IMG/VR virus record: IMGVR_UViG_2902405164_000001
Location: 1,012-65,011 of that record
Source of the DNA: a virus
Direction: 5' to 3' (one strand)
Length of the DNA stretch: 64,000 bases
Part shown: piece after piece, positions 1 through 64,000 of the stretch
Position numbering within the stretch: position 1 is the first letter of the stretch
Layout of the letters: the number at the start of each line of letters is the position of its first letter
Translations under genes and position numbers: made by a program
The notes under the pieces: model-generated
What the model saw: the letters and a program-made list of their open reading frames with translations, nothing else
Told to the model about the DNA's origin: nothing
Database searches by the model: none

Positions 1-219
1 GACGATCTTCCGGCCGGCGCGGTCCGCGAGGTAGGCTTCCCAGACATCGCGGACGGTCGGGTCTACTGGCCGGCTGGCGACCGTGACGACGCGGTTGAAC
101 TCCTGCGCCGCTCCTGCCGCATCGCGAGCGACAAGCTGGCGGCGGCTGATCCGTTTTCCGTCCTCGTAGACAGCGACGGCCCAGCCGCCGCGGAAACGTT
201 GGAGTTTGAACTCTGGCAT
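1..219 (-). CDS. int: Tyrosine integrase, N-terminal part (runs off left edge; not in ORF track)
   Basis: Manual translation from ATG at 219: MPEFKLQRFRGGWAVAVYEDGKRISRRQLVARDAAGAAQEFNRVVTVASRPVDPTVRDVWEAYLADRAGRKIV; arm-binding-like start plus TVxDxWEAYL motif, overlapping xis; catalytic domain not visible. Confidence 0.7.
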   Translation of the reverse strand, partial: MPEFKLQRFRGGWAVAVYEDGKRISRRQLVARDAAGAAQEFNRVVTVASRPVDPTVRDVWEAYLADRAGRKIV

Positions 220-371
220 CGCTCGTAGCTCTCTACCGCCTCCGCTGTGAACCGTAGCAACTTCCCGCCGACGCGGAAGCTGGGCAACTGGCCATTGTCG
301 GCCATCTTGCGAACGTGTGACGCCGAGCATTTCCAGCGCTCAGCGACCTGCGCAGCCGTGTAGACACTCAC
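63..371 (-). CDS. xis: Excisionase-like HTH protein
   Basis: YTAAQVAERWKCSASHVRKMADNGQLPSFRVGGKLLRF; position next to int. Confidence 0.8.
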   Translation of the reverse strand: MSVYTAAQVAERWKCSASHVRKMADNGQLPSFRVGGKLLRFTAEAVESYERCQSSNSNVSAAAGPSLSTRTENGSAAASLSLAMRQERRRSSTASSRSPAGQ

Positions 372-940
372 TGTTGTCCTCCATCGTCAGATCTGGGGCT
401 GGGAAGCGGGGCGGTCTTGGCGGCGAGAGCGGCGCGGGCTGGCGCTAGGCTGGCGTCAAGATCGCCGTCTGGCGGTAGGCTGTGACCGGTAACGGCCATG
501 CGGATCGTGACGACTGCTTCGTCCACGCAGGTCTGTGTCGACGGTGCCAGCGCTCGGTAGGAGCCGGCCATGCGCATGGCCTCAAGCGGGATCGCTGCGA
601 TGAGGGCGACGCGCTTCCACGCCTCGGCGCCCTTCTCAGCCTCCTGGAGACGGGAGCGGAGTTGGGCGATCTCGTTTTTCAGAACGGCGATCTTGGTCTC
701 TTCCCAGCACGCAGGCGCGAACTCGGGCGCCTCGCTGGCGAGCATCACCTTAGTGCCAAGCCGCGGCTCCTCTCGGTATGGCTTCGCCTGAGCCTCTGCG
801 TACCGGCCAGCTTCGGCCAAGACTCCGGTGTAGCCCTGCGCTTCCGGCCTCCAGTAGAGACCGCGCTTGATGAGCACGTAGATGGCTGGCTCGTTCGTCT
901 CGGCCGTCCGGCCGGGGTCGGCGGCGGGGGTCTCAGACAT
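368..940 (-). CDS. Hypothetical phage protein
   Basis: Overlap-coupled ORF in early-left operon. Confidence 0.65.
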   Translation of the reverse strand: MSETPAADPGRTAETNEPAIYVLIKRGLYWRPEAQGYTGVLAEAGRYAEAQAKPYREEPRLGTKVMLASEAPEFAPACWEETKIAVLKNEIAQLRSRLQEAEKGAEAWKRVALIAAIPLEAMRMAGSYRALAPSTQTCVDEAVVTIRMAVTGHSLPPDGDLDASLAPARAALAAKTAPLPSPRSDDGGQQ

Positions 941-1523
941 CGTCCGCCCCCAGAATGAGATCGGAGGGCGCGACCTCGGCGAAGCGCGTGAGGAACGCTG
1001 CCTTCGCCATGGCTGGCGTCATGGGCGGGATGACGATGTCGAGCGGCTGCCGGCCCCGCGTGTAATTCCAGTCGTCACGGTTGCGCATCAGCTCGCGCTG
1101 CTCGGTGGCGAGCATCACCGTGTCGATCTCCTTGACCGAAGGCGGCAGGGGCATCGGAACGCCGAAGCGCTCAAACACCGCGGCCTCGACCCGCTTCTCG
1201 ACCTCGCGGTATTCGGGGCAGAGGTCCTTCAGCGGCTTCGCCATGTCGCCGACGAAGGCCTCAGCCGCATCGTGCATCAGCGCAGCGTAGGCGTCCGGAG
1301 CGGGCACGTGCTTCGACGCGATCACGCTATGCTGGGCGACGCTGTAGAACCGGCTGCACTGGCCGCCGAACCGGCAGATGTGGGACAGCCCATGGGCAAT
1401 GTCCTCAATCGTGAAGGCGCTCTGCTCGGGCGTGAGGAAGTCGAAGTAGTTCCCGCTGGCAAGCAGGATGGTTGGGCCAACGATGCGGCGCACGGTCGGG
1501 CTCTGCATGATCTCGCCCATCAC
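933..1523 (-). CDS. HD-domain phosphohydrolase (YfbR/YfdR-like deoxynucleotidase)
   Basis: IEDIAHGLSHICRFGG, YSVAQHSV, ALMHDAAEAFVGDM motifs. Confidence 0.85.
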   Translation of the reverse strand: MMGEIMQSPTVRRIVGPTILLASGNYFDFLTPEQSAFTIEDIAHGLSHICRFGGQCSRFYSVAQHSVIASKHVPAPDAYAALMHDAAEAFVGDMAKPLKDLCPEYREVEKRVEAAVFERFGVPMPLPPSVKEIDTVMLATEQRELMRNRDDWNYTRGRQPLDIVIPPMTPAMAKAAFLTRFAEVAPSDLILGADDV

Positions 1524-2557
1524 CGCACCTCACCGGCAGCCTGAAGGATACGGAGCGCGGTTTCGATGTTGGCAGCGTGCTCAGACCAGACCGCGGCTTG
1601 TCTTGGGATGCCATCCAGCCGGGCCATGTTCCGGTAGTAGTCAGCAAGCGCCTTCGGATCTCGGATGCCGTCAAGAAGCTGGCTCGCCTCCTCGACCGTC
1701 ATGCCTCCGGTCTTGAGGGTGGGAGAAGACTGGGGGGAGGGGTCGGGCGTCTCCCCTGACGGGGCCGCGCTGGCATCCTTCGGACTCAGCCCCTTCGGGT
1801 CTTCGCTCTGCGAGTGCTCATCGCTGACGCGCTGACCGTTGCGATAGACATCAATCACAGCGAGCGCGTAGATTTCATTGCCTCGGTGCTTTTCTGAAAG
1901 TTCTCTGGCGAACACCTCAACGTCGCCTCTAGAGCACATGCAGCTTATCCGGTCAAAATCGGTCGCATAAGCTGGGATGCGAGAAGGATACTCACCCGCA
2001 GGGCCACGACCGGAGGGCGTGGTCTCTGATGAGTAGCCTGTCCCGAAGGGCTCGCCCGTCCCTCCCCCGTCTGTCTGTATCTGTGAAGAGGCGACGAGCT
2101 TGCCGGCTCTGAAGGCGTTGACCAAGGCGCAGACGAAGGCAGCGACAGAGCGATTGCACGATGCGATGCTCTCTGGGTCGAAGTAGTCGCTCGGCACGCA
2201 GATCCCGTCGCAAGCAATCTCGCTCGGCCCACCATCTTCATCGTGGGCCTCATATTCGTCCGGGTGCCACGGCCCCTTGGGAGCCGCCTTGCTCAGCCTT
2301 TCCAGTTCTCCCAGATCCCCGCCCGCTCCGGCTGGATCCGGAGATGCGGTGGCCTTCAAAGCGCTGCGTAGGTCCATGATGTAGTCCGGCAAGGTGCCAG
2401 CGGCCCCGTCCTTATCGAACCAGTTGACGACTTTCAGCGCGGCTTCCCGCAGCGTCAGTTCGCCCTCAAACCGGCCGCCTGGGAAGTCCAGTCGCTTGTC
2501 TGGTTCTCCGCCCCTTCCAGCCGGCGAGGAAGCGGTGTTCGTGGGGGTGGTGGTCAT
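1520..2557 (-). CDS. Hypothetical mosaic phage protein
   Basis: Long coupled ORF with low-complexity linkers. Confidence 0.6.
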   Translation of the reverse strand: MTTTPTNTASSPAGRGGEPDKRLDFPGGRFEGELTLREAALKVVNWFDKDGAAGTLPDYIMDLRSALKATASPDPAGAGGDLGELERLSKAAPKGPWHPDEYEAHDEDGGPSEIACDGICVPSDYFDPESIASCNRSVAAFVCALVNAFRAGKLVASSQIQTDGGGTGEPFGTGYSSETTPSGRGPAGEYPSRIPAYATDFDRISCMCSRGDVEVFARELSEKHRGNEIYALAVIDVYRNGQRVSDEHSQSEDPKGLSPKDASAAPSGETPDPSPQSSPTLKTGGMTVEEASQLLDGIRDPKALADYYRNMARLDGIPRQAAVWSEHAANIETALRILQAAGEVR

Positions 2558-2829
2558 GGCTCAAATCTCCCGTAAGATCCGATATGCCATGAGGTGGCTT
2601 GCAGATCGGAAATGTAGCCTTCTTTGTGCAGCCAGATGATAAATCCATCATAGTCTGGCTCTTCTTGCCAGCCATCCTCGCTGGGCTTCCACTGCTCGCG
2701 ATAGGCTTCCGCGAGTGGGTATTTGTCGATGTCACGCTCAACTCGGAACGGTCCGGTATACGAACTGTCGCTATACTCGCCGTGATCAAAGATGATGGCC
2801 GTGCCGGCCTTGATGATCTCGTCAGCCAT
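2554..2829 (-). CDS. Hypothetical protein (start MADEIIK)
   Basis: Coupled ORF; start reassigned to ATG 2829. Confidence 0.65.
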   Translation of the reverse strand: MADEIIKAGTAIIFDHGEYSDSSYTGPFRVERDIDKYPLAEAYREQWKPSEDGWQEEPDYDGFIIWLHKEGYISDLQATSWHIGSYGRFEP

Positions 2830-3031
2830 TCCGGTCTGCTCCCGTCGCGAGGGCGGCGCGGGCCGGCACGTAGTCGTCGCAGAGGACGGCATCGCCATCG
2901 GCTACGGATTGCCACGTGAAGGCGCTGTAGGACTGCCAAGTGGATCGCGGCTTGGTCCCGCTGGCCTCGTTCCGGTAGCAGTCGCGCCGGAGCGGGCAGT
3001 CCTCGCTGGGACACATTGATATATCGGGAAT
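2822..3031 (-). CDS. Small Cys-rich phage protein (xPDISMC...CP...CYR); possible ATT start
   Basis: GGAGG 5 nt upstream of in-frame ATT at 3031; first ATG at 3016 is five codons downstream. Confidence 0.6.
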   Translation of the reverse strand: MPDISMCPSEDCPLRRDCYRNEASGTKPRSTWQSYSAFTWQSVADGDAVLCDDYVPARAALATGADRNG

Positions 3032-3043
3032 TGTCGCCTCCTA

Positions 3044-3387
3044 TTATTGGTGCAAAGCATCATGACAGGGTCGGCAAACCCATTTTACATCAAGATGCCG
3101 AGAGTAATCGGCGTGATGAGCCTCAACCTCCGTTGATCCACAGGCACACGGCGCACTCTTAAGTTTGCCTCTGCGAACAGCCATATGGCAGGTGAGCGTC
3201 GCACTGGCTCCTTCACCCAGAGCCGATCTCCCGGCAGGGATGGCACGGCGGCTTTCTGGTTTGGGAACCGCTGCACGATGGCTTCCGGCCAATCCTGCTT
3301 CTTCAGAACCCGTCGGGTCTGCGACTTCCGGCCAGCGAGCAGCGCCGCAATCATGGGCGACGAGAAGATGATGGGACGGTCAGCCAC
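3044..3387 (-). pseudogene. Chimeric remnant: 5' part of ASCH-like gene joined out of frame to 3' part of an HNH gene
   Basis: VADRPIIFSSPMIAALLAGRKSQTRR...GDRLWVKE (paralog of 4559-5233), then another frame encodes CACGSTEVEAHHADYSRHLDVKWVCRPCH. Confidence 0.65.
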
Positions 3388-3853
3388 GCGCGATCTCCTG
3401 CTTGTCAGCGGCATCGGTGGCGGAGACACAGCGGCGGGCGGTGACGGCCTTACCGAGATCTGCGCGGTCAATGATGGCTTGCAGCCGATCTCGGTCCGCC
3501 AGTGTCATGCGGTAGCCGACGCAGAAGACGCTCACGAAGCCGGGGTCCACGCCTGCCGCACGCATGCGCCGCCGCATCTCGCAGACGAGGATCTGCACCT
3601 GATTGCGAGGGTCTTCAGGTAAGTCGCCGCTGCCCCAGACGGCGGCGTAGATCCGGCTGTGCTTGGCGACGTGAGGGCTTGCCGCCATGATGCACGACAG
3701 GACGGCTGCGCGCTGTGGCGTCAGGCGCCATGCTTTCGGGAAGGCGATCTGCGGCGCGAGTTCTTCCCGTAGCTGCCGGACCGTCTCGCGCAGGATGTCG
3801 TTCTCCTCGCGGAGGGCAGCGATGACGCCGTGAAGGTTGATCGGGGCGTTCAT
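3380..3853 (-). CDS. Coiled-coil plus OmpR/CtrA-type winged-helix DNA-binding protein
   Basis: LTPQRAAVL...IYAAVWG...VQILVCEMRRRM...GYRM resembles Trans_reg_C; no receiver domain. Confidence 0.7.
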   Translation of the reverse strand: MNAPINLHGVIAALREENDILRETVRQLREELAPQIAFPKAWRLTPQRAAVLSCIMAASPHVAKHSRIYAAVWGSGDLPEDPRNQVQILVCEMRRRMRAAGVDPGFVSVFCVGYRMTLADRDRLQAIIDRADLGKAVTARRCVSATDAADKQEIARG

Positions 3854-4446
3854 GCTGCCGACCCCACCTGAGCGGCCTCGGCCTTCATCTTGGCGGCCCA
3901 GAGCTTCACGGCCTCGAATGCCCAGCGGGCTGCTGCCGTGTGCCGGTACAGCGGATCTTCGAAGTCGCCGGTCAGGTTGTAGATGCGCTCGGCCGACATG
4001 CTGTCGTCGTCGCGGAACTGGCGGACAGCATCCTTCCGGTCAGCCGGGTCGTTCTCATCGCCGCCGTATTCGTCGCAGAGCTGCTTGAACAACTGTGGCT
4101 GCCACTTGCGCCGCTGAGCCTCGTAGGCGCTCTCGATCAGCGCCTCGACAGTGGCCTCACGATCATATTCCTCCTTGAACTCGGATTTGCTGGTCAGGTA
4201 GTCGAAGCCAGCCTTGCCGATCAGGTCGATGGCGCCCTCAAGGGTCTGGAATGCCGGCCAAACCTCATATACGGCTGTGCCAATATCGCCGCTGACCGCC
4301 ACGACGCCGACCGCCCAGGTAATCCGGAAGGCATAGGCGCTGGTTCCCGGCTTGCCGAGGTGCCATGACTTGGCTGGCGCGTCCTGCATGATGTGCTCAG
4401 CGAAGGACAGTGCGGCAATCTTCTGGATGTTTTCGTGATTGCTCAT
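3850..4446 (-). CDS. Hypothetical phage protein (start MSNHENIQK)
   Basis: Coupled ORF, protein-like composition. Confidence 0.7.
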   Translation of the reverse strand: MSNHENIQKIAALSFAEHIMQDAPAKSWHLGKPGTSAYAFRITWAVGVVAVSGDIGTAVYEVWPAFQTLEGAIDLIGKAGFDYLTSKSEFKEEYDREATVEALIESAYEAQRRKWQPQLFKQLCDEYGGDENDPADRKDAVRQFRDDDSMSAERIYNLTGDFEDPLYRHTAAARWAFEAVKLWAAKMKAEAAQVGSAA

Positions 4447-4562
4447 TTCCGCAGCCTCCACTTGCCAGCTTCTCGAATGCCCTCGTCCATCCAGACGGTG
4501 ATGCTGGTCGGCACGGCGTAGGCGAGCAGAGCCAGGGCGAGGTAAGGAAGGTCGGCGATCAT
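4443..4562 (-). CDS. Small membrane protein, 39 aa (not in track)
   Basis: MIADLPYLALALLAYAVPTSITVWMDEGIREAGKWRLRK; overlap-coupled on both sides. Confidence 0.55.
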   Translation of the reverse strand: MIADLPYLALALLAYAVPTSITVWMDEGIREAGKWRLRK

Positions 4563-5233
4563 GCTGCCCTCGGCAGATCATCGATGTTGCGCGTTTGGAC
4601 GGTGAAGCTCACCGCGCAAATCCATGGATTGGCAGCCCAGGCGTCGGGGCCGTTGATGCCGTTCCATAGGTCTCGGAAGGCAGAGACGGGGTCTTCCCAT
4701 CCCTGGACCGGCGCATGAGGCACACCCCAGATCTTTGATCCGAGCGACTGCGACAGCTCGCCGTGAATGCCTTCCGCCTCTGCGTCAGCCGCGCTGATGT
4801 CCTGCAGCCTCTCAACCCGGACGTCTGTCACCAGCAGAGTGAGCCGCGAAGCCCAGCGCGGCATGAACAGGGACGGCCGCAGCTTGCCATAGCTGTGCGC
4901 CACGCACGGATCGGCCTCATATCGGACGTAGCTGGGCTGGATCTCGCGAGGCGGGCGATTGTCCCATTCCTCGGTCGCGCGCCACGTCTCCTTGACCCAC
5001 AGGCGGTCGCCCGCGGCAAAGCGAACGACAGCATCGCCCAGATAGGCATTGTACAGCGAGCGCCACTCAAAAGCGTGCTCCTGAGGCGCGTCGAGCGGCC
5101 GGCGCAGGACGCGCACGCACCGCTTGCCGGAGCCTAAAGGCGGTTGCTCCTTCAGTGGCCGGCGGGTCTGCGTTTTCCGGCCTTCCAGAAGCGCTCTAAC
5201 CATCGGCGCCGAGAAGAGAATGGGTCGATCCAT
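4559..5233 (-). CDS. ASCH/PUA-like phage protein
   Basis: MDRPILFSAPMVRALLEGRKTQTRR, GDRLWVKE, PSLFMPRWASRLTL, WAANPWI motifs. Confidence 0.8.
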   Translation of the reverse strand: MDRPILFSAPMVRALLEGRKTQTRRPLKEQPPLGSGKRCVRVLRRPLDAPQEHAFEWRSLYNAYLGDAVVRFAAGDRLWVKETWRATEEWDNRPPREIQPSYVRYEADPCVAHSYGKLRPSLFMPRWASRLTLLVTDVRVERLQDISAADAEAEGIHGELSQSLGSKIWGVPHAPVQGWEDPVSAFRDLWNGINGPDAWAANPWICAVSFTVQTRNIDDLPRAA

Positions 5234-5439
5234 TACGCGGCCTCCCGATCATTCGCCGCGACCAGGCAGCCGATCTCGGCTCGTCCCACCACGACAGGCG
5301 CGACCTCATCCGCAGCCGGCTGGGAATTGCCCGCGTTCAGATCCCGACGCAGCGTGGCGATGGTGATCAGAGCGATCACGAGAAGGGAGGGCAGAAGGAC
5401 GATGCCGGCGCCCAAGGCGATGAGTAGGAGCGCACTCAT
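5233..5439 (-). CDS. Small membrane protein
   Basis: N-terminal hydrophobic helix. Confidence 0.6.
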   Translation of the reverse strand: MSALLLIALGAGIVLLPSLLVIALITIATLRRDLNAGNSQPAADEVAPVVVGRAEIGCLVAANDREAA

Positions 5440-5582
5440 TGGTCCGGCCCCTCACGAAACAGACGATCCGCCTCAAGCATCGCGTCCTGCTCTCGGAGAT
5501 CTCGACGAGCATCCCGGAAGCCGATGCAGAGGGCGGCGATGATGGAGAGGCCGATGCCGCAGACGAGGCCGAGCCAGAACAT
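5436..5582 (-). CDS. Small membrane protein (start MFWLGL)
   Basis: Hydrophobic helix; coupled. Confidence 0.55.
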   Translation of the reverse strand: MFWLGLVCGIGLSIIAALCIGFRDARRDLREQDAMLEADRLFREGPDQ

Positions 5583-6031
5583 CAGGCTGCCCTCCGAGTG
5601 CTGGCAGCATCGGCGGCAGATACTTCCCGGCTCAGCGTTTCCACGTCGGTGCCAAGGTGCTCCGACAGGACGCGGATGGCCTTCTCGTACCAAGCGGCAA
5701 AACGGTCTTGGCTCATCGCTGCGAAGCTGATGCTGGCCGGCACTGGGTAGGGCATGCCGGTGAGCGCTGAGACGCGGGTCTCAAACAGGCCGGTGGCGAG
5801 CTTCAGATCCTCCAGCAGCATGGTGCTGTCGGCCCACCGATCGGTCTGTTCCAGCACGACGGCGAACAGGGCGAACAGCTTGCGGTGGTGCTGGACGGAT
5901 CTCGGACGGCGAATGGTGACCAGCACCTCGGAGCCGTCCTTAATGCCGCGCAGGAAGTCGTCAGCGTGCATGTCGGCAGCCCAAAGGCTGGTGCCGCGCT
6001 TTATGAAGCATCTGGCGGATAAATCGCTCAT
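5582..6031 (-). CDS. NinB/DUF1367-like recombination accessory protein
   Basis: RPRSVQHHRKLFAL, SISFAAMSQDRFAAWYEKAI motifs. Confidence 0.75.
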   Translation of the reverse strand: MSDLSARCFIKRGTSLWAADMHADDFLRGIKDGSEVLVTIRRPRSVQHHRKLFALFAVVLEQTDRWADSTMLLEDLKLATGLFETRVSALTGMPYPVPASISFAAMSQDRFAAWYEKAIRVLSEHLGTDVETLSREVSAADAASTRRAA

Positions 6032-6624
6032 CGCACGTGCCCCCATGCTTTGCCGGATCTGACGGCAGCAATGGCTTGGCGGGTGACGCCGTATCGCCGG
6101 GCGATCACGGTGTGCTGCTCAAGGCTGGCGCGGATCTCCCGGACTGTTTTCTCGGAGAGCTTCGACGCTGCGTTCGCGGCTCCTTTGAGCCTGCGATCAC
6201 GACGATCAATGTCGGCGTTGTTTTGCTGCGCTGTGCCGACGTAAAGGTGATCTGGATTGACGCAGCACCTCGTGTCGCAGTGATGCAGAACACCAAGGCC
6301 GTCGGGGATCTCGCCGCAGTGCAGACGGTACGACAGGCGGTGCGCGCGCTCGGTCACGCCGCCAATGCGGATCTGTCCGTACCCGTCATGATGAAGTGTG
6401 CCGGTCCACAACCAGCAGCCGCTCATTGGCTCGGGAAGGATCTCAGCACGAAAGGCATCCAGCGTGTTCACACGGTACGAGTGAACCGTGGCGCCGCACT
6501 TCACGCCGCAGAACCGGCGACGACCCCAGAAGCCGCGAGACTGGTTCCGCGGGCGGCGGTAGATTGAACCGCAGTGCTCGCAGACCTTCTGGTCGGCAAA
6601 GAACCGATCAGCATGATCGCTCAT
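6028..6624 (-). CDS. HNH endonuclease with Zn-finger and C-terminal HTH
   Basis: GCWLWTG, RAHRLSY, VLHHCDTRCCVNPDHLYVGTAQQN. Confidence 0.9.
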   Translation of the reverse strand: MSDHADRFFADQKVCEHCGSIYRRPRNQSRGFWGRRRFCGVKCGATVHSYRVNTLDAFRAEILPEPMSGCWLWTGTLHHDGYGQIRIGGVTERAHRLSYRLHCGEIPDGLGVLHHCDTRCCVNPDHLYVGTAQQNNADIDRRDRRLKGAANAASKLSEKTVREIRASLEQHTVIARRYGVTRQAIAAVRSGKAWGHVR

Positions 6625-7256
6625 GACACAGCTCGCGGCTTGAGGGCTTCGACGCGGGCCGTGACGAGCTGCTGAAGCTCGCGGCACTCATCGTCATTCA
6701 GGTCGAAGTCGCGGAAGGCCTGGCGCCGCTCGTCGGTGTTCCACCACCCGGCGAGCGTTGCCGTGTCGGGGGCATCCGCGATCCGCTTCTTGCAGGACGC
6801 GATAAATTCGTTGGCGGCCACGTCAGGATCAACGGTGTCGTCCTGCTGGCGACCGGCCTTCTTGAACTCGTCGGCCTCCTCCTCGGAGTAGGCGAGCCCG
6901 TGCAGCTCCACGAGTTTGAGGATGACGCGGTCTTTTCCGCGCTTCTCGGCCATGGCGTAGACATAGGCCGCCTGCTTGCCCGAGACGCGGTAGTTCACGT
7001 TGACCAGGGCCTCGCCGATCGACCACTCGGATCGCTTGTCGAGGCTGCCGGCGACCATGATGACCGCCTCGTCGCGCTCGGCGCGGAGGATTGTCGGCTT
7101 CTCGAATGCGATGCCGGCCTTCGCGGCGACCCGCTCAAGGCACTTGTGCGAGATGACCGGCGTACCCTGAACCTCCCAGACGGTGCCGCCCTTGCGGGCG
7201 TCGTAGGTCTCGCCGTAGCGCTCTAGGACTTCCTTGATCTTGGCAGCGGCGGTCAT
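6621..7256 (-). CDS. Putative ssDNA-annealing/recombination protein
   Basis: Recombinase position; EWSIGEA...YVYAMAEKRGKDRVILKL...YSEEEAD motif; function inferred. Confidence 0.5.
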   Translation of the reverse strand: MTAAAKIKEVLERYGETYDARKGGTVWEVQGTPVISHKCLERVAAKAGIAFEKPTILRAERDEAVIMVAGSLDKRSEWSIGEALVNVNYRVSGKQAAYVYAMAEKRGKDRVILKLVELHGLAYSEEEADEFKKAGRQQDDTVDPDVAANEFIASCKKRIADAPDTATLAGWWNTDERRQAFRDFDLNDDECRELQQLVTARVEALKPRAVS

Positions 7257-7483
7257 GGTGCCGGATCCTCTGCTGGGGCTCGGCGAGGCGCGTACAGCGC
7301 GCATTCGCCATCGCGGTTGGTGTCCTCGCAGCGAGCGTAAGGAGGGTTTGGCGAGAAGCCGGGGCTGACGAACTTGAAGCCGGGCTCAATCGGCCTCGCT
7401 AAGCAGCGCCACCGCCACGGCTTCTGTTCATCCCGGCTGGCGGGGTGCACGTGATCGCAGTCTGAGCACCACACGGGCGTCAT
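7253..7483 (-). CDS. Small Cys-rich protein (start MTPVWCSDC)
   Basis: CxxC and further cysteines; coupled. Confidence 0.6.
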   Translation of the reverse strand: MTPVWCSDCDHVHPASRDEQKPWRWRCLARPIEPGFKFVSPGFSPNPPYARCEDTNRDGECALYAPRRAPAEDPAP

Positions 7484-7767
7484 GCGGCCTGCGCCTCCGC
7501 ACGCTGTTCGATGCCGAGGAAGTCCAGAGCCGCCCCAAAGGTCGCGAACGTGTTGCCGGTCGGGCTCAACGGGCGAGGCAGGCCCGTGCAGGCCGCATCC
7601 GGAAAGGCTTCTGGATCGGGAAGGATCGTCCACGGCTCGGCCGGGAACATCGGGATACCGAGCCAGGACTTGGCGGGGAAGGCCGGCGTCAGGATCGCCA
7701 CCTTGCGATCACCGAAGTAGATCGCGTGGTAGTCGGGTTGGGTCTCTACCGTGCTGAAGGCGCTCAT
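7480..7767 (-). CDS. Hypothetical protein
   Basis: Coupled ORF. Confidence 0.65.
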   Translation of the reverse strand: MSAFSTVETQPDYHAIYFGDRKVAILTPAFPAKSWLGIPMFPAEPWTILPDPEAFPDAACTGLPRPLSPTGNTFATFGAALDFLGIEQRAEAQAA

Positions 7768-8120
7768 GACCGCGCCTCCACGATCACGAGGCGGGTTTTG
7801 AGCCCCTGCTTCTCGGAAGTCGCGTTGAACTTTGCGACGACCGCAGCGGCGAGATCAATGCCAGCGGTCACGGCACAAAGATCCGCGCAAATCACGACAT
7901 CAGCTAGCTCTTCGGCGAGCTGTTCCTTCGTCGCCCGAGATCCCCGCCAGCCGTGGCGCTCGCGTTCCAACTTCTTGATGACGTTACAGGCCTCGCCTGT
8001 CTCGCCGGCAAGCTCGTTGCCCCGGAAGGCCAGATCAGGCTCCGGGTCGCCGCCTGTGCACCATTCGGTCTGCCGAGCCTTGTTGGCGGCATTCAGGTCG
8101 GAGAGACTGATCTTGTCCAT
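7764..8120 (-). CDS. MazG-like nucleotide pyrophosphohydrolase
   Basis: ELAGETGEACNVIKK, LAEELADVVI, KFNATS. Confidence 0.9.
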   Translation of the reverse strand: MDKISLSDLNAANKARQTEWCTGGDPEPDLAFRGNELAGETGEACNVIKKLERERHGWRGSRATKEQLAEELADVVICADLCAVTAGIDLAAAVVAKFNATSEKQGLKTRLVIVEARS

Positions 8121-8437
8121 CAGAACGCCTCCGCGCTCGCGACAGCCGGCAGCCGGTCAGAAGCGACAGGACGCGGAAGAACCTCGGCCTCCACATCACG
8201 GACGCGCTGGATGAAGCCCTCAAGGGCGTTCAGCGTCGCGGCCAGGGTCAGACGGGTTCCAGCGCCCGTGAAGCCGACGTCGCCGGCCTGATGGCCCTCC
8301 AGCATGCGGACGACATCGCCCGTCAGGTTGTGAAGATCGTCACGCTCGCGGCGCAGACGAATGGGGCTGATCCGGTTCGCCCGGCTGCGCGGCTCGGGCG
8401 TGTCATCGGAAGCCGAATTGAGGTAACACATGGTCAA
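8120..8437 (-). CDS. Hypothetical protein
   Basis: Coupled ORF. Confidence 0.6.
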   Translation of the reverse strand: MTMCYLNSASDDTPEPRSRANRISPIRLRRERDDLHNLTGDVVRMLEGHQAGDVGFTGAGTRLTLAATLNALEGFIQRVRDVEAEVLPRPVASDRLPAVASAEAF

Positions 8438-8586
8438 TCCTCCGACGAGGTGAGGGCGAAAAGCTGGTGGGCGATCTCAAAAGCGCCGATGAATAGAAGT
8501 GCCGATCCGAAGGTGATCAGCGGAACCGCAATCCCGCAGAGCAAAGCTGCATGATGGGCTGGGCAGGAGCCGAGGTAGGTGAGCAT
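8434..8586 (-). CDS. Small membrane protein
   Basis: Hydrophobic helix. Confidence 0.5.
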   Translation of the reverse strand: MLTYLGSCPAHHAALLCGIAVPLITFGSALLFIGAFEIAHQLFALTSSED

Positions 8587-8600
8587 TGCTCGTCTCCTGA

Positions 8601-9017
8601 TCAGCGAGAGGGGAAAGCTGGGCCAAACCACTTTTCGAGGGGCTTTGATGCTCGGCGCTGGGGCTCAGCCTTCGCGAAGCCACGGCTCTGGATCTTCGGC
8701 TTCGTCGCAGTGGCAGTGATGCCGAGCTGAACCCGCTTGCGTCGCTTGGCCTGGGCAGCCGCCGAGTGGTCGGCCGCGTCCTTCACCCGCTTGCATGTCT
8801 CGTAGTGGGCTGGACCGCGATTGCCGGCCGTGTCGGAGCCGCCGTTCTCAAGCGCGATCTCGTGTTCCACGAACCAGCGTTGGCGGACGCCATCGATCCG
8901 CTCGCCGCAGGTGACGCAGACGCCCTTGGTGCGCTCCCAAGCGGCGAGAACGTCGCGGGGGCTAAGGCGTTTACGGGCGGTCGTGCCGACATCCTCGCAG
9001 ATGACGAAGGGCATCAC
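8601..9017 (-). CDS. HNH endonuclease-like protein
   Basis: CVTCG...VEHEIALENGGSD...NRGPAHYETC. Confidence 0.8.
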   Translation of the reverse strand: MMPFVICEDVGTTARKRLSPRDVLAAWERTKGVCVTCGERIDGVRQRWFVEHEIALENGGSDTAGNRGPAHYETCKRVKDAADHSAAAQAKRRKRVQLGITATATKPKIQSRGFAKAEPQRRASKPLEKWFGPAFPSR

Positions 9018-9274
9018 ATGCCCTCCTGAAAGCAGTGCCAGACGTATGGGCCATCCTGAACGCTGCCGACGTAGCGCCAGTTTTCAGGAATATCGTGCCC
9101 GGTGCCGACCACCTGGATGCGGCGCTCGACCTCTGGATGGCCCGGCTTGATCTTCATCCAGACGCGCGCTTGGTGGTCCTGCAGGCCGAAGAACAGCGCC
9201 TTACCGAGGCCGGGAGCCTTAAAGGTTATCGGCTCCAGAGAAGGCTTGACGTCGAATTTCCAGATCTGAGCCAT
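9014..9274 (-). CDS. Conserved small phage protein
   Basis: IWKF...VVGTGHDIP...YVGSVQ..YVWHCF pattern. Confidence 0.75.
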   Translation of the reverse strand: MAQIWKFDVKPSLEPITFKAPGLGKALFFGLQDHQARVWMKIKPGHPEVERRIQVVGTGHDIPENWRYVGSVQDGPYVWHCFQEGM

Positions 9275-9654
9275 TACGCGGCCCTCGCGATCTGCTGAGC
9301 AGCCGGCGCCTTGCCGATTGCATCGATGGCGAGCAGGGCAGCCCGAACCGCACGCTGCTCACCCCGTGCCTCATCGTCGCCGGGAAGCGGCTGGACGATC
9401 AGCCCGGCAATCATGGCGTGGATACTGTCGAGGCTCTTATTATAAGCAGTCTCGGCAATATCCGCCGCTTCAGCCGAGTCTTCGTCAGCTAATTCATCCG
9501 CATGGTCCTGGGCGGCGAAGACAGCTTCCGCCTCGCAGTCATGGTCGGAAAGTACACCGAACCTGACGTTGTGAAGAATGAAGCAAGGTTCGCGATACTC
9601 GTTGAGGCCTTCCTCGGCCCAATACCCGTCAGGGAACCGCATGGAGGCCATCAC
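9274..9654 (-). CDS. Hypothetical acidic protein
   Basis: Coupled ORF. Confidence 0.6.
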   Translation of the reverse strand: MMASMRFPDGYWAEEGLNEYREPCFILHNVRFGVLSDHDCEAEAVFAAQDHADELADEDSAEAADIAETAYNKSLDSIHAMIAGLIVQPLPGDDEARGEQRAVRAALLAIDAIGKAPAAQQIARAA

Positions 9655-9890
9655 AGCACCTCCCCGCGCTCGCTTATTTCACATTTGATGGCGTACAGAT
9701 CGGATGAGTCGTAAACTCTACCCTCAGTAGCCGTGCAACCGAATTTGCCACCCGTAAGTTGGGGGCAGTCGCGACGGTACTCGGCCAGAAGCCGGGCCGT
9801 ATCGACGGTAGCCCACACCCCGACGAGCGTCAGACAGGGGGCGATGATGCCGAGAGCGAGAATGATGTGGTCGGCGGGAGGCGGGGTCAT
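9651..9890 (-). CDS. Membrane protein, first gene of early-left operon (start MTPPPAD)
   Basis: Track start at 9950 runs through the operator, so start reassigned. Confidence 0.55.
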   Translation of the reverse strand: MTPPPADHIILALGIIAPCLTLVGVWATVDTARLLAEYRRDCPQLTGGKFGCTATEGRVYDSSDLYAIKCEISERGEVL

Positions 9891-9926
9891 CGGCTTCGCT
9901 CCAGGGCGGCTGCGATGACCCTTTCT

Positions 9927-9975
9927 AACAACGCTCCGTTTTAATGGCAAGCGCTAATTTGAACAGTGCGTTGTT
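9927..9975. promoter_or_regulatory. Left operator region (OL-like)
   Basis: AACG-CTC-CGTT at 9930-9940 within acaacgctccgttttaat (17/18 identical to 10652-10669); AACA-GTG-CGTT at 9962-9972. Confidence 0.75.
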
Positions 9976-10080
9976 TTCTCGGCTAAGGGCAAGCCCGGAG
10001 AACAAACCTGTTCATGGTTCGTTCTCCTATGTTGTGGTTGAAAAGCCGTCCGTGTTAGCGTCTGTCGAGAGGTAGCATCG

Positions 10081-10275
10081 ATGCCCGACAAGCGTAGCGA
10101 AGGAATTGAGGATCGCGAGCGCGCCCTCCGCATGCTCGCCATACAGCTCGTTGGCCAGCTACCCGCCGACCAGCGCGAGGCCAATTACACGCTGGAACTG
10201 GCGCGCGAGCTGCTGAATGGCTTCCTTCATAGGAAGTCGGAGGACGCTCGGCAGCCGCTTCGGTGCGTGACCTGA
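10081..10275 (+). CDS. Small hypothetical protein convergent with cI
   Basis: GAGG upstream; helical 64 aa. Confidence 0.6.
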   Translation: MPDKRSEGIEDRERALRMLAIQLVGQLPADQREANYTLELARELLNGFLHRKSEDARQPLRCVT

Positions 10276-10276
10276 C

Positions 10277-10591
10277 CTAGGCGGTCCTACGGGGCCTACC
10301 CCTGCGAGTCGGCTTCGCGTGCGACAGCTTCTCGGCCATATCGACCGTCAGCGTCCCTACGAGGCCGCGGTAGATCCAGTCGAGTGAAACGCCGTCCTTC
10401 TGTGCGACGGAGAGAGCGATCCGGTAGTCCAACGGGCGCTCGGCTCGCTCGTAGTTCGCCCAAGCCTGCTGGCTCTCCACGCCATGCCGCTCGGCCATTT
10501 GCCCCTGACTTAGGTCCAGGACTGTGCGCAGCAGCCGCAGGCGCTCGCCGATGGCGGACATGCTGTCAGCTTCATGCGTTTCGATCTGCAT
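10277..10591 (-). CDS. cI: CI-like XRE-family repressor (no peptidase domain)
   Basis: IGERLRLLRTVLDLSQGQMAERHGV...WANYERAER...VSLDWIYRG; divergent from cro. Confidence 0.85.
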   Translation of the reverse strand: MQIETHEADSMSAIGERLRLLRTVLDLSQGQMAERHGVESQQAWANYERAERPLDYRIALSVAQKDGVSLDWIYRGLVGTLTVDMAEKLSHAKPTRRGRPRRTA

Positions 10592-10605
10592 AGCGGATGT
10601 ATGCC

Positions 10606-10671
10606 AAAACGATCCGTTGTGCGCTAACGACGCATTGGGGTATTGACTATCACAACGCACCGTTTTAATTC
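10606..10671. promoter_or_regulatory. Right operator/promoter region (OR, PR-like)
   Basis: AACG-N3-CGTT at 10608-18 and 10654-64, degenerate copy 10626-36; TTGACT 10643-48 and TTAATT 10665-70. Confidence 0.8.
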
Positions 10672-10678
10672 GGTGTGT

Positions 10679-10924
10679 ATGGCTCACCTCGCGACAGTCC
10701 CCGAAGTCATCGAAGCGCTCGGCGGACGCGTGAAGGTCCAGGAGCTTTTCAGCGCCTCTCAGCAGAGGGTCTTCAACTGGATCGCGCGGGGCACATTCCC
10801 GCCGGCCACGTTCGAGCCGATCACGGCTGCCGTCGAAGCTCTCGGTCATACCGTTTCGCCGATGCTCTGGAAGTCAGTTCCGGTGTCGGTCGTCATCGCC
10901 TCTCGCTCGGGAGCGGCAGCGTGA
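10679..10924 (+). CDS. cro: Cro-like HTH protein
   Basis: VIEALGGRVKVQELFSASQQRVFNWIARGTFP; divergent from cI. Confidence 0.85.
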   Translation: MAHLATVPEVIEALGGRVKVQELFSASQQRVFNWIARGTFPPATFEPITAAVEALGHTVSPMLWKSVPVSVVIASRSGAAA

Positions 10925-11415
10925 TGAGCGTTCGCCTGAAGCTTTCCGACGGCACGTTTGCAACCATTGATGAGTGTGACGAGGCGGCCGTGAGCCACAT
11001 CGTCTGGCGCCGTGAAGCCATAAAGCGCGCATCCGGCGGTTTTTATATCTACGGCCGATGCCCGGTGAAGAGAGACAAGGTTTACTTGCACCGCTTCTTG
11101 CTTAACGCGAAGAGAGGCGAGTACGTTGACCACGTCAATGGCGACGGAACCGACAATCGTCGGTCCAACATACGACTTTGTTCTCCTTCGGAGAATAATG
11201 CGAACAGAGCCGCCAAACCAAACAAATGGGGCTTCCGCGGCGTGTTCTGGTGCAATGAGCATCGGAAGTTCCGCGGCCGAGTGATGTTCGAAGGTAGAAC
11301 TTATCAGACTGCGTGGTTTCCTGCGGCGGCTGAGGCCGCGAAGGCACGAGACCGTCTCGCGTCGGATATCCATCGTCAATTTGCCGTCCTCAATTTTCGC
11401 GAGAAACGCGCATGA
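10924..11415 (+). CDS. HNH-AP2 homing-type endonuclease
   Basis: YLHRFLL...VDHVNGDGTDNRRSNIR; C-terminal FRGV...AAEAAKARD...FAVLNF. Confidence 0.9.
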   Translation: MSVRLKLSDGTFATIDECDEAAVSHIVWRREAIKRASGGFYIYGRCPVKRDKVYLHRFLLNAKRGEYVDHVNGDGTDNRRSNIRLCSPSENNANRAAKPNKWGFRGVFWCNEHRKFRGRVMFEGRTYQTAWFPAAAEAAKARDRLASDIHRQFAVLNFREKRA

Positions 11416-11588
11416 CTTGGCTAGTCCTCACCTTCATCGGCTGCTGGTGCCTCGCATCGGCTTTGACTGCCACGGCTTACGTCGTGAAGCGCAGGTACTC
11501 GGCTGGCTTAGCCGCCGGCTCTGATCTCTTCTTCAGCTTCGCCAGCATTGGCCTGCTGTTCCTTCTCCTTGCTGAGAGGGTCGGGTGA
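11412..11588 (+). CDS. Small two-helix membrane protein (not in track)
   Basis: Manual translation, 58 aa; overlap-coupled on both sides. Confidence 0.6.
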   Translation: MTWLVLTFIGCWCLASALTATAYVVKRRYSAGLAAGSDLFFSFASIGLLFLLLAERVG

Positions 11589-11881
11589 TGGCTGACGCGA
11601 TCAACGACGCTGGCGCAGACCAGCAAGTCGGCTCCTACGTCGACCGCATCTTGCGCCTTCGGCAGGAAGCCGACGAGCGCATGCAGGACGTGTCTGAGGT
11701 CTACAAAGAAGCCCATGGACTGGGCTTCGACAAGGCTGCCATTCGAGGCCTCGTCAATGAGCAGCGGAAACTCGCCAAGGACCCGACCGCGGCCCGTGAG
11801 GCCGAGGAGGTCCTTGAGACCTATCGGGCCGCTTATCAGCGCTACCTCTCGCATGCGTATACGCGCGAGGCGGCTGAGTGA
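11588..11881 (+). CDS. GapR/DUF2312-like nucleoid-associated protein
   Basis: SYVDRILRLRQE...DVSEVYKEAHGLGFDKAAIRGLV...LETY. Confidence 0.85.
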   Translation: MADAINDAGADQQVGSYVDRILRLRQEADERMQDVSEVYKEAHGLGFDKAAIRGLVNEQRKLAKDPTAAREAEEVLETYRAAYQRYLSHAYTREAAE

Positions 11882-12444
11882 TGAACTGGTCGCCCTCCGA
11901 TATCGCCGAAGCGCAGGCCCTTTACGACGAGGGCTACAACCCGACACGGGTCGCTGAGAAGTTCCGCCGGTTCGGCCGTGCGCCGGGCCTCAAGGGCTCT
12001 GACGTCGCCAAGATGATCAACACCCATCGGTCCGTAGTTCCGGGCTCCGTGGCTCTGCGCGCTCAGATCCGCCGCATCCGCGAGACCGAGTGGGTGTCCT
12101 ACCCGATCATCGCCGAGCGTCTGGGCACCTCGGTCAACATCGTCGAGCGCGCCTGCTTTGGCTTGCGTCCTCCGAAGGGCGTCAAGGTGAAGACGACCCG
12201 AGGCGAGGCCGCGTTCCAGGGCCAGCGCAACGATCTGGAGAACGATCGCCTTATCCGGTTCAAGACGTGGGAGCCTGTCGAGGTCCCCGCCTGGGTGCCG
12301 GATCATCTGTTCGAACTTTACGAGCACACGGCGCGCACGCAGGACGAGCACGTTGCGGCTCGGATCGTCCGGGATCTGAAGCGCGGCAACTCTGTCGCCT
12401 TCGCGGCCGCCTCTGCGCAGCGCGCTACTCATGGGGCGGCTTAG
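11878..12444 (+). CDS. HTH protein with GcrA-like N-terminus
   Basis: NWSPSDIAEAQALYDEGYNPTRVAEKF; second HTH SYPIIAERLG. Confidence 0.5.
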   Translation: MMNWSPSDIAEAQALYDEGYNPTRVAEKFRRFGRAPGLKGSDVAKMINTHRSVVPGSVALRAQIRRIRETEWVSYPIIAERLGTSVNIVERACFGLRPPKGVKVKTTRGEAAFQGQRNDLENDRLIRFKTWEPVEVPAWVPDHLFELYEHTARTQDEHVAARIVRDLKRGNSVAFAAASAQRATHGAA

Positions 12445-12445
12445 C

Positions 12446-12679
12446 ATGTCCGCACTCACCGACGCGGCTGACACGACTTTTAAGCACGTCCTGGAGACGG
12501 CGGATGGCGGTCAGGTCCGCTTCATCGCCGCTCACGGCCGGATCTACGTCGTCAAGCTCGGCAACCGGGGCCGCCACTACGTCAGCACCGCCATTCCCGT
12601 TCAGCGCGCTCGCCTCCTCGCCCGCCGTCTCGATGAGCTGTGCGCGGTGACTGAAGCCAACGGATCGGAGATCGGCTGA
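12446..12679 (+). CDS. Hypothetical protein
   Basis: Coupled ORF. Confidence 0.6.
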   Translation: MSALTDAADTTFKHVLETADGGQVRFIAAHGRIYVVKLGNRGRHYVSTAIPVQRARLLARRLDELCAVTEANGSEIG

Positions 12680-13222
12680 ATGTCTGGCTTCCGCACCTTT
12701 GAGACCAGCCGCGTGAGCTTCGGCGACAATCGCCCAAAGGCGCCGGTCGTCGATATCGCCCTGGTGCGCGGTCCTCATCTGAATGCCGCCACCAAGCTGG
12801 GACGCCCGATCCAGGCGCCCGCTGCGAAGCCTTGGCCGGAGCCGAAGATAAGCGAGAAGGGCTTCATCCCGCCGAAGCCCGTTCGCCCGGAAGACATCGA
12901 GCAAAGCCCGACGCGCACCGCTCGTCACCTGATGGAGATCTGCTCCAGTGCGACGGGGGTGGCGGTGTTCGACATCAAATCCGAGCGTCGGGACCCCAGC
13001 ACCGTCAAGGCGCGTCAGATCTTCTGCTGGCTCGCTATTCGGTTCTCCGATCTCAGCCTCACCCGGACGGGCAACCTCGTCGGTGGCAGAGACCATTCCA
13101 CGGTTCGTCACAACGAATGCCGTGTGCAGTCGGTGATTAAGCGACTGAATATCGAGCCCAGCGACTGCCCGATTGCGATGGCGCAGAGGCTTTGGGCGGC
13201 GAAATGGCCGGGGAGGCACTGA
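12680..13222 (+). CDS. Protein with DnaA domain IV-like HTH
   Basis: IKSERR...VKARQIFCWLAIRFSDLSLTRTGNLVGGRDHSTVRH. Confidence 0.85.
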   Translation: MSGFRTFETSRVSFGDNRPKAPVVDIALVRGPHLNAATKLGRPIQAPAAKPWPEPKISEKGFIPPKPVRPEDIEQSPTRTARHLMEICSSATGVAVFDIKSERRDPSTVKARQIFCWLAIRFSDLSLTRTGNLVGGRDHSTVRHNECRVQSVIKRLNIEPSDCPIAMAQRLWAAKWPGRH

Positions 13223-13223
13223 C

Positions 13224-13859
13224 ATGCTTGCTCCGTCACCGTTATTTGCTCTGGAAAGCGTTCCCGCTCGCAGTCGCCGCTATGGCGATGTCCTCACCCG
13301 GCTCGTCGCCGAGGGCGTCGCGGCGGGTATGACTGCCCGTGGGATGGCAGAGGAGTTTCGAACCAGCACTGACGCTGTTCGGCACAGGGTTGCTCTTCTC
13401 GGGCTTCGCAAAGCGCTGAGCCCCGGCGTTTTCCGCGCTGGAACCGCTCTCGATGCTGAGATCACGCGGCGGTTTAACGACTGGCAACAGATCAAAGATA
13501 TCGCCATAGCGATCGATGTCTGTCCTGAGACCGTTAGGCGTCGCATCCGGGCACTTGCGCTGGTTCGCCCGGAGCGCATTCGAGCACCGTCGCATCGGCC
13601 ACGTCTGAGGTCGGCTCTTGCGACTATCGATGCCGGCCGGAGATCTGCGGAGCTTCGGAAGGTTCGGTTCGGCCTTCGCTCGCCGCGTCGTGCCGTTGAG
13701 GCGGTCTCTGAGATCTGCCCGCGCACCGCGTGGCCGGTGGTCGTCCCCGCCATGTTCAATGCGGGTCTCACGCTTGAAGAGATCGAACTGGCGACCGGGC
13801 TCTCTCCTGCGGCCTCTGCCAGCCTTATCCGGACGAAGGCGCTTCTGCCATGTGCTTGA
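13224..13859 (+). CDS. Multi-HTH hypothetical protein
   Basis: Repeated helix-turn-helix-like segments. Confidence 0.6.
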   Translation: MLAPSPLFALESVPARSRRYGDVLTRLVAEGVAAGMTARGMAEEFRTSTDAVRHRVALLGLRKALSPGVFRAGTALDAEITRRFNDWQQIKDIAIAIDVCPETVRRRIRALALVRPERIRAPSHRPRLRSALATIDAGRRSAELRKVRFGLRSPRRAVEAVSEICPRTAWPVVVPAMFNAGLTLEEIELATGLSPAASASLIRTKALLPCA

Positions 13860-13864
13860 GGCCG

Positions 13865-14131
13865 TCATCCTTCCGTCCCGCCGTTTCCGCCAATCGCGGT
13901 TGGGCGGAGGCGCCCCGCGGTCGTCCGAACACTTCGGCCGCGTGGGCTGCCATCACCATTGCGCTCGATCGGGTTGCCGCCCTTTCGATCGCGTTCCTCA
14001 AGGACTGCGCGAAGGCTTGCCGGCCTGTAGCGCTTTCCTTCGATCCGAAGCGCGTCGAGGTAGTCATCCCAAGACGGCGCGCTGTCACTCGCATTCTGTG
14101 TGCGTACCCCCTTCCCATCCAGGTCGGCCAT
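13865..14131 (-). CDS. Possible antisense gene inside early-right operon
   Basis: GGAGG upstream of ATG 14131; fills the gap between forward genes. Confidence 0.4.
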   Translation of the reverse strand: MADLDGKGVRTQNASDSAPSWDDYLDALRIEGKRYRPASLRAVLEERDRKGGNPIERNGDGSPRGRSVRTTAGRLRPTAIGGNGGTEG

Positions 14132-14210
14132 CTGCGGCTCCTCCGTGTCGAGAACCCTTCTCACACGGAGATCAGTCTTGCGGCGGACAGCCTGTGTTCG
14201 GAAACGGACA

Positions 14211-14615
14211 ATGCAAAGCGCAGCTAGCGTCACCTTCCCGATCCTCGGCGCGCTCGTTGAGCGTGCGTCGAGGCGCGCGGGTTCGCGAATGGTCGCCTAC
14301 GACGACGTAGGTCGCGCCATCGGCGAGAGCGGATCTTGGGTCCGCAAGTTCCTCGGCCGCCACGCCGTCAGGCTGGATGCCGACACGTACCTAGCAATTC
14401 GGGCCGCCTACGACCGCGAGTGCGCGCGGATTGAGGCAGAGGCTGAACTGGAGCGGGCGCGGTTTTTCGCGCTGGGAGGGAGGCTCGATGCGATGGCTTC
14501 AAGCGAAGCTAAGCCGCGCCGGATGGCGGCGAGCAGCACGGTTACAGGCGCAGGGACGACCTCTGCCGTGGTGGCTTCGGAAATGGCTGAGATGGTGGGC
14601 GAGGACCGGCAATGA
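14211..14615 (+). CDS. CII-like/HTH phage regulator
   Basis: AYDDVGRAIGESGSWVRKFLGR then coiled coil; start uncertain. Confidence 0.55.
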   Translation: MQSAASVTFPILGALVERASRRAGSRMVAYDDVGRAIGESGSWVRKFLGRHAVRLDADTYLAIRAAYDRECARIEAEAELERARFFALGGRLDAMASSEAKPRRMAASSTVTGAGTTSAVVASEMAEMVGEDRQ

Positions 14616-14968
14616 CTGATGCCCGCGCCTACGGGTTGACGACCCGAGCCCGAGAGTTGCTGGCGGTCCTCCGCGAATGGATCCTCGTTCGCGGAGTGAC
14701 ACCCACCTATGCCGAGCTTGCTGAAGAGGTCGGGCTGAACAGCAAGTCCGGCGTGCATCGGCTGATCTCCCAGTTAGAGGCGCGCGGCTTGGTCCGGCGA
14801 CTGCCCGACAAGTGGCAGTCCATCACGCTCGTTGAGCCTCACACCATAGCTCTGCCGGAAGACGTGGCGTTTGCCCTGCGCCACGCCGCGCGCGCTGCCG
14901 GCCGGACGCCCGAAGAGCATGTCGCTGCGCTCGTTCGGCACCACTGCCCCGCGCCCAGCCCCTTCTAA
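14612..14968 (+). CDS. LexA N-terminal-like DNA-binding protein (no peptidase)
   Basis: LTTRARELL...PTYAELAEEVGLNSKSGVHRLISQLEARGLVRR. Confidence 0.85.
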   Translation: MTDARAYGLTTRARELLAVLREWILVRGVTPTYAELAEEVGLNSKSGVHRLISQLEARGLVRRLPDKWQSITLVEPHTIALPEDVAFALRHAARAAGRTPEEHVAALVRHHCPAPSPF

Positions 14969-14990
14969 CCCTCACAGCACGAGGCCAGCC

Positions 14991-16013
14991 GTGAAGAACG
15001 ATTGCTTAGACGCTGTCACGGCCGTGCTGGACGAGCTTGGCATTGCCTACGCGGTCGGCCGCGGTGGGAAGCATCACCGTATCGACTTCGAAGTGAACGG
15101 CCGCCGCTGCCGCACTACCGCGCCTGTGACGCCGAGTGACCACCGGGCGGCTCTGAACGGCGCCTCGCAGGTCAGACGGATCATCCGCCAAGCCCAGGAA
15201 GAGACCGCCGCTGATCAGGAGGCCCCGATGACCGTTGCCCAGCCCGCCGGCCCCGCGCTCGCGCTCTTCTTCGAGAACGCACCCATCCGCGTCATCGACA
15301 TTGATGGCAGCATGTTCTTCGTCGGCAAGGATGTCGCCGAGCAGCTTGGATATACCAATCCCAGCAAGGCCATGGCTGACCACTGCAAGGGGGTAACGAA
15401 ACGGTACCCCCTTTCGACCTCCGGCGGCGTTCAGGAGGTCCGGGTTTTGTCTGAGCCCGATGTGCTTCGGCTCATCGTGAAGAGCAATCTCCCGGCTGCC
15501 CTGCGGTTTGAGCGTTGGGTCTTTGAGGAGGTGCTGCCGACGATCCGCAAGCACGGCGCTTACGCCTCCGATCCCGCGCTGATGCGGCAGATTGAGGAGC
15601 TGTCGGCCAAGCTCGCCAACGTCGAGGCTGCCGCAGATTTGGCGCTGGAGGCTGCCGGCCGGATCGAGATGGGCAAGCTCGCCCCGACCGTCGATCTCGC
15701 CTCCACGGTCACCTCTGACGATCTGATTAGCCTCGCAGGCATCAAGCCCGGCCAGCGCGTCCGTGGCACCTCGGCCTTCGTTACTGGCCGCGTCCTCACC
15801 TTCACCGCCGGCCACGGCTGCTTCAAGACGCCCGCTCACCTCAACCCGTCGATGCCCTGGCGCTTCCCGCGTGAGAAGGGGACGGAGTGGCTGTTCGGCG
15901 CGCAGCTCGGCGCGGAGCAGATCCGCAATCAGATTGATCGGCAGCGCCGCAAGAAGGCTCAGCGCACGCGCCCGTCACATCAAGGGCACCTGTCGCTGGT
16001 GGGGGCGCCCTGA
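14991..16013 (+). CDS. BRO-N antirepressor with HicA-like N-terminal domain
   Basis: GKHHRI...TPSDHRA then FVGKDVAEQLGY...RFERWVFEEVLPTIRKHGAY. Confidence 0.85.
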   Translation: MKNDCLDAVTAVLDELGIAYAVGRGGKHHRIDFEVNGRRCRTTAPVTPSDHRAALNGASQVRRIIRQAQEETAADQEAPMTVAQPAGPALALFFENAPIRVIDIDGSMFFVGKDVAEQLGYTNPSKAMADHCKGVTKRYPLSTSGGVQEVRVLSEPDVLRLIVKSNLPAALRFERWVFEEVLPTIRKHGAYASDPALMRQIEELSAKLANVEAAADLALEAAGRIEMGKLAPTVDLASTVTSDDLISLAGIKPGQRVRGTSAFVTGRVLTFTAGHGCFKTPAHLNPSMPWRFPREKGTEWLFGAQLGAEQIRNQIDRQRRKKAQRTRPSHQGHLSLVGAP

Positions 16014-16462
16014 TGCCGGTGCCCTCCATCGCACAGCAGATCATGACCGGCCGCAAGCGTCGCGCCTCGCGTCGCTCTGTGGCCGAGGACACGGTGCATG
16101 AAGCCATCCTGTCGTACCTGCGCTGGTCGCTGCCGCGCGGCGCCGCAGCGAACCTGCACCACGCTCGCAATGAAGGGGCGCTGCGCTCTGAGCGCATCCG
16201 CTCGGCAGCCCTTGGTACGAAGCCCGGCTGGCCTGACATCGAATGGTTCGGGCGGATGGACGATGACCGCCCGTACTCGGCCTTCATAGAGGTCAAGGCG
16301 CCCGGCGAAGATCCCGAGCCGCATCAGGAGCGCTGCCACGATGCGCTTGCCGATGCTGGATGCTTTGTCGGCGTCGCCCGCAGCATTGAGGAAGCGCGCG
16401 AGCTGATCGCATCTTGGCGTCTTCCCTCCAACGACAGCCTCATTGTCCGGAGGGAGGCATGA
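16013..16462 (+). CDS. VRR-NUC (PD-(D/E)xK) nuclease
   Basis: GTKPGWPDI...FIEVKAP...Q. Confidence 0.85.
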   Translation: MPVPSIAQQIMTGRKRRASRRSVAEDTVHEAILSYLRWSLPRGAAANLHHARNEGALRSERIRSAALGTKPGWPDIEWFGRMDDDRPYSAFIEVKAPGEDPEPHQERCHDALADAGCFVGVARSIEEARELIASWRLPSNDSLIVRREA

Positions 16463-17376
16463 GCGTGCGCATCCTCACGGGCGACTGCCGCGACGTGCTT
16501 CGTTCACTGCCGGACGAGAGCGTCAACTGCTGCGTGACGAGCCCGCCGTACTTCGGGCTGCGTGACTATGGCGTTGACGGCCAGATCGGGCTTGAGCAGA
16601 CGCCTGAGGCGTTCGTTGCCGAGATGGTGGCGGTTTTCCGCGAAGTGCGGCGCGTGCTCCGGAAGGATGGCACACTTTGGCTGAACATCGGCGACAGCTA
16701 CGCCGCCAATCGATCCTACCAGGTCCCGCAGTCTAAGCATCAGGCGCTCGATTTCGGAAAGAGTAATGCGCAGCGGGTGCCTGCCGGACTGAAGGCTAAG
16801 GACCGGATGATGGTCCCGGCTCGTGTCGCGCTGGGCCTACAAGCGGACGGCTGGTGGATCCGCGACGAGATCATCTGGCACAAGCCAAACGTGATGCCGT
16901 CGAGCGTCGAGGATCGCACGACGCCTTCGCATGAGATGGTCTACATGCTGACGCGCTCGGCGCGTTACGCCTACGATCTTGATGCGATCAAAGAGCCTGC
17001 TGTTTGCGAACACCCATCCGGCAATGGGTACGCCCGGCCGGAGCAGGTTGTCAGAGGTGGTCGAGGCGCCGCCAAGGGCTGGATGCCGACAGAGTTGCGG
17101 CAGCCGCGGTCGGTCTGGAGCATCTGCACGCAGCCATACGGCGAAGCGCACTTCGCGACCATGGCGCCCGATCTGGTTGAGAAATGCATCAAGGCGGGCT
17201 GCCCGGCTGGCGGCACGGTTCTGGATCCCTTCGGCGGCGCCGGCACAACTGGCCTCGTTGCCGATCGCCTCGGACGCGATGCCATCCTGATCGAACTGAA
17301 CCCCGCCTACGCGACGATGGCCCGTGACCGCCTCGCGCGTGACGGCGGCATGTTCGCCTCCGTGGCTGCGGAGTGA
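16459..17376 (+). CDS. Orphan N4-cytosine/N6-adenine DNA methyltransferase
   Basis: CCVTSPPY and VLDPFGGAGTTG motifs. Confidence 0.95.
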   Translation: MSVRILTGDCRDVLRSLPDESVNCCVTSPPYFGLRDYGVDGQIGLEQTPEAFVAEMVAVFREVRRVLRKDGTLWLNIGDSYAANRSYQVPQSKHQALDFGKSNAQRVPAGLKAKDRMMVPARVALGLQADGWWIRDEIIWHKPNVMPSSVEDRTTPSHEMVYMLTRSARYAYDLDAIKEPAVCEHPSGNGYARPEQVVRGGRGAAKGWMPTELRQPRSVWSICTQPYGEAHFATMAPDLVEKCIKAGCPAGGTVLDPFGGAGTTGLVADRLGRDAILIELNPAYATMARDRLARDGGMFASVAAE

Positions 17377-17714
17377 TGGCGATGGCAGATCGCATCATTG
17401 ATCCGACCGTGCCGGGCAGAGCCGGCCTCTACTTCAACCTCCGTCTTCTCAGTCGGAACGCGCATATCGCTGCGATCCCTGGCGAGCGTGCAGCTCGTGA
17501 GGCTCTAGAGCGCTGGTGTCACTTCTGCGGCCAGCGCTCCTGCTACGGCTTCGGAGAGACGCTGACGACGGCGGGCATTCTGACCTGTGCGGACGCCTCC
17601 TGCCGGTCTTCTGCCGAGGCTGAGATCGCACGACGTCTCTGCCCGTCTCCTCTCGCCAAGCCAAGCGACGAGACCGCTGCACCCACCTTGGATCTGTTCG
17701 GGAGAGCCGCATGA
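17373..17714 (+). CDS. Cys-containing hypothetical protein
   Basis: WCHFCG...CYGFG...TC; coupled. Confidence 0.6.
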   Translation: MMAMADRIIDPTVPGRAGLYFNLRLLSRNAHIAAIPGERAAREALERWCHFCGQRSCYGFGETLTTAGILTCADASCRSSAEAEIARRLCPSPLAKPSDETAAPTLDLFGRAA

Positions 17715-17977
17715 GGATCCCCGAGATAGCCGACCGTCTCCGCGAGGTAGCGGCTGAGCGTGGCCTTCCTGAGCTTGCGGGCCTTGCTGACGAGCTTCGG
17801 CGCCGTCCGGCTGGCCCAAGACCACCCACAGTCTCCCAACCCATGTCGGAAGACCTTGCAGAAGCCATCCGGGCTCTCAAGGCCTCCAACCCGCGCATGA
17901 CCCAGGTCGAGATCGCCCGCAAGCTGGTGATCAATCAAGGTCGCGTGAGCGAAGTTCTGAAGGGGAAGCGCGCATGA
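17711..17977 (+). CDS. Small HTH protein
   Basis: MTQVEIARKLVINQGRVSEVLKG. Confidence 0.8.
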   Translation: MRIPEIADRLREVAAERGLPELAGLADELRRRPAGPRPPTVSQPMSEDLAEAIRALKASNPRMTQVEIARKLVINQGRVSEVLKGKRA

Positions 17978-18501
17978 AAAAAGGCGGCATTGATCGTCTG
18001 ATTTCCGATGCTCAGGAGATCCTTGGCGCGCAGATAGCCAGCGCTCACGACCTGCATCTGCCGCACTTCGGAAGTCCCATAGAGGCGCTGTTCGCTCGCG
18101 CCATCGCGGCAATCGTGAAACTTGAGCCCCCGGATATGACATCGTCGTATTCGATGCCGATATTGCCGGACGAGGATCTCGCGTCCTTTGCGGCCGAGTA
18201 CCTTGTTTTATATGAAGGCCATCAGGTCCGCTGCCTCGATTGGCCAGTCGATTTTCTCTTCATCGTTAGGGACTTCGCGGACAAGAACCACATGGCTGTC
18301 GTCGAGTGCGACGGGCACGAGTTCCACGAGCGGACCAAGGAGCAGGCGCAACGGGATCGTTCGCGCGATAGGAGGCTGCAGGAAGCCGGATATCGTGTGT
18401 TTCGGTTCACGGGTTCGGAGATCTACCGCGACCCCTTGGGGTGCGCCCGCGAAGTAATGAACTGGGCTCACACGTGTTGGCAGATCGGACTGCCGTCATG
18501 A
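17974..18501 (+). CDS. DUF559/Vsr-like endonuclease
   Basis: VDF...VVECDGHEFHE...RDRSRDRRLQEAGYRVFRFTGSEI. Confidence 0.9.
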   Translation: MKKGGIDRLISDAQEILGAQIASAHDLHLPHFGSPIEALFARAIAAIVKLEPPDMTSSYSMPILPDEDLASFAAEYLVLYEGHQVRCLDWPVDFLFIVRDFADKNHMAVVECDGHEFHERTKEQAQRDRSRDRRLQEAGYRVFRFTGSEIYRDPLGCAREVMNWAHTCWQIGLPS

Positions 18502-19433
18502 GCGAGCGCGGCGTCTTTGCGGTAGACCGCGGCATCTGGTCGGATCCGGACTTTGCTGATGGCGAGTTCAGCGAGCGCGAGGCGTTCATCTGGCTCGTTG
18601 GGCAGGCCGCGTGGAAGCCGATGCGCATCCGTGTCGGTAGCGGCACCATCGACCTCGCGCGCGGTCAGTGCGCCTTCTCTACCCGCTTCCTCGCCGAGAA
18701 ATGGCTTTGGTCTGAGGCTCGCGTGCGCCGTTACCTGGGGCGCCTGATTTCGCGTGAAATTATCTGTGCGTCGGCTGACAAAAAATCGACGCACATCACG
18801 ATCCTAAAATACGACCGGTTTCAAAGGGTTAGCCTACCTGAAACCGACGTACCGACGCAGACGCGACGCACCAGCGACGCACCTACGACGCACCAGCGAC
18901 GCAAAGAAGAAGACATTAAAGGCACTGAACTCATTCAAGATATCTCCTCACTTCGTTCGGAGAGCGCGCCTGCGGCGCCGAGCCCGAGGCGGACGAAGAT
19001 CAAGCCGGCATGGGTTCTGGCAGAGGATGAGATCGCGGCAGCCCGTAAGGCCGGCGTTGAACCCGCCCGCGCCGCGGTGATCTGGCCGCAGTTCGTCGAC
19101 TACCATGCCGGCAAGGGAACGATCATGGCCGACTGGCTAGCCGCTTGGCGGACGTGGTGCCGGAACGACGTGAAGTTCTCGGCGAGAGGCGCTGGCCAAC
19201 GGCAGCGGACGCCGCCGAAGAGCGCAGATTTCTGGGCAAGCGAAGCCATCGACGCGAATGCCGAACTGACCGGAGGCCGCTATGACAACCGCCCTTTCAA
19301 CGGTGACGCAGACCCGTGGGATCGTCCCGGTGAGCCGGGCGGTCGCCGATCTGACCAGCAGGTTGCACAACAAGCTGGAGCCGATCCCTGGCGAGTGGCG
19401 CCGCTGCGCCTTGTCGGCGGCGGCCGAGCCTAG
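18498..19433 (+). CDS. Replication initiator (lambda O-like)
   Basis: N-terminal wHTH (EAFIWL..QA..LARGQ...S.RFLAEKW), internal iterons, C-terminal DWLAAWRTWCRN. Confidence 0.85.
   Translation: MSERGVFAVDRGIWSDPDFADGEFSEREAFIWLVGQAAWKPMRIRVGSGTIDLARGQCAFSTRFLAEKWLWSEARVRRYLGRLISREIICASADKKSTHITILKYDRFQRVSLPETDVPTQTRRTSDAPTTHQRRKEEDIKGTELIQDISSLRSESAPAAPSPRRTKIKPAWVLAEDEIAAARKAGVEPARAAVIWPQFVDYHAGKGTIMADWLAAWRTWCRNDVKFSARGAGQRQRTPPKSADFWASEAIDANAELTGGRYDNRPFNGDADPWDRPGEPGGRRSDQQVAQQAGADPWRVAPLRLVGGGRA
18853..18903 (+). repeat. Replication-origin iterons: five CGACGCA at 11-bp period
   Basis: Copies start at 18853, 18864, 18875, 18886, 18897; followed by an A-rich tract. Confidence 0.85.
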
Positions 19434-19983
19434 CGCTGAGGAGCGTCAGGCTTTGGTTGAGCGTCGGCAGCACCTCGACGAGCAGCTTCAGCCCTGTGAC
19501 GGTGCCACGGTTTTGCGTTCGGTTGGCCTGCTCCGCTCCGTGATGGCCGTGCCCAACGTGGATGAGGAGACACGCAAGCTTCAGAAGGCGGCGTTCCTCA
19601 TGACGCTCACCAAGTACCCGGCCTGGGCCGTCGAGGCGGCCTGTGCGCAGTTTCTAGAAGCTGCTCAAGGGGAGGGGATCCACGCCCCGAAGCCCGGCGA
19701 GATCGCCACCGTCTGCCGCCGCCTGATCGCGGAAGCCCAGTACGAGCGCGCGAAGATCAACGCGGTGCTGGATGCCGAGATCTACGTGCCGCCGACCGAT
19801 GAGGAGCGGGCCGAGGTATCCCGCCGCTTCGCCGAGATCGTGGCCGAGCTGTCCGAGGCCAGCGCCGGCAACCGAACCCGAGAAGCCGGCACCGCCCATG
19901 CCGACCGTCTTCAAGCTCTCTCCACCCTTCGAGAAGCCGAAGCCAAAGCGAAATCTCAAGAGATTGAGGGAGTGAAGGCGTGA
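19282..19983 (+). CDS. Putative helicase loader/replication partner
   Basis: Follows initiator; YPAWAVEAAC...APKPGEI pattern. Confidence 0.55.
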   Translation: MTTALSTVTQTRGIVPVSRAVADLTSRLHNKLEPIPGEWRRCALSAAAEPSAEERQALVERRQHLDEQLQPCDGATVLRSVGLLRSVMAVPNVDEETRKLQKAAFLMTLTKYPAWAVEAACAQFLEAAQGEGIHAPKPGEIATVCRRLIAEAQYERAKINAVLDAEIYVPPTDEERAEVSRRFAEIVAELSEASAGNRTREAGTAHADRLQALSTLREAEAKAKSQEIEGVKA

Positions 19984-20213
19984 GCGTCGAAGCCCTTAAG
20001 TTCATCAACGAGAACGCGTTCACCTTCGTGTTCTGGGTCGTCGCGGCCGTTTGCATCGCGAAATGGCTTTTCGGGCGATCTGGTTGGAGTCTGGACGATC
20101 TACCGACCAGCTTCGAACTGACGGTGAACCATCACCACCACTTCTACCCCTACGAAGAGCAGTCGCCCTTTGAGGACGAGGAAGAGCCCGTGACCCAGGA
20201 GACTGCCGCGTGA
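19980..20213 (+). CDS. Small membrane protein
   Basis: One hydrophobic helix; coupled. Confidence 0.6.
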   Translation: MSVEALKFINENAFTFVFWVVAAVCIAKWLFGRSGWSLDDLPTSFELTVNHHHHFYPYEEQSPFEDEEEPVTQETAA

Positions 20214-20905
20214 CCAACAAGCAGCGTCGAGCCCTCCGTCGCGAGAAGGCCCGCGAGCGGTCGCGGAAGAAGGCCGTCAAGCGGACGGTGGCCGTCAACA
20301 TGCAGTCGGTCCGGGCCGGCGCCTACATGGCTGCCCGTGAGCGCCAGGAGCGCTTCGAGGTCGATCCGACCCGCACATGGTACGTGATCCGCACCCTGCC
20401 GCGCTGGGCGACCAAGGCCGCTGAGCAGATCACCGCGAGCGGCACGCCTGTGTTTGAGGCCCGCGAGGCGATCCGGCTAGTGTCCGACATCGGCAAGGTG
20501 CGGCTGGCCCTGATCCCGGTTCTGCGCCGGCTGATCTTCGTCGGAGTGCGAGACTGGCAGGAGCTGCGCCACGTCGAAAGCCACCCTGGCGTTTACGATG
20601 ACCTGACCGGCTATGGTCGCTCCGGTGTCGTGCAGCGTCCTGGCGGCGGGCACATGACGATCAGTGCCGACGATCTGCAGAACTTCGCGGACTGTATCAC
20701 GGGTTTCGGCGGCGATGACGATGCTGCCAGCGAGATCGTCTATCAGATCGGTGGCGTGGTCCGTGTCACCGAAGGTCCGTTCGCCTCGTTCAACGCTACC
20801 GTCGAGGGCATTGACGAGCGAACTGGCCGGCTTAAGGTCGCAGTAGACATCTTTGGGCGGCCGACACCTGTAGAATTGGAGGTTCAACAGGTGGAGGCTG
20901 CTTGA
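20210..20905 (+). CDS. nusG: NusG-paralog antiterminator (late regulator)
   Basis: WYVIRT (NGN) and KOW VRVTEGPFASFNATVE...LKVAVDIFGRPTPVEL. Confidence 0.9.
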   Translation: MTNKQRRALRREKARERSRKKAVKRTVAVNMQSVRAGAYMAARERQERFEVDPTRTWYVIRTLPRWATKAAEQITASGTPVFEAREAIRLVSDIGKVRLALIPVLRRLIFVGVRDWQELRHVESHPGVYDDLTGYGRSGVVQRPGGGHMTISADDLQNFADCITGFGGDDDAASEIVYQIGGVVRVTEGPFASFNATVEGIDERTGRLKVAVDIFGRPTPVELEVQQVEAA

Positions 20906-20935
20906 CATTTTCTTTCCGGCATGCATGTTACGCGG
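20902..20935 (+). promoter_or_regulatory. Putative late promoter
   Basis: CTTGACA at end of nusG, weak -10 (CATGTT); precedes 350-bp non-coding leader. Confidence 0.5.
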
Positions 20936-21260
20936 CAGGACATTTCCGAACCGCGGCGACAGCTACGGCAGTCTGGCCCACTTCGGACCCCGGCCCACGA
21001 TCGAAGGCGATCGAGGCGTCGGGATTGTTGTCTTCAAATTCCGCCCTTGAGCGCAGAGCGCTCGGGCAATCAGTTCGATGTCTTGGATGGGCGATAGGCG
21101 CAGCGATCCTGGTCGCGAGCTTATCAACTGCCGGCATCGTCAAGTCAGGATGGGCGCGGTGGCGCTCCGCCAGAGGCTGAGACCTCGGCCGGACCTGATC
21201 AGCCGGTTTTGCCCCGCTCATACCGGGTGGCCCGTTCTGAACCCTCAGCCGGATCCTCTC

Positions 21261-21482
21261 ATGCCCGAGACAATCCCGGCCGACATCGCTGCGGCGCTCG
21301 ACATTTTCCAAAATAGAGCCCTACGGCAGGGCCGGCTTGGAATTGGCTCCCAAGCCTCATCTGAGGCTGAGAAAGCCGCCAGTGAAGCCCGTAAGCGATT
21401 GGAGCGGGCAATCAGCGCCCACCTCCGCGGCTATGCTGGATTGAAGGCTGCGATGGACGCCATCACGAGCGGGGGCGCCTGA
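21261..21482 (+). CDS. Hypothetical protein
   Basis: Helical ORF coupled to next gene. Confidence 0.55.
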   Translation: MPETIPADIAAALDIFQNRALRQGRLGIGSQASSEAEKAASEARKRLERAISAHLRGYAGLKAAMDAITSGGA

Positions 21483-21733
21483 TGGCCGATAAAGCGAAGC
21501 CGGTGGTTTGGGCGCTGTGTACGCTCCTACCGGAACAAGGCCCGGATGCCTGGGAGCTGAACGGCGTTTATGCGACCCTGGAGGGCGCGCTCGCCGCCTG
21601 CGTTACTGACCAAGACATGGCCGTCAAGTTCGTCCTTGGCGAGGACTACCGCGACAAGTTCGAGTTTTGGCAGGCCAATCCGAGGCGGCCGGAGCCATTC
21701 TTGGTGACGCTCGAAGAGGCCAAAGTTGCCTAG
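21482..21733 (+). CDS. Hypothetical protein
   Basis: Coupled ORF. Confidence 0.65.
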   Translation: MADKAKPVVWALCTLLPEQGPDAWELNGVYATLEGALAACVTDQDMAVKFVLGEDYRDKFEFWQANPRRPEPFLVTLEEAKVA

Positions 21734-22004
21734 CTTCCGCAAGAAGCCTGTCGAGGTCGAGGCTGTCCAGTGGTTCCCCGGCGTGGAGCACCCTGGCGTG
21801 CACTACGATATGGGCTATGCCACTATCGGCGGTCGAGGCCACGGCGCTCAAACTTTTAAGCAGGATGACCGGCCGCACGTTATCACCGTGCACGAGCAGA
21901 AGGCGTTCCTAGAGCCCGGCGACTGGATTTTGCCTGAGCAGAAGGAAGGTCGTTTCTACCCCTGCAAGCCCGACATCTTCGCGGCAACCTACGAACCCGC
22001 GTGA
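21726..22004 (+). CDS. PGDYG-like phage protein
   Basis: FRKKPVEVEAVQW...PGDWI...YPCKPDIFAATYE. Confidence 0.85.
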   Translation: MPSFRKKPVEVEAVQWFPGVEHPGVHYDMGYATIGGRGHGAQTFKQDDRPHVITVHEQKAFLEPGDWILPEQKEGRFYPCKPDIFAATYEPA

Positions 22005-22141
22005 ACCCCGACGATCTCTCCGACGTCCGGCTAGACCGGGACCCCGACGATCTCCTCCCCGAGGATTGGGACGAGGTCGCGGACGGAGAGATCGCCGACC
22101 TGACGCGCCGGGTTATCGCTGAGAGCCCCGAGTACGCCTGA
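22001..22141 (+). CDS. Small acidic protein, 46 aa (not in track)
   Basis: Manual translation; GTGA and TGATG overlaps. Confidence 0.5.
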   Translation: MNPDDLSDVRLDRDPDDLLPEDWDEVADGEIADLTRRVIAESPEYA

Positions 22142-22260
22142 TGGAAGCCTGGGTGCTTGAGCATCCTGCGCTGTCCGGCTTCGCCCTCGGCGCTGTGATC
22201 GGTTCTGCCGGGCTGGTTTGTGCCCTGATCGCCATCCTCGCTGAGACCGCAGGGTTCTGA
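22141..22260 (+). CDS. Small membrane protein, 39 aa (not in track)
   Basis: MEAWVLEHPALSGFALGAVIGSAGLVCALIAILAETAGF. Confidence 0.55.
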   Translation: MEAWVLEHPALSGFALGAVIGSAGLVCALIAILAETAGF

Positions 22261-22262
22261 CG

Positions 22263-22364
22263 ATGCCGAACCCTGACGCTGTCCTGACTTGGCTGTTCCT
22301 GCCGAGCCATTTCTACGCAGCCTGGATCTGCGCCGGCTTCGATCTCATGACGGGAGCGCGGTGA
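22263..22364 (+). CDS. Small hydrophobic protein, 33 aa (not in track)
   Basis: MPNPDAVLTWLFLPSHFYAAWICAGFDLMTGAR. Confidence 0.45.
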   Translation: MPNPDAVLTWLFLPSHFYAAWICAGFDLMTGAR

Positions 22365-22615
22365 TGCTGTTCGATAGCTCGCACGTTCATCCGTACCGCG
22401 AGCCAGACGCAACCCGTTGGCGCATCCCGATGCCGCCGTCTGGTGGCCCAATCGGGAGTAAGCCGATCCCCGCCAACATTTTGGCTGAGACTCGTGCTCG
22501 CGCATATGAACTGGCCAAGGCCGAGTTGCCGACGACAGCGAACCGTGCGGCTGTGATGGCCGCTGCTGACGAGATCTTCACCTACCTCATGTACGGCCTC
22601 AAGCCATCAGAGTGA
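22364..22615 (+). CDS. Hypothetical protein
   Basis: TGATG-coupled start. Confidence 0.55.
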   Translation: MLFDSSHVHPYREPDATRWRIPMPPSGGPIGSKPIPANILAETRARAYELAKAELPTTANRAAVMAAADEIFTYLMYGLKPSE

Positions 22616-22628
22616 CGGAAGCGCTGGC

Positions 22629-22862
22629 ATGCACCCCACCGACACGCTCCTCTCCCTCAGCCACGCTCGCATCGCCCGTGCTGCTGCCGCTGGCCCTCGC
22701 CGAGCCACACAGCTCACAGCCCTGACCGATCGCCAGCACATGGCCCGCACCGCTCAGGCTGATCCCATCGCTGTTCGTCACAGCGTCGGCGCCACCATCC
22801 TTCGTCTCCGCTCTCTCGCAGAGACTGACGGCGGCTTCGCTCAGCGCATCGCCGAACTCTGA
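22629..22862 (+). CDS. Hypothetical protein
   Basis: ORF with upstream GGA; Ala/Arg-rich. Confidence 0.5.
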   Translation: MHPTDTLLSLSHARIARAAAAGPRRATQLTALTDRQHMARTAQADPIAVRHSVGATILRLRSLAETDGGFAQRIAEL

Positions 22863-22885
22863 CATCCTCCGACAGGAGCCCTCCC

Positions 22886-23146
22886 ATGGCTAACACTGAC
22901 CTTCTCGACCACAGCACCGCCATGGCCCAGGCCACCGGCCTTCTGCACGCCGAGATCGTGAAGCTCCGCGCCTCCGGCCTCAACGCCCGTCAGATGGCGG
23001 CTCTCAATGCCGTGGAAGCCCACATGTCGGCCATCTCCGATGCGAACGTGGCCATGGGCGACAGTGTCCGTCAGGAGCAGGAAGCCGCGAACCAGGAGCA
23101 GAAGGCTGCCGCCGCTGAGAAGCGGTCGAAAGCCCTGCCGGTCTGA
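22886..23146 (+). CDS. Helical hypothetical protein
   Basis: AGGAG upstream; strong codon bias. Confidence 0.7.
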   Translation: MANTDLLDHSTAMAQATGLLHAEIVKLRASGLNARQMAALNAVEAHMSAISDANVAMGDSVRQEQEAANQEQKAAAAEKRSKALPV

Positions 23147-23191
23147 CGCACAAGCCCCGTACCAGGGGCGTTAAACTAACTGTCAGAAACA

Positions 23192-23500
23192 ATGGCCGGC
23201 AATCCCAACATCCAGCCCGGCCCTGGCCGTCCCAAGGGCTCGGTCAACAAGACGACCGCCCTGCTCAAGGATGCCATCCTGAAGGCCGCACAAACGGCCG
23301 GTGGCGGCGGTGAGGACGGGATCGCTAACTACCTCGCTGATCGGGCCATCGACACGCCTGGGCCGTTTCTCGCGCTGCTAGGCAAGGTTCTGCCCATGCA
23401 GGTCACAGGCGAGGATGGCGAGGCCATCAAGACGGACAATACCTTGCGCCTCGTGTTCATGAAGCCGGGCGACCAACGTGCCGACGATCACGGCTCCTGA
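23192..23500 (+). CDS. terS: Terminase small subunit
   Basis: GRPKGSVNKTT..LKDAI...FLALLGKVLPMQVTG; precedes terL. Confidence 0.85.
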   Translation: MAGNPNIQPGPGRPKGSVNKTTALLKDAILKAAQTAGGGGEDGIANYLADRAIDTPGPFLALLGKVLPMQVTGEDGEAIKTDNTLRLVFMKPGDQRADDHGS

Positions 23501-24704
23501 AGCCTTCCAGTTCCTGTACGAGGGCGAGGCACGCTACCGCGCGGCGTATGGTGGTCGGGGTTCGGCAAAGTCACACAGCTTCGCTCAGGCCTTGGTGATC
23601 AAGGCAGCCATGGAGCCGAAGCGCATCCTCTGCGCTCGCGAAATCCAGAACAGCATCAAAGACTCGGTTCAACGCCTGCTGCTCGACAAGATCGAGGAAT
23701 GCGGGCTGTCTGGCTTCTACACAGCCGTTGAGAGCGAGATCCGCGGGGCCAATGGCTCGCTGTTTATGTTCTCAGGTCTGCGCACCAACCCTGACAGCGT
23801 TAAATCAAAAGAGGGTTTCGACTACGCCTGGATCGAGGAGGCAGCGACCGTCTCCCAGCGTTCGCTGGACATCCTGATCCCGACGCTTCGCAAGCCGAGC
23901 TCTGAGATCTGGGTGACTTGGAACCCCCGGTCGCAGAAGGATCCGATTGACGCGTTGCTGCGCGGCCCAGAGCCCCCACCGCGTTCCATCGTTCGTCGAG
24001 TGAACTACGACGACAACCCGTGGTTTCCCGACGTTCTCCGCGACGAGATGGAGTACGACCGGCGGCGAGACCCGGACAAGTACAGCCACATCTGGCTCGG
24101 TGAGTACCAGCGCAACAGCGAAGCCCGCGTCTTCCGCAATTGGCGGATCGAGGCGTTCGAGACGCCAGCCGATGCGCGGTTCTACTACGGGGCGGATTGG
24201 GGCTTCTCGGTGGACCCGACCACGCTGGTTCGCTGTTTCGTCGATGGTCGGACGCTCTACGTGGACCGCGAGGTCTACGAGGTCGGCTGCGAGATTGATC
24301 GCACGCCCGCCCTGTTCGATACGTTGGACGATGGGCAGGCCCGCAAGTGGCCGATCCGGGCGGACAGCGCCAGGCCCGAGACGATCTCGTACCTGCAGCG
24401 GCACGGCTATCCCAAGCTGGTGCCGGCGACGAAAGGGCAGGGGTCGGTAGAGGACGGGATCGAGTTCCTGAAGTCCTACGACATCGTGGTTCATCCGGAC
24501 TGCCGGCACACCATCGATGAGCTGACCCTGTACGCCTACAAGACCGACCCGCTCACAGGCGAGGTGATGCCAGTGCTTGCGGACAAATCCAATCACGTCA
24601 TCGACGCGCTGCGCTACGCCGTGGAACTGCTGCGGGGCGCCAAGCCGCTCCTCATCACGCCCGAAGCTCTGCGCCGCTCGGCCATGGGTGGGCGCAGGTT
24701 TTGA
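23478..24704 (+). CDS. terL: Terminase large subunit (PBSX type)
   Basis: YGGRGSAKS, WIEEA, GADWG, DKSNHVIDALRYA. Confidence 0.97.
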   Translation: MPTITAPEAFQFLYEGEARYRAAYGGRGSAKSHSFAQALVIKAAMEPKRILCAREIQNSIKDSVQRLLLDKIEECGLSGFYTAVESEIRGANGSLFMFSGLRTNPDSVKSKEGFDYAWIEEAATVSQRSLDILIPTLRKPSSEIWVTWNPRSQKDPIDALLRGPEPPPRSIVRRVNYDDNPWFPDVLRDEMEYDRRRDPDKYSHIWLGEYQRNSEARVFRNWRIEAFETPADARFYYGADWGFSVDPTTLVRCFVDGRTLYVDREVYEVGCEIDRTPALFDTLDDGQARKWPIRADSARPETISYLQRHGYPKLVPATKGQGSVEDGIEFLKSYDIVVHPDCRHTIDELTLYAYKTDPLTGEVMPVLADKSNHVIDALRYAVELLRGAKPLLITPEALRRSAMGGRRF

Positions 24705-26896
24705 ACTTCCTTCGCTGGTTCAAGGCCAAGCAGCCCGAACCGACACCGACCGCAACCGCCGCGCAGTCACAGGCGCCGGCAAAGCCTGCCTTTCGCGTCT
24801 CGCATGAGGCCGTCGCGCATTCCCGCGTTCCTCGGACGACATCGCCCGCCGTCAACCCGTTCAAGCCCGCGCAGCACCCCAAGGGCGTTGCCCCGGCTGG
24901 ATTGGCGATGGATGATGCCTTCGGGGCCACGTTCGGCGCCGACTTCGGCTGGTCTGCGGGTGGCTATCAGGATCTCGGTCTGGCCGGTGAGGGGCTGTTC
25001 TTCCTCGGCTACCCCTACCTGACCGAACTCGCCCAGCGCCCTGAGTATCGCCGGATCAGCGAGACCATCGCCACGGAGATGACCCGGAAGTGGATCCGGG
25101 TGACGGCCACGGGTGAGGACGACAAGACTGATCGCATCACGGCGATCAACGCCGCGCTTGAGCGCTTCGGCGTGCGCGACAAATTCCGAGAGATCGCAGA
25201 GCAGGACGGGTTCTTCGGGCGCTCGCACCTGTACGTGGACCTCGGCGCCAGCTTCGATGATGCCGTGGAACTGCGCACCCCGATCGGCGGGAACGCGGCC
25301 AGCACGAAGATCGCCAAGAACTCGCTGAAGGGCTTCCGTGCCGTTGAGGCTGTCTGGTGCTATCCGCAGGGGTACAACACCAGCAACCCGCTCGGCAGCG
25401 ACTGGTACAAGCCGCAGACCTGGACGGTGCTCGGCCGTCCGGTTCACAGCTCGCGTTTGCTGACCTTCGTCGGCCGAGAAGTGCCCGATCTGCTCAAGCC
25501 CGCCTACTCGTTCGGCGGCCTCAGCATGTCGCAGATGGCCAAGCCCTACGTCGATAACTGGTTGAGAACCCGGCAAAGCGTCGCGGACCTGATCTCGTCG
25601 TTCTCGGTGTCGGGCTTCAAGATCAACATGGCCGACCTGCTAGCCTCGGATGCGACCGGCGCGACGCTCGACAATCGCATCGCCCTGTTCATGAACTACC
25701 GGGACAACCGGAATGCGATGGTCCTGAATAAGGCCACCGCGAGCGACCCGGCCGAGGAGTTCTTCAACGTCTCGACCCCGCTCGGCACCCTGGACGTGCT
25801 CCAAGCGCAGACGCAGGAGCATATGGCGGCCGTCAGTGGTATTCCGCTGGTCAAGCTGCTTGGTATCTCTCCCGCTGGCCTGAACGCCAGCAGCGAAGGC
25901 GAAATCCGCACCTTCTACGACATGATCCACTCCTATCAGGAGCGGTTCTATCGCCCGAACCTGCAAGCCGTGCTGGACATCATTCAGCTCAGCGAGTTCG
26001 GCGACGTCGACCCGGACATTCACTTCTCGTTTGAGCCCCTTTGGTCGCTGGACGACAAGGAACTCGCCGAGGTCCGCAAGATCGAAGCCGACACCGACGT
26101 GGTGCTGGTTGAGGGCGGGATCCTCCTCCCCGAAGAAGCCCGCAAGCGGATCGCAGGCGACCCTGATACGATCTATCAGGGTCTGGACCTCACGGTCGAT
26201 ATCGCCCCGCCTCCCGGCGAGAACGATGATCTACCCGAGCCGCCCAAGCCTGGGATCGGCGGCGAGACTGCGCCCGAGGATGATGCGCTAGCCGAAGACG
26301 CTCAGTTCAACGAGGGGGATCATCCCCGCGATGCCAATGGCGAGTTTGCGGCTGGCAATGTTGCAAGCCCGAAGAAGCCAAAGGTGTCGTTCGGATCAAG
26401 CCCGGCGCAGAACATCAAGACCGCCCTAAAATATTTGGACTCAAAGGGCGTTAAGGCCGTTTCGTATGCCGGCAATGAAAAGGGCGTGGGCGCCTCCTAT
26501 TCCCCAACGCAGAATATGATCGGCATTAACAAGAACGCCAAAGTTGGCGGGACTGCGCATCTAAACAAATCCCTGTTTGGAAAGAACGGGGATATGCATT
26601 ATTGGCAGTCTCCTGAGATTTGGGCCACTCAACAGCACTCCTCCGGGTGGACATCTTCGCCGAGCCCTTCGCATGTGCTCGACCACGAGGTCGGACATCA
26701 TAAATACGAGGCTCCGGATAACTGGAAATCCGATGACCATGCAGCACTCGTAAAGAAGCATGTTTCGGAATACGCCTCGAAAAACCCAAACGAGTTCGCT
26801 GCCGAGTACCACGCAGGCACGGAAAACGGGAAAACCTATCCCAAGGAAATACAAGACCTGTTTTCGCATTATGTGAAACCACGCGGAAGCAAGTAG
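24701..26896 (+). CDS. Portal protein (DUF1073 type) fused to C-terminal zincin metallopeptidase-like domain
   Basis: Portal core (ETIATEMTRKW, IPLVKLLGISPAGLNASSEG) then DHPRDANGEF linker, HEVGH and SEYASKNPNEFAAE. Confidence 0.9.
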   Translation: MNFLRWFKAKQPEPTPTATAAQSQAPAKPAFRVSHEAVAHSRVPRTTSPAVNPFKPAQHPKGVAPAGLAMDDAFGATFGADFGWSAGGYQDLGLAGEGLFFLGYPYLTELAQRPEYRRISETIATEMTRKWIRVTATGEDDKTDRITAINAALERFGVRDKFREIAEQDGFFGRSHLYVDLGASFDDAVELRTPIGGNAASTKIAKNSLKGFRAVEAVWCYPQGYNTSNPLGSDWYKPQTWTVLGRPVHSSRLLTFVGREVPDLLKPAYSFGGLSMSQMAKPYVDNWLRTRQSVADLISSFSVSGFKINMADLLASDATGATLDNRIALFMNYRDNRNAMVLNKATASDPAEEFFNVSTPLGTLDVLQAQTQEHMAAVSGIPLVKLLGISPAGLNASSEGEIRTFYDMIHSYQERFYRPNLQAVLDIIQLSEFGDVDPDIHFSFEPLWSLDDKELAEVRKIEADTDVVLVEGGILLPEEARKRIAGDPDTIYQGLDLTVDIAPPPGENDDLPEPPKPGIGGETAPEDDALAEDAQFNEGDHPRDANGEFAAGNVASPKKPKVSFGSSPAQNIKTALKYLDSKGVKAVSYAGNEKGVGASYSPTQNMIGINKNAKVGGTAHLNKSLFGKNGDMHYWQSPEIWATQQHSSGWTSSPSPSHVLDHEVGHHKYEAPDNWKSDDHAALVKKHVSEYASKNPNEFAAEYHAGTENGKTYPKEIQDLFSHYVKPRGSK

Positions 26897-26900
26897 CCTC

Positions 26901-27680
26901 GTGACCTACCATCACCGCTTCGCCCAGGATCGGGCAGGCACATCGGCCCGATCCGCGTTCAAGCGGGCGCTGAAGCTGGAGAGATCCTACGCGCAGCGCC
27001 TTCGCGGCATCGCCCGGCACATCGGCGACATCGTCAAGGGCTTCGCCTGGGAGACACTGGAGGAGATCGCCGCGTCCTCTGAGCCCGCGCAGCGGCTGCT
27101 GCGACGCTACGCCGACACGCTGGACCCTTGGGCCAATGCGGTCGCGCAGAGGATGGTGGCAGAGGTTGCCGCCTCGGATCGCGTGTCCTGGCGCAAGTTG
27201 TCCTCCGACATGGGGCGGCAGCTACACCGGGAGATCGACACGGCGCCGACAGGCGAGGCCATGCGCGCCTCAATGCAGCGTCAGGTGGGCCTCATCAAGT
27301 CGCTACCGCTGGATGCCGCTGAACGGGTCCACAAGCTCACGCAAGAGGGCATCACGCAGGGTCGCAGGGCCGCCGAGATCGCCGACGAGATCATGGCGAG
27401 CGGTGATGTGGCGCGCAGTCGGGCGATGCTCATAGCCCGCACGGAAGTGTCTCGCACTGCGACCGAACTGACCAAGGCGCGGGCCGAGCACATCGGATCC
27501 ACGCACTTTATCTGGCGCACTGCCGGCGACAGCGATGTCCGCTCCACGCACAAGGTGCTGAACGGCAAGACCTTCCGCTGGGATCAGCCGCCCGAGTGCG
27601 ATCCCGGCCACCATGCGCTGCCCGGCGGCATCTGGAATTGCCGGTGCTACCCAGAAGTGGTGGTGCCTGACCTCGACTGA
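26901..27680 (+). CDS. Head morphogenesis protein (SPP1 gp7/MuF), short form
   Basis: RAMLIARTE, FIWRTAGDSDVRSTH...G..WNCRC. Confidence 0.93.
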   Translation: MTYHHRFAQDRAGTSARSAFKRALKLERSYAQRLRGIARHIGDIVKGFAWETLEEIAASSEPAQRLLRRYADTLDPWANAVAQRMVAEVAASDRVSWRKLSSDMGRQLHREIDTAPTGEAMRASMQRQVGLIKSLPLDAAERVHKLTQEGITQGRRAAEIADEIMASGDVARSRAMLIARTEVSRTATELTKARAEHIGSTHFIWRTAGDSDVRSTHKVLNGKTFRWDQPPECDPGHHALPGGIWNCRCYPEVVVPDLD

Positions 27681-27686
27681 GGCGCT

Positions 27687-29108
27687 ATGCCCCCTGCCAA
27701 CACCTTCACGGTGATCGCGTTTGACCGGGCGTCTTCTCGCTCGTTCGACGCGCTCTCCGGTCACCTCCACGTCAAGCTGACCAACATCAGCAAGGCCACG
27801 GTCAACCCCTACCTCGGGCGCGAGATCAACGGCGCCGACGAGATGGGGCTGGATCCCGAGCGCATCTACATGCTGCTCCGGCACCCCGACGAGTTGGCGA
27901 AGGCCGCGCAGAGCTTTGACGGCAAGCCGCTCCTTGAAATTCACAAGCCGATGTTTGCTGCCGATCACGACCACGCGGTTACGGTCGGATCGGTCAGCGG
28001 TGTCGTCTATGACCACCCATATCTCAAAGCTAATCTTGCAGTCTGGTCCGACAAAGCCATCAAGGCAATTGAAGACGAGACGCAAAAAGAGTTGTCGTGC
28101 GGCTACGGCTACACGGCGGACATGACGTCCGGAACTTATGAGGGCGTCCGATATGACGGGATCATGCGGAATATCCGCGGGAACCACGTCAGTTTAGTGG
28201 CTGAAGGTCGTGCGGGCAAAGACGTTGTTGTCGGCGACTCCTTGGAGAATATCACGATGGCAAAGCACGCTTTGTCGGGTGCGGCTGCACAGACGCAGGG
28301 CGCGCTCGCTGTCTATCTCATGGGCAAGCTGGCCGCCGACGCGAAGGTTGACCTTCGCCCTGCGGTGACCGGCCTGACCACCAAGAACTTCAAGGCGCGT
28401 CAGGGCAAGCTCGCCCATGACGTGAAGAAGCTGACCACCGGCAAACTCGCTGCCGACGCCAGCATCGACGACGTGGCCGAGGTGATCGAGGCCCTGTCCG
28501 AGATCCTCCCCGAGGAGGTGCCGGAAGTCGTCGAGGAGATGGGCGGCACCGAGGAAGAGACCGGCGTCACCACCGACGAGGACGGCGACGACGACATCGC
28601 CGCCAAGCTGGCTGCGGCTGGCGTGCCCGAGGCGATCATCGCCAAGGTCATGGGCGAGATGAACGATCCGGCCCCGGCGATGGACGCCGACAAGGACGAC
28701 AAGAAGATCGACGACGACAAGAAGGACAAGCCCGCGATGGATCGCAACACCGTCACCACGCAGGCGATGGATGCTGCCATCCGTTCTGCTGTCAACGCCG
28801 CGGAGAAGCGCGCAACCGAGCGCGTGCTTCGTACCCAGCAGGAGATCCGTGATGCCGAGCGGGCTGTGCGCTCGCGTGCCGGCGACGTGATCCACGCCAA
28901 CGACAGCGCCGCGAGCGTCTACCGTGCCGCGCTCACCAACATGGGCGTCGATCACTCTGAGGTTCCGGACACGGGCGTCCGCGCTCTGTTCAACGCCATT
29001 CCTGAAGCCACGCCCCAGCGCTCCAAGCCGGTTCTGGTCGCCCAGGATGCCGCCGCGTCGAAGGAATTTGACGCGATGTTCCCCCACGCCAACCGGCTCA
29101 AGAACTGA
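27687..29108 (+). CDS. DUF2213 prohead protease/scaffold
   Basis: ISKATVNPYLGREI, ELSCGY, NHVSLV..GRAG; acidic C-terminus. Confidence 0.9.
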   Translation: MPPANTFTVIAFDRASSRSFDALSGHLHVKLTNISKATVNPYLGREINGADEMGLDPERIYMLLRHPDELAKAAQSFDGKPLLEIHKPMFAADHDHAVTVGSVSGVVYDHPYLKANLAVWSDKAIKAIEDETQKELSCGYGYTADMTSGTYEGVRYDGIMRNIRGNHVSLVAEGRAGKDVVVGDSLENITMAKHALSGAAAQTQGALAVYLMGKLAADAKVDLRPAVTGLTTKNFKARQGKLAHDVKKLTTGKLAADASIDDVAEVIEALSEILPEEVPEVVEEMGGTEEETGVTTDEDGDDDIAAKLAAAGVPEAIIAKVMGEMNDPAPAMDADKDDKKIDDDKKDKPAMDRNTVTTQAMDAAIRSAVNAAEKRATERVLRTQQEIRDAERAVRSRAGDVIHANDSAASVYRAALTNMGVDHSEVPDTGVRALFNAIPEATPQRSKPVLVAQDAAASKEFDAMFPHANRLKN

Positions 29109-29122
29109 GGGGCTAGACCGCT

Positions 29123-29629
29123 ATGGTTGCTACTTTCCAGACCTCCACTCAGGTCACGCAGGCCCCCGCAGTCGCGGGTGACTTCGCGTCGGCCAACCCG
29201 CGGCACTCGCTGCTGTCGGTTCCCGGTGGCTTCGTCGCCGATCTGACCAACGGCCTGACCGTTGGCCTGTTCGCGTGGGCCGATACTTCCACCGGCACGA
29301 TCCTGTCGAATGCCGGCACGGGCGTCCCGTCGTGCTTCGTGCATCGCGAGCTGAATGCGGACTTCTACCCGCAGGCGGCCGGCTTCGGCATGACCATCAT
29401 GCCGGGCAAGTACGTCGGCGAGATGTTCAGCTCGGGCGACTTCTTCGCCAAGAATGCCGGCGCTGGCGCCGTCACCAAGGGCATGAAGGCCTACGCCAAC
29501 AACACCAACGGCACCGTGTCGTTCGCCGCAACCGGCGCGACCGTGGCCGGGTCCACTGAGACCAAATGGTACGCCCACACCGCTGCGGCGGCCGGCGAAC
29601 TCGTCAAGATCTCCACGACCATTCCGTAA
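29123..29629 (+). CDS. Head decoration/cement protein
   Basis: AVAGDFASANP; position before capsid gene. Confidence 0.75.
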   Translation: MVATFQTSTQVTQAPAVAGDFASANPRHSLLSVPGGFVADLTNGLTVGLFAWADTSTGTILSNAGTGVPSCFVHRELNADFYPQAAGFGMTIMPGKYVGEMFSSGDFFAKNAGAGAVTKGMKAYANNTNGTVSFAATGATVAGSTETKWYAHTAAAAGELVKISTTIP

Positions 29630-29650
29630 TTCGGGCAGAGGAGCCGCATT

Positions 29651-30691
29651 ATGAAGCTAGAGGCCCATCGTGCCCGACTCGAAGAGTTTGGCATTCACGT
29701 CATGGCGCAGGATTTCCTGCCCCGTGAGTTCCGGCATAACTACAATCTCGCGCTCGACGCTCAGCCCACGCTGGTGACGACGCCGAACGCCGGCATCCCC
29801 GCGTTCCTGACCCAGTATGTGGACCCGGAAGTGGTTCGCATCCTGCAGTCCCCGAACGAGGGCGCCGACATCCTCGGCGAGCGCAAGAACGGCGACTGGA
29901 CCACCCAGACTGCCTTCTTCTCGGTCATCGAGAACACGGGCGAGATTTCGTCCTATGGTGACTGGAACAACAACGGCGTTTCCAATGTGAACGCCAACTG
30001 GCCGCAGCGTCAGTCGTATCTGTACCAGACCATCATCGAGTACGGCGATCTTCAGATCGAGCGCGCCGGCCTCGCCAAGCTGAACTGGGTTGCCGAGCTT
30101 CAGACCTCGGCCGCCTCGACCATGGATAAGTTCCAGGACTACACCTACCACTTCGGTGTGGCCGGGATGCAGAACTATGGTCTGCTGAACGACCCGTCTC
30201 TGTCGGCCGCGCTCACCCCGAGCGCCAAGGCTGCCGGCGGCAACCGCTGGGTCACGACCGGCGGTGCTCCGGTGGCGACGGCCAACGAAGTCTACGCCGA
30301 CTTCCAGACCCTGTTCTCGCAGCTCGTGGCTCAGACCGCGGGCCGCGTGAAGATGACCGACCCGCTGGTTCTGGTCGTCTCGCCGGGCTCTCAGGTCGGC
30401 CTCTCGGCGGTGAACTCGTTCGGCGTCGGCGTGTACGACCTGCTGAAGAAGAACTTCCCCAATCTGGAGGTTAAGGTCAGCTATCGGTACGCCACCCAGG
30501 CCGGCAACGTCGTCCAGCTTTGGGCGCGCAGCTACGGCGGCCAGGACACCGGCTACTGCGCCTTCAATGAGAAGATGCGGGATCACGGCATCGTCCGTCA
30601 GCTCTCGGCCTACGCTCAGAAGAAGACCGGCGGCACTTGGGGTGCAATCATTCGCTACCCGCTCGCCGTCGCTCAGATGATCGGGGTCTGA
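29651..30691 (+). CDS. Major capsid protein (DUF2184 type)
   Basis: SSYGDWNNNG, GVAGMQNYGLLNDP, GAIIRYPLA. Confidence 0.93.
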   Translation: MKLEAHRARLEEFGIHVMAQDFLPREFRHNYNLALDAQPTLVTTPNAGIPAFLTQYVDPEVVRILQSPNEGADILGERKNGDWTTQTAFFSVIENTGEISSYGDWNNNGVSNVNANWPQRQSYLYQTIIEYGDLQIERAGLAKLNWVAELQTSAASTMDKFQDYTYHFGVAGMQNYGLLNDPSLSAALTPSAKAAGGNRWVTTGGAPVATANEVYADFQTLFSQLVAQTAGRVKMTDPLVLVVSPGSQVGLSAVNSFGVGVYDLLKKNFPNLEVKVSYRYATQAGNVVQLWARSYGGQDTGYCAFNEKMRDHGIVRQLSAYAQKKTGGTWGAIIRYPLAVAQMIGV

Positions 30692-30693
30692 GC

Positions 30694-31128
30694 ATGCCGG
30701 GCACCGTCACCGTCGCCTGCAAGCTCCCGCACGGTCTCGTGCTTCAGGAGCAGCGCATGACCAAGCGGACTGAGCCCGTCATGGGTGGCGGCTACCGCGA
30801 GTTCGAGCAGGCCGAGCGCTTCGGCAAGAAGATCATGCTGGCCGGGTCCGCCCGGCCGGTGAACCCGGAAGGCGAAGTCGAGTTCGCGCCGATGGTCGGG
30901 GGCTACGGCCTCACGCCCAACGTGGACAAGGACTTCTTCGAGCGCTGGCTTGCCCAGAACGCCGAACTCGACGCGGTCAAGAACGGCTTCATCTTCGCGG
31001 CCGAGCGTGACGACACCGTCAAGGGGCGCGCTCGTGAGGGCAAGGCGGGGCCTTGCGGCTTGGAGCCGATCAACCCCCGCAACCTGCCGGCTGAGTTTCA
31101 GGCGGTGAAGCCCGACGAGAGGAGATAA
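30694..31128 (+). CDS. Conserved virion protein after capsid gene
   Basis: VTVACKLPHGL...GYGLT.NVDKDFFERW. Confidence 0.75.
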   Translation: MPGTVTVACKLPHGLVLQEQRMTKRTEPVMGGGYREFEQAERFGKKIMLAGSARPVNPEGEVEFAPMVGGYGLTPNVDKDFFERWLAQNAELDAVKNGFIFAAERDDTVKGRAREGKAGPCGLEPINPRNLPAEFQAVKPDERR

Positions 31129-31132
31129 CGCC

Positions 31133-31588
31133 ATGGCGAAGGCCAAAACGATCAAGATCGCAAGCCGCCTGCACACGGCGGTCACTCTCGGCGGCCAGCC
31201 TGTCAACCCGGAGCGTCCCGGCGAGGGTGAGCCGTCGCCGAGCTTCACGCTCGCTGGCGCTGACCATCCCGGTCAGGAGACCATCTCTGAGATCGATGCC
31301 GAGGCGTTCGGCGCCTGGAAGAAGGCCAACGACAGCCATCCGTGGCTTCGCGACGAGATGGTGCGTGAGGTGCCGGACGACTACGAGTCGCCGGCCATGT
31401 CGTTCGGCCACGAGCCGGCCCTGGAAGCCCTGTCGTCCGACAAGGACAACAGCAAGCTCGCCAAGGAAGGCACGGGCGAGGATCAGTCGAACCCGGTTCC
31501 GGCCGAGGAGATGGCTGCCACCTCCGACACGCCCAACGACGACTCGCCCCGCTCCCAGGTCGGTCGCCGCGGTCGTAGCGCGTCCTAA
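31133..31588 (+). CDS. Hypothetical acidic protein, distant paralog-like of preceding gene
   Basis: IKIASRLHT...IDAEAFGAWKKAN. Confidence 0.65.
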   Translation: MAKAKTIKIASRLHTAVTLGGQPVNPERPGEGEPSPSFTLAGADHPGQETISEIDAEAFGAWKKANDSHPWLRDEMVREVPDDYESPAMSFGHEPALEALSSDKDNSKLAKEGTGEDQSNPVPAEEMAATSDTPNDDSPRSQVGRRGRSAS

Positions 31589-31591
31589 GCC

Positions 31592-32023
31592 GTGACCATC
31601 ACCCGCGCCGATCTGCTTGTCGCCTTTCCAGAACTCGCCACGTTCCCCGCAACGCAGGTGGATTTCTGGATTGGCGAGGCTGTGAACCAGCTTAGCTCGG
31701 CGCGGTTCGGCATGTCCTACGATCTCGCGTGCATGCTGTACGTGGCGCATCAGCTTAGCCTGTCGGCCGCGGTCACGAGCGCGGTCGCCTCAGGCGGGTC
31801 AGCCACAAGCGTCAGCCTCGCCCCGGTCACGTCAAAGTCGGTTGGCCCCGTGTCCAAAAGCATGGATGCCGGCCTGACGAGCTTCGCGGGAGCCGGGGAC
31901 TGGAACGCGACCCCCTACGGCGTGCGCTTCTACGGCCTCCTGAAGCGCTTCGCGGTCGGTCCGGTGTACCGAGTAGCCCCGAAGGCCGTTGCGGGCCTGT
32001 ACGGCTTCCGCAGGCTGTTCTGA
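31592..32023 (+). CDS. Head-tail adaptor (DUF4054-like)
   Basis: FPEL...LYVAHQL...SKSVGPVS...WNATPYG. Confidence 0.85.
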   Translation: MTITRADLLVAFPELATFPATQVDFWIGEAVNQLSSARFGMSYDLACMLYVAHQLSLSAAVTSAVASGGSATSVSLAPVTSKSVGPVSKSMDAGLTSFAGAGDWNATPYGVRFYGLLKRFAVGPVYRVAPKAVAGLYGFRRLF

Positions 32024-32026
32024 GCC

Positions 32027-32527
32027 ATGCCCGTCGTCGTCGTGAAGAACGATCTTGGCCTGATTGCCAAAGGCGTGCTTGCCCTCACCAAGAGCCAGTT
32101 GCTGATCGGCATCCCGGCTAGCGCGCCGGCTCGGCAGCCTGAGGAAGGCGACGAGACGCCGCCGAGCAACGCCGTGATCGGCTACATTCAAGAGACGGGA
32201 GCACCGGACCAGAACCTGCCGGCTCGCCCGTTCCTTGTGCCGGCTGTTCAAGGCCTCGCACCTGAGATTGGCGCGCGGCTCCGCAAGGCGGGCAAAGCAG
32301 CCCTGTTTGGTGGCGGCGCTGCTGCTGTCGATCAGGCCTACAACGCCATCGGGCTCATTGCTCAGAACGCGGTGCGGGCTCGGATCACGGACGGCGATTT
32401 CGCACCGCTCGCCAAGCGAACCCTTGAGGCCCGTAAGGCGCGGGGTCGGACAGGCGAGAAGCCCCTTATCGACACCGGGCAATTACGCGCCAGCGTGACC
32501 TATGTGATCAAGCAGAAGGGATCGTGA
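32027..32527 (+). CDS. Neck/tail completion protein
   Basis: PARPFL, KPLIDTGQLRASVTY. Confidence 0.85.
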   Translation: MPVVVVKNDLGLIAKGVLALTKSQLLIGIPASAPARQPEEGDETPPSNAVIGYIQETGAPDQNLPARPFLVPAVQGLAPEIGARLRKAGKAALFGGGAAAVDQAYNAIGLIAQNAVRARITDGDFAPLAKRTLEARKARGRTGEKPLIDTGQLRASVTYVIKQKGS

Positions 32528-32980
32528 ATGCCCTTCTATGCCGGCCAGGATGTCACTGACGCTCTGGACGATCCCGACTTCAACGCGCCGATCACGGTGC
32601 TGTCGTCCACCGTCGTTGTGGGGGCGGGTGGTATCGCATCTGTCACCACGAGGACGCCCGGCGGCGTGATGACCCTAGCTGTGGTCGTACCCAACACGGG
32701 CTACGTGCTGATCCAGGATGATGCCGGGAACAGCGTTCAGGGCGACATCGACATCTACACCCGCTACCCGCTCAGCACGGGCGGCAAGACCCGCGATGCC
32801 GACGTGATCATCTGGAACGACGACACATACCGGCTGATCGTCGCCAAGCCCTTCCTGTACGGCCCCGGCTTCACGCATGCGGTTGGCAAGCTGGCGACAG
32901 TAAACGCCAACGATCCGCCGGACGGGTCGGGATCGCAGACGCCCTCCACCCCGACAGATGGCGGGGGCTTCCTTGGCTAG
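32528..32980 (+). CDS. Head-closure protein
   Basis: DVTDALDDPDF...DVIIWN..Y; position. Confidence 0.7.
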   Translation: MPFYAGQDVTDALDDPDFNAPITVLSSTVVVGAGGIASVTTRTPGGVMTLAVVVPNTGYVLIQDDAGNSVQGDIDIYTRYPLSTGGKTRDADVIIWNDDTYRLIVAKPFLYGPGFTHAVGKLATVNANDPPDGSGSQTPSTPTDGGGFLG

Positions 32981-33581
32981 CCCGAACACTTCGGCCACGG
33001 GCGGCTATCTCGGCCCGGTCTCCGCTGAGCCGCTTGACGACCTAGCCCTAGACAGTGCCATCGCTGGCGTGATCGCGGGCATCACCGGGTTGGCTGCGGC
33101 GCTCGTCATCCCACGGGATCAGCCCTCGCAGCCGCGCATCCCCGACGTCACCACCAACTGGGTTTCGGTTGGCGTCACGGTCTCTACTGGCGACGACACG
33201 CCTTCCCAGATCCACCACCCTGACGGCGATGGCTACACCATCCTGCGGGCTTTCTACCGCCTCGACGTGATGGCGATGTTCTACGGCCCCAAGAGCGACG
33301 GGTACGCGAAGCTCCTGCGGGACGGCCTGTTCATCGGGCAGAACCGAGAGGCGATGCGAGCGCAGAGCCTCAACTTCGTCTCCGTTGACCCGCTTCGGCG
33401 CGTCCCGGAGATCGTCGCCACGCAGACGCGGCGCCGCACAGACCTCGCCTTTCGCCTGACGCAGACCGTCGAGCGCAAGTATCAGATCCTCAACGTCCTC
33501 CAGGCGGACGGCACCATCCGGGCCGACGCCTCCGGCAAGATCGAGCTTACGCCGTTCTTGTCGCCGCTCCCGCCGGCCTGA
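32958..33581 (+). CDS. Tail terminator/neck protein
   Basis: FYGP...LRDGLFIGQNRE; position before sheath. Confidence 0.7.
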   Translation: MAGASLASPNTSATGGYLGPVSAEPLDDLALDSAIAGVIAGITGLAAALVIPRDQPSQPRIPDVTTNWVSVGVTVSTGDDTPSQIHHPDGDGYTILRAFYRLDVMAMFYGPKSDGYAKLLRDGLFIGQNREAMRAQSLNFVSVDPLRRVPEIVATQTRRRTDLAFRLTQTVERKYQILNVLQADGTIRADASGKIELTPFLSPLPPA

Positions 33582-33647
33582 CGCCTCTACCCGCGTCCTT
33601 CAACCCCCGCACCTCTCACTAGGGACGCCGTTCGTCGGCGCTTTGCC

Positions 33648-35168
33648 ATGGCTGCTGGCCTGAACTACGGCGTCGATGTCAACAACTTCGTCAACGTCAT
33701 CGTCACCCTTGATAGGTTGGCTGCGCTCTACCGCAACTTTGGCGTCGGTCTCATTCTCGGCTCCACGCCGGGCGTGATCGACACCAACGAGCGGCTTCGC
33801 GCCTATTCCGGTATCACCGGAGTCGCAGAGGACTTCGGCACGAACTCGCCCGAGTACCTTGCCGCGTTGGCTTACTTCAGCCAATCACCGCAGCCCTCGC
33901 TGGTCTACATCGGTCGCTGGGCTCAGACGGCTACGCACGGCCACATCCGTGGGGCGACGCTAGCCCCAGCGCAGCAGTTGCTGAGCAACTTCACGGCCGT
34001 CACGGCTGGCGCATTGTCGATCAGCGTTGATGGCACGGCAAAGAATATCACCGGCATCAACCTCAGCACGGCTCTGAACCTGAATGGGGTGGCGAGCCTC
34101 ATTCAGACCGCGCTGGTTGCTGGCGGGGCGACTGGCGCCGTTGTGACTTGGAATAGCGTCTACAGCCGCTTTGAAGTCACGTCGGGAACGACTGGCGCTA
34201 CGTCGTCGGTGGGATATGCGACGACGGCCCCGAGCGGCACTGATCTCGGGCCGCTGCTGCACCTCACCAGCGTAGACGCTTCGGCGCCTGTCGTCGGCCA
34301 AGTCGCAGAGACGATGCTGACCGCAGTTGCCGCGCTCGCGAGCATCTCAACGGCTTGGTATGCCCTGATCCTCGCCCCGGTGACCCCGGCGGCTGACGCG
34401 GACACGATCGCCGTCGCCTCCTTCATTGAGGGTATCAGCACCAGCCAGAGCCGCATCGTCGGCATCACGACGCAGAATGCCAACGCCCTCGACGGCACTC
34501 AGTCGGCTGATCTGGCGAGCCAGCTTCAGTCGCTGAACCTCTCGCGCACGTTCATCCAGTACTCCTCCAACAATCCCTATGCCGCGGCATCCTTGTTTGC
34601 CCGCATTGCGACCGTGGATTGGGAAGGCAGCAAGACCGCGATCATCTTGGCCTACAAGCAGCAGCCGGGCATCGCAGCCGAGCGGATCAATCAGAACCAG
34701 TTCAACACGCTAGTCGCGAAGAACTGCAACTCGTACATCATCGTGAGCAATGGCACCTCCATCGTTTGGCCGGGTGTCATGTCCAACGGTGACTATATCG
34801 ACGAACGTGTCATCGCGGACTGGTTCCAGAACCGCATCCAGACCGACGTCTATAACCTGCTCTACGAGACCCAGACGAAGATCGGGCAGGACAACGATGG
34901 TATGAACACCATCAAGGGCGTGATCACGGGCTCTTGCACGGTCGCGGTTGGCAACGGTTCGGTCGGGCCAGGCATCTGGTTGGGTCCGCCGACCGGCATC
35001 CTGAAGACCAATGACCCGCTGCCGTCCGGCTTCTACATCTTCGTTCCGGATATCGCCACGCAATCACAGGCGGATCGCGCGGCGCGCAAGAGCGTGCCCT
35101 TCCAGATCTGCGCAAAGCTTCGCGGCGGCGTCATGCGCGTCTCCATCTCCGCTGACCTCGACCGCTGA
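33648..35168 (+). CDS. Tail sheath protein (DUF3383 type)
   Basis: DFGTNSPEYLAA..YFSQSPQP...IGRW; size and position. Confidence 0.9.
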   Translation: MAAGLNYGVDVNNFVNVIVTLDRLAALYRNFGVGLILGSTPGVIDTNERLRAYSGITGVAEDFGTNSPEYLAALAYFSQSPQPSLVYIGRWAQTATHGHIRGATLAPAQQLLSNFTAVTAGALSISVDGTAKNITGINLSTALNLNGVASLIQTALVAGGATGAVVTWNSVYSRFEVTSGTTGATSSVGYATTAPSGTDLGPLLHLTSVDASAPVVGQVAETMLTAVAALASISTAWYALILAPVTPAADADTIAVASFIEGISTSQSRIVGITTQNANALDGTQSADLASQLQSLNLSRTFIQYSSNNPYAAASLFARIATVDWEGSKTAIILAYKQQPGIAAERINQNQFNTLVAKNCNSYIIVSNGTSIVWPGVMSNGDYIDERVIADWFQNRIQTDVYNLLYETQTKIGQDNDGMNTIKGVITGSCTVAVGNGSVGPGIWLGPPTGILKTNDPLPSGFYIFVPDIATQSQADRAARKSVPFQICAKLRGGVMRVSISADLDR

Positions 35169-35182
35169 TCTAGGGGCACACT

Positions 35183-35644
35183 ATGGCCGGGCCTATCGCT
35201 TATTCGTTTCTTGACATTGTGGCTTCCATCTCGGGGCCAGGTGGTTCGTTCTCCCTGTCGGATGGCGGTGTTGCCGACGAAGGCATCACCATCGCCATGA
35301 CCGATGACAAGACCACGATGATCACGGGCGCTGGCGGCGATGGCATGCACTCGCTGCACGCCGCCAAGTCTGGTCGGGTGACGGTCCGCTATCTGAAGAA
35401 CAGCCCGAAGCATCGCCAGCTCCAGGCTCTCTATAACTACCAGACGACCAGTTCGGCCTATACCGGGCAGAACGTCATCTCCATCGCCAACCCGGTTTGG
35501 GGCGACGACTTCCAGTGCAAGTACGGCGCTTTCGTCAAGCTGCCGGACAACGTCAACGCCAAGGACGGGAACGTCATGGAGTGGGCGTTCAATTTCATTG
35601 AGATCGACCCGCAGCTCGGTGATGGCACCCTGGCCGCTGTCTAA
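35183..35644 (+). CDS. Tail tube protein
   Basis: YSFLD...ADEGITI...GAGGDGMHSL...SG.VTVR. Confidence 0.9.
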   Translation: MAGPIAYSFLDIVASISGPGGSFSLSDGGVADEGITIAMTDDKTTMITGAGGDGMHSLHAAKSGRVTVRYLKNSPKHRQLQALYNYQTTSSAYTGQNVISIANPVWGDDFQCKYGAFVKLPDNVNAKDGNVMEWAFNFIEIDPQLGDGTLAAV

Positions 35645-35655
35645 GGCCCTGACCC

Positions 35656-36075
35656 ATGGCTGAGTTCGACATCAAGGGCGTCACCTACCGCTCTGGCAAG
35701 ATGGTCGGCCTGACGCAGATCCACGTCCTGCGCCGCGCCGCCCCCGTCATCAAGCCGCTGTTCTCCGGCATGGCGACCGGCATGACCCCTGATGTGGCCG
35801 GTGCCATCATTGAGGGGCTTGGTGAGCTGCCCGACGAGAAGATGAACTACATCCTCGACCACACGCTTGCGGTCGTGGAGATGAAGCAGGACGATCAGCG
35901 CTGGGCGAAGATCAAATCGACCAACGGCATGGCGTTCATGTTCGACGAGATCGGGCGCAACGGCCTGCTGATGCTCACGATCAGCGCCTACGTCCTCTAC
36001 GACAACTACTACCCGCTTTTTCTCGAAGCCCCCTTGCTTTTCAGCGGCGGGGGCCAGTTCCAGCTACCGAACTAG
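35656..36075 (+). CDS. Tail assembly chaperone (gpG-like)
   Basis: Position after tube; EFDIKG..YR..K. Confidence 0.8.
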   Translation: MAEFDIKGVTYRSGKMVGLTQIHVLRRAAPVIKPLFSGMATGMTPDVAGAIIEGLGELPDEKMNYILDHTLAVVEMKQDDQRWAKIKSTNGMAFMFDEIGRNGLLMLTISAYVLYDNYYPLFLEAPLLFSGGGQFQLPN

Positions 36076-36080
36076 TCCAG

Positions 36081-36257
36081 ATGCCGGACAGCGAGGAGTG
36101 GTATCTCCAGCCCATCGAGTTCGGATACTACAGCTACGCGGATCTGAAGACCGGCGTCATCCAGATTGAGGACATCGCCGAGATCAATGACATGATGCGC
36201 GCCAACGCGGAGAACCGCTGGCGGCTGCACGAAGCCAACAAGCCCAGCGGCGGGTGA
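36081..36257 (+). CDS. Second tail chaperone segment (gpT-like; not in track)
   Basis: MPDSEEWYLQPIEFGYYSYADLKTGVIQIEDIAEIND...EN; in -1 frame and open back into the chaperone 3' end. Confidence 0.75.
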   Translation: MPDSEEWYLQPIEFGYYSYADLKTGVIQIEDIAEINDMMRANAENRWRLHEANKPSGG

Positions 36258-36295
36258 TGCTTCCGTGTCTCGCGTTTGGGTGCTACGCCTTCTGA

Positions 36296-36592
36296 ATGCC
36301 GATGCCGCCGCGCCATCCCGACCGACGCTCTGTTGACGAGTTGGTTGAGGAACTGCGCGATGAGGCCGAGGATCTTGCCCAAGATTTGAAGGGCATTCCG
36401 GCGCAGGAGACCGTCTGCGGCGAGGCGGCTCAGGCCCTTGAGGAATACGGCGCCGCGCTCAGCCAGATCGCGGCCGGCGCAGACGATCCGAAAGCCGTCG
36501 CTGCCGAGGCTCTGGCCCTCGCCAAGCCCCTGCTGCCGATCGGCGATGCGCCCGACACACTGCGCGATCTGCTGAAGCCACGACGAACCTGA
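36296..36592 (+). CDS. Hypothetical helical protein at the usual tape-measure position
   Basis: 98-aa acidic ORF. Confidence 0.6.
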   Translation: MPMPPRHPDRRSVDELVEELRDEAEDLAQDLKGIPAQETVCGEAAQALEEYGAALSQIAAGADDPKAVAAEALALAKPLLPIGDAPDTLRDLLKPRRT

Positions 36593-36617
36593 CGCTACCG
36601 GCCGGGGAGGGCGGTGC

Positions 36618-37385
36618 ATGTCCCTTCTCGGCGAACTCTCCTACGCGCTGATCCAGCCTAGCGCCCGCGCCATCGGTCAGATCTACGCTGATGTGACGGT
36701 CGAGGAGAGCCATCGGGATGAGGTCATCATCACCCAGCACCCGGTCGAGGGTGGCGGGGTCATCACGGACCATGCCTTTAAGCGACCGGCCGAGCTGGAG
36801 ATCCGCTGCGGCTTCTCCAACTCGTCGGCGGGCTACGTCGGCTACGTGCAGGAGCAGTACCGCGCCCTGCTGGCGCTGCAGCTCGCTCGGCAGCCGTTCA
36901 CGGTCTACACCGGCAAGCGCCGCTACCGGAACATGCTGATCCGAGGCCTGTCCGTCGTGACGGACCCGCACTCCGAGAACATCCTGATGGCGACCGTCGC
37001 CCTGCAGGAGATCGTCATCGTCTCGACCCAGACGACGAGTGCGGGGTCAGGGCAAGGAGGCAGCAGCGGCACTCCGGGCGGCAACGCCGACCAGGTTAAC
37101 CCGGCCTCTACCGGCAGCATCACCAACGGCGGCAGCGTCTCCGCCGTAGATGTCGGCCCGCAGGCCTTCTCGGGCGCTTTCAGCCCCGGTAGCACGGCTC
37201 AGCCCGGCGACCTCGGCCTCGGCGGCGCGGTCGGTGAAGGCTTGAGCGGGCTCAGCGCATCCAACTACTCTGTCGACGTCGGCGAGATGACCATTCAGGA
37301 CGGCGAGACAGGCGAGATCCTGAACCAGGGTCCGGAGCCAGCCCTGCCGCTCAACGTCTTCGGTGGCGGAAACCCCGGTTTCTGA
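36618..37385 (+). CDS. Baseplate/tail-tube initiator (Dit-like)
   Basis: EESHRDEVIITQHPVEGG..ITDHAFKRP, TGKRRYRNMLI. Confidence 0.85.
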   Translation: MSLLGELSYALIQPSARAIGQIYADVTVEESHRDEVIITQHPVEGGGVITDHAFKRPAELEIRCGFSNSSAGYVGYVQEQYRALLALQLARQPFTVYTGKRRYRNMLIRGLSVVTDPHSENILMATVALQEIVIVSTQTTSAGSGQGGSSGTPGGNADQVNPASTGSITNGGSVSAVDVGPQAFSGAFSPGSTAQPGDLGLGGAVGEGLSGLSASNYSVDVGEMTIQDGETGEILNQGPEPALPLNVFGGGNPGF

Positions 37386-37386
37386 C

Positions 37387-37704
37387 GTGACAACGGCTGT
37401 CGAGATCCCACTGAAGCCGTCGCAGGCTCAGCGCTTCACCATCACGCTGAGCGGCACGCTCTACAACATGCGGCTCACCTACAACGTCGCGCAGGATGGC
37501 TGCTGGGTGCTCGACATCGGCGACGCGAATGGAGCGATGCTCGTCGGCGGCATTCCGATGGTGACAGGTGTCGATCTGCTCTCGCAGTACCGCTACCTCG
37601 GTATCCCCGGCGCGCTGCTCGTGACCACGGACCGGGGCGCGGGCGAGGTGCCGACCTTCGACGGCCTCGGCGTCACGTCCCACCTCTACTACGTCGCGCC
37701 CTGA
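37387..37704 (+). CDS. Small baseplate protein
   Basis: EIPL...QRFTITL...GIPMVTGVDLLSQY; alternative start 37363. Confidence 0.8.
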   Translation: MTTAVEIPLKPSQAQRFTITLSGTLYNMRLTYNVAQDGCWVLDIGDANGAMLVGGIPMVTGVDLLSQYRYLGIPGALLVTTDRGAGEVPTFDGLGVTSHLYYVAP

Positions 37705-37707
37705 CCG

Positions 37708-38676
37708 ATGGGTGAGCAGTACCTCCGCACCGTCTCGGTCGAGATCGAGGGCGGTAAGACCTTCACCTATGTCGGCGACGAAAACGGCGGCCAGGGCCTC
37801 CGGATCACGTTCGAGACGACGCAGAAGGATGCCAGCACGCCGAACGTGGCGCGCATCGGCATCTTCAATCTGGCGGACAGCAGCACGCAGCCGGCCTTCT
37901 TCGTCGGTAAGACGGTGACGCTCTCGGCTGGCTACGTCGGCGAGCCGATCTACGTCCTGTTCAAGGGGGAGATCCGGCAGGCTCGCAATCTGCGGGCGGA
38001 CGTGACCGACAAGGTTCTGGCGATCCTAGCCACGGACGGGAGCACGCCCCGTAACTACGCGGTGGTGAACAAGACGCTCTCCAGCGGACACACCCATTAC
38101 GACCGCGCCATGGCCTGCTACGAGCCAATGAAGGCGCTCGGCATCGGCCTCGGCTATATCGACAATGACGCGCTCTCCAAGGTCAAGTTCCCGCGGGGCT
38201 GCGCCTTGTTCGGCAACGCCAAGGACTGGCTGCGGCAGACGGCGCAAGCAACCAAAACCTCGTGGTCGATCCAGAACGGCAAGCTGCAGATCCTCGCCAA
38301 CGACAAACCGCTTCCGGGCGGTGTCATAGTCCTGAACAGCCGGACCGGGCTGGTTGGCCTGCCGGTCCAGACGATCCAGGGCATTGAGGGGGTCGCACTG
38401 CTCAACGGTCAGATCGTGCCGGGCTGCACGGTTCAGATCGACCAGAAGGCCATCCAGCAAGCCGAGTTCGATCCGAGCATCACGGGCGCCCCGAATAATG
38501 CCCAGCTCCAGCGGTTCGGCATCTCGGCGGACGGCACCTACAAGGTCTTCTACGTCGGGCATCTCGGCGACACGCGCGGCGAGCCGTTCTTCACCAATTT
38601 CGTGGCGGTCGCCACCTCGGCGGGCTCCATCTCGCCGGCCATGGCAGCGCGCGGCATAGGCACGCCGAATGGATAA
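37708..38676 (+). CDS. Baseplate hub protein
   Basis: PN.A.I.IFNL, L.AGY, WSIQNGKLQI, TGLVGLP. Confidence 0.85.
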   Translation: MGEQYLRTVSVEIEGGKTFTYVGDENGGQGLRITFETTQKDASTPNVARIGIFNLADSSTQPAFFVGKTVTLSAGYVGEPIYVLFKGEIRQARNLRADVTDKVLAILATDGSTPRNYAVVNKTLSSGHTHYDRAMACYEPMKALGIGLGYIDNDALSKVKFPRGCALFGNAKDWLRQTAQATKTSWSIQNGKLQILANDKPLPGGVIVLNSRTGLVGLPVQTIQGIEGVALLNGQIVPGCTVQIDQKAIQQAEFDPSITGAPNNAQLQRFGISADGTYKVFYVGHLGDTRGEPFFTNFVAVATSAGSISPAMAARGIGTPNG

Positions 38677-40843
38677 TACCATCGCCTCGTTCCTCGTGGC
38701 CCTCGGCTTCGATGTGAACCAGGGCTCGCTCAACACCGCTAAGAAGTCGGTCGCCGACTATGAAAAGGCGGTTCGCGACGCCGAGCAGCGCATTGAGGAT
38801 GCGCGCTGGGAAGGCGCGAAGACCGCCGATGAAATCGCCAAGCTTACCCGCGAAGCGAACCTGAAAGAGGCGCGCGCCGCTCTCGCCACCGCGCAGGAGC
38901 GGGAGAAGGCCGAGAAGGAAACGGCTCGCAAGCGCGAGGAGCGAAACAAGGAGTTCATGGCCGGCATGAGCCGGCTGGCACTCGCCGCCACAGCCGCTGC
39001 GACAGCGATCAGCTATGCGGTGAACCGGGTCACGCAGGCATTCGACAACCTCGGTTTCGTATCGGCGCGAACCGGCGCCTCGGTGCAGAGCCTGAACTCA
39101 CTCGGCTATGCGTTCAAGCAGGTTGGTGGTTCCTCCGGGCAGGCGATCAGCGCGGTTGAGAAATTTGCCCAAGCGCTTCGGCAGAACGATGGTCTCAAGG
39201 CCTACGTTCAGAGCCTCGGCGTCGACACGACCAAGGACATGGCCGATCAGCTCCTCGACACGGTCGATGCGCTGTCGAAGCACGAGTACCAGGTTGGCAG
39301 CCGCGAAGCCGGCATGCTCGGCATCTCGGAGGAGGACTACAAGCTCCTGACGCAGTACGCGGCCAAGGTGAAGGAGTACCGGACCGAGTACGATGCCACG
39401 ACCAAGGCGCTAGGGGTCAACAGCAAGGAGGCGGCTGATGCCTCCATGGCATTCCAGCGCACGCTGACGCGCCTTCAGGCGACGGTGTCGGCACTGGGCG
39501 ACAAGCTGATGGTCAGCCTCGCCCCGGCTCTGGAGCAGATCGTCAAGCGGTTTCAAGAGTGGATTTCGGCAAACCCCGAGAAGGTCGAGCGCATCATGCG
39601 CGGCATCTCGGACGCCGTCGTCTGGCTCGCTGAAAAGCTCAGCGCCATGGTGACGTGGTTTGCGGGCAATGAGGGCGATGCGTTCATGAAGCGCTGGGAC
39701 GCCTTCGCGGATCGCGTCAAAGCCATCGCCAGTGCGTTCGAGACGATCTTTGGGGTGCTGAAAAAGATAGCGAGCGTCACTCAGCTCTCGACGATCCTGG
39801 GCGGCTACGACAAGGTCATCACGAGCATCCTAGCCGGGCCTGCCGCCTTTGAACGAGCCAACGGTGGCCCCGGTGTCGTCGTCACGCCGGGCGCGACCGC
39901 GGGTCCGGTTCGGGACACCCGGTCAATCTATCAGCGATACGCTCCGACAATCTTGGGCGGCAAGCCCGATCCGAACGCGCCTACGGACACCCGTGGGGGC
40001 CTTCGCGCCCGCGCAGCTCGTGCCATGCGAGGCGACCAGTCTGGCGGCGTCGCGGCCAATCCTGGCGCCTACAAAGACGTCTTGGATCACATCGCTCGGT
40101 CTGAGGGCACTGCGCACCGGCCTGGCGGGGGTTATAATACCTCGTTGGCGAACGGCCTACTTCTCCCTGGTGGGAAGGAGCAGGACTTGACCAAGCTCAC
40201 CCTTGACGAGATCGACGCCCTGCAGACCGGCATGCTTCGGAACCCTGCAAACAGCTGGAACAGCAGCGCCATCGGTAGGTATCAGGTCGTGCGGACAACC
40301 CTTCGAGCGCAGCGCGAGAAGCTGGGCCTGAAGGGGACAGATCTGTATGATGAGAAGCTTCAGGACCGCATCGGAGCCAATTTAGCCCGGCAACGCGGCG
40401 CCGACCCTGTGGGACTGAAAAACGAGTGGGCTTCGCTTGTCGGTGCGAAGAACGCGACGGCCGTCGCCTTGATGCAGAAGGTGGATCCGAAGGCATCCAC
40501 CATGCCGCTTGAGCGGCAGCCGATTGAGATCAAGGCGCCTAAAATCGAGGTCAAGGGTGCGGACGGCTCGGCCGCACCGCCTCAGATCCATGTCCCAGGG
40601 GTGCCGCGCATGATGCAGATGCCCGGCTTCGACGCCAGGGATTATATGAAGCCCGCGCCGGAAGCATCATCCTCGGTGGTCAACAGCGGCGGGAACTCCA
40701 CTAAGACGGTCACGCAGACGTTTCACAACAAGACGACCATCACGGGCGCCGAGAACCCGAAACAGGCAGCTGGGATCATGGAGAACGCATTTGGCCGGAT
40801 GCACGATCTGGCCTTGGCGAATGCTCAGTCGGCGACGGTCTAA
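38669..40843 (+). CDS. Tape measure protein with C-terminal GH104-like muramidase domain
   Basis: IASFLVALGF start, long helical body, IARSEGT...YN...SSAIGRYQ...QD. Confidence 0.85.
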   Translation: MDNTIASFLVALGFDVNQGSLNTAKKSVADYEKAVRDAEQRIEDARWEGAKTADEIAKLTREANLKEARAALATAQEREKAEKETARKREERNKEFMAGMSRLALAATAAATAISYAVNRVTQAFDNLGFVSARTGASVQSLNSLGYAFKQVGGSSGQAISAVEKFAQALRQNDGLKAYVQSLGVDTTKDMADQLLDTVDALSKHEYQVGSREAGMLGISEEDYKLLTQYAAKVKEYRTEYDATTKALGVNSKEAADASMAFQRTLTRLQATVSALGDKLMVSLAPALEQIVKRFQEWISANPEKVERIMRGISDAVVWLAEKLSAMVTWFAGNEGDAFMKRWDAFADRVKAIASAFETIFGVLKKIASVTQLSTILGGYDKVITSILAGPAAFERANGGPGVVVTPGATAGPVRDTRSIYQRYAPTILGGKPDPNAPTDTRGGLRARAARAMRGDQSGGVAANPGAYKDVLDHIARSEGTAHRPGGGYNTSLANGLLLPGGKEQDLTKLTLDEIDALQTGMLRNPANSWNSSAIGRYQVVRTTLRAQREKLGLKGTDLYDEKLQDRIGANLARQRGADPVGLKNEWASLVGAKNATAVALMQKVDPKASTMPLERQPIEIKAPKIEVKGADGSAAPPQIHVPGVPRMMQMPGFDARDYMKPAPEASSSVVNSGGNSTKTVTQTFHNKTTITGAENPKQAAGIMENAFGRMHDLALANAQSATV

Positions 40844-41184
40844 CAACCGGCCCGACATTGCACAGATCGGACGCGGATCATGTCGACCTCCTCGCCGTAG
40901 GTTGTCACCTCGGCAAGGGTTTCGCCTCGCTTCCATAAGAAGGTGCAGAGCGCGAGCCCTGTCCCAGAGCAGGCCGCGGCTTCAGGGTATCGGTCGCACA
41001 CATCTTCCCGACCATCACTGCAACCGCGCTTGTCGGCGGGGAGCGGTGCGGGCTGCCAGCCAAGCGCGGTCAGACTGTTGCGGGCCTCGTAGTAGAACGC
41101 GCCCTTTGGCACCCGCGGCACGGATCCAGCGGCATTCGCCACGGTGGCAAGTAAGAAAATCGCAGCGGCAAGGGCGTAGCGCAT
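40840..41184 (-). CDS. Secreted Cys-rich protein (moron)
   Basis: Signal peptide; six Cys; YEAR..L...GWQP...CSGTG...C.F.W. Confidence 0.8.
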   Translation of the reverse strand: MRYALAAAIFLLATVANAAGSVPRVPKGAFYYEARNSLTALGWQPAPLPADKRGCSDGREDVCDRYPEAAACSGTGLALCTFLWKRGETLAEVTTYGEEVDMIRVRSVQCRAGC

Positions 41185-41192
41185 AGCGGAGG

Positions 41193-41546
41193 CTACCTCT
41201 GAAACCGCGGCACAGGACGGACGGCATCGTCATCCTGCTGCTGCATCTGGGCCTGCGTCGTCACAAAGAGAGACAGAGACTTGTAGAAGGCGTGATAGGT
41301 TGAGCCTTGCTCGCTGGCGAACTTGTAGCTCTCTCGTTGCCTGGCCGGTGAAAGCCGGCCCCACACCGAGGTCACGACGTCGTAGCTGAACTGCTCATCG
41401 CGCACGCAACTGGCGATCAGCCCTTTGTCCCTCAGGCTGGCGCATGCGCGGTCCACATCGTGAGGCGGCACGGGCAGACCTTCAGCCGCTGCGATTGAAG
41501 GCAGGGCCAGACAGGCCGTCACGGCGGCGATGAGAGCGTAGCGCAT
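41193..41546 (-). CDS. Secreted protein (moron)
   Basis: Signal peptide starting MRYAL like its neighbour. Confidence 0.75.
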   Translation of the reverse strand: MRYALIAAVTACLALPSIAAAEGLPVPPHDVDRACASLRDKGLIASCVRDEQFSYDVVTSVWGRLSPARQRESYKFASEQGSTYHAFYKSLSLFVTTQAQMQQQDDDAVRPVPRFQR

Positions 41547-41552
41547 TGCGGC

Positions 41553-41580
41553 AAAATAATTGCCGGCCTACGCCTTTCAA
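41553..41580 (-). promoter_or_regulatory. Putative sigma70 promoter giving leaderless moron mRNA
   Basis: TTGAAA-N16-TATTTT, 6 nt before ATG 41546; overlaps cggcaa/ttgccg inverted repeat. Confidence 0.55.
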
Positions 41581-41590
41581 AGGGGCTCAA

Positions 41591-42229
41591 ATGGCGAACG
41601 GTTCAATTGATATCCGCGAGCGCTTTGCGGATGAGACCGAGCTGCTGGAAACCGTCGTTGATGGCGTCCTGTCGCGTCTGCCGAAGGCGGGGCCGGTCAC
41701 GCTGGCCGAGGACAGCGCGGACGGTCACACCGCGAAGCTGCAGCCGACGACCAAGGCGATCACCCGCAAGCCCGATGGCACGACGGAGGAGGTGACACTG
41801 CCTGTGATGCCGGATGTGCCGGTCCACTTCATGGGCGCAGGCGGCATCACGACGACCCTGGCCCTCAAGCAGGGCGACGAAGGCTTCAGCGTCCCTGCCG
41901 CGCTCGGCATCGACGGGTGGCATCAGAACGGCGGCGTGCAGTCGCCGGGCGACACCCGCCAGCATGCGATGTGGGATGCGGTCTTCGTCCCAGGTGTCCG
42001 GTCGGACCCGAACAAGCTGAAGGGCGTCTCAACCAACTCTACGCAGACGCGGACCGACGACAAGCAGACGGTCCACGACGTGAGCCACGCGGCTGTGACC
42101 GCTGTCCGTGAGCAGAGCGCCCATCAGGTCAACGGCATGGCCGTGCAGAGCCAGAAGGACGGCTCCAGCCACGTGGTGGATGCCAAGACGATCCAGCACG
42201 TTGCCTCCAAGATCTTGCTGAACTGCTGA
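41591..42229 (+). CDS. Baseplate central spike (gpV/Gp138-like)
   Basis: PDVPVHF.G.GG...L..GDEG...IDGW..G...DAVF.PG. Confidence 0.85.
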   Translation: MANGSIDIRERFADETELLETVVDGVLSRLPKAGPVTLAEDSADGHTAKLQPTTKAITRKPDGTTEEVTLPVMPDVPVHFMGAGGITTTLALKQGDEGFSVPAALGIDGWHQNGGVQSPGDTRQHAMWDAVFVPGVRSDPNKLKGVSTNSTQTRTDDKQTVHDVSHAAVTAVREQSAHQVNGMAVQSQKDGSSHVVDAKTIQHVASKILLNC

Positions 42230-43101
42230 TGGCCGGCGGCTTCGTACCTTTCGGGCAGAACCTCCAGCTTCAGGGGGGCGCCCCGCTGATGAAGGCCGTG
42301 ACGGTCTTCGTCGAAAAGCTCGGCATCACCAAGCGGCTCGACGGCGGCCCCGGCCTTCAGGGCTTAATGCAGAAGGTGCTGCAGGACGGCAACCTGTCGT
42401 CGGTGATGCAGAACCCGATGGCGGGGCTGACGCAGGGCATTCAAGGCCAGCTCGGCGGAATGGTCTCGCAGCTTCAGGGAATGGCTGGCGGTGGGCCAGC
42501 GGGGCTCATCTCCGCGCTGACCGGAGGCTCAGGGCTCGGCAACGCACTCGGCCAGTTACAGGCGTCGGGCGACAACCTCGCTGGCCTGACGAACGGCGCG
42601 ACTGGGTTCTTCGCCATGATCGGCCATGCCAACACGGCGGACATGGCGGGCGCTGGCCTGCCAGCCGCTGCCGCGATGGATGTCGTCACCGGTCCGCTCA
42701 CACAGGGCGGCTTCCTCGGCAGCGTTAACACCGTCCTGCCGCAGGTCGTCTCGCAGGTCGTCGCCGGCACGATGAACCCGACCGACGCGACCAACTACGT
42801 TCTCGGCCAGATCGCCATGATCGGCAGCATCACCTCCGGCTCAGCTGCGGCTCTGGCCTACGGCGAGCAGATGCACCCGCTGATCTCCACAGTTGCAACG
42901 GTCGCGGGTGCGCTCGCGGTGCCCCCGACCTTCGATGCCGCCGGGTATCGTCAGGAAGGGGTCGCCACCGGCTTTCAGGGCGTTCTGGCCTCCATCGTCC
43001 AGCCAGACCCTGCGGCAACCATGGCGGCCTCTGTGGCGGCTCAGATCGACCACGTCGTGCCGCCCCCGGTGGACGTGGCCGCGATGACCTCGCTGGACTG
43101 A
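42229..43101 (+). CDS. Gly/Ala/Gln-rich hydrophobic protein of unknown function
   Basis: 290 aa, no Cys or Trp, TGATG-coupled to spike. Confidence 0.75.
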   Translation: MAGGFVPFGQNLQLQGGAPLMKAVTVFVEKLGITKRLDGGPGLQGLMQKVLQDGNLSSVMQNPMAGLTQGIQGQLGGMVSQLQGMAGGGPAGLISALTGGSGLGNALGQLQASGDNLAGLTNGATGFFAMIGHANTADMAGAGLPAAAAMDVVTGPLTQGGFLGSVNTVLPQVVSQVVAGTMNPTDATNYVLGQIAMIGSITSGSAAALAYGEQMHPLISTVATVAGALAVPPTFDAAGYRQEGVATGFQGVLASIVQPDPAATMAASVAAQIDHVVPPPVDVAAMTSLD

Positions 43102-43104
43102 CCG

Positions 43105-43500
43105 ATGAGAATTCGCAAGGTCGACGCGACAGGCGACGCCATTTTCGGTGGCGACCAAGCCTCTATCTGGCGCGACGTTCCCGACGCGGTCGGCGTCCTC
43201 GTCGAAGCCCGGCTGAACCTCTGGCAGGAGCAGTGGTGGCTGGATCGCTCTGAGGGCACGCCCTACGAGCAACAGGTGCTCGGCAAGCGCACCGAAGGCC
43301 TGCGCGATCCCGCCCTGCAGGCTCGCATCCTCGACACCCCCGGCGTGGTCGAGATCGAAGCCTACAGCAGCGTTCTTGATCGCCAGACCCGCGCTCTGGC
43401 CGTCTCGGCCACCATCCAGACCGTCTACTCGCGCGCCTACCTCGCGGGGCAGGGCGCCAACACCGCCAACATCACCGTCAAGGTCGAGAACGGTCGCTAA
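43105..43500 (+). CDS. Baseplate wedge/sheath initiator (gp25/W-like)
   Basis: MRIRKVDATGD..FG...WWLDRSEGTPY. Confidence 0.8.
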   Translation: MRIRKVDATGDAIFGGDQASIWRDVPDAVGVLVEARLNLWQEQWWLDRSEGTPYEQQVLGKRTEGLRDPALQARILDTPGVVEIEAYSSVLDRQTRALAVSATIQTVYSRAYLAGQGANTANITVKVENGR

Positions 43501-44702
43501 TGGGCGCTACCCCTGTCTGCCAGATCACGGCTGCCGGCTGCGTCCGCCCGACCTTCGCGGACTGCCTCGCCTACGTCCAGACGTCCTATCGGGCGATCTA
43601 CGGCCAGGATTTGAACCTGGACCCGGCCACGCAGGACGGCCAATTCCTCGCGCTTCTCGCCTACGCAATCCATGACGCCAACGGCGAGACGCTGGCGGCC
43701 TATAACTCGTTCTCGCCCAGCACGGCGCAGGGTACGGGGCTTGACCGCAACGTCAAGCTGAACGGCATCCGGCGCAAGCGGGCGACCTATTCCACTGCTC
43801 CCTTCCTCATCGTTGGGCAGGCCGGCATTGAGATCGACGGCGGCATCGTCACCGATGCGGCTGGCAATCAGTGGGCTCTACCGTCTGTTGTTGTCATTCC
43901 CGACATCGGGCAGATCACCGTCACGGCCACCTGCCAGACCATCGGAGCAATCACCCTCTCTGCAGGCGCCGTCGACACCGCCAACGGCAAGGGTTCCATC
44001 GCGACCATCACCCGCGGCTGGCAGACAGCCACGAACACTGCGGCAGCTTCCGTCGGCCTCGCCGTAGAGACGGACAGCGCACTCCGGCAGCGCCAAGCCA
44101 TCTCTACGGCCCTGCCGTCCCAGCGCCTCATCGACGGCTTGACCGGCGCCTTGGCCGCCATTGCAGGCGTCAACCGCCTGAAGGTCCACGAGAACCCGAC
44201 CAATGCTCGGGACGTCAACGGCATCCCGGGCCATATGATCGCGGCCGTGGTCGATGGTGGCGACCCTGCGGCCATCGCATCCGTGATTGAGCTGAAGAAG
44301 GGGCCGGGCGTCTCAACGTTCGGCACGACGGTGCAGACCGTTCAGCCTATCGACAACAGCACGATCCCGCAGGACGTGGCGTTCTTCTACCTGACCCAAG
44401 TTCCGATCACGTACCAAGTCACGGTGCGCAATCTCGGCGGATATACGGCCTCGGCCGAGGGTATCTGGAAAGCAGCGCTCGCGGATTTCGTGAACGGCCT
44501 GGCGATCGGCGAAGACGTGGAATGGGATCAGGCCTTCGCGGCAGCCAAGAACTTCGACGGCCTCGGATCTAAGACGTTCAAGATCATCTCGTTCAAGCAG
44601 GCGAGGGATGGGGGCACGCCAACGGAGGCCGATGTGCCGATTGCCTTCTATGAGGCCGGCATGTGCTCGGCGGCCAACATCGCCGTGACGGTCCAGGCCT
44701 AG
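43500..44702 (+). CDS. Baseplate J-like protein
   Basis: TQDGQ...A.G..LD, ETDSALRQRQ. Confidence 0.92.
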   Translation: MGATPVCQITAAGCVRPTFADCLAYVQTSYRAIYGQDLNLDPATQDGQFLALLAYAIHDANGETLAAYNSFSPSTAQGTGLDRNVKLNGIRRKRATYSTAPFLIVGQAGIEIDGGIVTDAAGNQWALPSVVVIPDIGQITVTATCQTIGAITLSAGAVDTANGKGSIATITRGWQTATNTAAASVGLAVETDSALRQRQAISTALPSQRLIDGLTGALAAIAGVNRLKVHENPTNARDVNGIPGHMIAAVVDGGDPAAIASVIELKKGPGVSTFGTTVQTVQPIDNSTIPQDVAFFYLTQVPITYQVTVRNLGGYTASAEGIWKAALADFVNGLAIGEDVEWDQAFAAAKNFDGLGSKTFKIISFKQARDGGTPTEADVPIAFYEAGMCSAANIAVTVQA

Positions 44703-44712
44703 GCGTTCCGAC

Positions 44713-45624
44713 ATGGCCAATTACAACATCACCGCGGACTCGACGCTCGTCGCGATCAACGGCGATTTCCCGACCGCTGATGCCAATCCTTACGCGCTCC
44801 CGCCGGCCATTACGAAAACGGCCGATGCCTACATGGGGCTTATCACGCCCTGGCAGGCCAACTCGGTCAAGGCCCGTTTCCTCGCGACGGTCCGGGCGAA
44901 CGTGCAGCCTCAGGCTGACGTTCAGGCTTTCGTCGCAGGCCTACCGCAGGCTTTCGACGTTGACGAGGCCATCGGCGTACAGCTTGACATCGACGGGCAG
45001 TGGATCGGGCGCGACCGCTACGTGCCTATCCCCCTACCTGACACGACCTTTGCTCTTGGCATTGAAGGCCGCGGTCTCGGGCAAGGGTACTGGCGGACCA
45101 ACTATGACGGCGAGAATGCCATCTCGTCCCTTCCCGACAGCCTCTACCGCCCGCTTCTCTACGCCAAGATCCTCGCGAACCGGTGGGACGGAACCGCTAC
45201 CATGGCGGTGCAGATCGTCCGCACGTACCTGACGGACCCGTCCACCATCGTGTTCGCGAATGACGGGGCGCGGGCGATCGTACCTCACCAAGGCGATGTG
45301 ATCTTCTCGCTCGGCGTTCCAGGGGCCGGCCTTGGGCAGGGCCGCTGGCTCGGCAAGATGGAATACCCTGCGACGCCCAAGCGCGTCGGCATGGCCTATA
45401 GCATCTGCATCTCCGGTAAGCTGCCGTCGCGAACCGATCTCTACATTCTCGCGAACGATCTCCTGCCGGTGAAGGCGATGGGCGTTGACGCCCGCATCTC
45501 CGTGACCTCGACCGACGGTGCTCCCGTCTTCGGGCTCGGCATGAACAACAGCCAGATCGGCGGCCTTGGCGTCGGGGCCTGGGGCCGAGATCCCGCGACC
45601 GTCGCCGCCACGCTGGTCGCCTAA
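44713..45624 (+). CDS. Baseplate wedge protein (DUF2612-like)
   Basis: FDVDEAIGVQLDIDGQWIG, YAKILANRWDG. Confidence 0.85.
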   Translation: MANYNITADSTLVAINGDFPTADANPYALPPAITKTADAYMGLITPWQANSVKARFLATVRANVQPQADVQAFVAGLPQAFDVDEAIGVQLDIDGQWIGRDRYVPIPLPDTTFALGIEGRGLGQGYWRTNYDGENAISSLPDSLYRPLLYAKILANRWDGTATMAVQIVRTYLTDPSTIVFANDGARAIVPHQGDVIFSLGVPGAGLGQGRWLGKMEYPATPKRVGMAYSICISGKLPSRTDLYILANDLLPVKAMGVDARISVTSTDGAPVFGLGMNNSQIGGLGVGAWGRDPATVAATLVA

Positions 45625-45701
45625 CCAGCCTCTTCCTCATCCCTCCCGCTCGCCGTCGCGCTCATCCGCGGCGCGCGGCTGCCTGCGCGTGAGATCCACA
45701 C

Positions 45702-46637
45702 ATGCCCACCAATGGCTTTCTGCCCAACTCGACCGGCGTCGGCGCCGTCGTCCTCAATGATGCCGACTATGCCGCAAGCGATGCGATCACGCAGGGAGCG
45801 CAGGTCGGCGAACTGCCGCCACAATACTATAACAAGGTGAACCGACAGACCTCGGTCATCGCCTCAATGATCGGCCAGTTCATCGTCGATAATGCGGCCG
45901 TTGACGCGAACGACAGCCAGAGCATCGCGACGCTTGAAGGCAACTTCATTCTTGGGCTGAAGGCGGTTTTGACCGGTCTTGCTACTTCGGTGGCGACGAC
46001 CGTTTACAAGAACATGCCTCCCGTCCAGCAGATTTTTGTAGACCCAGTCAACGGGTCCGAAACCAATGACGGAACCACGTCATCAAAAGCCCGCAAGGAT
46101 CTTGACACCGTACTTGACGAGCAGAAGAACGTCGGAACAGCCATCATTCTTCTGAACAACGCTCAGCTTATCCGGCGACGGAACGTCTATGCGTTTTTAG
46201 CGATATATGGTGCGCAAATCTCTGGGAATGCGCAGGGCTGGACGGCAACGCCGCGAGTCATCCAGTTTATCGGAACCGCAACGAACTCCCCTCTCCCTGA
46301 CGGCTCAACGTTCGGCTCAGGGTTCTGGCTCGACGGTCCGACGTTCGTTACCGATCAAATCATCTGGTCTATTCCGACCCAGGCTCCGAGCCAGACTTAT
46401 AACGATCACATCCGTTCCGAGTACGGAACGGGCGTGCTGATCGTCGGCTCGACGCTCAACGTGGCAGAAACTAACGCCGGCTTTCTTCTCGGAGCGTCTG
46501 CGGCGACGGTCCCGTTCGATAGCTTCCTCGATATCGGGCTGAACGCTGGGGCTCCCGGGCATCTGTTCCGTGGGGTTATCGCAGGGGCAAACCCCAACAC
46601 CCTGTTCCAGTACCGCAGCAACGTCACTTCGGCCTGA
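45702..46637 (+). CDS. Tail fibre protein
   Basis: NKVNRQTSVIASMIGQFI anchor; FVDPVNGSETNDG. Confidence 0.75.
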   Translation: MPTNGFLPNSTGVGAVVLNDADYAASDAITQGAQVGELPPQYYNKVNRQTSVIASMIGQFIVDNAAVDANDSQSIATLEGNFILGLKAVLTGLATSVATTVYKNMPPVQQIFVDPVNGSETNDGTTSSKARKDLDTVLDEQKNVGTAIILLNNAQLIRRRNVYAFLAIYGAQISGNAQGWTATPRVIQFIGTATNSPLPDGSTFGSGFWLDGPTFVTDQIIWSIPTQAPSQTYNDHIRSEYGTGVLIVGSTLNVAETNAGFLLGASAATVPFDSFLDIGLNAGAPGHLFRGVIAGANPNTLFQYRSNVTSA

Positions 46638-46666
46638 CCGGTCGCGATTAGGACGAGGGATCACCT

Positions 46667-47194
46667 ATGAGCACGTTCGACCGGCTGAACGCGACTGCGT
46701 TGACCGTGGATATCGACGGGATCGGCTATCGCGGCACCACGCTGGCTCAGCTTATGGCGCCGCCACGCTCTTTGACTGAGGCGCAGGTTCTTCCTGCAAT
46801 CCAGAGCGTTTTGAAGGGCTGGGTGGACGAGCAGGCCGAAGCCCTGCGCCAGAAGGTGATGACCGCTGGCGCCGGTCAGGCCATGGAATATCAAGAGGTG
46901 CGAGATGAGGCGAAAGCCGTCTTAGCGCTAGACGACCCGACGAAGGCATCGGGATCTGATTTTCCGATGCTGTCGGCTTCTATCGGGACGAACCTAGACC
47001 CGAACACAGGCAAGCCGACGTCGGACATTGCTGGCGAAGCGCGAGCAGCTAGCGAGGAAGCCAAGGCATGGCTTGCGATCGGTGCGCCGATTAGGGGTGC
47101 GCGGCTGAAGGGAAAGCAGTCGGTCGATAAGGCCGCCACCATCGCGGACGCCTGCGCGGTTGTCGACGCCATCTCCTGGCCCGCGCTGAGCTGA
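46667..47194 (+). CDS. Tail fibre assembly/chaperone-like protein
   Basis: GQAMEYQ..RDEA helical pattern; follows fibre. Confidence 0.6.
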   Translation: MSTFDRLNATALTVDIDGIGYRGTTLAQLMAPPRSLTEAQVLPAIQSVLKGWVDEQAEALRQKVMTAGAGQAMEYQEVRDEAKAVLALDDPTKASGSDFPMLSASIGTNLDPNTGKPTSDIAGEARAASEEAKAWLAIGAPIRGARLKGKQSVDKAATIADACAVVDAISWPALS

Positions 47195-47198
47195 CGCC

Positions 47199-48917
47199 AT
47201 GCCGATCGTTCCTGTCAATACGGGCACGCGCCCGAACGACGGCACGGGAGACAGCCCCTCCGTCGCTTTCGGAAAAACCAACGATAACGCGACCTACCTT
47301 GATCTAGCCAAACTGGACAAGGTGGGGGACGGATCAAGGCTGACGGGCGTCACCAAGCCTGCGGACTTGCCTGCCGCAGTCGCAGCGCAGGCGCCAAACG
47401 TCTCGCTGCCCATCGGCATCGGCTCCAGCTTGCCTTCGCCGTCGCTGGCGAAGATCGCGCGTGGGCAGGTGCCGATCTTCGATATGTTCGACGGGGCTGT
47501 CCGAGACGGCTCTACCGCGAACGAACCGCTGCTCAACCAGATGCTGAGCGACTTCAACGGCGCCGAGGTTCTGCCGAGTGGCCAGGGTCGTGGTCCGATC
47601 CTGGCGAAGAATAGCCCGATCATCGTACCGCCCAACGCTAAGCTGAGAAGCGTCGGCGGTGTGCAGAAGGCCGTCATCACCCGGCTGCACGGCTACACGG
47701 GCGATACCATGCAGATGGGATCCCCCACGGCTGGCGCCGGGACTGCGGAAGTGGACGGGTTCTGGCTGCTCCAGCCTGACAGATTGTTAGGCGCTATCCC
47801 GACGAGCACAACGAGTCTCCCGGGCCGCATCACGACGGCAATGACGCCTGTGTCGACGATCGTTGTTCCGACTTCCGCGGCATCTCTCGCCACACATCTC
47901 CGTGTCTATGGCAGTCAGGGCGGCGGTTTCCGAGGCTGGGCCACGGGCATGCCTTCCGCGGTCGTTCAGCACGGCGGCGACGGGTTCATGCTCGATCTGG
48001 AATATTTCGGCGGAGTTTGGGATCGCTTGCGACCGGCGCTCCAAGAAAGTTTCGCTGTTCTGACGACCATTTGGGATCCGGTGCACGGATATCCAACCAA
48101 GACGAGGGTTGTTCGGCCGAACTGGATCGGCGGCAACGTCAGCGCCGAACTTCGCGCGGTTCCAATCAACAACAAGACCTACTCGGCAAACGAGCGCCTG
48201 GGTCCTTACTGCGGCTGGTGGCACGCGGCCGGCGAATGCTGCGGGGTCGAGGCCGGGTTTACCGGGGGGTTTAATCATTCGAACTTCTTATTTTACCCGG
48301 GCGGTCCTGAACTGGTCAACGGCTCTCCGGCATGGGTCCAAATTCGACCGAAAATTCATCTCTCGGACATCGACGAGAGTATGGAGTTCGGGATCAGGGT
48401 TCACCGGAGCGACACGTCGCAGGCTGTCGTCAATCGGCCCAGTTTCTTCGGAAACGATCTCCACGGCCAGACGATCGGGCAGGGCGGCATTGAGATCACT
48501 GCGGCCGATGGGCTGTATTCGGTCTCACGCCTCAAGATGGTGGCGAACCGATTGTGCGGCTATCAGGGCGCCGGGATGCGCTTACTGGCGGTTGATGGCG
48601 GAGAAGTCATATCGACCGACATCAATGGATACAATATCGCAGCGTTCGACACGACACAGGGCGATCCGATCGATTATGGTGTGGGTGCACTTTTGGGCGG
48701 GACAACGCGCAATGTGTCCGTTCACGGCATCCGCGGCGGCGGCGGCGTCAACAACGACACCGATGTCAACAACTGCCAATGGGTGTTCGTAGACACCACT
48801 TCAGGATCGACCACTCCGCCGAACCAGGGCAACACCTATCGGTACGTGCGCCCGATCAACCTGGGGCTAGCGCCTGGCGTCGCTGTTGCCGCAGGCACGA
48901 ACGACACCGGGAGCTGA
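47199..48917 (+). CDS. Tailspike/receptor-binding protein, probable beta-helix depolymerase
   Basis: NTGTRPNDGTGD...AF.K.NDN anchor; Gly/Asn-rich beta-helix-like body. Confidence 0.7.
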   Translation: MPIVPVNTGTRPNDGTGDSPSVAFGKTNDNATYLDLAKLDKVGDGSRLTGVTKPADLPAAVAAQAPNVSLPIGIGSSLPSPSLAKIARGQVPIFDMFDGAVRDGSTANEPLLNQMLSDFNGAEVLPSGQGRGPILAKNSPIIVPPNAKLRSVGGVQKAVITRLHGYTGDTMQMGSPTAGAGTAEVDGFWLLQPDRLLGAIPTSTTSLPGRITTAMTPVSTIVVPTSAASLATHLRVYGSQGGGFRGWATGMPSAVVQHGGDGFMLDLEYFGGVWDRLRPALQESFAVLTTIWDPVHGYPTKTRVVRPNWIGGNVSAELRAVPINNKTYSANERLGPYCGWWHAAGECCGVEAGFTGGFNHSNFLFYPGGPELVNGSPAWVQIRPKIHLSDIDESMEFGIRVHRSDTSQAVVNRPSFFGNDLHGQTIGQGGIEITAADGLYSVSRLKMVANRLCGYQGAGMRLLAVDGGEVISTDINGYNIAAFDTTQGDPIDYGVGALLGGTTRNVSVHGIRGGGGVNNDTDVNNCQWVFVDTTSGSTTPPNQGNTYRYVRPINLGLAPGVAVAAGTNDTGS

Positions 48918-48919
48918 CC

Positions 48920-49141
48920 ATGGGGAAACTCAAGAAGAATGCAGACGGTACTTTCTCGATCGTTCACACGGCCAATGAGGTGAGCGCGGCCGAAGCGGCG
49001 AATGTGAAAACGGCCGACGCCAGGCAAGCTCAGGCCGAAGCCGATGCCGCCGCAGCGCAGCAGCGCTACGAAGACCGTATTGCGCGGGTCGCTGAGAGCC
49101 TGCCGGCGGACGGTGATCAGACCAGCGATCATGCGTCCTAA
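48920..49141 (+). CDS. Small hypothetical protein
   Basis: GGAG upstream; coiled-coil. Confidence 0.6.
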   Translation: MGKLKKNADGTFSIVHTANEVSAAEAANVKTADARQAQAEADAAAAQQRYEDRIARVAESLPADGDQTSDHAS

Positions 49142-49183
49142 GGTTGCGCGCTGATCCCCTTCTCATCGCCGAGACCGTAACCA

Positions 49184-49582
49184 ATGGCGATCACCGCTAG
49201 CAGCCCCGACGCGTTCTTCGACGGGGAAGATTTTGCGTGGGATGCGGATCTCACCGAAGAAGACGGGGTGACCCCGCTCGTCATCGGAGCCGGGGATCGG
49301 CTGTTCGTCCGCTTCAAAGACGATGCCCGCACGCTCGTTGGCATCTGCGACAGCGCCGCATCGGACCAGTCGCTCGTCATCACCAACGGAGCGGCCGGCG
49401 CGGTATCTTTCCTGATCCCGGCCGCAGGACGAGCCTGGACCCCGCCTTTCCTAGGTTTGCTCCGGCTCGGTATCACCGCGAACGTGTTCGGGGATTTGTA
49501 CCGCTATGCCGCCGGCTCGGCGACCCCGAAGGGCGTTGCCCGATTTGAACTGACGGTGCTCCCTGGAACCGGGGCGGCTTGA
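49184..49582 (+). CDS. BppU-like beta-sandwich virion protein
   Basis: Pattern and position before collagen-like gene. Confidence 0.5.
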   Translation: MAITASSPDAFFDGEDFAWDADLTEEDGVTPLVIGAGDRLFVRFKDDARTLVGICDSAASDQSLVITNGAAGAVSFLIPAAGRAWTPPFLGLLRLGITANVFGDLYRYAAGSATPKGVARFELTVLPGTGAA

Positions 49583-50214
49583 TGGGTGGCGTTTCCCTTC
49601 CCCGCTTCACCGTGACCGCCCGTCAGCGCCCCAGTGTGGCCGTAGCTGCGCAGGGAAGGCCCGTAGTGGCTTCCGTGACGGTTCGGGGGCAACAGGGCGT
49701 CCAGGGAGCGACGGGCCTTCAGGGTCCTCCTGGCACCAACCTCGGCTTCGGCGACATCATCTACACCGACCGCACGTCCGGGCCCGAGGATCGGTTTGAG
49801 GCGAACGTCCGGCAGCAGGTCCGCTTCTCCAGCGCGACGACGACGGTCATGGACAAGCTGCTGCCGCCGTTCGTGGGGCATCAGTTCCTCGCCAACGACC
49901 GGCTCATCGCCCGAGCGCTCAACGACGTCTACAACATTCGCATCAACCTGATCGTCTCGTCGGATGCGTCCAGCACCCGGCTGAAGATGGATTGCGACGC
50001 GCAGTCGGCCTTTGGCCCGCTGCAGGCGGACGACAGCACGCTGTTTCAGTCGGCCGGCATCCCCGAACGGGTGACGTTCAGCTTCGCCATCCAGGTGCAG
50101 GCCAACACCCTTGCCAACGGCGCCGCCTTCTACCTGACCAGCACGCAGCCCGTGACCGTGCTGAGCGAGACCCTGTTCATCATTCCCGCGACGGTGCAGC
50201 CCGAGACCCTGTGA
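49579..50214 (+). CDS. Fibre-associated protein with short collagen-like G-X-Y run
   Basis: GQQGVQGATGLQGPPG. Confidence 0.7.
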   Translation: MMGGVSLPRFTVTARQRPSVAVAAQGRPVVASVTVRGQQGVQGATGLQGPPGTNLGFGDIIYTDRTSGPEDRFEANVRQQVRFSSATTTVMDKLLPPFVGHQFLANDRLIARALNDVYNIRINLIVSSDASSTRLKMDCDAQSAFGPLQADDSTLFQSAGIPERVTFSFAIQVQANTLANGAAFYLTSTQPVTVLSETLFIIPATVQPETL

Positions 50215-50591
50215 TGATCCTGGTCTGGTACGATCCCGACTGTGATGAGATCTGGGTGTCGGGGCAGGAGCAGTCCTATGCCCGGCGCTCGCTAGTGGCT
50301 GGGGCGACCGGCGGCAACATCACCGTCATGATGAAGGCGGCTGTGGCTGGCGATTACGTCGTCAACACGCCCTGGGCCAACGTCGGCAACTGCGACGGGG
50401 TGCCGTTCCCCGATCAGGGATCGGTGCTGGCCTACCTGCAGGACGAGTTCGCCAAGAGCAGGCCGCCCACGTCCGGCCCGCGAGGCCCCGGCATCTTCAC
50501 GGCGCCCGGCGATCCTGACCCGACCTTCGGCATGGTCGGCGACCTCTACCTCGACGCCGTCACCGGCAACCTCTTCACCAAGGGAGACTAG
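50214..50591 (+). CDS. Fibre-module protein ending in GDLYLD motif
   Basis: TGATG start; C-terminus GPRG...GDLYLDAVTGNLFTKGD. Confidence 0.7.
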   Translation: MILVWYDPDCDEIWVSGQEQSYARRSLVAGATGGNITVMMKAAVAGDYVVNTPWANVGNCDGVPFPDQGSVLAYLQDEFAKSRPPTSGPRGPGIFTAPGDPDPTFGMVGDLYLDAVTGNLFTKGD

Positions 50592-50592
50592 T

Positions 50593-50745
50593 ATGGCTTG
50601 GACCAAGCAAGGCAATCTCAAGGGACCGCGCGGCGTCACGTGGTTCACCGGCACGGGCGCGCCGACCACGGCCAACACCACCGGCTCGATCACGGGCGAT
50701 CTCTACCTCGACCTTTCGACCGGCGACATCTACGTCCTATCGTGA
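50593..50745 (+). CDS. 50-aa single fibre-repeat protein (not in track)
   Basis: MAWTKQGNLKGPRGVTWFTGTGAPTTANTTGSITGDLYLDLSTGDIYVLS; GGAG upstream. Confidence 0.8.
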   Translation: MAWTKQGNLKGPRGVTWFTGTGAPTTANTTGSITGDLYLDLSTGDIYVLS

Positions 50746-50753
50746 GGTGAGCC

Positions 50754-51062
50754 GTGGCCTGGGGCAAGATCGGCAACATCAAAGGGCCGGGCTCGCTCGT
50801 GGACCTAGGCTCCATCACGATCGGCCAGTCGGCGACCATCGCCATAGCGGCCGGCATTCGCACTGTCACGGTGACTGTGACCGGGCTTCTGGCCGGTGAC
50901 CGGGTGCTGCTCTCGCCGTTGACCGTGTTCCCCGGCGGGTATCTCGTCGGGCAGCCGGTCGCTCGTGCCGCCAACACCCTAGACGTTCAAGTCTACGCGC
51001 CAGCCCTCGTTATCGGGGCGGCGTACTCGTTCCAGGCGAAAGTGACAGCCGTTCGACCGTGA
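50754..51062 (+). CDS. Fibre-module/tip protein starting with AWxKxGNxKGP
   Basis: GAGG upstream; beta-rich C-terminus. Confidence 0.75.
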   Translation: MAWGKIGNIKGPGSLVDLGSITIGQSATIAIAAGIRTVTVTVTGLLAGDRVLLSPLTVFPGGYLVGQPVARAANTLDVQVYAPALVIGAAYSFQAKVTAVRP

Positions 51063-51065
51063 GCC

Positions 51066-51368
51066 TCACGCCTTAGCGGGCTCGGCGAGGATGTGGTTAA
51101 TCAGAGCTGCAGTTGTGGCACGAGCCGCGTCGCTCCCGATCTCAATCCAAGGAGTGTAGGGGTCATCTGGGTTTGGCAGGCAAGTGGCCCCGGCAGCTTC
51201 TGCTGCGCTTTCGCTCGGCTCCCTCAGAGCCAAGAGAACAGCACGGACGATGGCTTCGGCAGCCTCGTCACGGTCATCAAGGCTGACGGTAGGCCGCCCC
51301 TCATCGTCGTATGGGCAGGGGATCTCGGCTCTCGCCAAGTCGCACAAGCGCTTCATATCAGGCGTCAT
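51066..51368 (-). CDS. Hypothetical protein (inverted cassette)
   Basis: Early-gene-like ORF. Confidence 0.65.
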   Translation of the reverse strand: MTPDMKRLCDLARAEIPCPYDDEGRPTVSLDDRDEAAEAIVRAVLLALREPSESAAEAAGATCLPNPDDPYTPWIEIGSDAARATTAALINHILAEPAKA

Positions 51369-51467
51369 CTCTCTACCCTCTCAGCAGCAACGCGCTTCCA
51401 ACCGTCATCAGACCCCAAGCTAGGGCGATTGAAGTAACGGTAGCGGCAGTGAGGTATTCGGATCGGT

Positions 51468-51734
51468 TCATGGCAGCGGACCTCGGCTGAAAGCGAACAT
51501 CTCGGCAGCGGCCTTGCTCGCGATCCGCTCAAGCATCGGCCCTACAGCCCAACCTTCCTTCCGGCGGAAGGCGCGGACCACTCTGTCATCCTCATCAGCT
51601 TGCCAAGCCATATATAAATCGTAGGGCACCGGGATTTCCAATGTGTCCGGCACCGGCGGCAGGCTAGCGATGATCGCGTTCACATCAGCGATGATCTCAT
51701 CCGGCGTCTTGCCTGCCCAACTAGCCCCGCTCAT
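51468..51734 (-). CDS. Hypothetical protein (inverted cassette)
   Basis: KTPDEIIADVN; coupled. Confidence 0.6.
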   Translation of the reverse strand: MSGASWAGKTPDEIIADVNAIIASLPPVPDTLEIPVPYDLYMAWQADEDDRVVRAFRRKEGWAVGPMLERIASKAAAEMFAFSRGPLP

Positions 51735-52057
51735 CCTTCCGTCCCTTCTATCCGTTCAGGGCAGATGCCGCTCTTCCAGCCGGCGATCTCCAATGCGGGA
51801 GGCGCAGGCCAGAGCGGCGTCACCAACCGGCCATGCTTCTCGGCGAGATTGAAGGCGTGACGGTGGGCGCCGCTCCGATCCAGTGGTTCGCCTTCGACAA
51901 GTGAGATGCGCAGATCTGACGGCTCTCCACCCTGCGCGCGAATATGCTGCCGCAGAGCATCGGCAGTCACGTCCTCTGGCTGGATCGCGTAATTATCGCC
52001 AATCCAGTTCGGGCTCTTGCTTTCCAAAAGCCAGATCCGAAACCGATCTTTGCTCAT
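51731..52057 (-). CDS. Hypothetical protein (inverted cassette); start uncertain
   Basis: Coupled ORF. Confidence 0.55.
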   Translation of the reverse strand: MSKDRFRIWLLESKSPNWIGDNYAIQPEDVTADALRQHIRAQGGEPSDLRISLVEGEPLDRSGAHRHAFNLAEKHGRLVTPLWPAPPALEIAGWKSGICPERIEGTEG

Positions 52058-52092
52058 CCTCTCCTCCAGACGTTGTGTAAGCTTCGCGGGGG

Positions 52093-52329
52093 TTAGGCGG
52101 GACGCCATCGCGTCGGTGTCCAAGCGAGAAGTTCAGCCTCGGTCTCGCTGACCCATCCCTCTGGCAACCAATCTGTGCCGCCGTCGCCGTCATCCATGTC
52201 GAACATCTCTCGCCAGTAGCCGCGAATTTCGTGCGCCCGGTCAGAGAGAACGATCACAGGGCCAAAGATGCCGAACCGCAAGTTCGGCGTAGCCTTCGGA
52301 GCTGTGGCGATGTCCTGCCATTCGCTCAT
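52093..52329 (-). CDS. DUF551-like phage protein
   Basis: MSEWQDIATAPK...W...PTRWRP. Confidence 0.75.
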   Translation of the reverse strand: MSEWQDIATAPKATPNLRFGIFGPVIVLSDRAHEIRGYWREMFDMDDGDGGTDWLPEGWVSETEAELLAWTPTRWRPA

Positions 52330-52526
52330 TTCAGCGCCTCCGCAACATCTGGCCTGACGCCGTAGTGGATCATCAGGTTCAGGCAGAGGGCGACAGAGCC
52401 GGGTATCGGCGCATCGCCAGCCACCCACTTCCGAACCGTCCGACCATCAACGCTGAACAGCCTAGAGGCGCCCATCTGGGTCAGCCCGAGCGCATTCAGC
52501 GCAGCCTTCAGTTCCTTGTGCGTCAC
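52326..52526 (-). CDS. Small XRE-like HTH regulator
   Basis: LGLTQMGASRLFSVDGRTVRKW. Confidence 0.85.
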   Translation of the reverse strand: MTHKELKAALNALGLTQMGASRLFSVDGRTVRKWVAGDAPIPGSVALCLNLMIHYGVRPDVAEALK

Positions 52527-52532
52527 GCTCTG

Positions 52533-52561
52533 ACGATAGGACTTTAGGGCCTACCCCGCAA
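52533..52561 (-). promoter_or_regulatory. Putative sigma70 promoter, leaderless, with imperfect palindrome in spacer
   Basis: TTGCGG-N17-TATCGT, 6 nt before GTG 52526; TAGG...CCTA dyad. Confidence 0.6.
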
Positions 52562-52578
52562 GCAAAATCAGGCTACTC

Positions 52579-53079
52579 ATGCTCCGCTTCCTCATCGCGC
52601 TGGCGCTCGCCTTCGCCTGCACTCCTGCTATGGCTGCAAGCGATGGGACGGAGCCTGATCCAGTCCTTACGCCAGGCGCTATTCGCACGACAGACCGGGC
52701 CGAGATCGTGGGCGTGAACACCGCGACGGTCCGCAACGTCACGGGCGCGGAGAAGCTGGCCGTCTACCGCCGCTATGGGATGACGGGCCCGAGTGACACG
52801 ATCCCCGGCACAAACCACCAAGGTCCATTCGAGGTGGATCACCGCCTGCCGCTCTGTGCCGGTGGCGCGAACGACATCACCAATTTGTGGATCCAGGCGA
52901 GCGACGGCCCTTGGACCTTCCACGACAAGGACCGGCTTGAGGACCGCATCTGCGCGAAGCTCAAGCGCGGGGTGATCTCCGTCGAGCAGGCGCAGGCCGT
53001 ATTCCTCGGCGACTGGAAGGCCGGCTACGTCGCTGAGTTCGGCGGCGCTCCCGCGCATGAAGGGGAGGCCGGGCATTGA
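52579..53079 (+). CDS. Signal-peptide-bearing HNH-like protein
   Basis: MLRFLIALALAFACTPAMAA; EVDHRLPLCAGGANDITNLW. Confidence 0.8.
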   Translation: MLRFLIALALAFACTPAMAASDGTEPDPVLTPGAIRTTDRAEIVGVNTATVRNVTGAEKLAVYRRYGMTGPSDTIPGTNHQGPFEVDHRLPLCAGGANDITNLWIQASDGPWTFHDKDRLEDRICAKLKRGVISVEQAQAVFLGDWKAGYVAEFGGAPAHEGEAGH

Positions 53080-53591
53080 CGGCTCTCTTCATCCAGAAGG
53101 TCGGCGTCTACGGCCCGCGCCTGATGCACGATGTCGGCTTGCCGGGCATCGACGCCGCAGCCGTGTTCGGCAATGTCGGGCATGAGTGTGCAGGCTTCAC
53201 TGCCTATCACGAAGGCGGCCAGCCATCCCGGAAGGGCGGCGTTTCGTGGTGCCAGTGGACGAACGATCGGCGCCATCTCTTTGAGGCTTGGTGCCGCCAG
53301 CATGGCCTTGCGCTTACCTCTGACGCGGCCGGCTACAGCTTTCTCGTTCATGAGTTAACCGGCTCGGAAGCGGGCGCTGTCGCCGCCATGCGCCGGCACT
53401 CGACGCTAGAGGCCAAGGTCGCGGCTTTCGAGGCCGAGTTCGAGCGCGCCCGCGTCAAAGCGATCTCGCGGCGCGTCGTTTGGGCGAGGCTCGCCCTATC
53501 GGCGCTGCACCCCGGCCATCCCGCGACAGCCGCGCCGCCTAAGCCTGCGCGCCGCAAGCCAATCGCCGACAAGCACCGAGGGCATCACTGA
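53076..53591 (+). CDS. Phage tail-lysozyme-family muramidase
   Basis: AAAVFGNVGHECAG...CQWT..RR. Confidence 0.75.
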   Translation: MTALFIQKVGVYGPRLMHDVGLPGIDAAAVFGNVGHECAGFTAYHEGGQPSRKGGVSWCQWTNDRRHLFEAWCRQHGLALTSDAAGYSFLVHELTGSEAGAVAAMRRHSTLEAKVAAFEAEFERARVKAISRRVVWARLALSALHPGHPATAAPPKPARRKPIADKHRGHH

Positions 53592-54295
53592 TGGCGGATC
53601 TGTCCGTTCGCGAAATTCAGCAGGCTCTGATCGCCCGCGGTTACGAGCTGGGGGCGTCAGGCGCTGATGGCGACGCTGGCCCGAAGACGGTCGCCGCCCT
53701 GCGCGCCTTCCAGAAGATCGCCGGCCTCGTGCCGGATGGGATCGCCGGTCCCATGACCCAGAAAGCCCTCATCGCCAACGACATCAGCCAGCGTCGCACC
53801 GCCACTGATCAGCCCGCCTGGCTCACGCTCGCTGCGGCCGAACTCGGCACGGAAGAAGGCGCCGGCAAGAAGAACAACCCGAAGGTGGTCGCCTACTACA
53901 AGGACGCTGACTTCCCAGGCATCAAGAATGATGCGGTCGCTTGGTGTGCGGCCTTCTGCAACGCCATGCTGCATCGGGCTGGGCAGAAGACTTCGGGCAG
54001 CCTCGCCGCTCGTTCATTCGAGAGCTGGGGTGTCGGTTTAAAAACCCCCGTGCTCGGCTGTATCGCCACCAAGAAGCGCGGCACCGGATGGCAGGGGCAC
54101 TGCGGGTTCGTCGTCGGCGCCAACAAAACTGAGGTGTTCCTGCTCGGCGGAAACCAGTCTGACGAGGTGTCTATTGCCTCGTTCAAGCGCTCTGAGATCA
54201 CCGCCTATCGCTGGCCGTCTGGCGTGCCGATCCCGACACAGCCGAACCTCCCGACAACGGTTGCAGGCGCGAAGGCTGGCGTTAAGGAGTCGTGA
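53591..54295 (+). CDS. Endolysin: peptidoglycan-binding domain plus TIGR02594/CHAP-like domain
   Basis: DGDAGPKTVAALRAFQ...DGIAGP; AWCAAF, GHCGFV, LLGGNQSDEV. Confidence 0.9.
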   Translation: MADLSVREIQQALIARGYELGASGADGDAGPKTVAALRAFQKIAGLVPDGIAGPMTQKALIANDISQRRTATDQPAWLTLAAAELGTEEGAGKKNNPKVVAYYKDADFPGIKNDAVAWCAAFCNAMLHRAGQKTSGSLAARSFESWGVGLKTPVLGCIATKKRGTGWQGHCGFVVGANKTEVFLLGGNQSDEVSIASFKRSEITAYRWPSGVPIPTQPNLPTTVAGAKAGVKES

Positions 54296-54426
54296 ACATC
54301 GACCCGGACGACGACCCGGAGTTCCGCGCCGCGGTCCGCACTCTGTACCTCCACCTCATCCTTGCCTGCGTGATCTTGGCAGCGATGTGGTGCCTCGCGT
54401 TCTCGTACCTGGGGGCTATGCCGTGA
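54292..54426 (+). CDS. Small single-pass membrane protein, 44 aa (not in track)
   Basis: GTGA-coupled to endolysin; acidic N-terminus then hydrophobic helix. Confidence 0.55.
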   Translation: MNIDPDDDPEFRAAVRTLYLHLILACVILAAMWCLAFSYLGAMP

Positions 54427-54539
54427 CCGAGAAGCCGAAGCCTCCGAAGCCCGTTCTGCCGCCGATCCGCTATCCCGACCGATGGGATAAGCGGATCGGC
54501 AACAAGCTTTTCAGTTGGCTTACGCCGTGGCTGAAGTGA
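54423..54539 (+). CDS. Small basic peptide, 38 aa
   Basis: GTGA-coupled; MTEKPKPPKPVLPPIRYPDRWDKRIGNKLFSWLTPWLK. Confidence 0.45.
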   Translation: MTEKPKPPKPVLPPIRYPDRWDKRIGNKLFSWLTPWLK

Positions 54540-54841
54540 AGGTCAGTGCAGGCCGCCGGCCTTCATCCTTCCGGGTAGAAGACGCCTAGCACGCTAGGTC
54601 GCCGCATCCATGCGACCCGCACCTTCCAATCACGGAACAGCCTGCCAGCCGCCCAGAATAGGCGTGGTGTGCGCCACAACCTGAGAACAGATTAGCACTC
54701 CCGCGCGCTCAGGCAAAGCCGCCGCGCAATTAGACAAAGACCTCTTTCACTATCAGTCGCACCCGCCCCAAGCGGCTGATCTCGCGCGCTTTTTTGGCTC
54801 GCAAATAAGAAACCGGGCAATCCAACATCGCGAGAATTCTC

Positions 54842-55339
54842 ATGATCCGCTCGTTTCGCGCGGCGCTGGCGCTCGCCTGCGTTGCCCCCTTCGCCGTGCT
54901 CGGCGGCTGCAATCTGACGGCCTCTCAGGAGCAGATCCAGGCTGCCATCAACCCCGCCGCTATCGCGGTCGGCTCGCTCACTCCGGCCAATCTCCAGGCT
55001 GCCGGCATCAACTCACCTCAGGCGCAGGCGTTCGCCACGAAGGTCCAACAGGTGGCGACCACGGCTTGCTCGTTCGAACCGAGCTTTGAGGGCATCGCGG
55101 CGCTCGTGGCTGCTGCCTACCCGCCGGCTGCCCCTGCTATCTCCGTCAGCAAGATCGCTGGCCTCGCCTGCACCGCCTACAAGCAGCGCCTGACCACGGC
55201 CTACACCGCCCTTGAGGCCCCGAAGAAGGGGACGACCCCAAAGCCCCCGGCCAAGCCCGAGCCGAAGCCCGGCGATCCCGTGGATGGCGTGATCAACATC
55301 AACGGCCAGACGATCGTCGTCCCCGGCGTGAAGAAGTGA
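54842..55339 (+). CDS. Lipoprotein, possible spanin component
   Basis: Lipobox-like LGGC; Pro/Lys-rich tail. Confidence 0.7.
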   Translation: MIRSFRAALALACVAPFAVLGGCNLTASQEQIQAAINPAAIAVGSLTPANLQAAGINSPQAQAFATKVQQVATTACSFEPSFEGIAALVAAAYPPAAPAISVSKIAGLACTAYKQRLTTAYTALEAPKKGTTPKPPAKPEPKPGDPVDGVININGQTIVVPGVKK

Positions 55340-55581
55340 GCCGCGCCATGGCTCGCCGCTACGCCATCCCTGTTCCGTACACGACCTCATTCAGCGACGG
55401 CATGAAGATCGAAATGGCTCTCGGCATGCCCGAGGTCCAGACCGCGTTGAAGCGTCTGAGGCCGGCCCTTGTCGAGAAGCTGAAGCGCGTCGGCCCGATG
55501 CATCACGAAACCTTCAGCAAAGCCGAACTCGACAGCATCCCGGCGGACCTGTGGGACCGCCTTGCCTCCCATCTAGGTTGA
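55336..55581 (+). CDS. Hypothetical protein
   Basis: Coupled ORF. Confidence 0.6.
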   Translation: MSRAMARRYAIPVPYTTSFSDGMKIEMALGMPEVQTALKRLRPALVEKLKRVGPMHHETFSKAELDSIPADLWDRLASHLG

Positions 55582-55587
55582 GATAAC

Positions 55588-55917
55588 ATGGACGCACAGA
55601 CGAAATCTTCGATCCGGATCCTTCTCCTCGTTGGCCTGACGTGGCTCGGAAGCCACGGCTACGGCAACGCGAAGGATCTCGCGACCTTTACTGACCCTTC
55701 CGTGATCGAGGCGTTCCTTAGCCTGCTCGGCGTCGTCGGAACCGCGATTTGGGGCCTATGGGACCGCCGCCCGCACGGCATCATCAAGGACGCAGCCGCA
55801 CTCCCGCAGGTCGATGCCGTCGTGACGAAGCCGAAGACGGCTGGCGAGATCCCGGTGGCGAACGTGGTCGGCTCCGTCGATGAGGCCTCCCGCGTTCCCG
55901 GCATCACGCAGGGCTAA
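55588..55917 (+). CDS. Putative holin
   Basis: Two hydrophobic helices; typical SIRILL...WGLW pattern. Confidence 0.7.
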   Translation: MDAQTKSSIRILLLVGLTWLGSHGYGNAKDLATFTDPSVIEAFLSLLGVVGTAIWGLWDRRPHGIIKDAAALPQVDAVVTKPKTAGEIPVANVVGSVDEASRVPGITQG

Positions 55918-56082
55918 CCCACAGCCGCCGTCGCCCGGCCAAAGGCGATGCAGCGAGGAGCCGACTGTCAGCCTGGACAGCATTGCAGCCGGCTCCCCTA
56001 ACCACAACCAACGCGAAGGTCCGCGCTAGCCATGGCTGAACGCACCCTGTGTCAGAACACCACCGCACGGCAAGCCTGAACG

Positions 56083-56487
56083 ATGCTGATTACGGAGGCC
56101 TTCGCTCAAACGGCCGAAGCGACCAAAGCCGCCGCCCAGGCGGCCGACGTCCTCTTTCAGTACAAGGTGCTCGGCGCTTTCTGCGTGCTGCTCCTCATCG
56201 CGGTCGGCATCCTGTTCTGGCTGCTGGTCCGCTCCTGGGATCGCACCGGCAAGCTCACGGAACTGGCGACCGGCGAGGTATCCGCTCAGAAAACCGCAAC
56301 ACTGGCCCTCACGGCGACACTGGAACGCATGCAGTCCGCTCAGGCGGCTGCGGCCGAAGCCCTACGCGAGCAAGCCCACGAAACCGCGAAAGAGATCAGC
56401 GAAACGCGCCACGCGGTCGCAAACCACCATGCCGGGGTCAACGCCGTCGTCAACCTTCTCGTTCGTCATGACCGGGGAGCAGCATGA
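56083..56487 (+). CDS. Single-pass membrane protein with coiled coil (lysis accessory)
   Basis: TM helix then helical tail. Confidence 0.7.
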   Translation: MLITEAFAQTAEATKAAAQAADVLFQYKVLGAFCVLLLIAVGILFWLLVRSWDRTGKLTELATGEVSAQKTATLALTATLERMQSAQAAAAEALREQAHETAKEISETRHAVANHHAGVNAVVNLLVRHDRGAA

Positions 56488-56774
56488 TCGGGAGGCTCCT
56501 CATGTCATGGCTCTATCCGACGCGCGTCAAGACGAAGCTGGAGCAGTTCGAGGCCGCTATCGCCGAGAGTGGCGAAGCCCACGAGCAGGCCCAGAAGGTC
56601 GCCAGTGAGGTGGCCGCCTCGACCATCGAGGACCGGAAGAAGATCGAAGCCACCCGCCGTGAGATCCGCCGCCGCAGCGATCAACGGCTTGAACGACAGC
56701 GGCACCGCGCCGATCAGGAGCCGGGTCTCGCCGCTGCCATAGATGCCCTGAAGCTCTTGGAGCGTCGCCATTGA
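56484..56774 (+). CDS. Coiled-coil protein
   Basis: ATGA-coupled. Confidence 0.65.
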   Translation: MIGRLLMSWLYPTRVKTKLEQFEAAIAESGEAHEQAQKVASEVAASTIEDRKKIEATRREIRRRSDQRLERQRHRADQEPGLAAAIDALKLLERRH

Positions 56775-57343
56775 CCCTCGCAGCCCGCTTCCGCCGGAGC
56801 CTCACGCTTTGGATCGGACTGGCCTCGGCGCTCTCGTATTGGATCGTGGCGCCGTTCCTACCGACCAACCTTCAAACCGAGTGGCTTCGGGTTTTCATGA
56901 TCGTGTTCAGCGGGACCGCCATCGTGGCGTGGTTCCCGGCGTTCCGCGAGATCGTGCTTCGGCCGTCGCCCGTGTCCGCTCAGCAGAGCATCATGGGTCA
57001 GGTCATGTTCCTGACCGGGGTGTGCGGCGGCGCCATTTGGCTGCTCCTCTGGCGGATGGACGGGCAGCCGGCCTGGATGGTCAATTCAGACCTAAATGGC
57101 TTTTGGATTTATTTGGTATCCCTCGGCTGCTTCTATTCGCTGATCGCCCCCAAGGACATGGCCAAGGAGCCGCCTAGAACCCGCTGGGGCAGGGTGGCCT
57201 GGGCGTTCGTGATCAGCCTCGTCCTCGGCTTCGGGATCGTTCACATGAGACCCGACATCACCCCCGTGGTCGACTGGCTGAAGCAGCGGGTCTCTGAGGT
57301 CGCTACCAGCCCGGCGCACTCATCCCCGCTCCATAAGCCCTAG
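56771..57343 (+). CDS. Multi-pass membrane protein
   Basis: About five hydrophobic segments; coupled. Confidence 0.7.
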   Translation: MTLAARFRRSLTLWIGLASALSYWIVAPFLPTNLQTEWLRVFMIVFSGTAIVAWFPAFREIVLRPSPVSAQQSIMGQVMFLTGVCGGAIWLLLWRMDGQPAWMVNSDLNGFWIYLVSLGCFYSLIAPKDMAKEPPRTRWGRVAWAFVISLVLGFGIVHMRPDITPVVDWLKQRVSEVATSPAHSSPLHKP

Positions 57344-57393
57344 CCCCGACCCGCACCTCTCCTGGCGCTTCGTCGGGGAGATTGGAAGACATC

Positions 57394-57424
57394 AGGCCGC
57401 CCGGTTCGCCGGAGCGGCCTTTTT
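57394..57424 (+). terminator. Intrinsic terminator ending late operon
   Basis: aggccgc-ccgg-TTCG-ccgg-a-gcggcct then T run. Confidence 0.85.
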
Positions 57425-57912
57425 CATGGCCTGAAGCCGGGGAAGTGCTCTCCCGGCGCCGGCCGCCCATGCTTCAGGACGAAGCGGGCCTGTTCAGTCA
57501 GCATGGCAGCGGCTTCAGGATCAAAGGCCCCGCCGGTCCACTCCAGCAAGCCGCGCGAGGCAAGGGCGCGAACGGTTGGTCGCCGGATGCCCGTCCTGAT
57601 CAGTTTGGCTGGGTCATCGGCCGTTCCCGAACCCCGAATTGAATAGACGTCGCCCGCTCGCGCCAACTGTCTCTGGCTGCCTCCGGCCAGCAGCAGGAGC
57701 ACCCGCCTCTGTGTGTCGGAAATGCTGTGCCATGTCGAACGTGCCCCCTGCACGCCCGAGTCGATGTCCTTGATCTTCTGATCCAGTTGGTCCGCCAGTT
57801 CTGGACGGCCTTCCTCCCGAAGCATCGCCTTCACCCTCTCGGTGCGGTCGCGGCTCTCACGGTCCAGTTGCTGGATCAGCCGTTCCTCAGAGGCGAAATC
57901 TGGTCTCGGCAC
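57424..57912 (-). CDS. Hypothetical protein with wHTH-like C-terminus
   Basis: AGGAGA upstream of GTG. Confidence 0.7.
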   Translation of the reverse strand: MPRPDFASEERLIQQLDRESRDRTERVKAMLREEGRPELADQLDQKIKDIDSGVQGARSTWHSISDTQRRVLLLLAGGSQRQLARAGDVYSIRGSGTADDPAKLIRTGIRRPTVRALASRGLLEWTGGAFDPEAAAMLTEQARFVLKHGRPAPGEHFPGFRP

Positions 57913-57952
57913 CTGTGTCTCCTGTATCTAGTTCTGATACCTGAAGGTTGGT

Positions 57953-58140
57953 GGGATCGTTGTGACCTGCTCACAGGTAGCCCCGTGAAGGGGAAGGGCA
58001 AAAGGCCGGAGCCTCCCAACACACCCTCACAGCGCTACCTGAAAGCAGGGGACTGAAGGCCGGAGCCGACCGCCGCTTACTGCTAGATCGCACTGCCGCC
58101 GGGGCGCGATCCTGAGAGTTCTTGAGGCCGGCGCCTCTGG
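57953..58140. ncRNA. Candidate structured RNA or attenuator
   Basis: Nested inverted repeats and duplicated AAGGCCGGAGCC; no known family recognised. Confidence 0.35.
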
Positions 58141-58504
58141 TCCCGGGCTGTCTCTCTAAACAGGTGCCCGATGGCGTATGGACCGCCCATCCCTGGTCGC
58201 CATGTACTCCCACGCAGTCGCCTGCGCGTCCGCCGCCAGCGTCACGATACCGCCCAGCGTTGGGCTGATCGGCCAGTGCCCCGGCCACACACCCTACACG
58301 TGCAACCGGAGTCAGATTTGGGGAGGAGAAGGTCTGGAACTTCGGGGCGACTTGCGCTATTACCGGGTTCACAGACGGATGCCCTCGACAAGCTAATCCG
58401 TTTGCCGGCCCGGTTGGACTGCTAATCCGCCGGGCCACTTCAGAATGTACCGGTTCCGTTCGCGTGGTTCAACCCCTCGGTAGCCCTTGAACGACTGGAA
58501 ATAC

Positions 58505-58541
58505 AAAGCCCCGGCCAGCATAATCGCTGTGTCGGGGCTTT
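58505..58541. terminator. Bidirectional terminator-like hairpin
   Basis: aaagccccg...cggggcttt. Confidence 0.7.
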
Positions 58542-58557
58542 CCATTTCAGGCTTGAC

Positions 58558-58782
58558 TCAGTCGTTCGCGATCAATGCAGAAAGCGCATCCGTCAGCGCC
58601 CTTGCGCAGATCCTTGCAGCTTCGACCCCTTCCTCTGGCGACAGCCGCCCGGTCTGAAGCCTACGCTCCCGATCGGCGCTAATGTAGACGTAAAGCGCGG
58701 ACTTCCCGTGCGCGCCGACCACCTTGACGGCTTCCTCCAGGCGTTCGATCCGGAGCGGGAGGACGAGGCCGAGGGCGGTCAT
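58558..58782 (-). CDS. Hypothetical protein
   Basis: ATGA-coupled to upstream ORF. Confidence 0.55.
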   Translation of the reverse strand: MTALGLVLPLRIERLEEAVKVVGAHGKSALYVYISADRERRLQTGRLSPEEGVEAARICARALTDALSALIAND

Positions 58783-58967
58783 TGCAGCCGCGTCGTCGTC
58801 GGATCCATCAACCCCAGCCGGATAGCCAGGGCGAGCAGATCGCCATCCGATACCGTCTCGCCGTTCACGAGCCACATGGAGAGATCGTCGCCCCATGGTT
58901 GGACGTCATAGCCGGCCAGGACCAGGGCGTCTGCGGCTTCTTGAATAGCGTCATGGTCGTCGCTCAT
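58779..58967 (-). CDS. Small acidic protein
   Basis: AADALVLAGY.V...W.VNG..V.DGDLLALAIRLGL. Confidence 0.65.
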   Translation of the reverse strand: MSDDHDAIQEAADALVLAGYDVQPWGDDLSMWLVNGETVSDGDLLALAIRLGLMDPTTTRLQ

Positions 58968-59031
58968 GGATTGAAGGTAGCGGGGGCTGATCGCGTGGGG
59001 AAGGGAGGATACCCCTCCGCCCTATTCAGCC

Positions 59032-59256
59032 TCAGAAATCGTCGCTCGTCGCGAGATCCATACAAGCCTCGTGCTCGTCGTCGGACAACCCAACGAAGCC
59101 CGCCGGGGCCTCGACGCCGTTGACGATCACCGGCCTCCGCCGCTGATTGTGGTGAGCGTCCTTGCAGAGCCGCCGCCCCTTGATGGGCGAGCAGAACCGT
59201 TGCGCGGGATGCTTCGCCCGGAAGTCCTGCCCACAATGCGCGCACACCATCACCAC
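59032..59256 (-). CDS. Small Zn-finger-like protein
   Basis: CAHCG...FCS...C; GGAGG upstream. Confidence 0.65.
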   Translation of the reverse strand: MVMVCAHCGQDFRAKHPAQRFCSPIKGRRLCKDAHHNQRRRPVIVNGVEAPAGFVGLSDDEHEACMDLATSDDF

Positions 59257-59290
59257 CTCCCGAGTTCGAATTCTTTCCCCTCCGCGCTGT

Positions 59291-59497
59291 TCACATGCCA
59301 GCGTCGGACAGGATCACGTTGAGGCGCGGCACCTCGTTGTGAACCTTCATGCCGTCGCCGAATGGCTGCTCGACGCAAATCTGAATGCCGCAGATCTCCT
59401 GCGTCACGCCTTCCGCCCGAAGCTTCTCGCGCAGCATGTCTGCCACCTCCGCGGGCGTGAAATAGACGAGGCTGGTGGTCCCTGGGTGCCGTTGCAT
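59291..59497 (-). CDS. Hypothetical protein
   Basis: GAGGA upstream of ATG. Confidence 0.55.
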   Translation of the reverse strand: MQRHPGTTSLVYFTPAEVADMLREKLRAEGVTQEICGIQICVEQPFGDGMKVHNEVPRLNVILSDAGM

Positions 59498-59570
59498 GTT
59501 CGCTTCCTCTCGCGTTCGAAAGAGTTCCCGGCTGCCCTTACCCCTTCGCCCGTGCCGCTGACCGGAAGGG

Positions 59571-59801
59571 TCAGGCACGCGCTATCGTGTGGCCGCCAAT
59601 GATCCTGCGGGCTAGTTCGCGTTGGTCATCGTCAATCACCCCGGCCTTGTCGTTGCGGGCCATCCGGTAGCCGTGCTCGAAGGCCATGCTTGGAAAGCCC
59701 GGCGGGGTCTGATTGCGGCAGCCCCACAGGTAGCCGTCAAGCATGTCGCTCTGCTCCTGGGGCGTTGCGTTGAGCGGGTCGAAAGGCGGCTGGTTGCTCA
59801 C
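59571..59801 (-). CDS. Hypothetical protein
   Basis: GGAG upstream of GTG; coupled. Confidence 0.55.
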   Translation of the reverse strand: MSNQPPFDPLNATPQEQSDMLDGYLWGCRNQTPPGFPSMAFEHGYRMARNDKAGVIDDDQRELARRIIGGHTIARA

Positions 59802-60070
59802 GGCGTCTCCCCCTCTACAGCGGCAAGGGCTTGGCGGGCGGCGGGCATCACCCATCGCTTGACCGGGAATGGCGTCGAGCAGATCGCGTCGATCCAGACG
59901 GCGAGGCCATCGGTCTTCTCGTAGCCGGCATCTCGCGAGCCCTGGAGCAGACCGGCCGCCACAAGGTCATCCGCATACTGCCGATGGATCGGCACGCTCA
60001 GCATGTGCCACTGCTCGGGCGAGACGTGATAGTGTAGGGCGATGTGGACGTGCAGCGGAGTGACGGCCAT
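59798..60070 (-). CDS. Hypothetical protein
   Basis: GAGG upstream; coupled. Confidence 0.65.
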   Translation of the reverse strand: MAVTPLHVHIALHYHVSPEQWHMLSVPIHRQYADDLVAAGLLQGSRDAGYEKTDGLAVWIDAICSTPFPVKRWVMPAARQALAAVEGETP

Positions 60071-60073
60071 CGG

Positions 60074-60379
60074 CTAGCCCTCCTCGGTAGCAGCAGGGGA
60101 AGGATCGCCGCCGGCAGCGATCATCGTCACTTGATAGCCCTTCCTCTGGCAGAGCGCGTCCACGAGCTGCTCGGCGTCGTAGCCACGCATGACCTCGGCG
60201 ATGTCAGCCCCGCACCACTCGCGGACGAAGGTGTTGGCAAGCGCCTGCCGGGCCCGGCCCTTCTGCGCGCTGTCTACCGTGCCGTAGCCAGGGCTCTTCG
60301 GGTCGAAGTCGGCGGCCGTTGCCATCACCTCGCCATTGCCCCTCGTCAGGATCGCGACCACTCCAGATGGTGTGCTCAT
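60074..60379 (-). CDS. Hypothetical protein
   Basis: Coupled ORF. Confidence 0.65.
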   Translation of the reverse strand: MSTPSGVVAILTRGNGEVMATAADFDPKSPGYGTVDSAQKGRARQALANTFVREWCGADIAEVMRGYDAEQLVDALCQRKGYQVTMIAAGGDPSPAATEEG

Positions 60380-60684
60380 CCTTCGGCTCCCTCTCTCGTC
60401 TCTTTCAGATCAGGAGGGCTGGGATCGGAGAGGGCAGCTTCCTTGATCGCGAGACGGCCATCCTCTGTTAGAACGGGGGTGACCATTCCCAGGCCGAACC
60501 AGCATGTTTTCTCGCCCCTCACGTAGAAGCGGCCATCCTCAAACTTCACCTCCAGCACCGCGAACTCCTTGTCAGGGTTCAGAACGGTCTGAGGGTGTGA
60601 GGATCTGACCAAAGCGCCGGGCATGGGAACCCAAGCCCAGCCGTGCTTTTCAGACGACTCGCGGATAATCATCTCGGCCATCAC
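60376..60684 (-). CDS. Hypothetical protein
   Basis: Coupled ORF. Confidence 0.6.
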   Translation of the reverse strand: MMAEMIIRESSEKHGWAWVPMPGALVRSSHPQTVLNPDKEFAVLEVKFEDGRFYVRGEKTCWFGLGMVTPVLTEDGRLAIKEAALSDPSPPDLKETREGAEG

Positions 60685-61196
60685 CGGTCTCCTTGGGACG
60701 GGGCTTCGGAAAGGGCAGAACGGGCAGCCGCTCGGAACCGGCTGACGGCGGCCATCAAGTCCTCAAGCGCATCCTCCGGCGGCCCACTCACGCACGGGAA
60801 TGGCTTCAGGATCGTCCCCAGCGCCTTCTCCAGCCTCTCCATGCGGGCGAGGGCAGCGTCACGAGCGGCTTCGGTTTCCTCAAGCGCATGACCGAGCGCG
60901 GCATCCGAGTAGACCCGTTTGCAGGTGCCCCCGCGCTCCATGTCGGCGATGCAGGCGTTGTATGATCTCCGGAACTGATCCCGCTCTCGACAAGCCTCCT
61001 CTCTCCCGGCCTCGGCGGCAGAGAGACGGGAGAGGATCGCGGTGGTGAGGGCTGAGCGAACCTTGGCGACACTATCGCGGTCGACGAACGACCCAGCATA
61101 CAGCTCAGCCTCAGTCTCTAGGTCCGAAATAGCCCTCGCAATCTCATCTGGGAGTTCCATGCCGGCGGGGGATGCGGTGGAGGGGCTAGACGCCAT
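60681..61196 (-). CDS. Coiled-coil phage protein
   Basis: Coupled ORF. Confidence 0.65.
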   Translation of the reverse strand: MASSPSTASPAGMELPDEIARAISDLETEAELYAGSFVDRDSVAKVRSALTTAILSRLSAAEAGREEACRERDQFRRSYNACIADMERGGTCKRVYSDAALGHALEETEAARDAALARMERLEKALGTILKPFPCVSGPPEDALEDLMAAVSRFRAAARSALSEAPSQGDR

Positions 61197-61440
61197 AGGG
61201 CGGCTCCTTCTCCATGATCGCGTCGAGCGTCTGCCGGGCGGCGTAGGTGTGCCCGTCGCCCATCTGTAGATCGGCCTTCACGGCGGACGCGTAGACCCGC
61301 CGGAGTTCGGTAGCGGCCTCCTTCATCAGGTCACCGACATAGGTAGACGCGAAAGGATCCGACCCGGCTGGGCAGGAAGGCCATTGCTCAAGTCGTGCAA
61401 CCAAGTGCTCGCTCATACCCGCTTCCTTCCTATCGGCCAT
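61186..61440 (-). CDS. Hypothetical protein
   Basis: AGGAG upstream. Confidence 0.6.
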   Translation of the reverse strand: MADRKEAGMSEHLVARLEQWPSCPAGSDPFASTYVGDLMKEAATELRRVYASAVKADLQMGDGHTYAARQTLDAIMEKEPPYGV

Positions 61441-61466
61441 GGTGTGTCGCTCCTAGTTAAGCGGGG

Positions 61467-61649
61467 TCAGGCGGCCTTCGGCTTCCGGCCGCTCTCAAAA
61501 TTCCAGCCGCCAAACTCGTTTTGAACGATGTGGAAGTGGACGCCCTCGACCGGCTTCGCGCCGTTGCTGAAGGCGAACCACTTCATCGCCGCTCTGCGAG
61601 CCTTGGCTTCGGTCTCGTGACCGCGGATGTTGGGCTTCGGCTCGGTCAT
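61467..61649 (-). CDS. Small hypothetical protein
   Basis: AGGAGAGAAG upstream. Confidence 0.7.
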   Translation of the reverse strand: MTEPKPNIRGHETEAKARRAAMKWFAFSNGAKPVEGVHFHIVQNEFGGWNFESGRKPKAA

Positions 61650-61676
61650 CGCTTCTCTCCTATCTGTGGGGGAGGG

Positions 61677-61907
61677 TTAGGCACCCTTCTCGGAGCGGCA
61701 CAGGAACCACACGCCAGCGACGTAGCCGGCGATGAGGGCTCCGATGGCTGCCGCACAGAAGCATCCGATCATGAAGCCGAGGATCGCGTCGGCCACCGCC
61801 ATCCGCCCGTTGCTCGGCGAGAAGATTGAGGCCAGCAGCACGCCGCCCATCGGGATCACCGTCATCGCGTAGAGGACGATCAGCTTCATCGGGTTGAATT
61901 GGGTCAT
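61677..61907 (-). CDS. Small two-helix membrane protein
   Basis: AGGAGAGAAG upstream; hydrophobic. Confidence 0.7.
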   Translation of the reverse strand: MTQFNPMKLIVLYAMTVIPMGGVLLASIFSPSNGRMAVADAILGFMIGCFCAAAIGALIAGYVAGVWFLCRSEKGA

Positions 61908-61948
61908 CGGGTCTTCTCTCCTTCGATCTGGTGAGAGAGGGAAAGGGG

Positions 61949-62194
61949 TTAGGCTCGGCCCGGCTTGTGACCGGCCTTCTCGGCGTCCAGTTCGGCCCGC
62001 ATATGCGCGAGCCCCTTCGTCGTGATCCGAGCCTGCATGGCTTCCTGAAGTCGGCCATCAGGAAAGCGGATGAGGACCGGCAATTCGACCATCAGTCCGG
62101 CCGCGATCACGTGCGGCTGGACGCGGTAATTGTAGTCGTTGCCTTCCGCGTCCTCGCCCCGGTCGTTCACATCCACAATGAACGCCGACATCAT
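61949..62194 (-). CDS. Small protein resembling the antirepressor C-terminal (KilAC-like) domain
   Basis: QARITTKGL versus QTYVTPKGL in upstream gene. Confidence 0.55.
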   Translation of the reverse strand: MMSAFIVDVNDRGEDAEGNDYNYRVQPHVIAAGLMVELPVLIRFPDGRLQEAMQARITTKGLAHMRAELDAEKAGHKPGRA

Positions 62195-63039
62195 GCCTCC
62201 TCCAGGCCGGGGATGCTCTTGCCGAGCTTCTTGGCGAGGTATTGAAGGCCCTTCGGCGTCACGTAGGTCTGATAGCGGGCCTTGTCGTCAACGACGGTCG
62301 CCTTGACCTCAAATATCCCCATCGTGCGGTACTGCGCGCGGGGGACGAGCGAACCGCCCTGGTAGAAGAGAAACTGCTGCTTCAGCCACCCGACGAACTT
62401 GTTGGGAGGCTCGATCAGGATCCGGCCGGCGTTCTGAAGCCCGAACAGGCCGTCCGCGTTCATGAAGCGGTCGAAGAAACCGGTCTTGGGCTTGTCAGCC
62501 TCGATCTTGGCCTCTGCGACTGCGGCGCGGCCTTGCAGTTCCTTGTTCACCTCAATGAGCTGAAGGGCGATGGCTGCAAGCTGGCCCGGATCGCGAACAT
62601 CAACCGGCTTCGCCGCCGCGCCCTCAAGATCAATCCAGCGGTCAATAATCTTCTTCCGAAGCACCACGTCGTAGCCCGTCACGAGCGTGATGGTGTGCTC
62701 CTTGTCGAGCCTGAACAGGGTGATGTAGCCCCGAGCATCGCGCTCCCAGCTAACCCCCTGAAAGGATTGCGATGCCTGAGCATGGCTCACTTCTGAGCCA
62801 TCGCCCAGCAGGCCGACGATGATGGCTTTTGCGTTCTCGCCGCAGAACTCTCGGTGACGCTGACGCCGGGTTTCAGGAGCCACTTGGTCAAGCCGGTCCT
62901 GTCCGTACAAACCGCCGAGCATCCCGCGGATGTCTCGAATGACGTTCTTGTGCTCCTTGCCGGTCAGTTCCGCGATTTCGCGGCTCGACATCGTGAGCGG
63001 CATCGCGCCGGGCGTGGGCAGTGTGCTATCGTTGCTCAT
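62191..63039 (-). CDS. Antirepressor (Rha N-terminus, KilAC C-terminus)
   Basis: MSSREIAELTGKEHKNVIRDI; KKIIDRWIDLE; PKTGFFDRF...VTPKGLQYL. Confidence 0.9.
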   Translation of the reverse strand: MSNDSTLPTPGAMPLTMSSREIAELTGKEHKNVIRDIRGMLGGLYGQDRLDQVAPETRRQRHREFCGENAKAIIVGLLGDGSEVSHAQASQSFQGVSWERDARGYITLFRLDKEHTITLVTGYDVVLRKKIIDRWIDLEGAAAKPVDVRDPGQLAAIALQLIEVNKELQGRAAVAEAKIEADKPKTGFFDRFMNADGLFGLQNAGRILIEPPNKFVGWLKQQFLFYQGGSLVPRAQYRTMGIFEVKATVVDDKARYQTYVTPKGLQYLAKKLGKSIPGLEEA

Positions 63040-63048
63040 CTGCGGCTC

Positions 63049-63273
63049 CTAGCCGTGGGTGACGGGATCGCCCTTGCGGGCGGCTTCGTGCGCGGCGGCG
63101 GGGGCTTGGTCGCCAAACTGCACCCCCGTCGTCGCTAGGGTCCTCTCCATCCGCTCTCGGACCGCTCGGACAATCTCTGCATTCTGACTGTTGCCGTATC
63201 GCTCAGCCTGACCGGCGACGAACGCCTTCAGGTCGGCCGGCAAGCGGATCTTCATCTGCTCGCCTTGACGCAT
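63049..63273 (-). CDS. Arc-family ribbon-helix-helix regulator
   Basis: QMKIRLPADLK...SQNAEIVRAVRE; AGGAGG upstream of ATG 63273. Confidence 0.9.
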   Translation of the reverse strand: MRQGEQMKIRLPADLKAFVAGQAERYGNSQNAEIVRAVRERMERTLATTGVQFGDQAPAAAHEAARKGDPVTHG

Positions 63274-63286
63274 GCTGCCTCCTCTG

Positions 63287-63342
63287 GAACCACGGTGGTA
63301 CCGAACCACGGTGGTCCCTTGAAGTCAACACCACCGTGGTTC
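63287..63342. promoter_or_regulatory. Three identical 13-bp operators between divergent Arc genes
   Basis: GAACCACGGTGGT at 63287-99 and 63303-15, inverted copy at 63330-42; back-to-back TTGAAG/TTGACT between copies 2 and 3. Confidence 0.9.
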
Positions 63343-63352
63343 ATCAAGCGGC

Positions 63353-63673
63353 ATGAGCCGCGACGATCCCCAAATGAAGCTTCGCCTTCCCGAGGCGCTT
63401 CGTGACCGCATCCGAGATGCAGCCGATGAGAACGGCCGGTCTCTGAATGCCGAGATCGTGAATACGCTATCCCGGGCCTACCCCCGCGAAGGCGGCGCTA
63501 TAGATTTTGCCAGAGACCTATTCGGCATTTATATGTTTCATGCTAAGCAAATGGGCCAGACCGATAGCGACCTGATCGAAGAGCTGTTTGAAGGTCTCTT
63601 CAACGAAATTAGGCAACTAGAAGAAATCAAAGATAACTACAACAAATTGACCAACGCGCCGGATCCTACCTGA
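63353..63673 (+). CDS. Arc/Mnt-family repressor with extra C-terminal helices
   Basis: DPQMKLRLPEALRDRIRDAADENGRSLNAEIV. Confidence 0.9.
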   Translation: MSRDDPQMKLRLPEALRDRIRDAADENGRSLNAEIVNTLSRAYPREGGAIDFARDLFGIYMFHAKQMGQTDSDLIEELFEGLFNEIRQLEEIKDNYNKLTNAPDPT

Positions 63674-63817
63674 CGCCCGAACCTCCACCCCTCGGAAGCC
63701 CCTAGGGACGAGAACCAAAGCGCTTCCAAGCCAAGTCGCTTAGTTTCGCTCCTTCCCAGAGATCCAGGTGGGGAGGGAGATTAGGCCTCAGGCTCCGTGA
63801 CGACCTTCAGCCAGGGC

Positions 63818-64000
63818 CTATCGACCGGCGAGGCGCTGAGCGCGTAGCGCCGCCTCAAGGTCAGGTCCCAGACTGGCATCCCAGACGAAGTCGATCCCGA
63901 TCAGCCGGCGAGGCTTGCCGTTTCGCCATGCCTGCCGCTGGTAGGGCACGAGCGTGAAGCGCTGTGGTGTCGGCTTCATGATGGCATAGGCCAGCTTGTC
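63818..64000 (-). CDS. C-terminal part of an ORF entering from the right edge
   Basis: DKLAYAIMKPTPQRFTLVPYQRQAWRNGKPRRLIGIDFVWDASLGPDLEAALRAQRLAGR*; an overlapping 32-aa ORF (63781-63879) is an alternative. Confidence 0.45.
   Translation of the reverse strand, partial: DKLAYAIMKPTPQRFTLVPYQRQAWRNGKPRRLIGIDFVWDASLGPDLEAALRAQRLAGR

Follow-up and report, generated by a model that had tools for sequence, protein, structure and literature searches.

In phage polyvalent proteins, no domain is more frequent than the zincin peptidase. Iyer, Burroughs, Anand, de Souza and Aravind (2017, PMC5512222) described these zincins as the hub domain of such proteins and unified them with lethal factor. The same paper described 12 MPTase clades and assumed that the cargo is packaged and delivered, and fusions of PBECR and 2H effector domains to the portal or to MuF were already noted there. 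Proteomics of phi24B virions has revealed a polyvalent protein that contains an MPTase (bioRxiv 10.64898/2026.04.10.717836). For the toxins that temperate phages carry on MuF, Jamet et al. (2017) reported metallopeptidase domains in 20% and a small downstream ORF in 89% (PMC5576092).

Here we describe a portal protein with a C-terminal peptidase domain. It is encoded in the window, the stretch of 64,000 nucleotides that was analysed (positions 1,012 to 65,011 of IMG/VR record IMGVR_UViG_2902405164_000001). The domain shared with the MPTases of Iyer et al. the HExxH and the downstream Glu of a zincin, the occurrence in giant multidomain virion proteins, and neighbours among the head genes. However, the window form is minimal and consists of two parts, portal and peptidase only, and the MPTase-PolyVal model did not match it. 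Anthrax lethal factor (LF) and the Pro-Pro endopeptidases (PPEP; MEROPS M34) gave the best structural matches and have the HExxH and the Y-x6-E-F-x-A-E in common with the domain. The identity to LF was about 16%, and in contrast to LF the window protein has neither a receptor-binding domain nor other LF domains and stands in a phage head context. The MuF polymorphic toxins are similar in that variable C-terminal domains are attached to a head protein beside the portal, and the peptidase family itself was found on MuF. Here, in contrast, the carrier is the portal, MuF is encoded on its own in the short form, and no small ORF follows downstream. The Pbunavirus phages Pa193 and E217 share the module of terminase, portal, MuF, scaffold and capsid, the contractile tail and the Pa193_gp24/PF09979 match, a likeness that was judged by Pfam families and the make-up of the module. 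In addition, the Pbunavirus families E217_gp27, cement and capsid were matched in collinear relatives of the window phage. The passages of PMC11456595 considered here name no cargo domain for the Pa193 portal.

Head module and inserted cassette

The IMG/VR record is 65,517 bp long with direct terminal repeats and is rated complete. By gene content it belongs to a contractile-tailed phage (tail sheath, baseplate wedge, tape measure), which also encodes an Ant-type anti-repressor, a DNA methyltransferase and a helicase loader. The head module runs in the order large terminase, portal, short MuF, DUF2213/Pa193-gp24-like protein, cement protein and major capsid protein. This position of the portal gene, between the large terminase and the MuF, scaffold and capsid genes, was the same at a related locus, L006. 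The features of the region were as follows.

23478..24704, + strand: large terminase subunit (Pfam Terminase_3 and Terminase_3C); its stop codon overlaps the portal start
24701..26896, + strand: portal-peptidase fusion ORF of 731 aa, unbroken frame, the same in the contig of run X1 (word depth 664)
25016..26098, + strand: portal core, residues 106-466 (PF06381 Phage_portal_3, E 3.4e-85; phrog_146 portal, E 1.3e-110)
26099..26287, + strand: native acidic, proline-rich portal tail, residues 467-529, common to cassette-free relatives, whose portals end here
26288..26899, + strand: inserted cassette of 612 bp with the putative cargo, marked by the homology break against L006, the empty site in run X3 and the lowest GC of the window
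26306..26347, + strand: junction motif F.E.DHPR...G.F, residues 536-549, found in 14 of 16 long portals and in none of 103 short ones
26901..27680, + strand: short MuF head protein of 259 aa (PF04233 over residues 142-249), no C-terminal extension
27687..29108, + strand: DUF2213 / Pa193 gp24-like putative scaffolding protein (PF09979, E 5.6e-46)

The protein scored 286.3 bits against PF06381 (Phage_portal_3 / DUF1073), far above the cut-off of 33.8, and was placed in this family. Outside the portal core, no Pfam match accounted for the remainder of the 731-aa ORF. The 69 aa of residues 467-535 contain 17 Asp or Glu and 10 Pro. DHPRDANGEF begins at residue 540 (nt 26318), HEVGH at residue 662 (nt 26684) and SEYASKNPNEFAAE at residue 689 (nt 26765). 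The fusion frame contained no stop codon, and no in-frame ATG was found between residues 469 and 605. The sole alternative start nearby was a GTG at residue 562, whose ribosome-binding site was not convincing.

These results agreed with most of what an earlier note on this DNA had claimed for the locus. It had reported a junction without a stop or an in-frame ATG, and the frame from 24701 to 26896 was indeed continuous. The extension of about 190 aa that it had proposed was present and in frame, but the folded domain measured about 165 aa (568-731) and followed about 30 aa that included the junction motif. The adjoining MuF was short and toxin-free as stated, with nothing past the MuF domain. 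The absence of an immunity gene was borne out as well; the portal stop and the MuF start are 4 nt apart, which leaves no room for an immunity-type ORF, and no small partner ORF fitted either. Small acidic partner genes followed the cargo at two other loci, L001 (56 aa) and L013 (62 aa), and such a gene was absent from the window (26896-26901).

The domain had also been called AT-richer, and this was correct. The GC content of 26288-26899 was 0.528, compared to a window mean of 0.636 (SD 0.025), and it was the lowest of 1268 sliding segments. GC3 fell from 0.83 in the portal to 0.61 in the cassette and returned to 0.83 in MuF. This composition suggests that the cassette was acquired recently.

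The closest portal (P0153), which is encoded at L006, was 84% identical. It is 534 aa long and ends in the same acidic proline-rich tail. L006 was collinear with the window over the portal, the 259-aa MuF, DUF2213, cement and capsid genes. Nucleotide homology between the two was lost near 26283 and regained at 26900. The alignment placed the insert at about 26288-26899, where the ancestral stop codon was replaced and the MuF start codon was retained. Four public runs were compared through assembled contigs, not raw reads. No RNA dataset was listed as containing the stretch. Run X1, from which the record may stem, had a contig that contained the whole stretch without any difference. A relative in run X3 showed an empty site, with 26267 and 26900 linked by 27 other letters. 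The single contig of run X4 ended at 26900 with matching flanking letters, and it was consistent with the same empty site. Run X2, a phyllosphere metagenome from another study, gave contigs over 26525-26760 and 26806-26950, both about 95% identical, and the second of these bridged the cassette into MuF. The 5' junction was covered in X1 only, and X2 had no contig over 26114-26517. Taken together, the sequence comparisons supported the insertion of the 612-bp segment as a cassette at the 3' end of the portal gene. Since the nearest relatives lack the domain and assemble without it, it would be cargo and not a part that is needed for assembly or maturation.

The peptidase domain

Three features were assigned within the extension.

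26402..26893, + strand: predicted folded zincin (MPTase) domain, residues 568-731, from an AlphaFold2 model with the LF catalytic domain as the best structural match
26684..26698, + strand: HEVGH, with the two putative zinc-binding His and the catalytic Glu (H662, E663, H666, invariant or nearly so in 79 homologues)
26771..26806, + strand: Y691...E698...E702 segment, near-invariant, with the candidate catalytic Tyr and third zinc ligand by analogy to lethal factor

An exhaustive phmmer search was performed with residues 535-731, and 260 homologues were found at E<=1e-3, 38 of them at E<=1e-10. The HExxH was therefore not a chance match. The exhaustive search was required, as word-indexed protein searches with the domain returned itself alone or nothing. 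The single-sequence PDB search with the domain gave nothing useful, and INPHARED phages gave no match past about portal residue 600. Nothing significant was found over residues 530-731 in Pfam, NCBIfam and PHROGs, where the best rows were Peptidase_M91 (E 0.55) and a phrog 'peptidase' (E 0.061). The alignments of the homologues showed conserved blocks, namely the junction motif, a helix, I.LN....W.DP, SS..P.H...HE.GH and VS.YA..NP.EFVAE..AG...GK.Y. H662, E663, H666, Y691, E698 and E702 were invariant or near-invariant. The corresponding residues of LF are H686, E687, H690, Y728 and E735, of which Y728 is the catalytic Tyr and E735 the third zinc ligand. By analogy, Y691 and E698 would occupy the places of Y728 and E735.

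Residues 535-731 were modelled by AlphaFold2 with 79 sequences, and the model had a mean pLDDT of 90.3 and a pTM of 0.83. Secondary structure began at residue 568, with strands followed by helices at 124-134, 144-153 and 162-174 of the model. The features of the zincins described by Iyer et al. were present in this model, with the HExxH on one helix, the zinc-ligand Glu on the next, and a core of beta-sheet and helices. In a structural scan of 48,161 PDB chains that did not rely on Foldseek, the top match was the catalytic domain of anthrax LF (1yqy_A, rmsd 3.9 Å, 126 aligned residues), with a Z of 6.8 that is modest taken alone. It was followed by other LF-fold entries, PPEP-2 and PPEP-3 (Z 4.6-4.7), PprI, SprT-type proteins, ArdC and thermolysin, so that almost all of the matches were zincins. 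Foldseek against PDB and Swiss-Prot models gave weak rows only (E>0.1), which were enriched in zincins. When the family profile was compared with the LF catalytic fragment 2l0r, the HE.GH and the Y-x6-E-F-x-A-E were aligned at E 0.28. The profile also matched a Bacteroides zincin, 4l7a, at E 0.002. In BFVD, phage proteins that their depositors had named 'Lethal factor', 'Metalloprotease' and 'Minor capsid protein' were matched at E 1e-5 to 1e-3, the 'Lethal factor' entry at E 9.4e-6. ESM Atlas and ArdC structures were weakly matched by the domain.

Existing family models covered the domain poorly. Pfam ATLF matched two of 59 mid-sized homologues directly and missed the window protein. Because the family models (Pfam ATLF) do not reach the protein, the domain was labelled LF-like and was not filed in peptidase family M34. 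The MPTase-PolyVal model, Pfam PF18818, did not match the window protein at E<=1; it may cover only some of the 12 clades of Iyer et al. We read the domain as a predicted LF-like gluzincin that looks catalytically complete, and it matches the MPTase group of phage polyvalent proteins. The HExxH peptidase that had been proposed was thus borne out by the predicted zincin fold, the full set of catalytic positions and the 260 homologues. It had been called polymorphic-toxin-like and fused to the portal. The fusion and the zincin stood, but the toxin label is not the most fitting one, since the peptidase is carried by a portal instead of MuF, lacks a downstream immunity ORF and fits the MPTases.

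Carriers of the peptidase and the portal cargo slot

The family was found in several settings. Among the best 150 of the 260 homologues, 60 were solo proteins (<=260 aa) and 16 were above 1,000 aa. The solo form is about 190 aa long, and the giant carriers range from 2,388 to 5,045 aa; polyvalent homologues were P0003 (5045 aa), P0024 (4337 aa) and P0150 (2388 aa). Among the 59 mid-sized homologues (about 700 aa), 16 were fused to MuF and two (P0005, P0130) to DUF2213, with the peptidase N-terminal. Others of this size had ART-PolyVal, Zeta or TrbL partners. At locus L004, a solo homologue was encoded directly after MuF.

The peptidase was also found on other portals. P0032 consists of a PF06381 portal (46% identical), then the peptidase, then a zeta-toxin kinase. 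In P0144, the peptidase sits on a portal of another family, PF04860. Locus L009 encodes a portal polyprotein of 2025 aa, in which the HPR motif occurs three times and a HEFAH domain lies at the end. Given the two portal families, these sequences give at least two apparently independent fusions of portal and peptidase. A quick tree scattered the three portal-fused copies with weak support, and it was compatible with a single origin. The domain was absent from the best 119 portal homologues, which argues for a separate acquisition in the window phage.

These best 119 portal homologues were surveyed for what follows the native tail. The majority, 103, were shorter than 600 aa and ended in the acidic tail, and the junction motif occurred in none of them. 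The other 16 were at least 660 aa long. In 14 of these, HPR...G.F came directly after the tail and recurred ahead of each further module. The cargo of the long portals included Acb1, ADP-ribosyltransferases (4), zeta-type kinases (3), a histidine phosphatase (His_Phos_1), TopoIB and PRTase, and several extensions had no Pfam match. A swappable slot on the portal had been proposed from the sequence alone, and the catalogue of homologous portals agreed with this, as varied, interchangeable enzymes directed at the host followed the same HPR motif.

The same arrangement was seen within longer proteins. The modules of P0150 were separated by four copies of the motif and those of P0032 by two, L009 was built likewise, and the solo peptidases start with the motif. 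At L008, the same DAQFNEGDHPR junction was followed by a small helical cargo. When loci were searched with a single protein, only two were found, both with the junction motif. The window fits a pattern of head-cargo cassettes, in which F.E..HPR...G.F opens a variable module that is attached to a head protein or encoded next to one. At four motif-bearing portal-cargo loci, the peptidase family was not found within 10 kb. This argued against the HPR motif being the cleavage site of this peptidase itself, and the motif appeared not to depend on the peptidase. At two of these four loci, the DUF2213 protein has a NUDIX domain at its N-terminus, apparently in a second slot. No relevant description of the junction motif was found in the literature searched, and 'HPR' was absent from the searched parts of PMC5512222.

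Probable function of the portal cargo

Portal C-termini, MuF and the gp24-like scaffold are all capsid-interior carriers, and packaging of the domain was argued chiefly from this shared location. The location of MuF in the capsid interior is established for SPP1 gp7. For Pa193, PMC11456595 places both the portal barrel, which is C-terminal, and gp24 facing the capsid interior.

Based on these results, we consider it probable that the domain is an LF-like zincin that was brought by the cassette as accessory portal cargo, most likely a virion-carried protease that acts on host or co-packaged proteins. In this reading, a mobile 612-bp cassette became joined to the end of the portal reading frame in place of the stop codon, and the portal now runs from the flexible acidic tail through F.E.DHPR...G.F into the LF-like gluzincin. 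Up to twelve copies may be tethered on flexible tails inside the head, under the portal barrel. Because the portal stays in the capsid, delivery would require cleavage. The copies would be freed, perhaps in or close to the junction motif, and be ejected along with the DNA, and the peptidase would cut proteins of the host or of the virion as the next infection begins.

A more specific form of this reading is possible, and we hold it only tentatively. The motif might be a general cleavage or loading signal that is used on the portal C-terminus, on MuF and on the DUF2213 N-terminus, and the peptidase might be injected to counter host defence by cutting an immune protein, rather than being just a processing enzyme. 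If this were true, the form with only portal and peptidase would be the simplest system for proving both points.

The main alternative, which is rather unlikely, is that the enzyme is a processing protease, which cuts not host proteins but phage proteins in the prohead or at ejection, either releasing itself and tagged cargo or trimming the tails of portal, MuF and scaffold. Autoproteolysis was proposed for many MPTases of polyvalent proteins in parts of PMC5512222, and such a role would suit P0032 (portal, MPTase and zeta kinase), P0150 and L009, where the zincin and other modules lie on one chain and are separated by HPR. It would also suit P0005 and P0130, where the peptidase is N-terminal to the scaffold-like DUF2213, a frequent fusion position of prohead proteases. 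However, the peptidase is the only cargo in the window phage and has no neighbour to release, and many homologues are peptidase-only, whether solo or fused to MuF. In addition, the four HPR portal-cargo loci do without this peptidase family within 10 kb, and the closest relative, which has no such domain, indicates that it is not needed for maturation.

It is very improbable that the fused protease works in the producer cell, late in the cytoplasm on free portal subunits, and is never delivered. The fusion makes it certain that the domain is expressed late, together with the portal, and a moonlighting cytoplasmic role of a portal is reported for T7 gp8 against RelA/SpoT, as cited in PMC13728456. 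However, the domain was found on three capsid-interior carriers and in virion polyvalent proteins, which points to packaging, and its slot-mates such as Acb1 are of greatest use in the first moments of infection. A neutral passenger without function, inserted recently, or a chimeric assembly is extremely improbable, for the composition that suggests recent acquisition and the one-member cluster formed by the fused protein are outweighed by the intact frame with all catalytic residues kept, by the deep X1 contig without variants and a second sample that shares the 3' junction, and by the analogous portal-peptidase fusions in P0032, P0144 and L009.

The preferred reading of accessory portal cargo also draws on what else is found behind the HPR motif. 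Acb1 is a phosphodiesterase and a proven anti-CBASS enzyme. With Acb1 as a slot-mate, analogy suggests that the slot holds counter-defence tools. The window phage is a tidy minimal example of the published habit of carrying cargo on head proteins, and not a new system. For the zincins of polyvalent proteins, we know of no one who has decided between cargo processing and attack on the host. With the peptidase as the only cargo, a carrier of known geometry and a cassette-free sister genome, this phage would be a clean test system.

Cargo modules in related phages

The portal led a polyprotein in one related phage locus (L009), and the putative scaffold protein encoded after MuF (DUF2213/Pa193-gp24-like) carried an N-terminal NUDIX domain in two others (L010 and L013).

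L009 218-6295, portal-led polyprotein, 2025 aa
L010 12173-14536, NUDIX-DUF2213 scaffold protein, 787 aa
L013 9063-11027, NUDIX-DUF2213 scaffold protein, 654 aa
L001 8856-9026, small ORF directly 3' of a cargo portal, 56 aa
L013 5856-6044, small ORF directly 3' of a cargo portal, 62 aa

The L009 polyprotein contained three HPR junction motifs, and the motif was also found in two ORFs downstream of it. Its C-terminal end was a HEFAH zincin, which was missed by the peptidase family profile. In L010, the HPR motif was in frame with the scaffold ORF. Together with the NUDIX fusions, this suggested that the scaffold might provide a second cargo slot.

The portals preceding the two small ORFs carried zeta-kinase or ART cargo, and these ORFs were candidate neutralising partners. 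No small ORF of this kind was present behind the peptidase-only portal in the window.

Portal names in public databases

Plain DUF1073 portals among the portal homologue matches (e.g. P0265, P0191 and P0233) were labelled 'anti-CBASS Acb1 family protein'. This looked like an annotation error. Portal-Acb1 fusions, for example P0156, were the probable source of the label.

Other features of the window and range of the peptidase family

The second-lowest GC segment across the window (about 0.55, 45750-46400) was located within an ORF without a Pfam match, directly preceded by baseplate genes.

14871-16013, Ant-type anti-repressor (phrog_130, E 3e-47)
44713-45624, DUF2612 baseplate gene
45702-46637, ORF of 311 aa

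The segment may represent a tail-fibre or receptor-binding module that has been swapped. The anti-repressor gene suggested a temperate lifestyle, despite the direct terminal repeats of the IMG/VR record.

In BFVD, the AlphaFold2 model of the peptidase (portal residues 535-731) matched R4T736, a 190-aa protein from a haloarchaeal virus (Halogranum tailed virus 1), with E 8e-5 and TM 0.5. From this structural match, the peptidase family may extend to archaeal tailed viruses.

Follow-up and report, generated by a model that had tools for sequence, protein, structure and literature searches.

How can a fibre be built when its repeat unit is cut by gene boundaries? This question is raised by three genes, here called A, B and C, which adjoin in a phage of the Methylobacterium type. 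They lie in a stretch of viral DNA of 64,000 nucleotides, the whole of which is called the window. A, B and C do not hold their repeat in a single polypeptide, as the continuous repeat proteins of other phages do, since two successive units are each divided between two products.

Three genes and a divided repeat unit

The features of the locus are as follows.

49582..50214, + strand: upstream gene of the fibre cluster, P0004; about 210 aa from the ATG at 49582, with a C-terminal domain behind a short Gly-X-Y run
50214..50591, + strand: gene A, 125 aa, ending ...GPRGPGIFTAPGDPDPTFGMVGDLYLDAVTGNLFTKGD, then TAG
50214..50462, + strand: N-terminal part of gene A (residues 1-83), a conserved adaptor domain that presumably attaches on the virion side
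50463..50591, + strand: gene A residues 84-125 and stop; a GPRGPG run, then strands 1-3 of one unit, the putative acceptor tail (...GDLYLDAVTGNLFTKGD)
50580..50586, + strand: Shine-Dalgarno sequence for B, AAGGGAG, encoded within the 3' end of A, with 6 nt between it and the ATG
50593..50745, + strand: gene B, 50 aa with an ATG start, from MAWTKQGNLKGPRG to GDLYLDLSTGDIYVLS, then TGA
50593..50745, + strand: parts of gene B; head strand (residues 1-10), two Gly-X-Y triplets (11-16) and strands 1-3 of the second unit (17-50)
50744..50749, + strand: GAGGTG, a Shine-Dalgarno-like sequence for C that shares bases with the stop of B and lies 4 nt before the GTG
50754..51062, + strand: gene C, 102 aa with a GTG start, beginning (M)AWGKIGNIKGP
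50754..51062, + strand: parts of gene C; head strand (residues 1-12), then a beta-sandwich body, read as the distal tip or cap

B, the middle or spacer piece, is unannotated. In Pfam and PHROGs, the only matches for these three genes were two weak ones of B to unnamed PHROGs, and the collagen triple helix repeat (PF01391) matched none of them. For P0004, whose TGA stop overlaps the ATG of A (ATGA), there is a match to PHROG 8270 (E 2e-7), and the score against Pfam Collagen PF01391 is 12.6 bits, below the gathering cut-off of 27.2. Homologues of P0004 precede A-type genes at other loci, which are given here by their L numbers (L001, L004, L006 and L071).

The unit itself, of about 40 residues, has the consensus I-x-T-G-x-G-x-P ... 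G-D-x-Y-x-D-x-x-T-G-x-Y-Y-x-K-x-x-G-x-W-x-x-x-G-N-L-x-G-P-x-G, with Gly-X-Y runs on both sides. With A as the query, phmmer finds 78 proteins at E≤1e-3; in many of these, between 5 and 14 stretches are matched, and the A tail is matched with E values down to 3e-38. These searches lead to proteins from phages and metagenomes in which the units are continuous, with up to 14 tandem copies (P0005; others are P0007 and P0036). No Pfam family was found for the continuous-unit proteins. Pfam Flagellin_D3, OCRE and DUF1318 matches on the long repeat proteins were disregarded as short hairpin look-alikes without a reported domain, and phmmer of the repeat against PDB sequences gave chance antibody matches only.

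A profile built from 51 continuous units shows how the pieces fit together. It runs over the A/B junction without a gap and scores 55 bits, compared with 29 for A alone; over the B/C junction it aligns with a one-residue deletion at about 30-31 bits. A alone covers profile positions 3-35 only and the B tail positions 2-33 only, and the remainder is supplied by the next gene. In a predicted model of two continuous units (pLDDT 78), each unit has four strands and a two-residue turn joins strands 3 and 4. On this model, the cut falls in the turn between strands 3 and 4, within the unit rather than between units. The distance from the strand-3 aromatic residue to the strand-4 Trp is 6 residues in the continuous unit and 5-6 residues in 26 of 38 split junctions. 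In addition, five homologues of the A tail (39-46% identity) all stop two residues past the conserved K.

The original prediction had described three separate genes with these ends and starts, each with its own ribosome-binding site and in differing frames. The coordinates and sequences of the open reading frames agree with this, and a Shine-Dalgarno sequence was found for each of A, B and C; that of B is also seen at the equivalent position (AAGGAG or AAGGGA) in L009, L011, L012 and L013. The start coordinates modulo 3 are 0, 1 and 0 for A, B and C, and a stop lies in C's frame one codon upstream of the C start in the window (1-3 codons across loci). The range first given, 49579-51062, holds for the part with A, B and C, but 49582-50214 belongs to the separate gene P0004, outside gene A. 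The continuous single-chain unit, which the original prediction had ascribed to collagen-like phage fibres, does exist in the tandem proteins found with A. The claim that the unit is split twice at one junction is likewise borne out by the profile and by the residue spacing, in which tail and head rebuild the unit in register.

Conservation of the trio and recurrence of the junction

Outside the window, an A-type base, B and C are kept together at seven loci, which come from separate assemblies (L009, L010, L011, L012, L071, L072 and L013, the last of which leaves its contig inside B). L009 belongs to a prophage of Methylobacterium sp. OAE515. Since L010 repeats L009 and L071 is L012-like, the seven represent five distinct lineages. 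In the trio loci the base has 64-126 aa, B 50-57 aa and C 101-102 aa. In L070, B (48 aa) is likewise present, but the base is another one and so is the cap, of 131 aa; over the trio loci and L070, B thus occurs with three kinds of base and two kinds of cap. The B orthologues, of 48-57 aa, differ in length by whole Gly-X-Y triplets only, from 2 triplets in the window to as many as 5. Purifying selection acts on B, with a dN/dS of 0.07-0.25 at a dS of 0.3-0.9. Across the trio loci, the start codons and Shine-Dalgarno sites are conserved. Because the stop codons (TGA, TAG or TAA) and the spacers (1 or 2 nt between A and B, 8 or 9 nt between B and C) vary among loci, there is no fixed frame relation.

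Between the window and L009, the identity is 69% for the A tail, 94% for B and 66% for C, and 33% for the N-terminal domain of A. This domain is 33-42% identical in loci with the common A-tail/B/C cassette; it is 90% identical in L004/L005, where the C-terminus and the downstream genes differ. Judged by these identities, the A tail, B and C travel together as a cassette.

The original prediction had proposed a survey of B copy number in relatives, and had held that one intact gene in relatives would imply decay. A single B gene is found per locus, the trio is conserved, and no fused relative was found. When A was searched by phmmer against 1.84 billion representatives with no length limit, the A-tail homologues were only of 121-126 aa; in a search that allowed 56-179 aa, all C homologues were of 100-102 aa. 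Among cultured phages, blastn of the region gave no match, and tblastn of C gave only weak matches to isolated small genes of Xanthomonas phages, whose context is uninformative. A search of IMG/VR with C for related loci gave no relative. We also considered a specificity code, in which head position 6 would covary with the residue that follows the aromatic of the tail; FIKES with SKL in L011 looked compensatory. It was dropped because L070, L071 and L072 do not fit and the cap head of L070 resembles the B head.

The junction is also present well beyond the trio. Loci were retrieved with the head motif M-A-W-x-K-x-G-N-x-K-G-P, and the tail motif was GD-Y-D..TGD-Y. In such loci, to which the adjacency counts apply rather than to phages at large, a gene with a tail ending lies just upstream of 38 of the 48 distinct head genes (79%). 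Tail-motif endings are present in 62 of the 6,507 open frames in the 588 kb retrieved, and for 42 of the 62 (68%) a head gene follows within 115 nt. The tail-head adjacency is not chance. The layout of base, middle and cap that had been predicted recurs, as gene order, in unrelated phages, with such chains in L023, L036, L037 and L017 and in gp16-gp18 of Nocardia phage NBR1. Middle proteins of phages other than that of the window are long (187-298 aa, with long collagen runs). A tblastn search with B gave no match at E≤1e-3, and the NBR1 matches surfaced only at a relaxed threshold. In the literature on collagen-like tail fibres, strand complementation and NBR1 we found no account of the junction, which is not proof of absence. 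The same cut, recurring in many unrelated phages, seems to be undescribed.

Proposed fibre assembly and its alternatives

Since each gene carries part of one unit, cut at the same hairpin turn, end-to-end plugging is the most likely arrangement. We suggest, with a probability of about 0.65 on the sequence evidence, that the products form head-to-tail, non-covalent joints that are completed in trans and give a chain of base, spacer and tip. A, B and C would be separate virion fibre proteins of a contractile-tailed phage, with their genes at the distal end of its tail-fibre cluster. The N-terminal domain of A would anchor the chain to the virion, and its tail would give strands 1-3 of the first unit. 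Strand 4 would come from the N-terminus of B, which after removal of Met would read A-W-T-K-Q-G-N-L-K-G-P and continue into the short Gly-X-Y linker. B would in turn give strands 1-3 of the second unit, with strand 4 contributed by the N-terminus of C and leading into the beta-sandwich tip. We expect one layer of B per fibre, and C would contact the receptor. The AlphaFold2 model of C (mean pLDDT 83) is all beta, and its Foldseek matches, which are weak (E 0.1-0.3, probability about 0.9, TM 0.45), are the C-terminal domains of the HK620, LKA1 gp49 and APK14 gp49 tailspikes. The fibre is probably trimeric, as suggested by length changes in whole Gly-X-Y triplets together with a weak likeness to collagen trimerization domains.

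A doubtful variant, a special case of this chain which the original prediction had put forward together with completion in trans, is that the head of B also docks on the tail of B. Fibres would then be A-(B)n-C, with n and the fibre length set by the B:C ratio and not by gene length. B, as a 50-residue self-complementing brick, would make from a gene of 150 nt a nicked, non-covalent version of the long continuous repeat fibres. B carries both half-sites, and a virtual unit of B tail and B head scores 44.5 bits on the profile, above the approximately 31 bits for B tail and C head. In L070, the cap after B begins MPWTKSGNLKG, which is near-identical to B's own MPWTKQGNLKG. Since this cap head almost matches the head of B, the tail of B would accept a B-like head, and the sequence is compatible with B-on-B docking. 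Nevertheless, the tail ends of A and B differ consistently across loci (F/Y-x-K-x-x in A, Y-V/S-L-S in B). Apart from such docking, a separate 50-aa spacer in single copy has no easy explanation. B is also a module that moves between several bases and caps, and a comparable head-plus-tail mini-gene of 60 aa is present in unrelated low-GC phages; but each locus carries one B gene and no more. B starts with ATG behind a strong Shine-Dalgarno sequence and C with GTG in the window. On the other hand, the B gene itself adjusts the length of its product, with 0-3 added Gly-X-Y triplets, which would matter little with a variable n, and the long middle pieces of other phages suggest that length is gene-encoded. 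Phage fibres also rarely show uncontrolled polymerisation. If the 50-aa spacer does polymerise, the phage would be setting its fibre length in an unusual manner, and more generally the pairing of MAW head with GD-Y tail would act as a universal connector by which phages mix bases, spacers and tips.

Less probable still, we think, is that the heads are not completed by the preceding tails at all. They could be a shared N-terminal anchor that holds several alternative distal proteins at one common site, or mainly a conserved DNA stretch through which distal cassettes recombine, with adjacency reflecting cassette order. Such a role would suit a head that is more uniform across distant phages than the internal fourth strands are, and B has indeed been recombined with different bases and caps; but the recombination breakpoint between the window and L004 is inside A, away from the junctions. 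The pairing of heads and tails is also imperfect. No tail-ending gene is upstream of 10 of the 48 heads, about 20 of the 62 tail-ending frames have no head gene downstream, and L017 has four heads and three tails. The association nonetheless runs in both directions, as the fractions of 79% and 68% show. Some tails are long, extending 11-22 residues further, and may be complete units. In L022 and L026 the extra residues include a stretch with a Trp, which may itself serve as strand 4 of the tail; no donated strand may then be needed in these loci. Against this, tails stop where the fourth strand is missing and the next gene supplies it in register, with the spacing preserved at most split junctions and a gapless profile. 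Lastly, gene decay, sequencing error or programmed recoding, by which frameshifting or readthrough would rejoin one long fibre gene, is very improbable and on the sequences effectively refuted: though the pieces read as one continuous repeat protein and in the window no stop interrupts B's frame over the 86 codons before its start, the breaks are identical in the seven other loci at a synonymous divergence of up to about 0.9 and a low dN/dS, the stops, spacers and frame offsets vary, C's frame is closed just upstream of its start, the start codons and Shine-Dalgarno sites are conserved, and neither the A nor the C search gave a fused homologue.

If the joints of the base-spacer-tip chain work as proposed, they represent a compact plug and socket, in which the first ten residues of one protein complete the three-strand tail of the protein before it and so link fibre segments that are encoded separately. 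The persistence of very small, unannotated genes like B in fibre clusters would then be explained. Multi-gene fibres could be recognised by annotators from a tail-ending gene followed by an M-A-W-x-K-x-G-N start. Distal tips could be exchanged between phages with the proximal part undisturbed, and B is common to different bases and caps. In addition, the pair would be a natural, very short tag and acceptor for placing new receptor-binding tips on phage or tailocin scaffolds in laboratory host-range studies.

Comparison with known systems

In the continuous repeat proteins, unlike in A, B and C, every unit is covalently continuous within one chain. A parallel in a cultured phage is Nocardia phage NBR1 (NC_016569), where gp16, gp17 and gp18 form an equivalent three-gene chain. 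There, gp16 ends ...GDYYIDTSTGTIYRLGD, gp17 starts MAWNVTGNIQGP and ends ...GDMYLDTQTGDVYLLS, and gp18 starts MAWDKV. The genes sit between those of the major tail protein and the tail assembly chaperone, and gp17 is annotated 'tail fiber protein'; we found no published comment on the split. NBR1 differs from the phage of the window in being an actinobacterial siphovirus, and its middle piece is of 187 aa with long collagen runs.

The only solved structure of the motif is the crown domain of VP88 from Singapore grouper iridovirus, SGIV (PDB 8hif chain y4; Foldseek E 1e-4, profile E 0.008). In this virus, which is a eukaryotic one, VP88 is a minor capsid protein anchored in the membrane (PMC10090177). 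Its unit, unlike those of the window, is continuous in one chain and not part of a fibre, and it is uninformative on trimers. The best structural match of the modelled unit is the trimerization domain of the multiplexin collagens XV and XVIII (PDB 3n3f, 9bnb; Z 5.4 and 5.0, rmsd 2.4-2.7 Å, 48-52 residues aligned), which is also a four-strand module of about 50 residues beside a collagen helix. With an identity of 8-10% and Z scores in the commonly seen range, this is a likeness of fold only.

The long tail fibre of T4 is likewise made from several genes. In that fibre, gp34-gp35-gp36-gp37 are joined end to end with the receptor-binding part last (PMC5537660). Unlike the joints proposed for A, B and C, those of the T4 fibre are not described as a repeat unit that two chains share. 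PHROGs and Pfam gave no sequence relation between the T4 fibre and A, B or C.

In chaperone-usher pili, each subunit has an incomplete beta fold, to which the following subunit adds its N-terminal strand, and the resulting head-to-tail fibre has a base, repeats and a tip. Their pilins have an Ig-like fold, depend on a periplasmic chaperone and an usher, and are monomeric subunits. Among the neighbouring genes at 41546-47194 and 47199-54295, no Pfam or PHROGs match to a pilin, chaperone or usher was found, and the unit model is structurally closest to the trimerization domains of collagens XV and XVIII and to SGIV VP88 rather than to Ig-like pilins. Thus, donor-strand exchange in these pili would be an analogy, sharing only its logic with A, B and C, which would build a phage fibre assembled in the cytoplasm, probably trimeric, from a small four-strand module.

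Genes of the locus and the position of the cut

There are four genes in this region, not three, and they lie among tail and lysis genes as follows.

43105-44702: baseplate wedge genes
45702-46637: tail fibre gene
49582-50214: P0004, about 210 aa; its stop (TGA) and the start of A overlap as ATGA
50214-50591: A, 125 aa
50593-50745: B, 50 aa
50754-51062: C, 102 aa, GTG start

Judging by the positions of the baseplate wedge and tail fibre genes, A-B-C makes up the distal end of a tail-fibre cluster in a contractile-tailed phage, with lysis genes directly after. The IMG/VR record is 65.5 kb with direct terminal repeats and is rated complete; the window covers nearly all of it. Since relatives are found in Methylobacterium genomes, a Methylobacterium or closely related host is probable. 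A 572-aa protein at 47199-48917 has a typical fibre N-terminus and zero Pfam or PHROG matches, and is possibly a beta-helix tailspike.

The original prediction described split genes in different frames, each with its own ribosome-binding site. This holds, except that 49579-50214, within the range it gave, belongs to a separate gene. The reading frames of A, B and C differ; the Shine-Dalgarno sequence of B (AAGGGAG) lies within A's last codons, and that of C (GAGGTG) overlaps B's stop. A ends in ...GDLYLDAVTGNLFTKGD, B begins MAWTKQGNLKGPRG and finishes GDLYLDLSTGDIYVLS, and the N-terminus of C is (M)AWGKIGNIKGP. P0004 is conserved together with the N-domain of A (compare L001 3266-3805, L004 3219-4001 and L071 1562-2137) and may be the binding partner of that domain. 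It has a short Gly-X-Y run, then G-D-I-I-Y-T-D-R-T-S-G, apparently the hairpin motif in degenerate form.

Querying 1.84 billion representative proteins with A by phmmer, without a length limit, gave 78 matches. Many of these are long proteins, such as P0005 (1018 aa), in which the final 40 residues of A find 5-14 matching stretches, and thus the continuous unit within one chain, described in the original prediction, does exist. The repeat is G-S-Q-I-x-T-G-x-G-x-P-x-x-x-x-G-x-x-G-D-x-Y-x-D-x-x-T-G-x-Y-Y-x-K-x-x-G-x-W-x-x-x-G-N-L-x-G-P-x-G, and Gly-X-Y runs of variable length lie between copies. In an AlphaFold2 model of P0005:135-239, which spans two continuous units (28-row alignment, mean pLDDT 78), each unit has four strands, with a two-residue turn joining strand 3 (the TG-YY-K stretch) to strand 4 (the W-x-x-x-G stretch). 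Because of the position of this turn, and because the Gly-X-Y inserts follow G-N-L-x-G-P outside the unit, the gene boundary falls inside the modelled unit, at the turn linking strands 3 and 4, and not between units. The tail (strands 1-3, GD-Y) ends one gene and the head (strand 4, M-A-W-x-K-x-G-N-x-K-G-P) begins the next. A profile built from 51 continuous units spans A residues 91-125 plus B residues 1-15 with zero gaps (55 bits), while A alone scores 29 bits over positions 3-35; over B tail plus C head there is a single-residue deletion, in the turn. Head position 2 is Ala or Pro in all B and C family members. With these residues Met excision is expected, exposing A-W or P-W, and this would leave space for two chain ends in the turn.

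Proposed assembly of the fibre and possible role of B

The most economical reading, to which we give a probability of roughly 0.65, is a non-covalent head-to-tail fibre. A would be the base, anchored via its N-domain, B a one-unit spacer and C the tip, and every joint would be one beta unit built from two gene products. That heads and tails touch, that the fibre is trimeric and how many B layers it has are all inferred.

The contigs of A and B homologues added seven loci, all from separate assemblies, that carry an A-type base, B and C: L009 (the Methylobacterium sp. OAE515 chromosome), L010, L011, L012, L071, L072 and L013, whose contig ends within B. Five distinct lineages are represented, since L010 repeats L009 and L071 is L012-like. 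A is a mosaic. In L004/L005, residues 1-83 show 90% identity, followed by a different C-terminus and unrelated distal genes; its N-domain is only 33-42% identical or replaced (L070 has an 86-aa base, L072 one of 64 aa) in loci sharing the A tail, B and C. Against L004 4001-4447, the recombination breakpoint directly follows the conserved ...YLQ-EFAK (near residue 83), within the gene and not at a gene junction. In the eighth locus, L070 (1644-2448), B (48 aa) is kept, and both the base (86 aa) and the cap (131 aa) are unrelated to those of the window. The head of this cap, MPWTKSGNLKG, is nearly identical to that of B; a Laminin_G_3 protein and a Sortilin/BNR-like protein are encoded next. Because bases are swapped and this cap resembles B in its head, B behaves as a portable spacer and heads look promiscuous.

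B orthologue lengths vary only by whole Gly-X-Y triplets (GPRG, GPQGPRG, GPKGDQGPRG, up to GAKGDTGAQGPRG), as a translated, collagen-type linker would. Base-middle-cap chains also occur in L023, L036 and L037, in the cultured Nocardia phage NBR1 (gp16, 96 aa; gp17, 187 aa; gp18, 125 aa) and in the low-GC phage L017 (base 453 aa, middle 298 aa, mini-middle 60 aa, two caps). In NBR1 (L040 1760-2999) gp16-gp18 sit between the major tail protein and tail assembly chaperone genes; as this position is odd for a tail fibre, the chain may decorate the tail tube. L017 308-6663 (IMG/VR 3300029783_000006), and also L014 and L020, have three tail-ending genes (453, 298 and 60 aa) and four head-starting genes (67, 298, 60 and 296 aa), and this excess of heads suggests alternative caps or chain branching.

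It was originally proposed that B polymerises on itself, so that B supply sets fibre length. The promiscuous heads, that of the L070 cap included, fit this idea, and a stand-alone 50-aa single-copy spacer is otherwise odd. However, there is one B gene at each locus, B length is tuned at the gene level by triplets, and other phages have long middle pieces. The evidence points both ways, and we regard self-polymerisation as unlikely.

Recurrence and conservation of the split

Two scans of IMG/VR bear on the head-to-tail fibre more widely. Codons matching M/V-A-W-x-K-x-x-N-[LIM]-K-G-P occurred at 26 loci, with essentially all matches at gene starts and an upstream gene, in another frame, finishing ...TGD-Y plus a few residues. 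Without the start codon there were 51 unique instances, about half inside continuous repeats and half at gene starts. Over all loci, a tail-ending gene is just upstream in 38 of 48 distinct head genes, usually 0-14 nt away, and the tail motif ends only 62 of 6,507 open frames of at least 45 aa, with a head gene next in 42 of the 62; as loci were retrieved via the head search, these figures give association, not the frequency of the arrangement among phages. Between the strand-3 aromatic and the strand-4 Trp lie 5 or 6 residues in 26/38 junctions (6 in the continuous unit). Heads could instead be a shared anchor or recombination patch unrelated to tails, but we consider this quite improbable because tail and head are in exact register and their association runs both ways.

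Some tail-ending genes have 11-22 extra residues past the hairpin (L022, L026 and L058 tails; L016, L023 and L036 bases). One group finishes ...(M/I)IPGG(K/I); others have a Trp stretch, perhaps a fourth strand of their own. The mechanism at these junctions may be another one.

The split itself is conserved. Five diverged A homologues (39-46% identity, 121-126 aa) all end two residues past the conserved Lys. Stop codons vary (TGA, TAG, TAA), as do the spacers, of 1 or 2 nt between A and B and 8 or 9 nt between B and C; thus no fixed frame relation is kept, and recoding into a single chain is not credible. A stop in C's frame lies 1-3 codons upstream of the C start. Among the three proteins, conservation is highest in B (78-94% identity; dN/dS 0.07-0.25 at dS 0.3-0.9). 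One intact gene in relatives, which the original prediction took to imply decay, was not found: there is no fused form among A homologues (phmmer, no length limit) or C homologues (the search accepted 56-179 aa, and all were 100-102 aa long). With separate loci, variable stops and spacers, these dN/dS values and no fused homologue, decay or recoding is effectively excluded.

Comparison with known systems

Literature searches and the NBR1 annotation gave no account of a fibre repeat unit shared by two successive gene products, or of the MAW head/GD-Y tail junction. Multi-protein phage fibres are known, as is strand donation between pilus subunits. There is no Pfam family for the ~40-residue unit, and simple sequence search gave no solved homologue. 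The unit model is most similar to the collagen XV and XVIII trimerization domains (Z 5.4 and 5.0, values rated common; rmsd 2.4-2.7 Å over 48-52 residues). The C model is a beta sandwich (pLDDT 83), weakly similar to the C-terminal domains of several tailspikes (E 0.1-0.3, TM 0.45). Another match of the unit model is to the SGIV VP88 crown domain (Foldseek E 1e-4); VP88 is a membrane anchor protein of the iridovirus capsid (PMC10090177). VP88 itself carries the unit sequence motif (unit profile E 0.008), and in this inner-membrane anchor protein the motif is in the crown domain (PDB 8hif chain y4, residues ~328-438). Thus, the small unit is common to phages and a eukaryotic large DNA virus.
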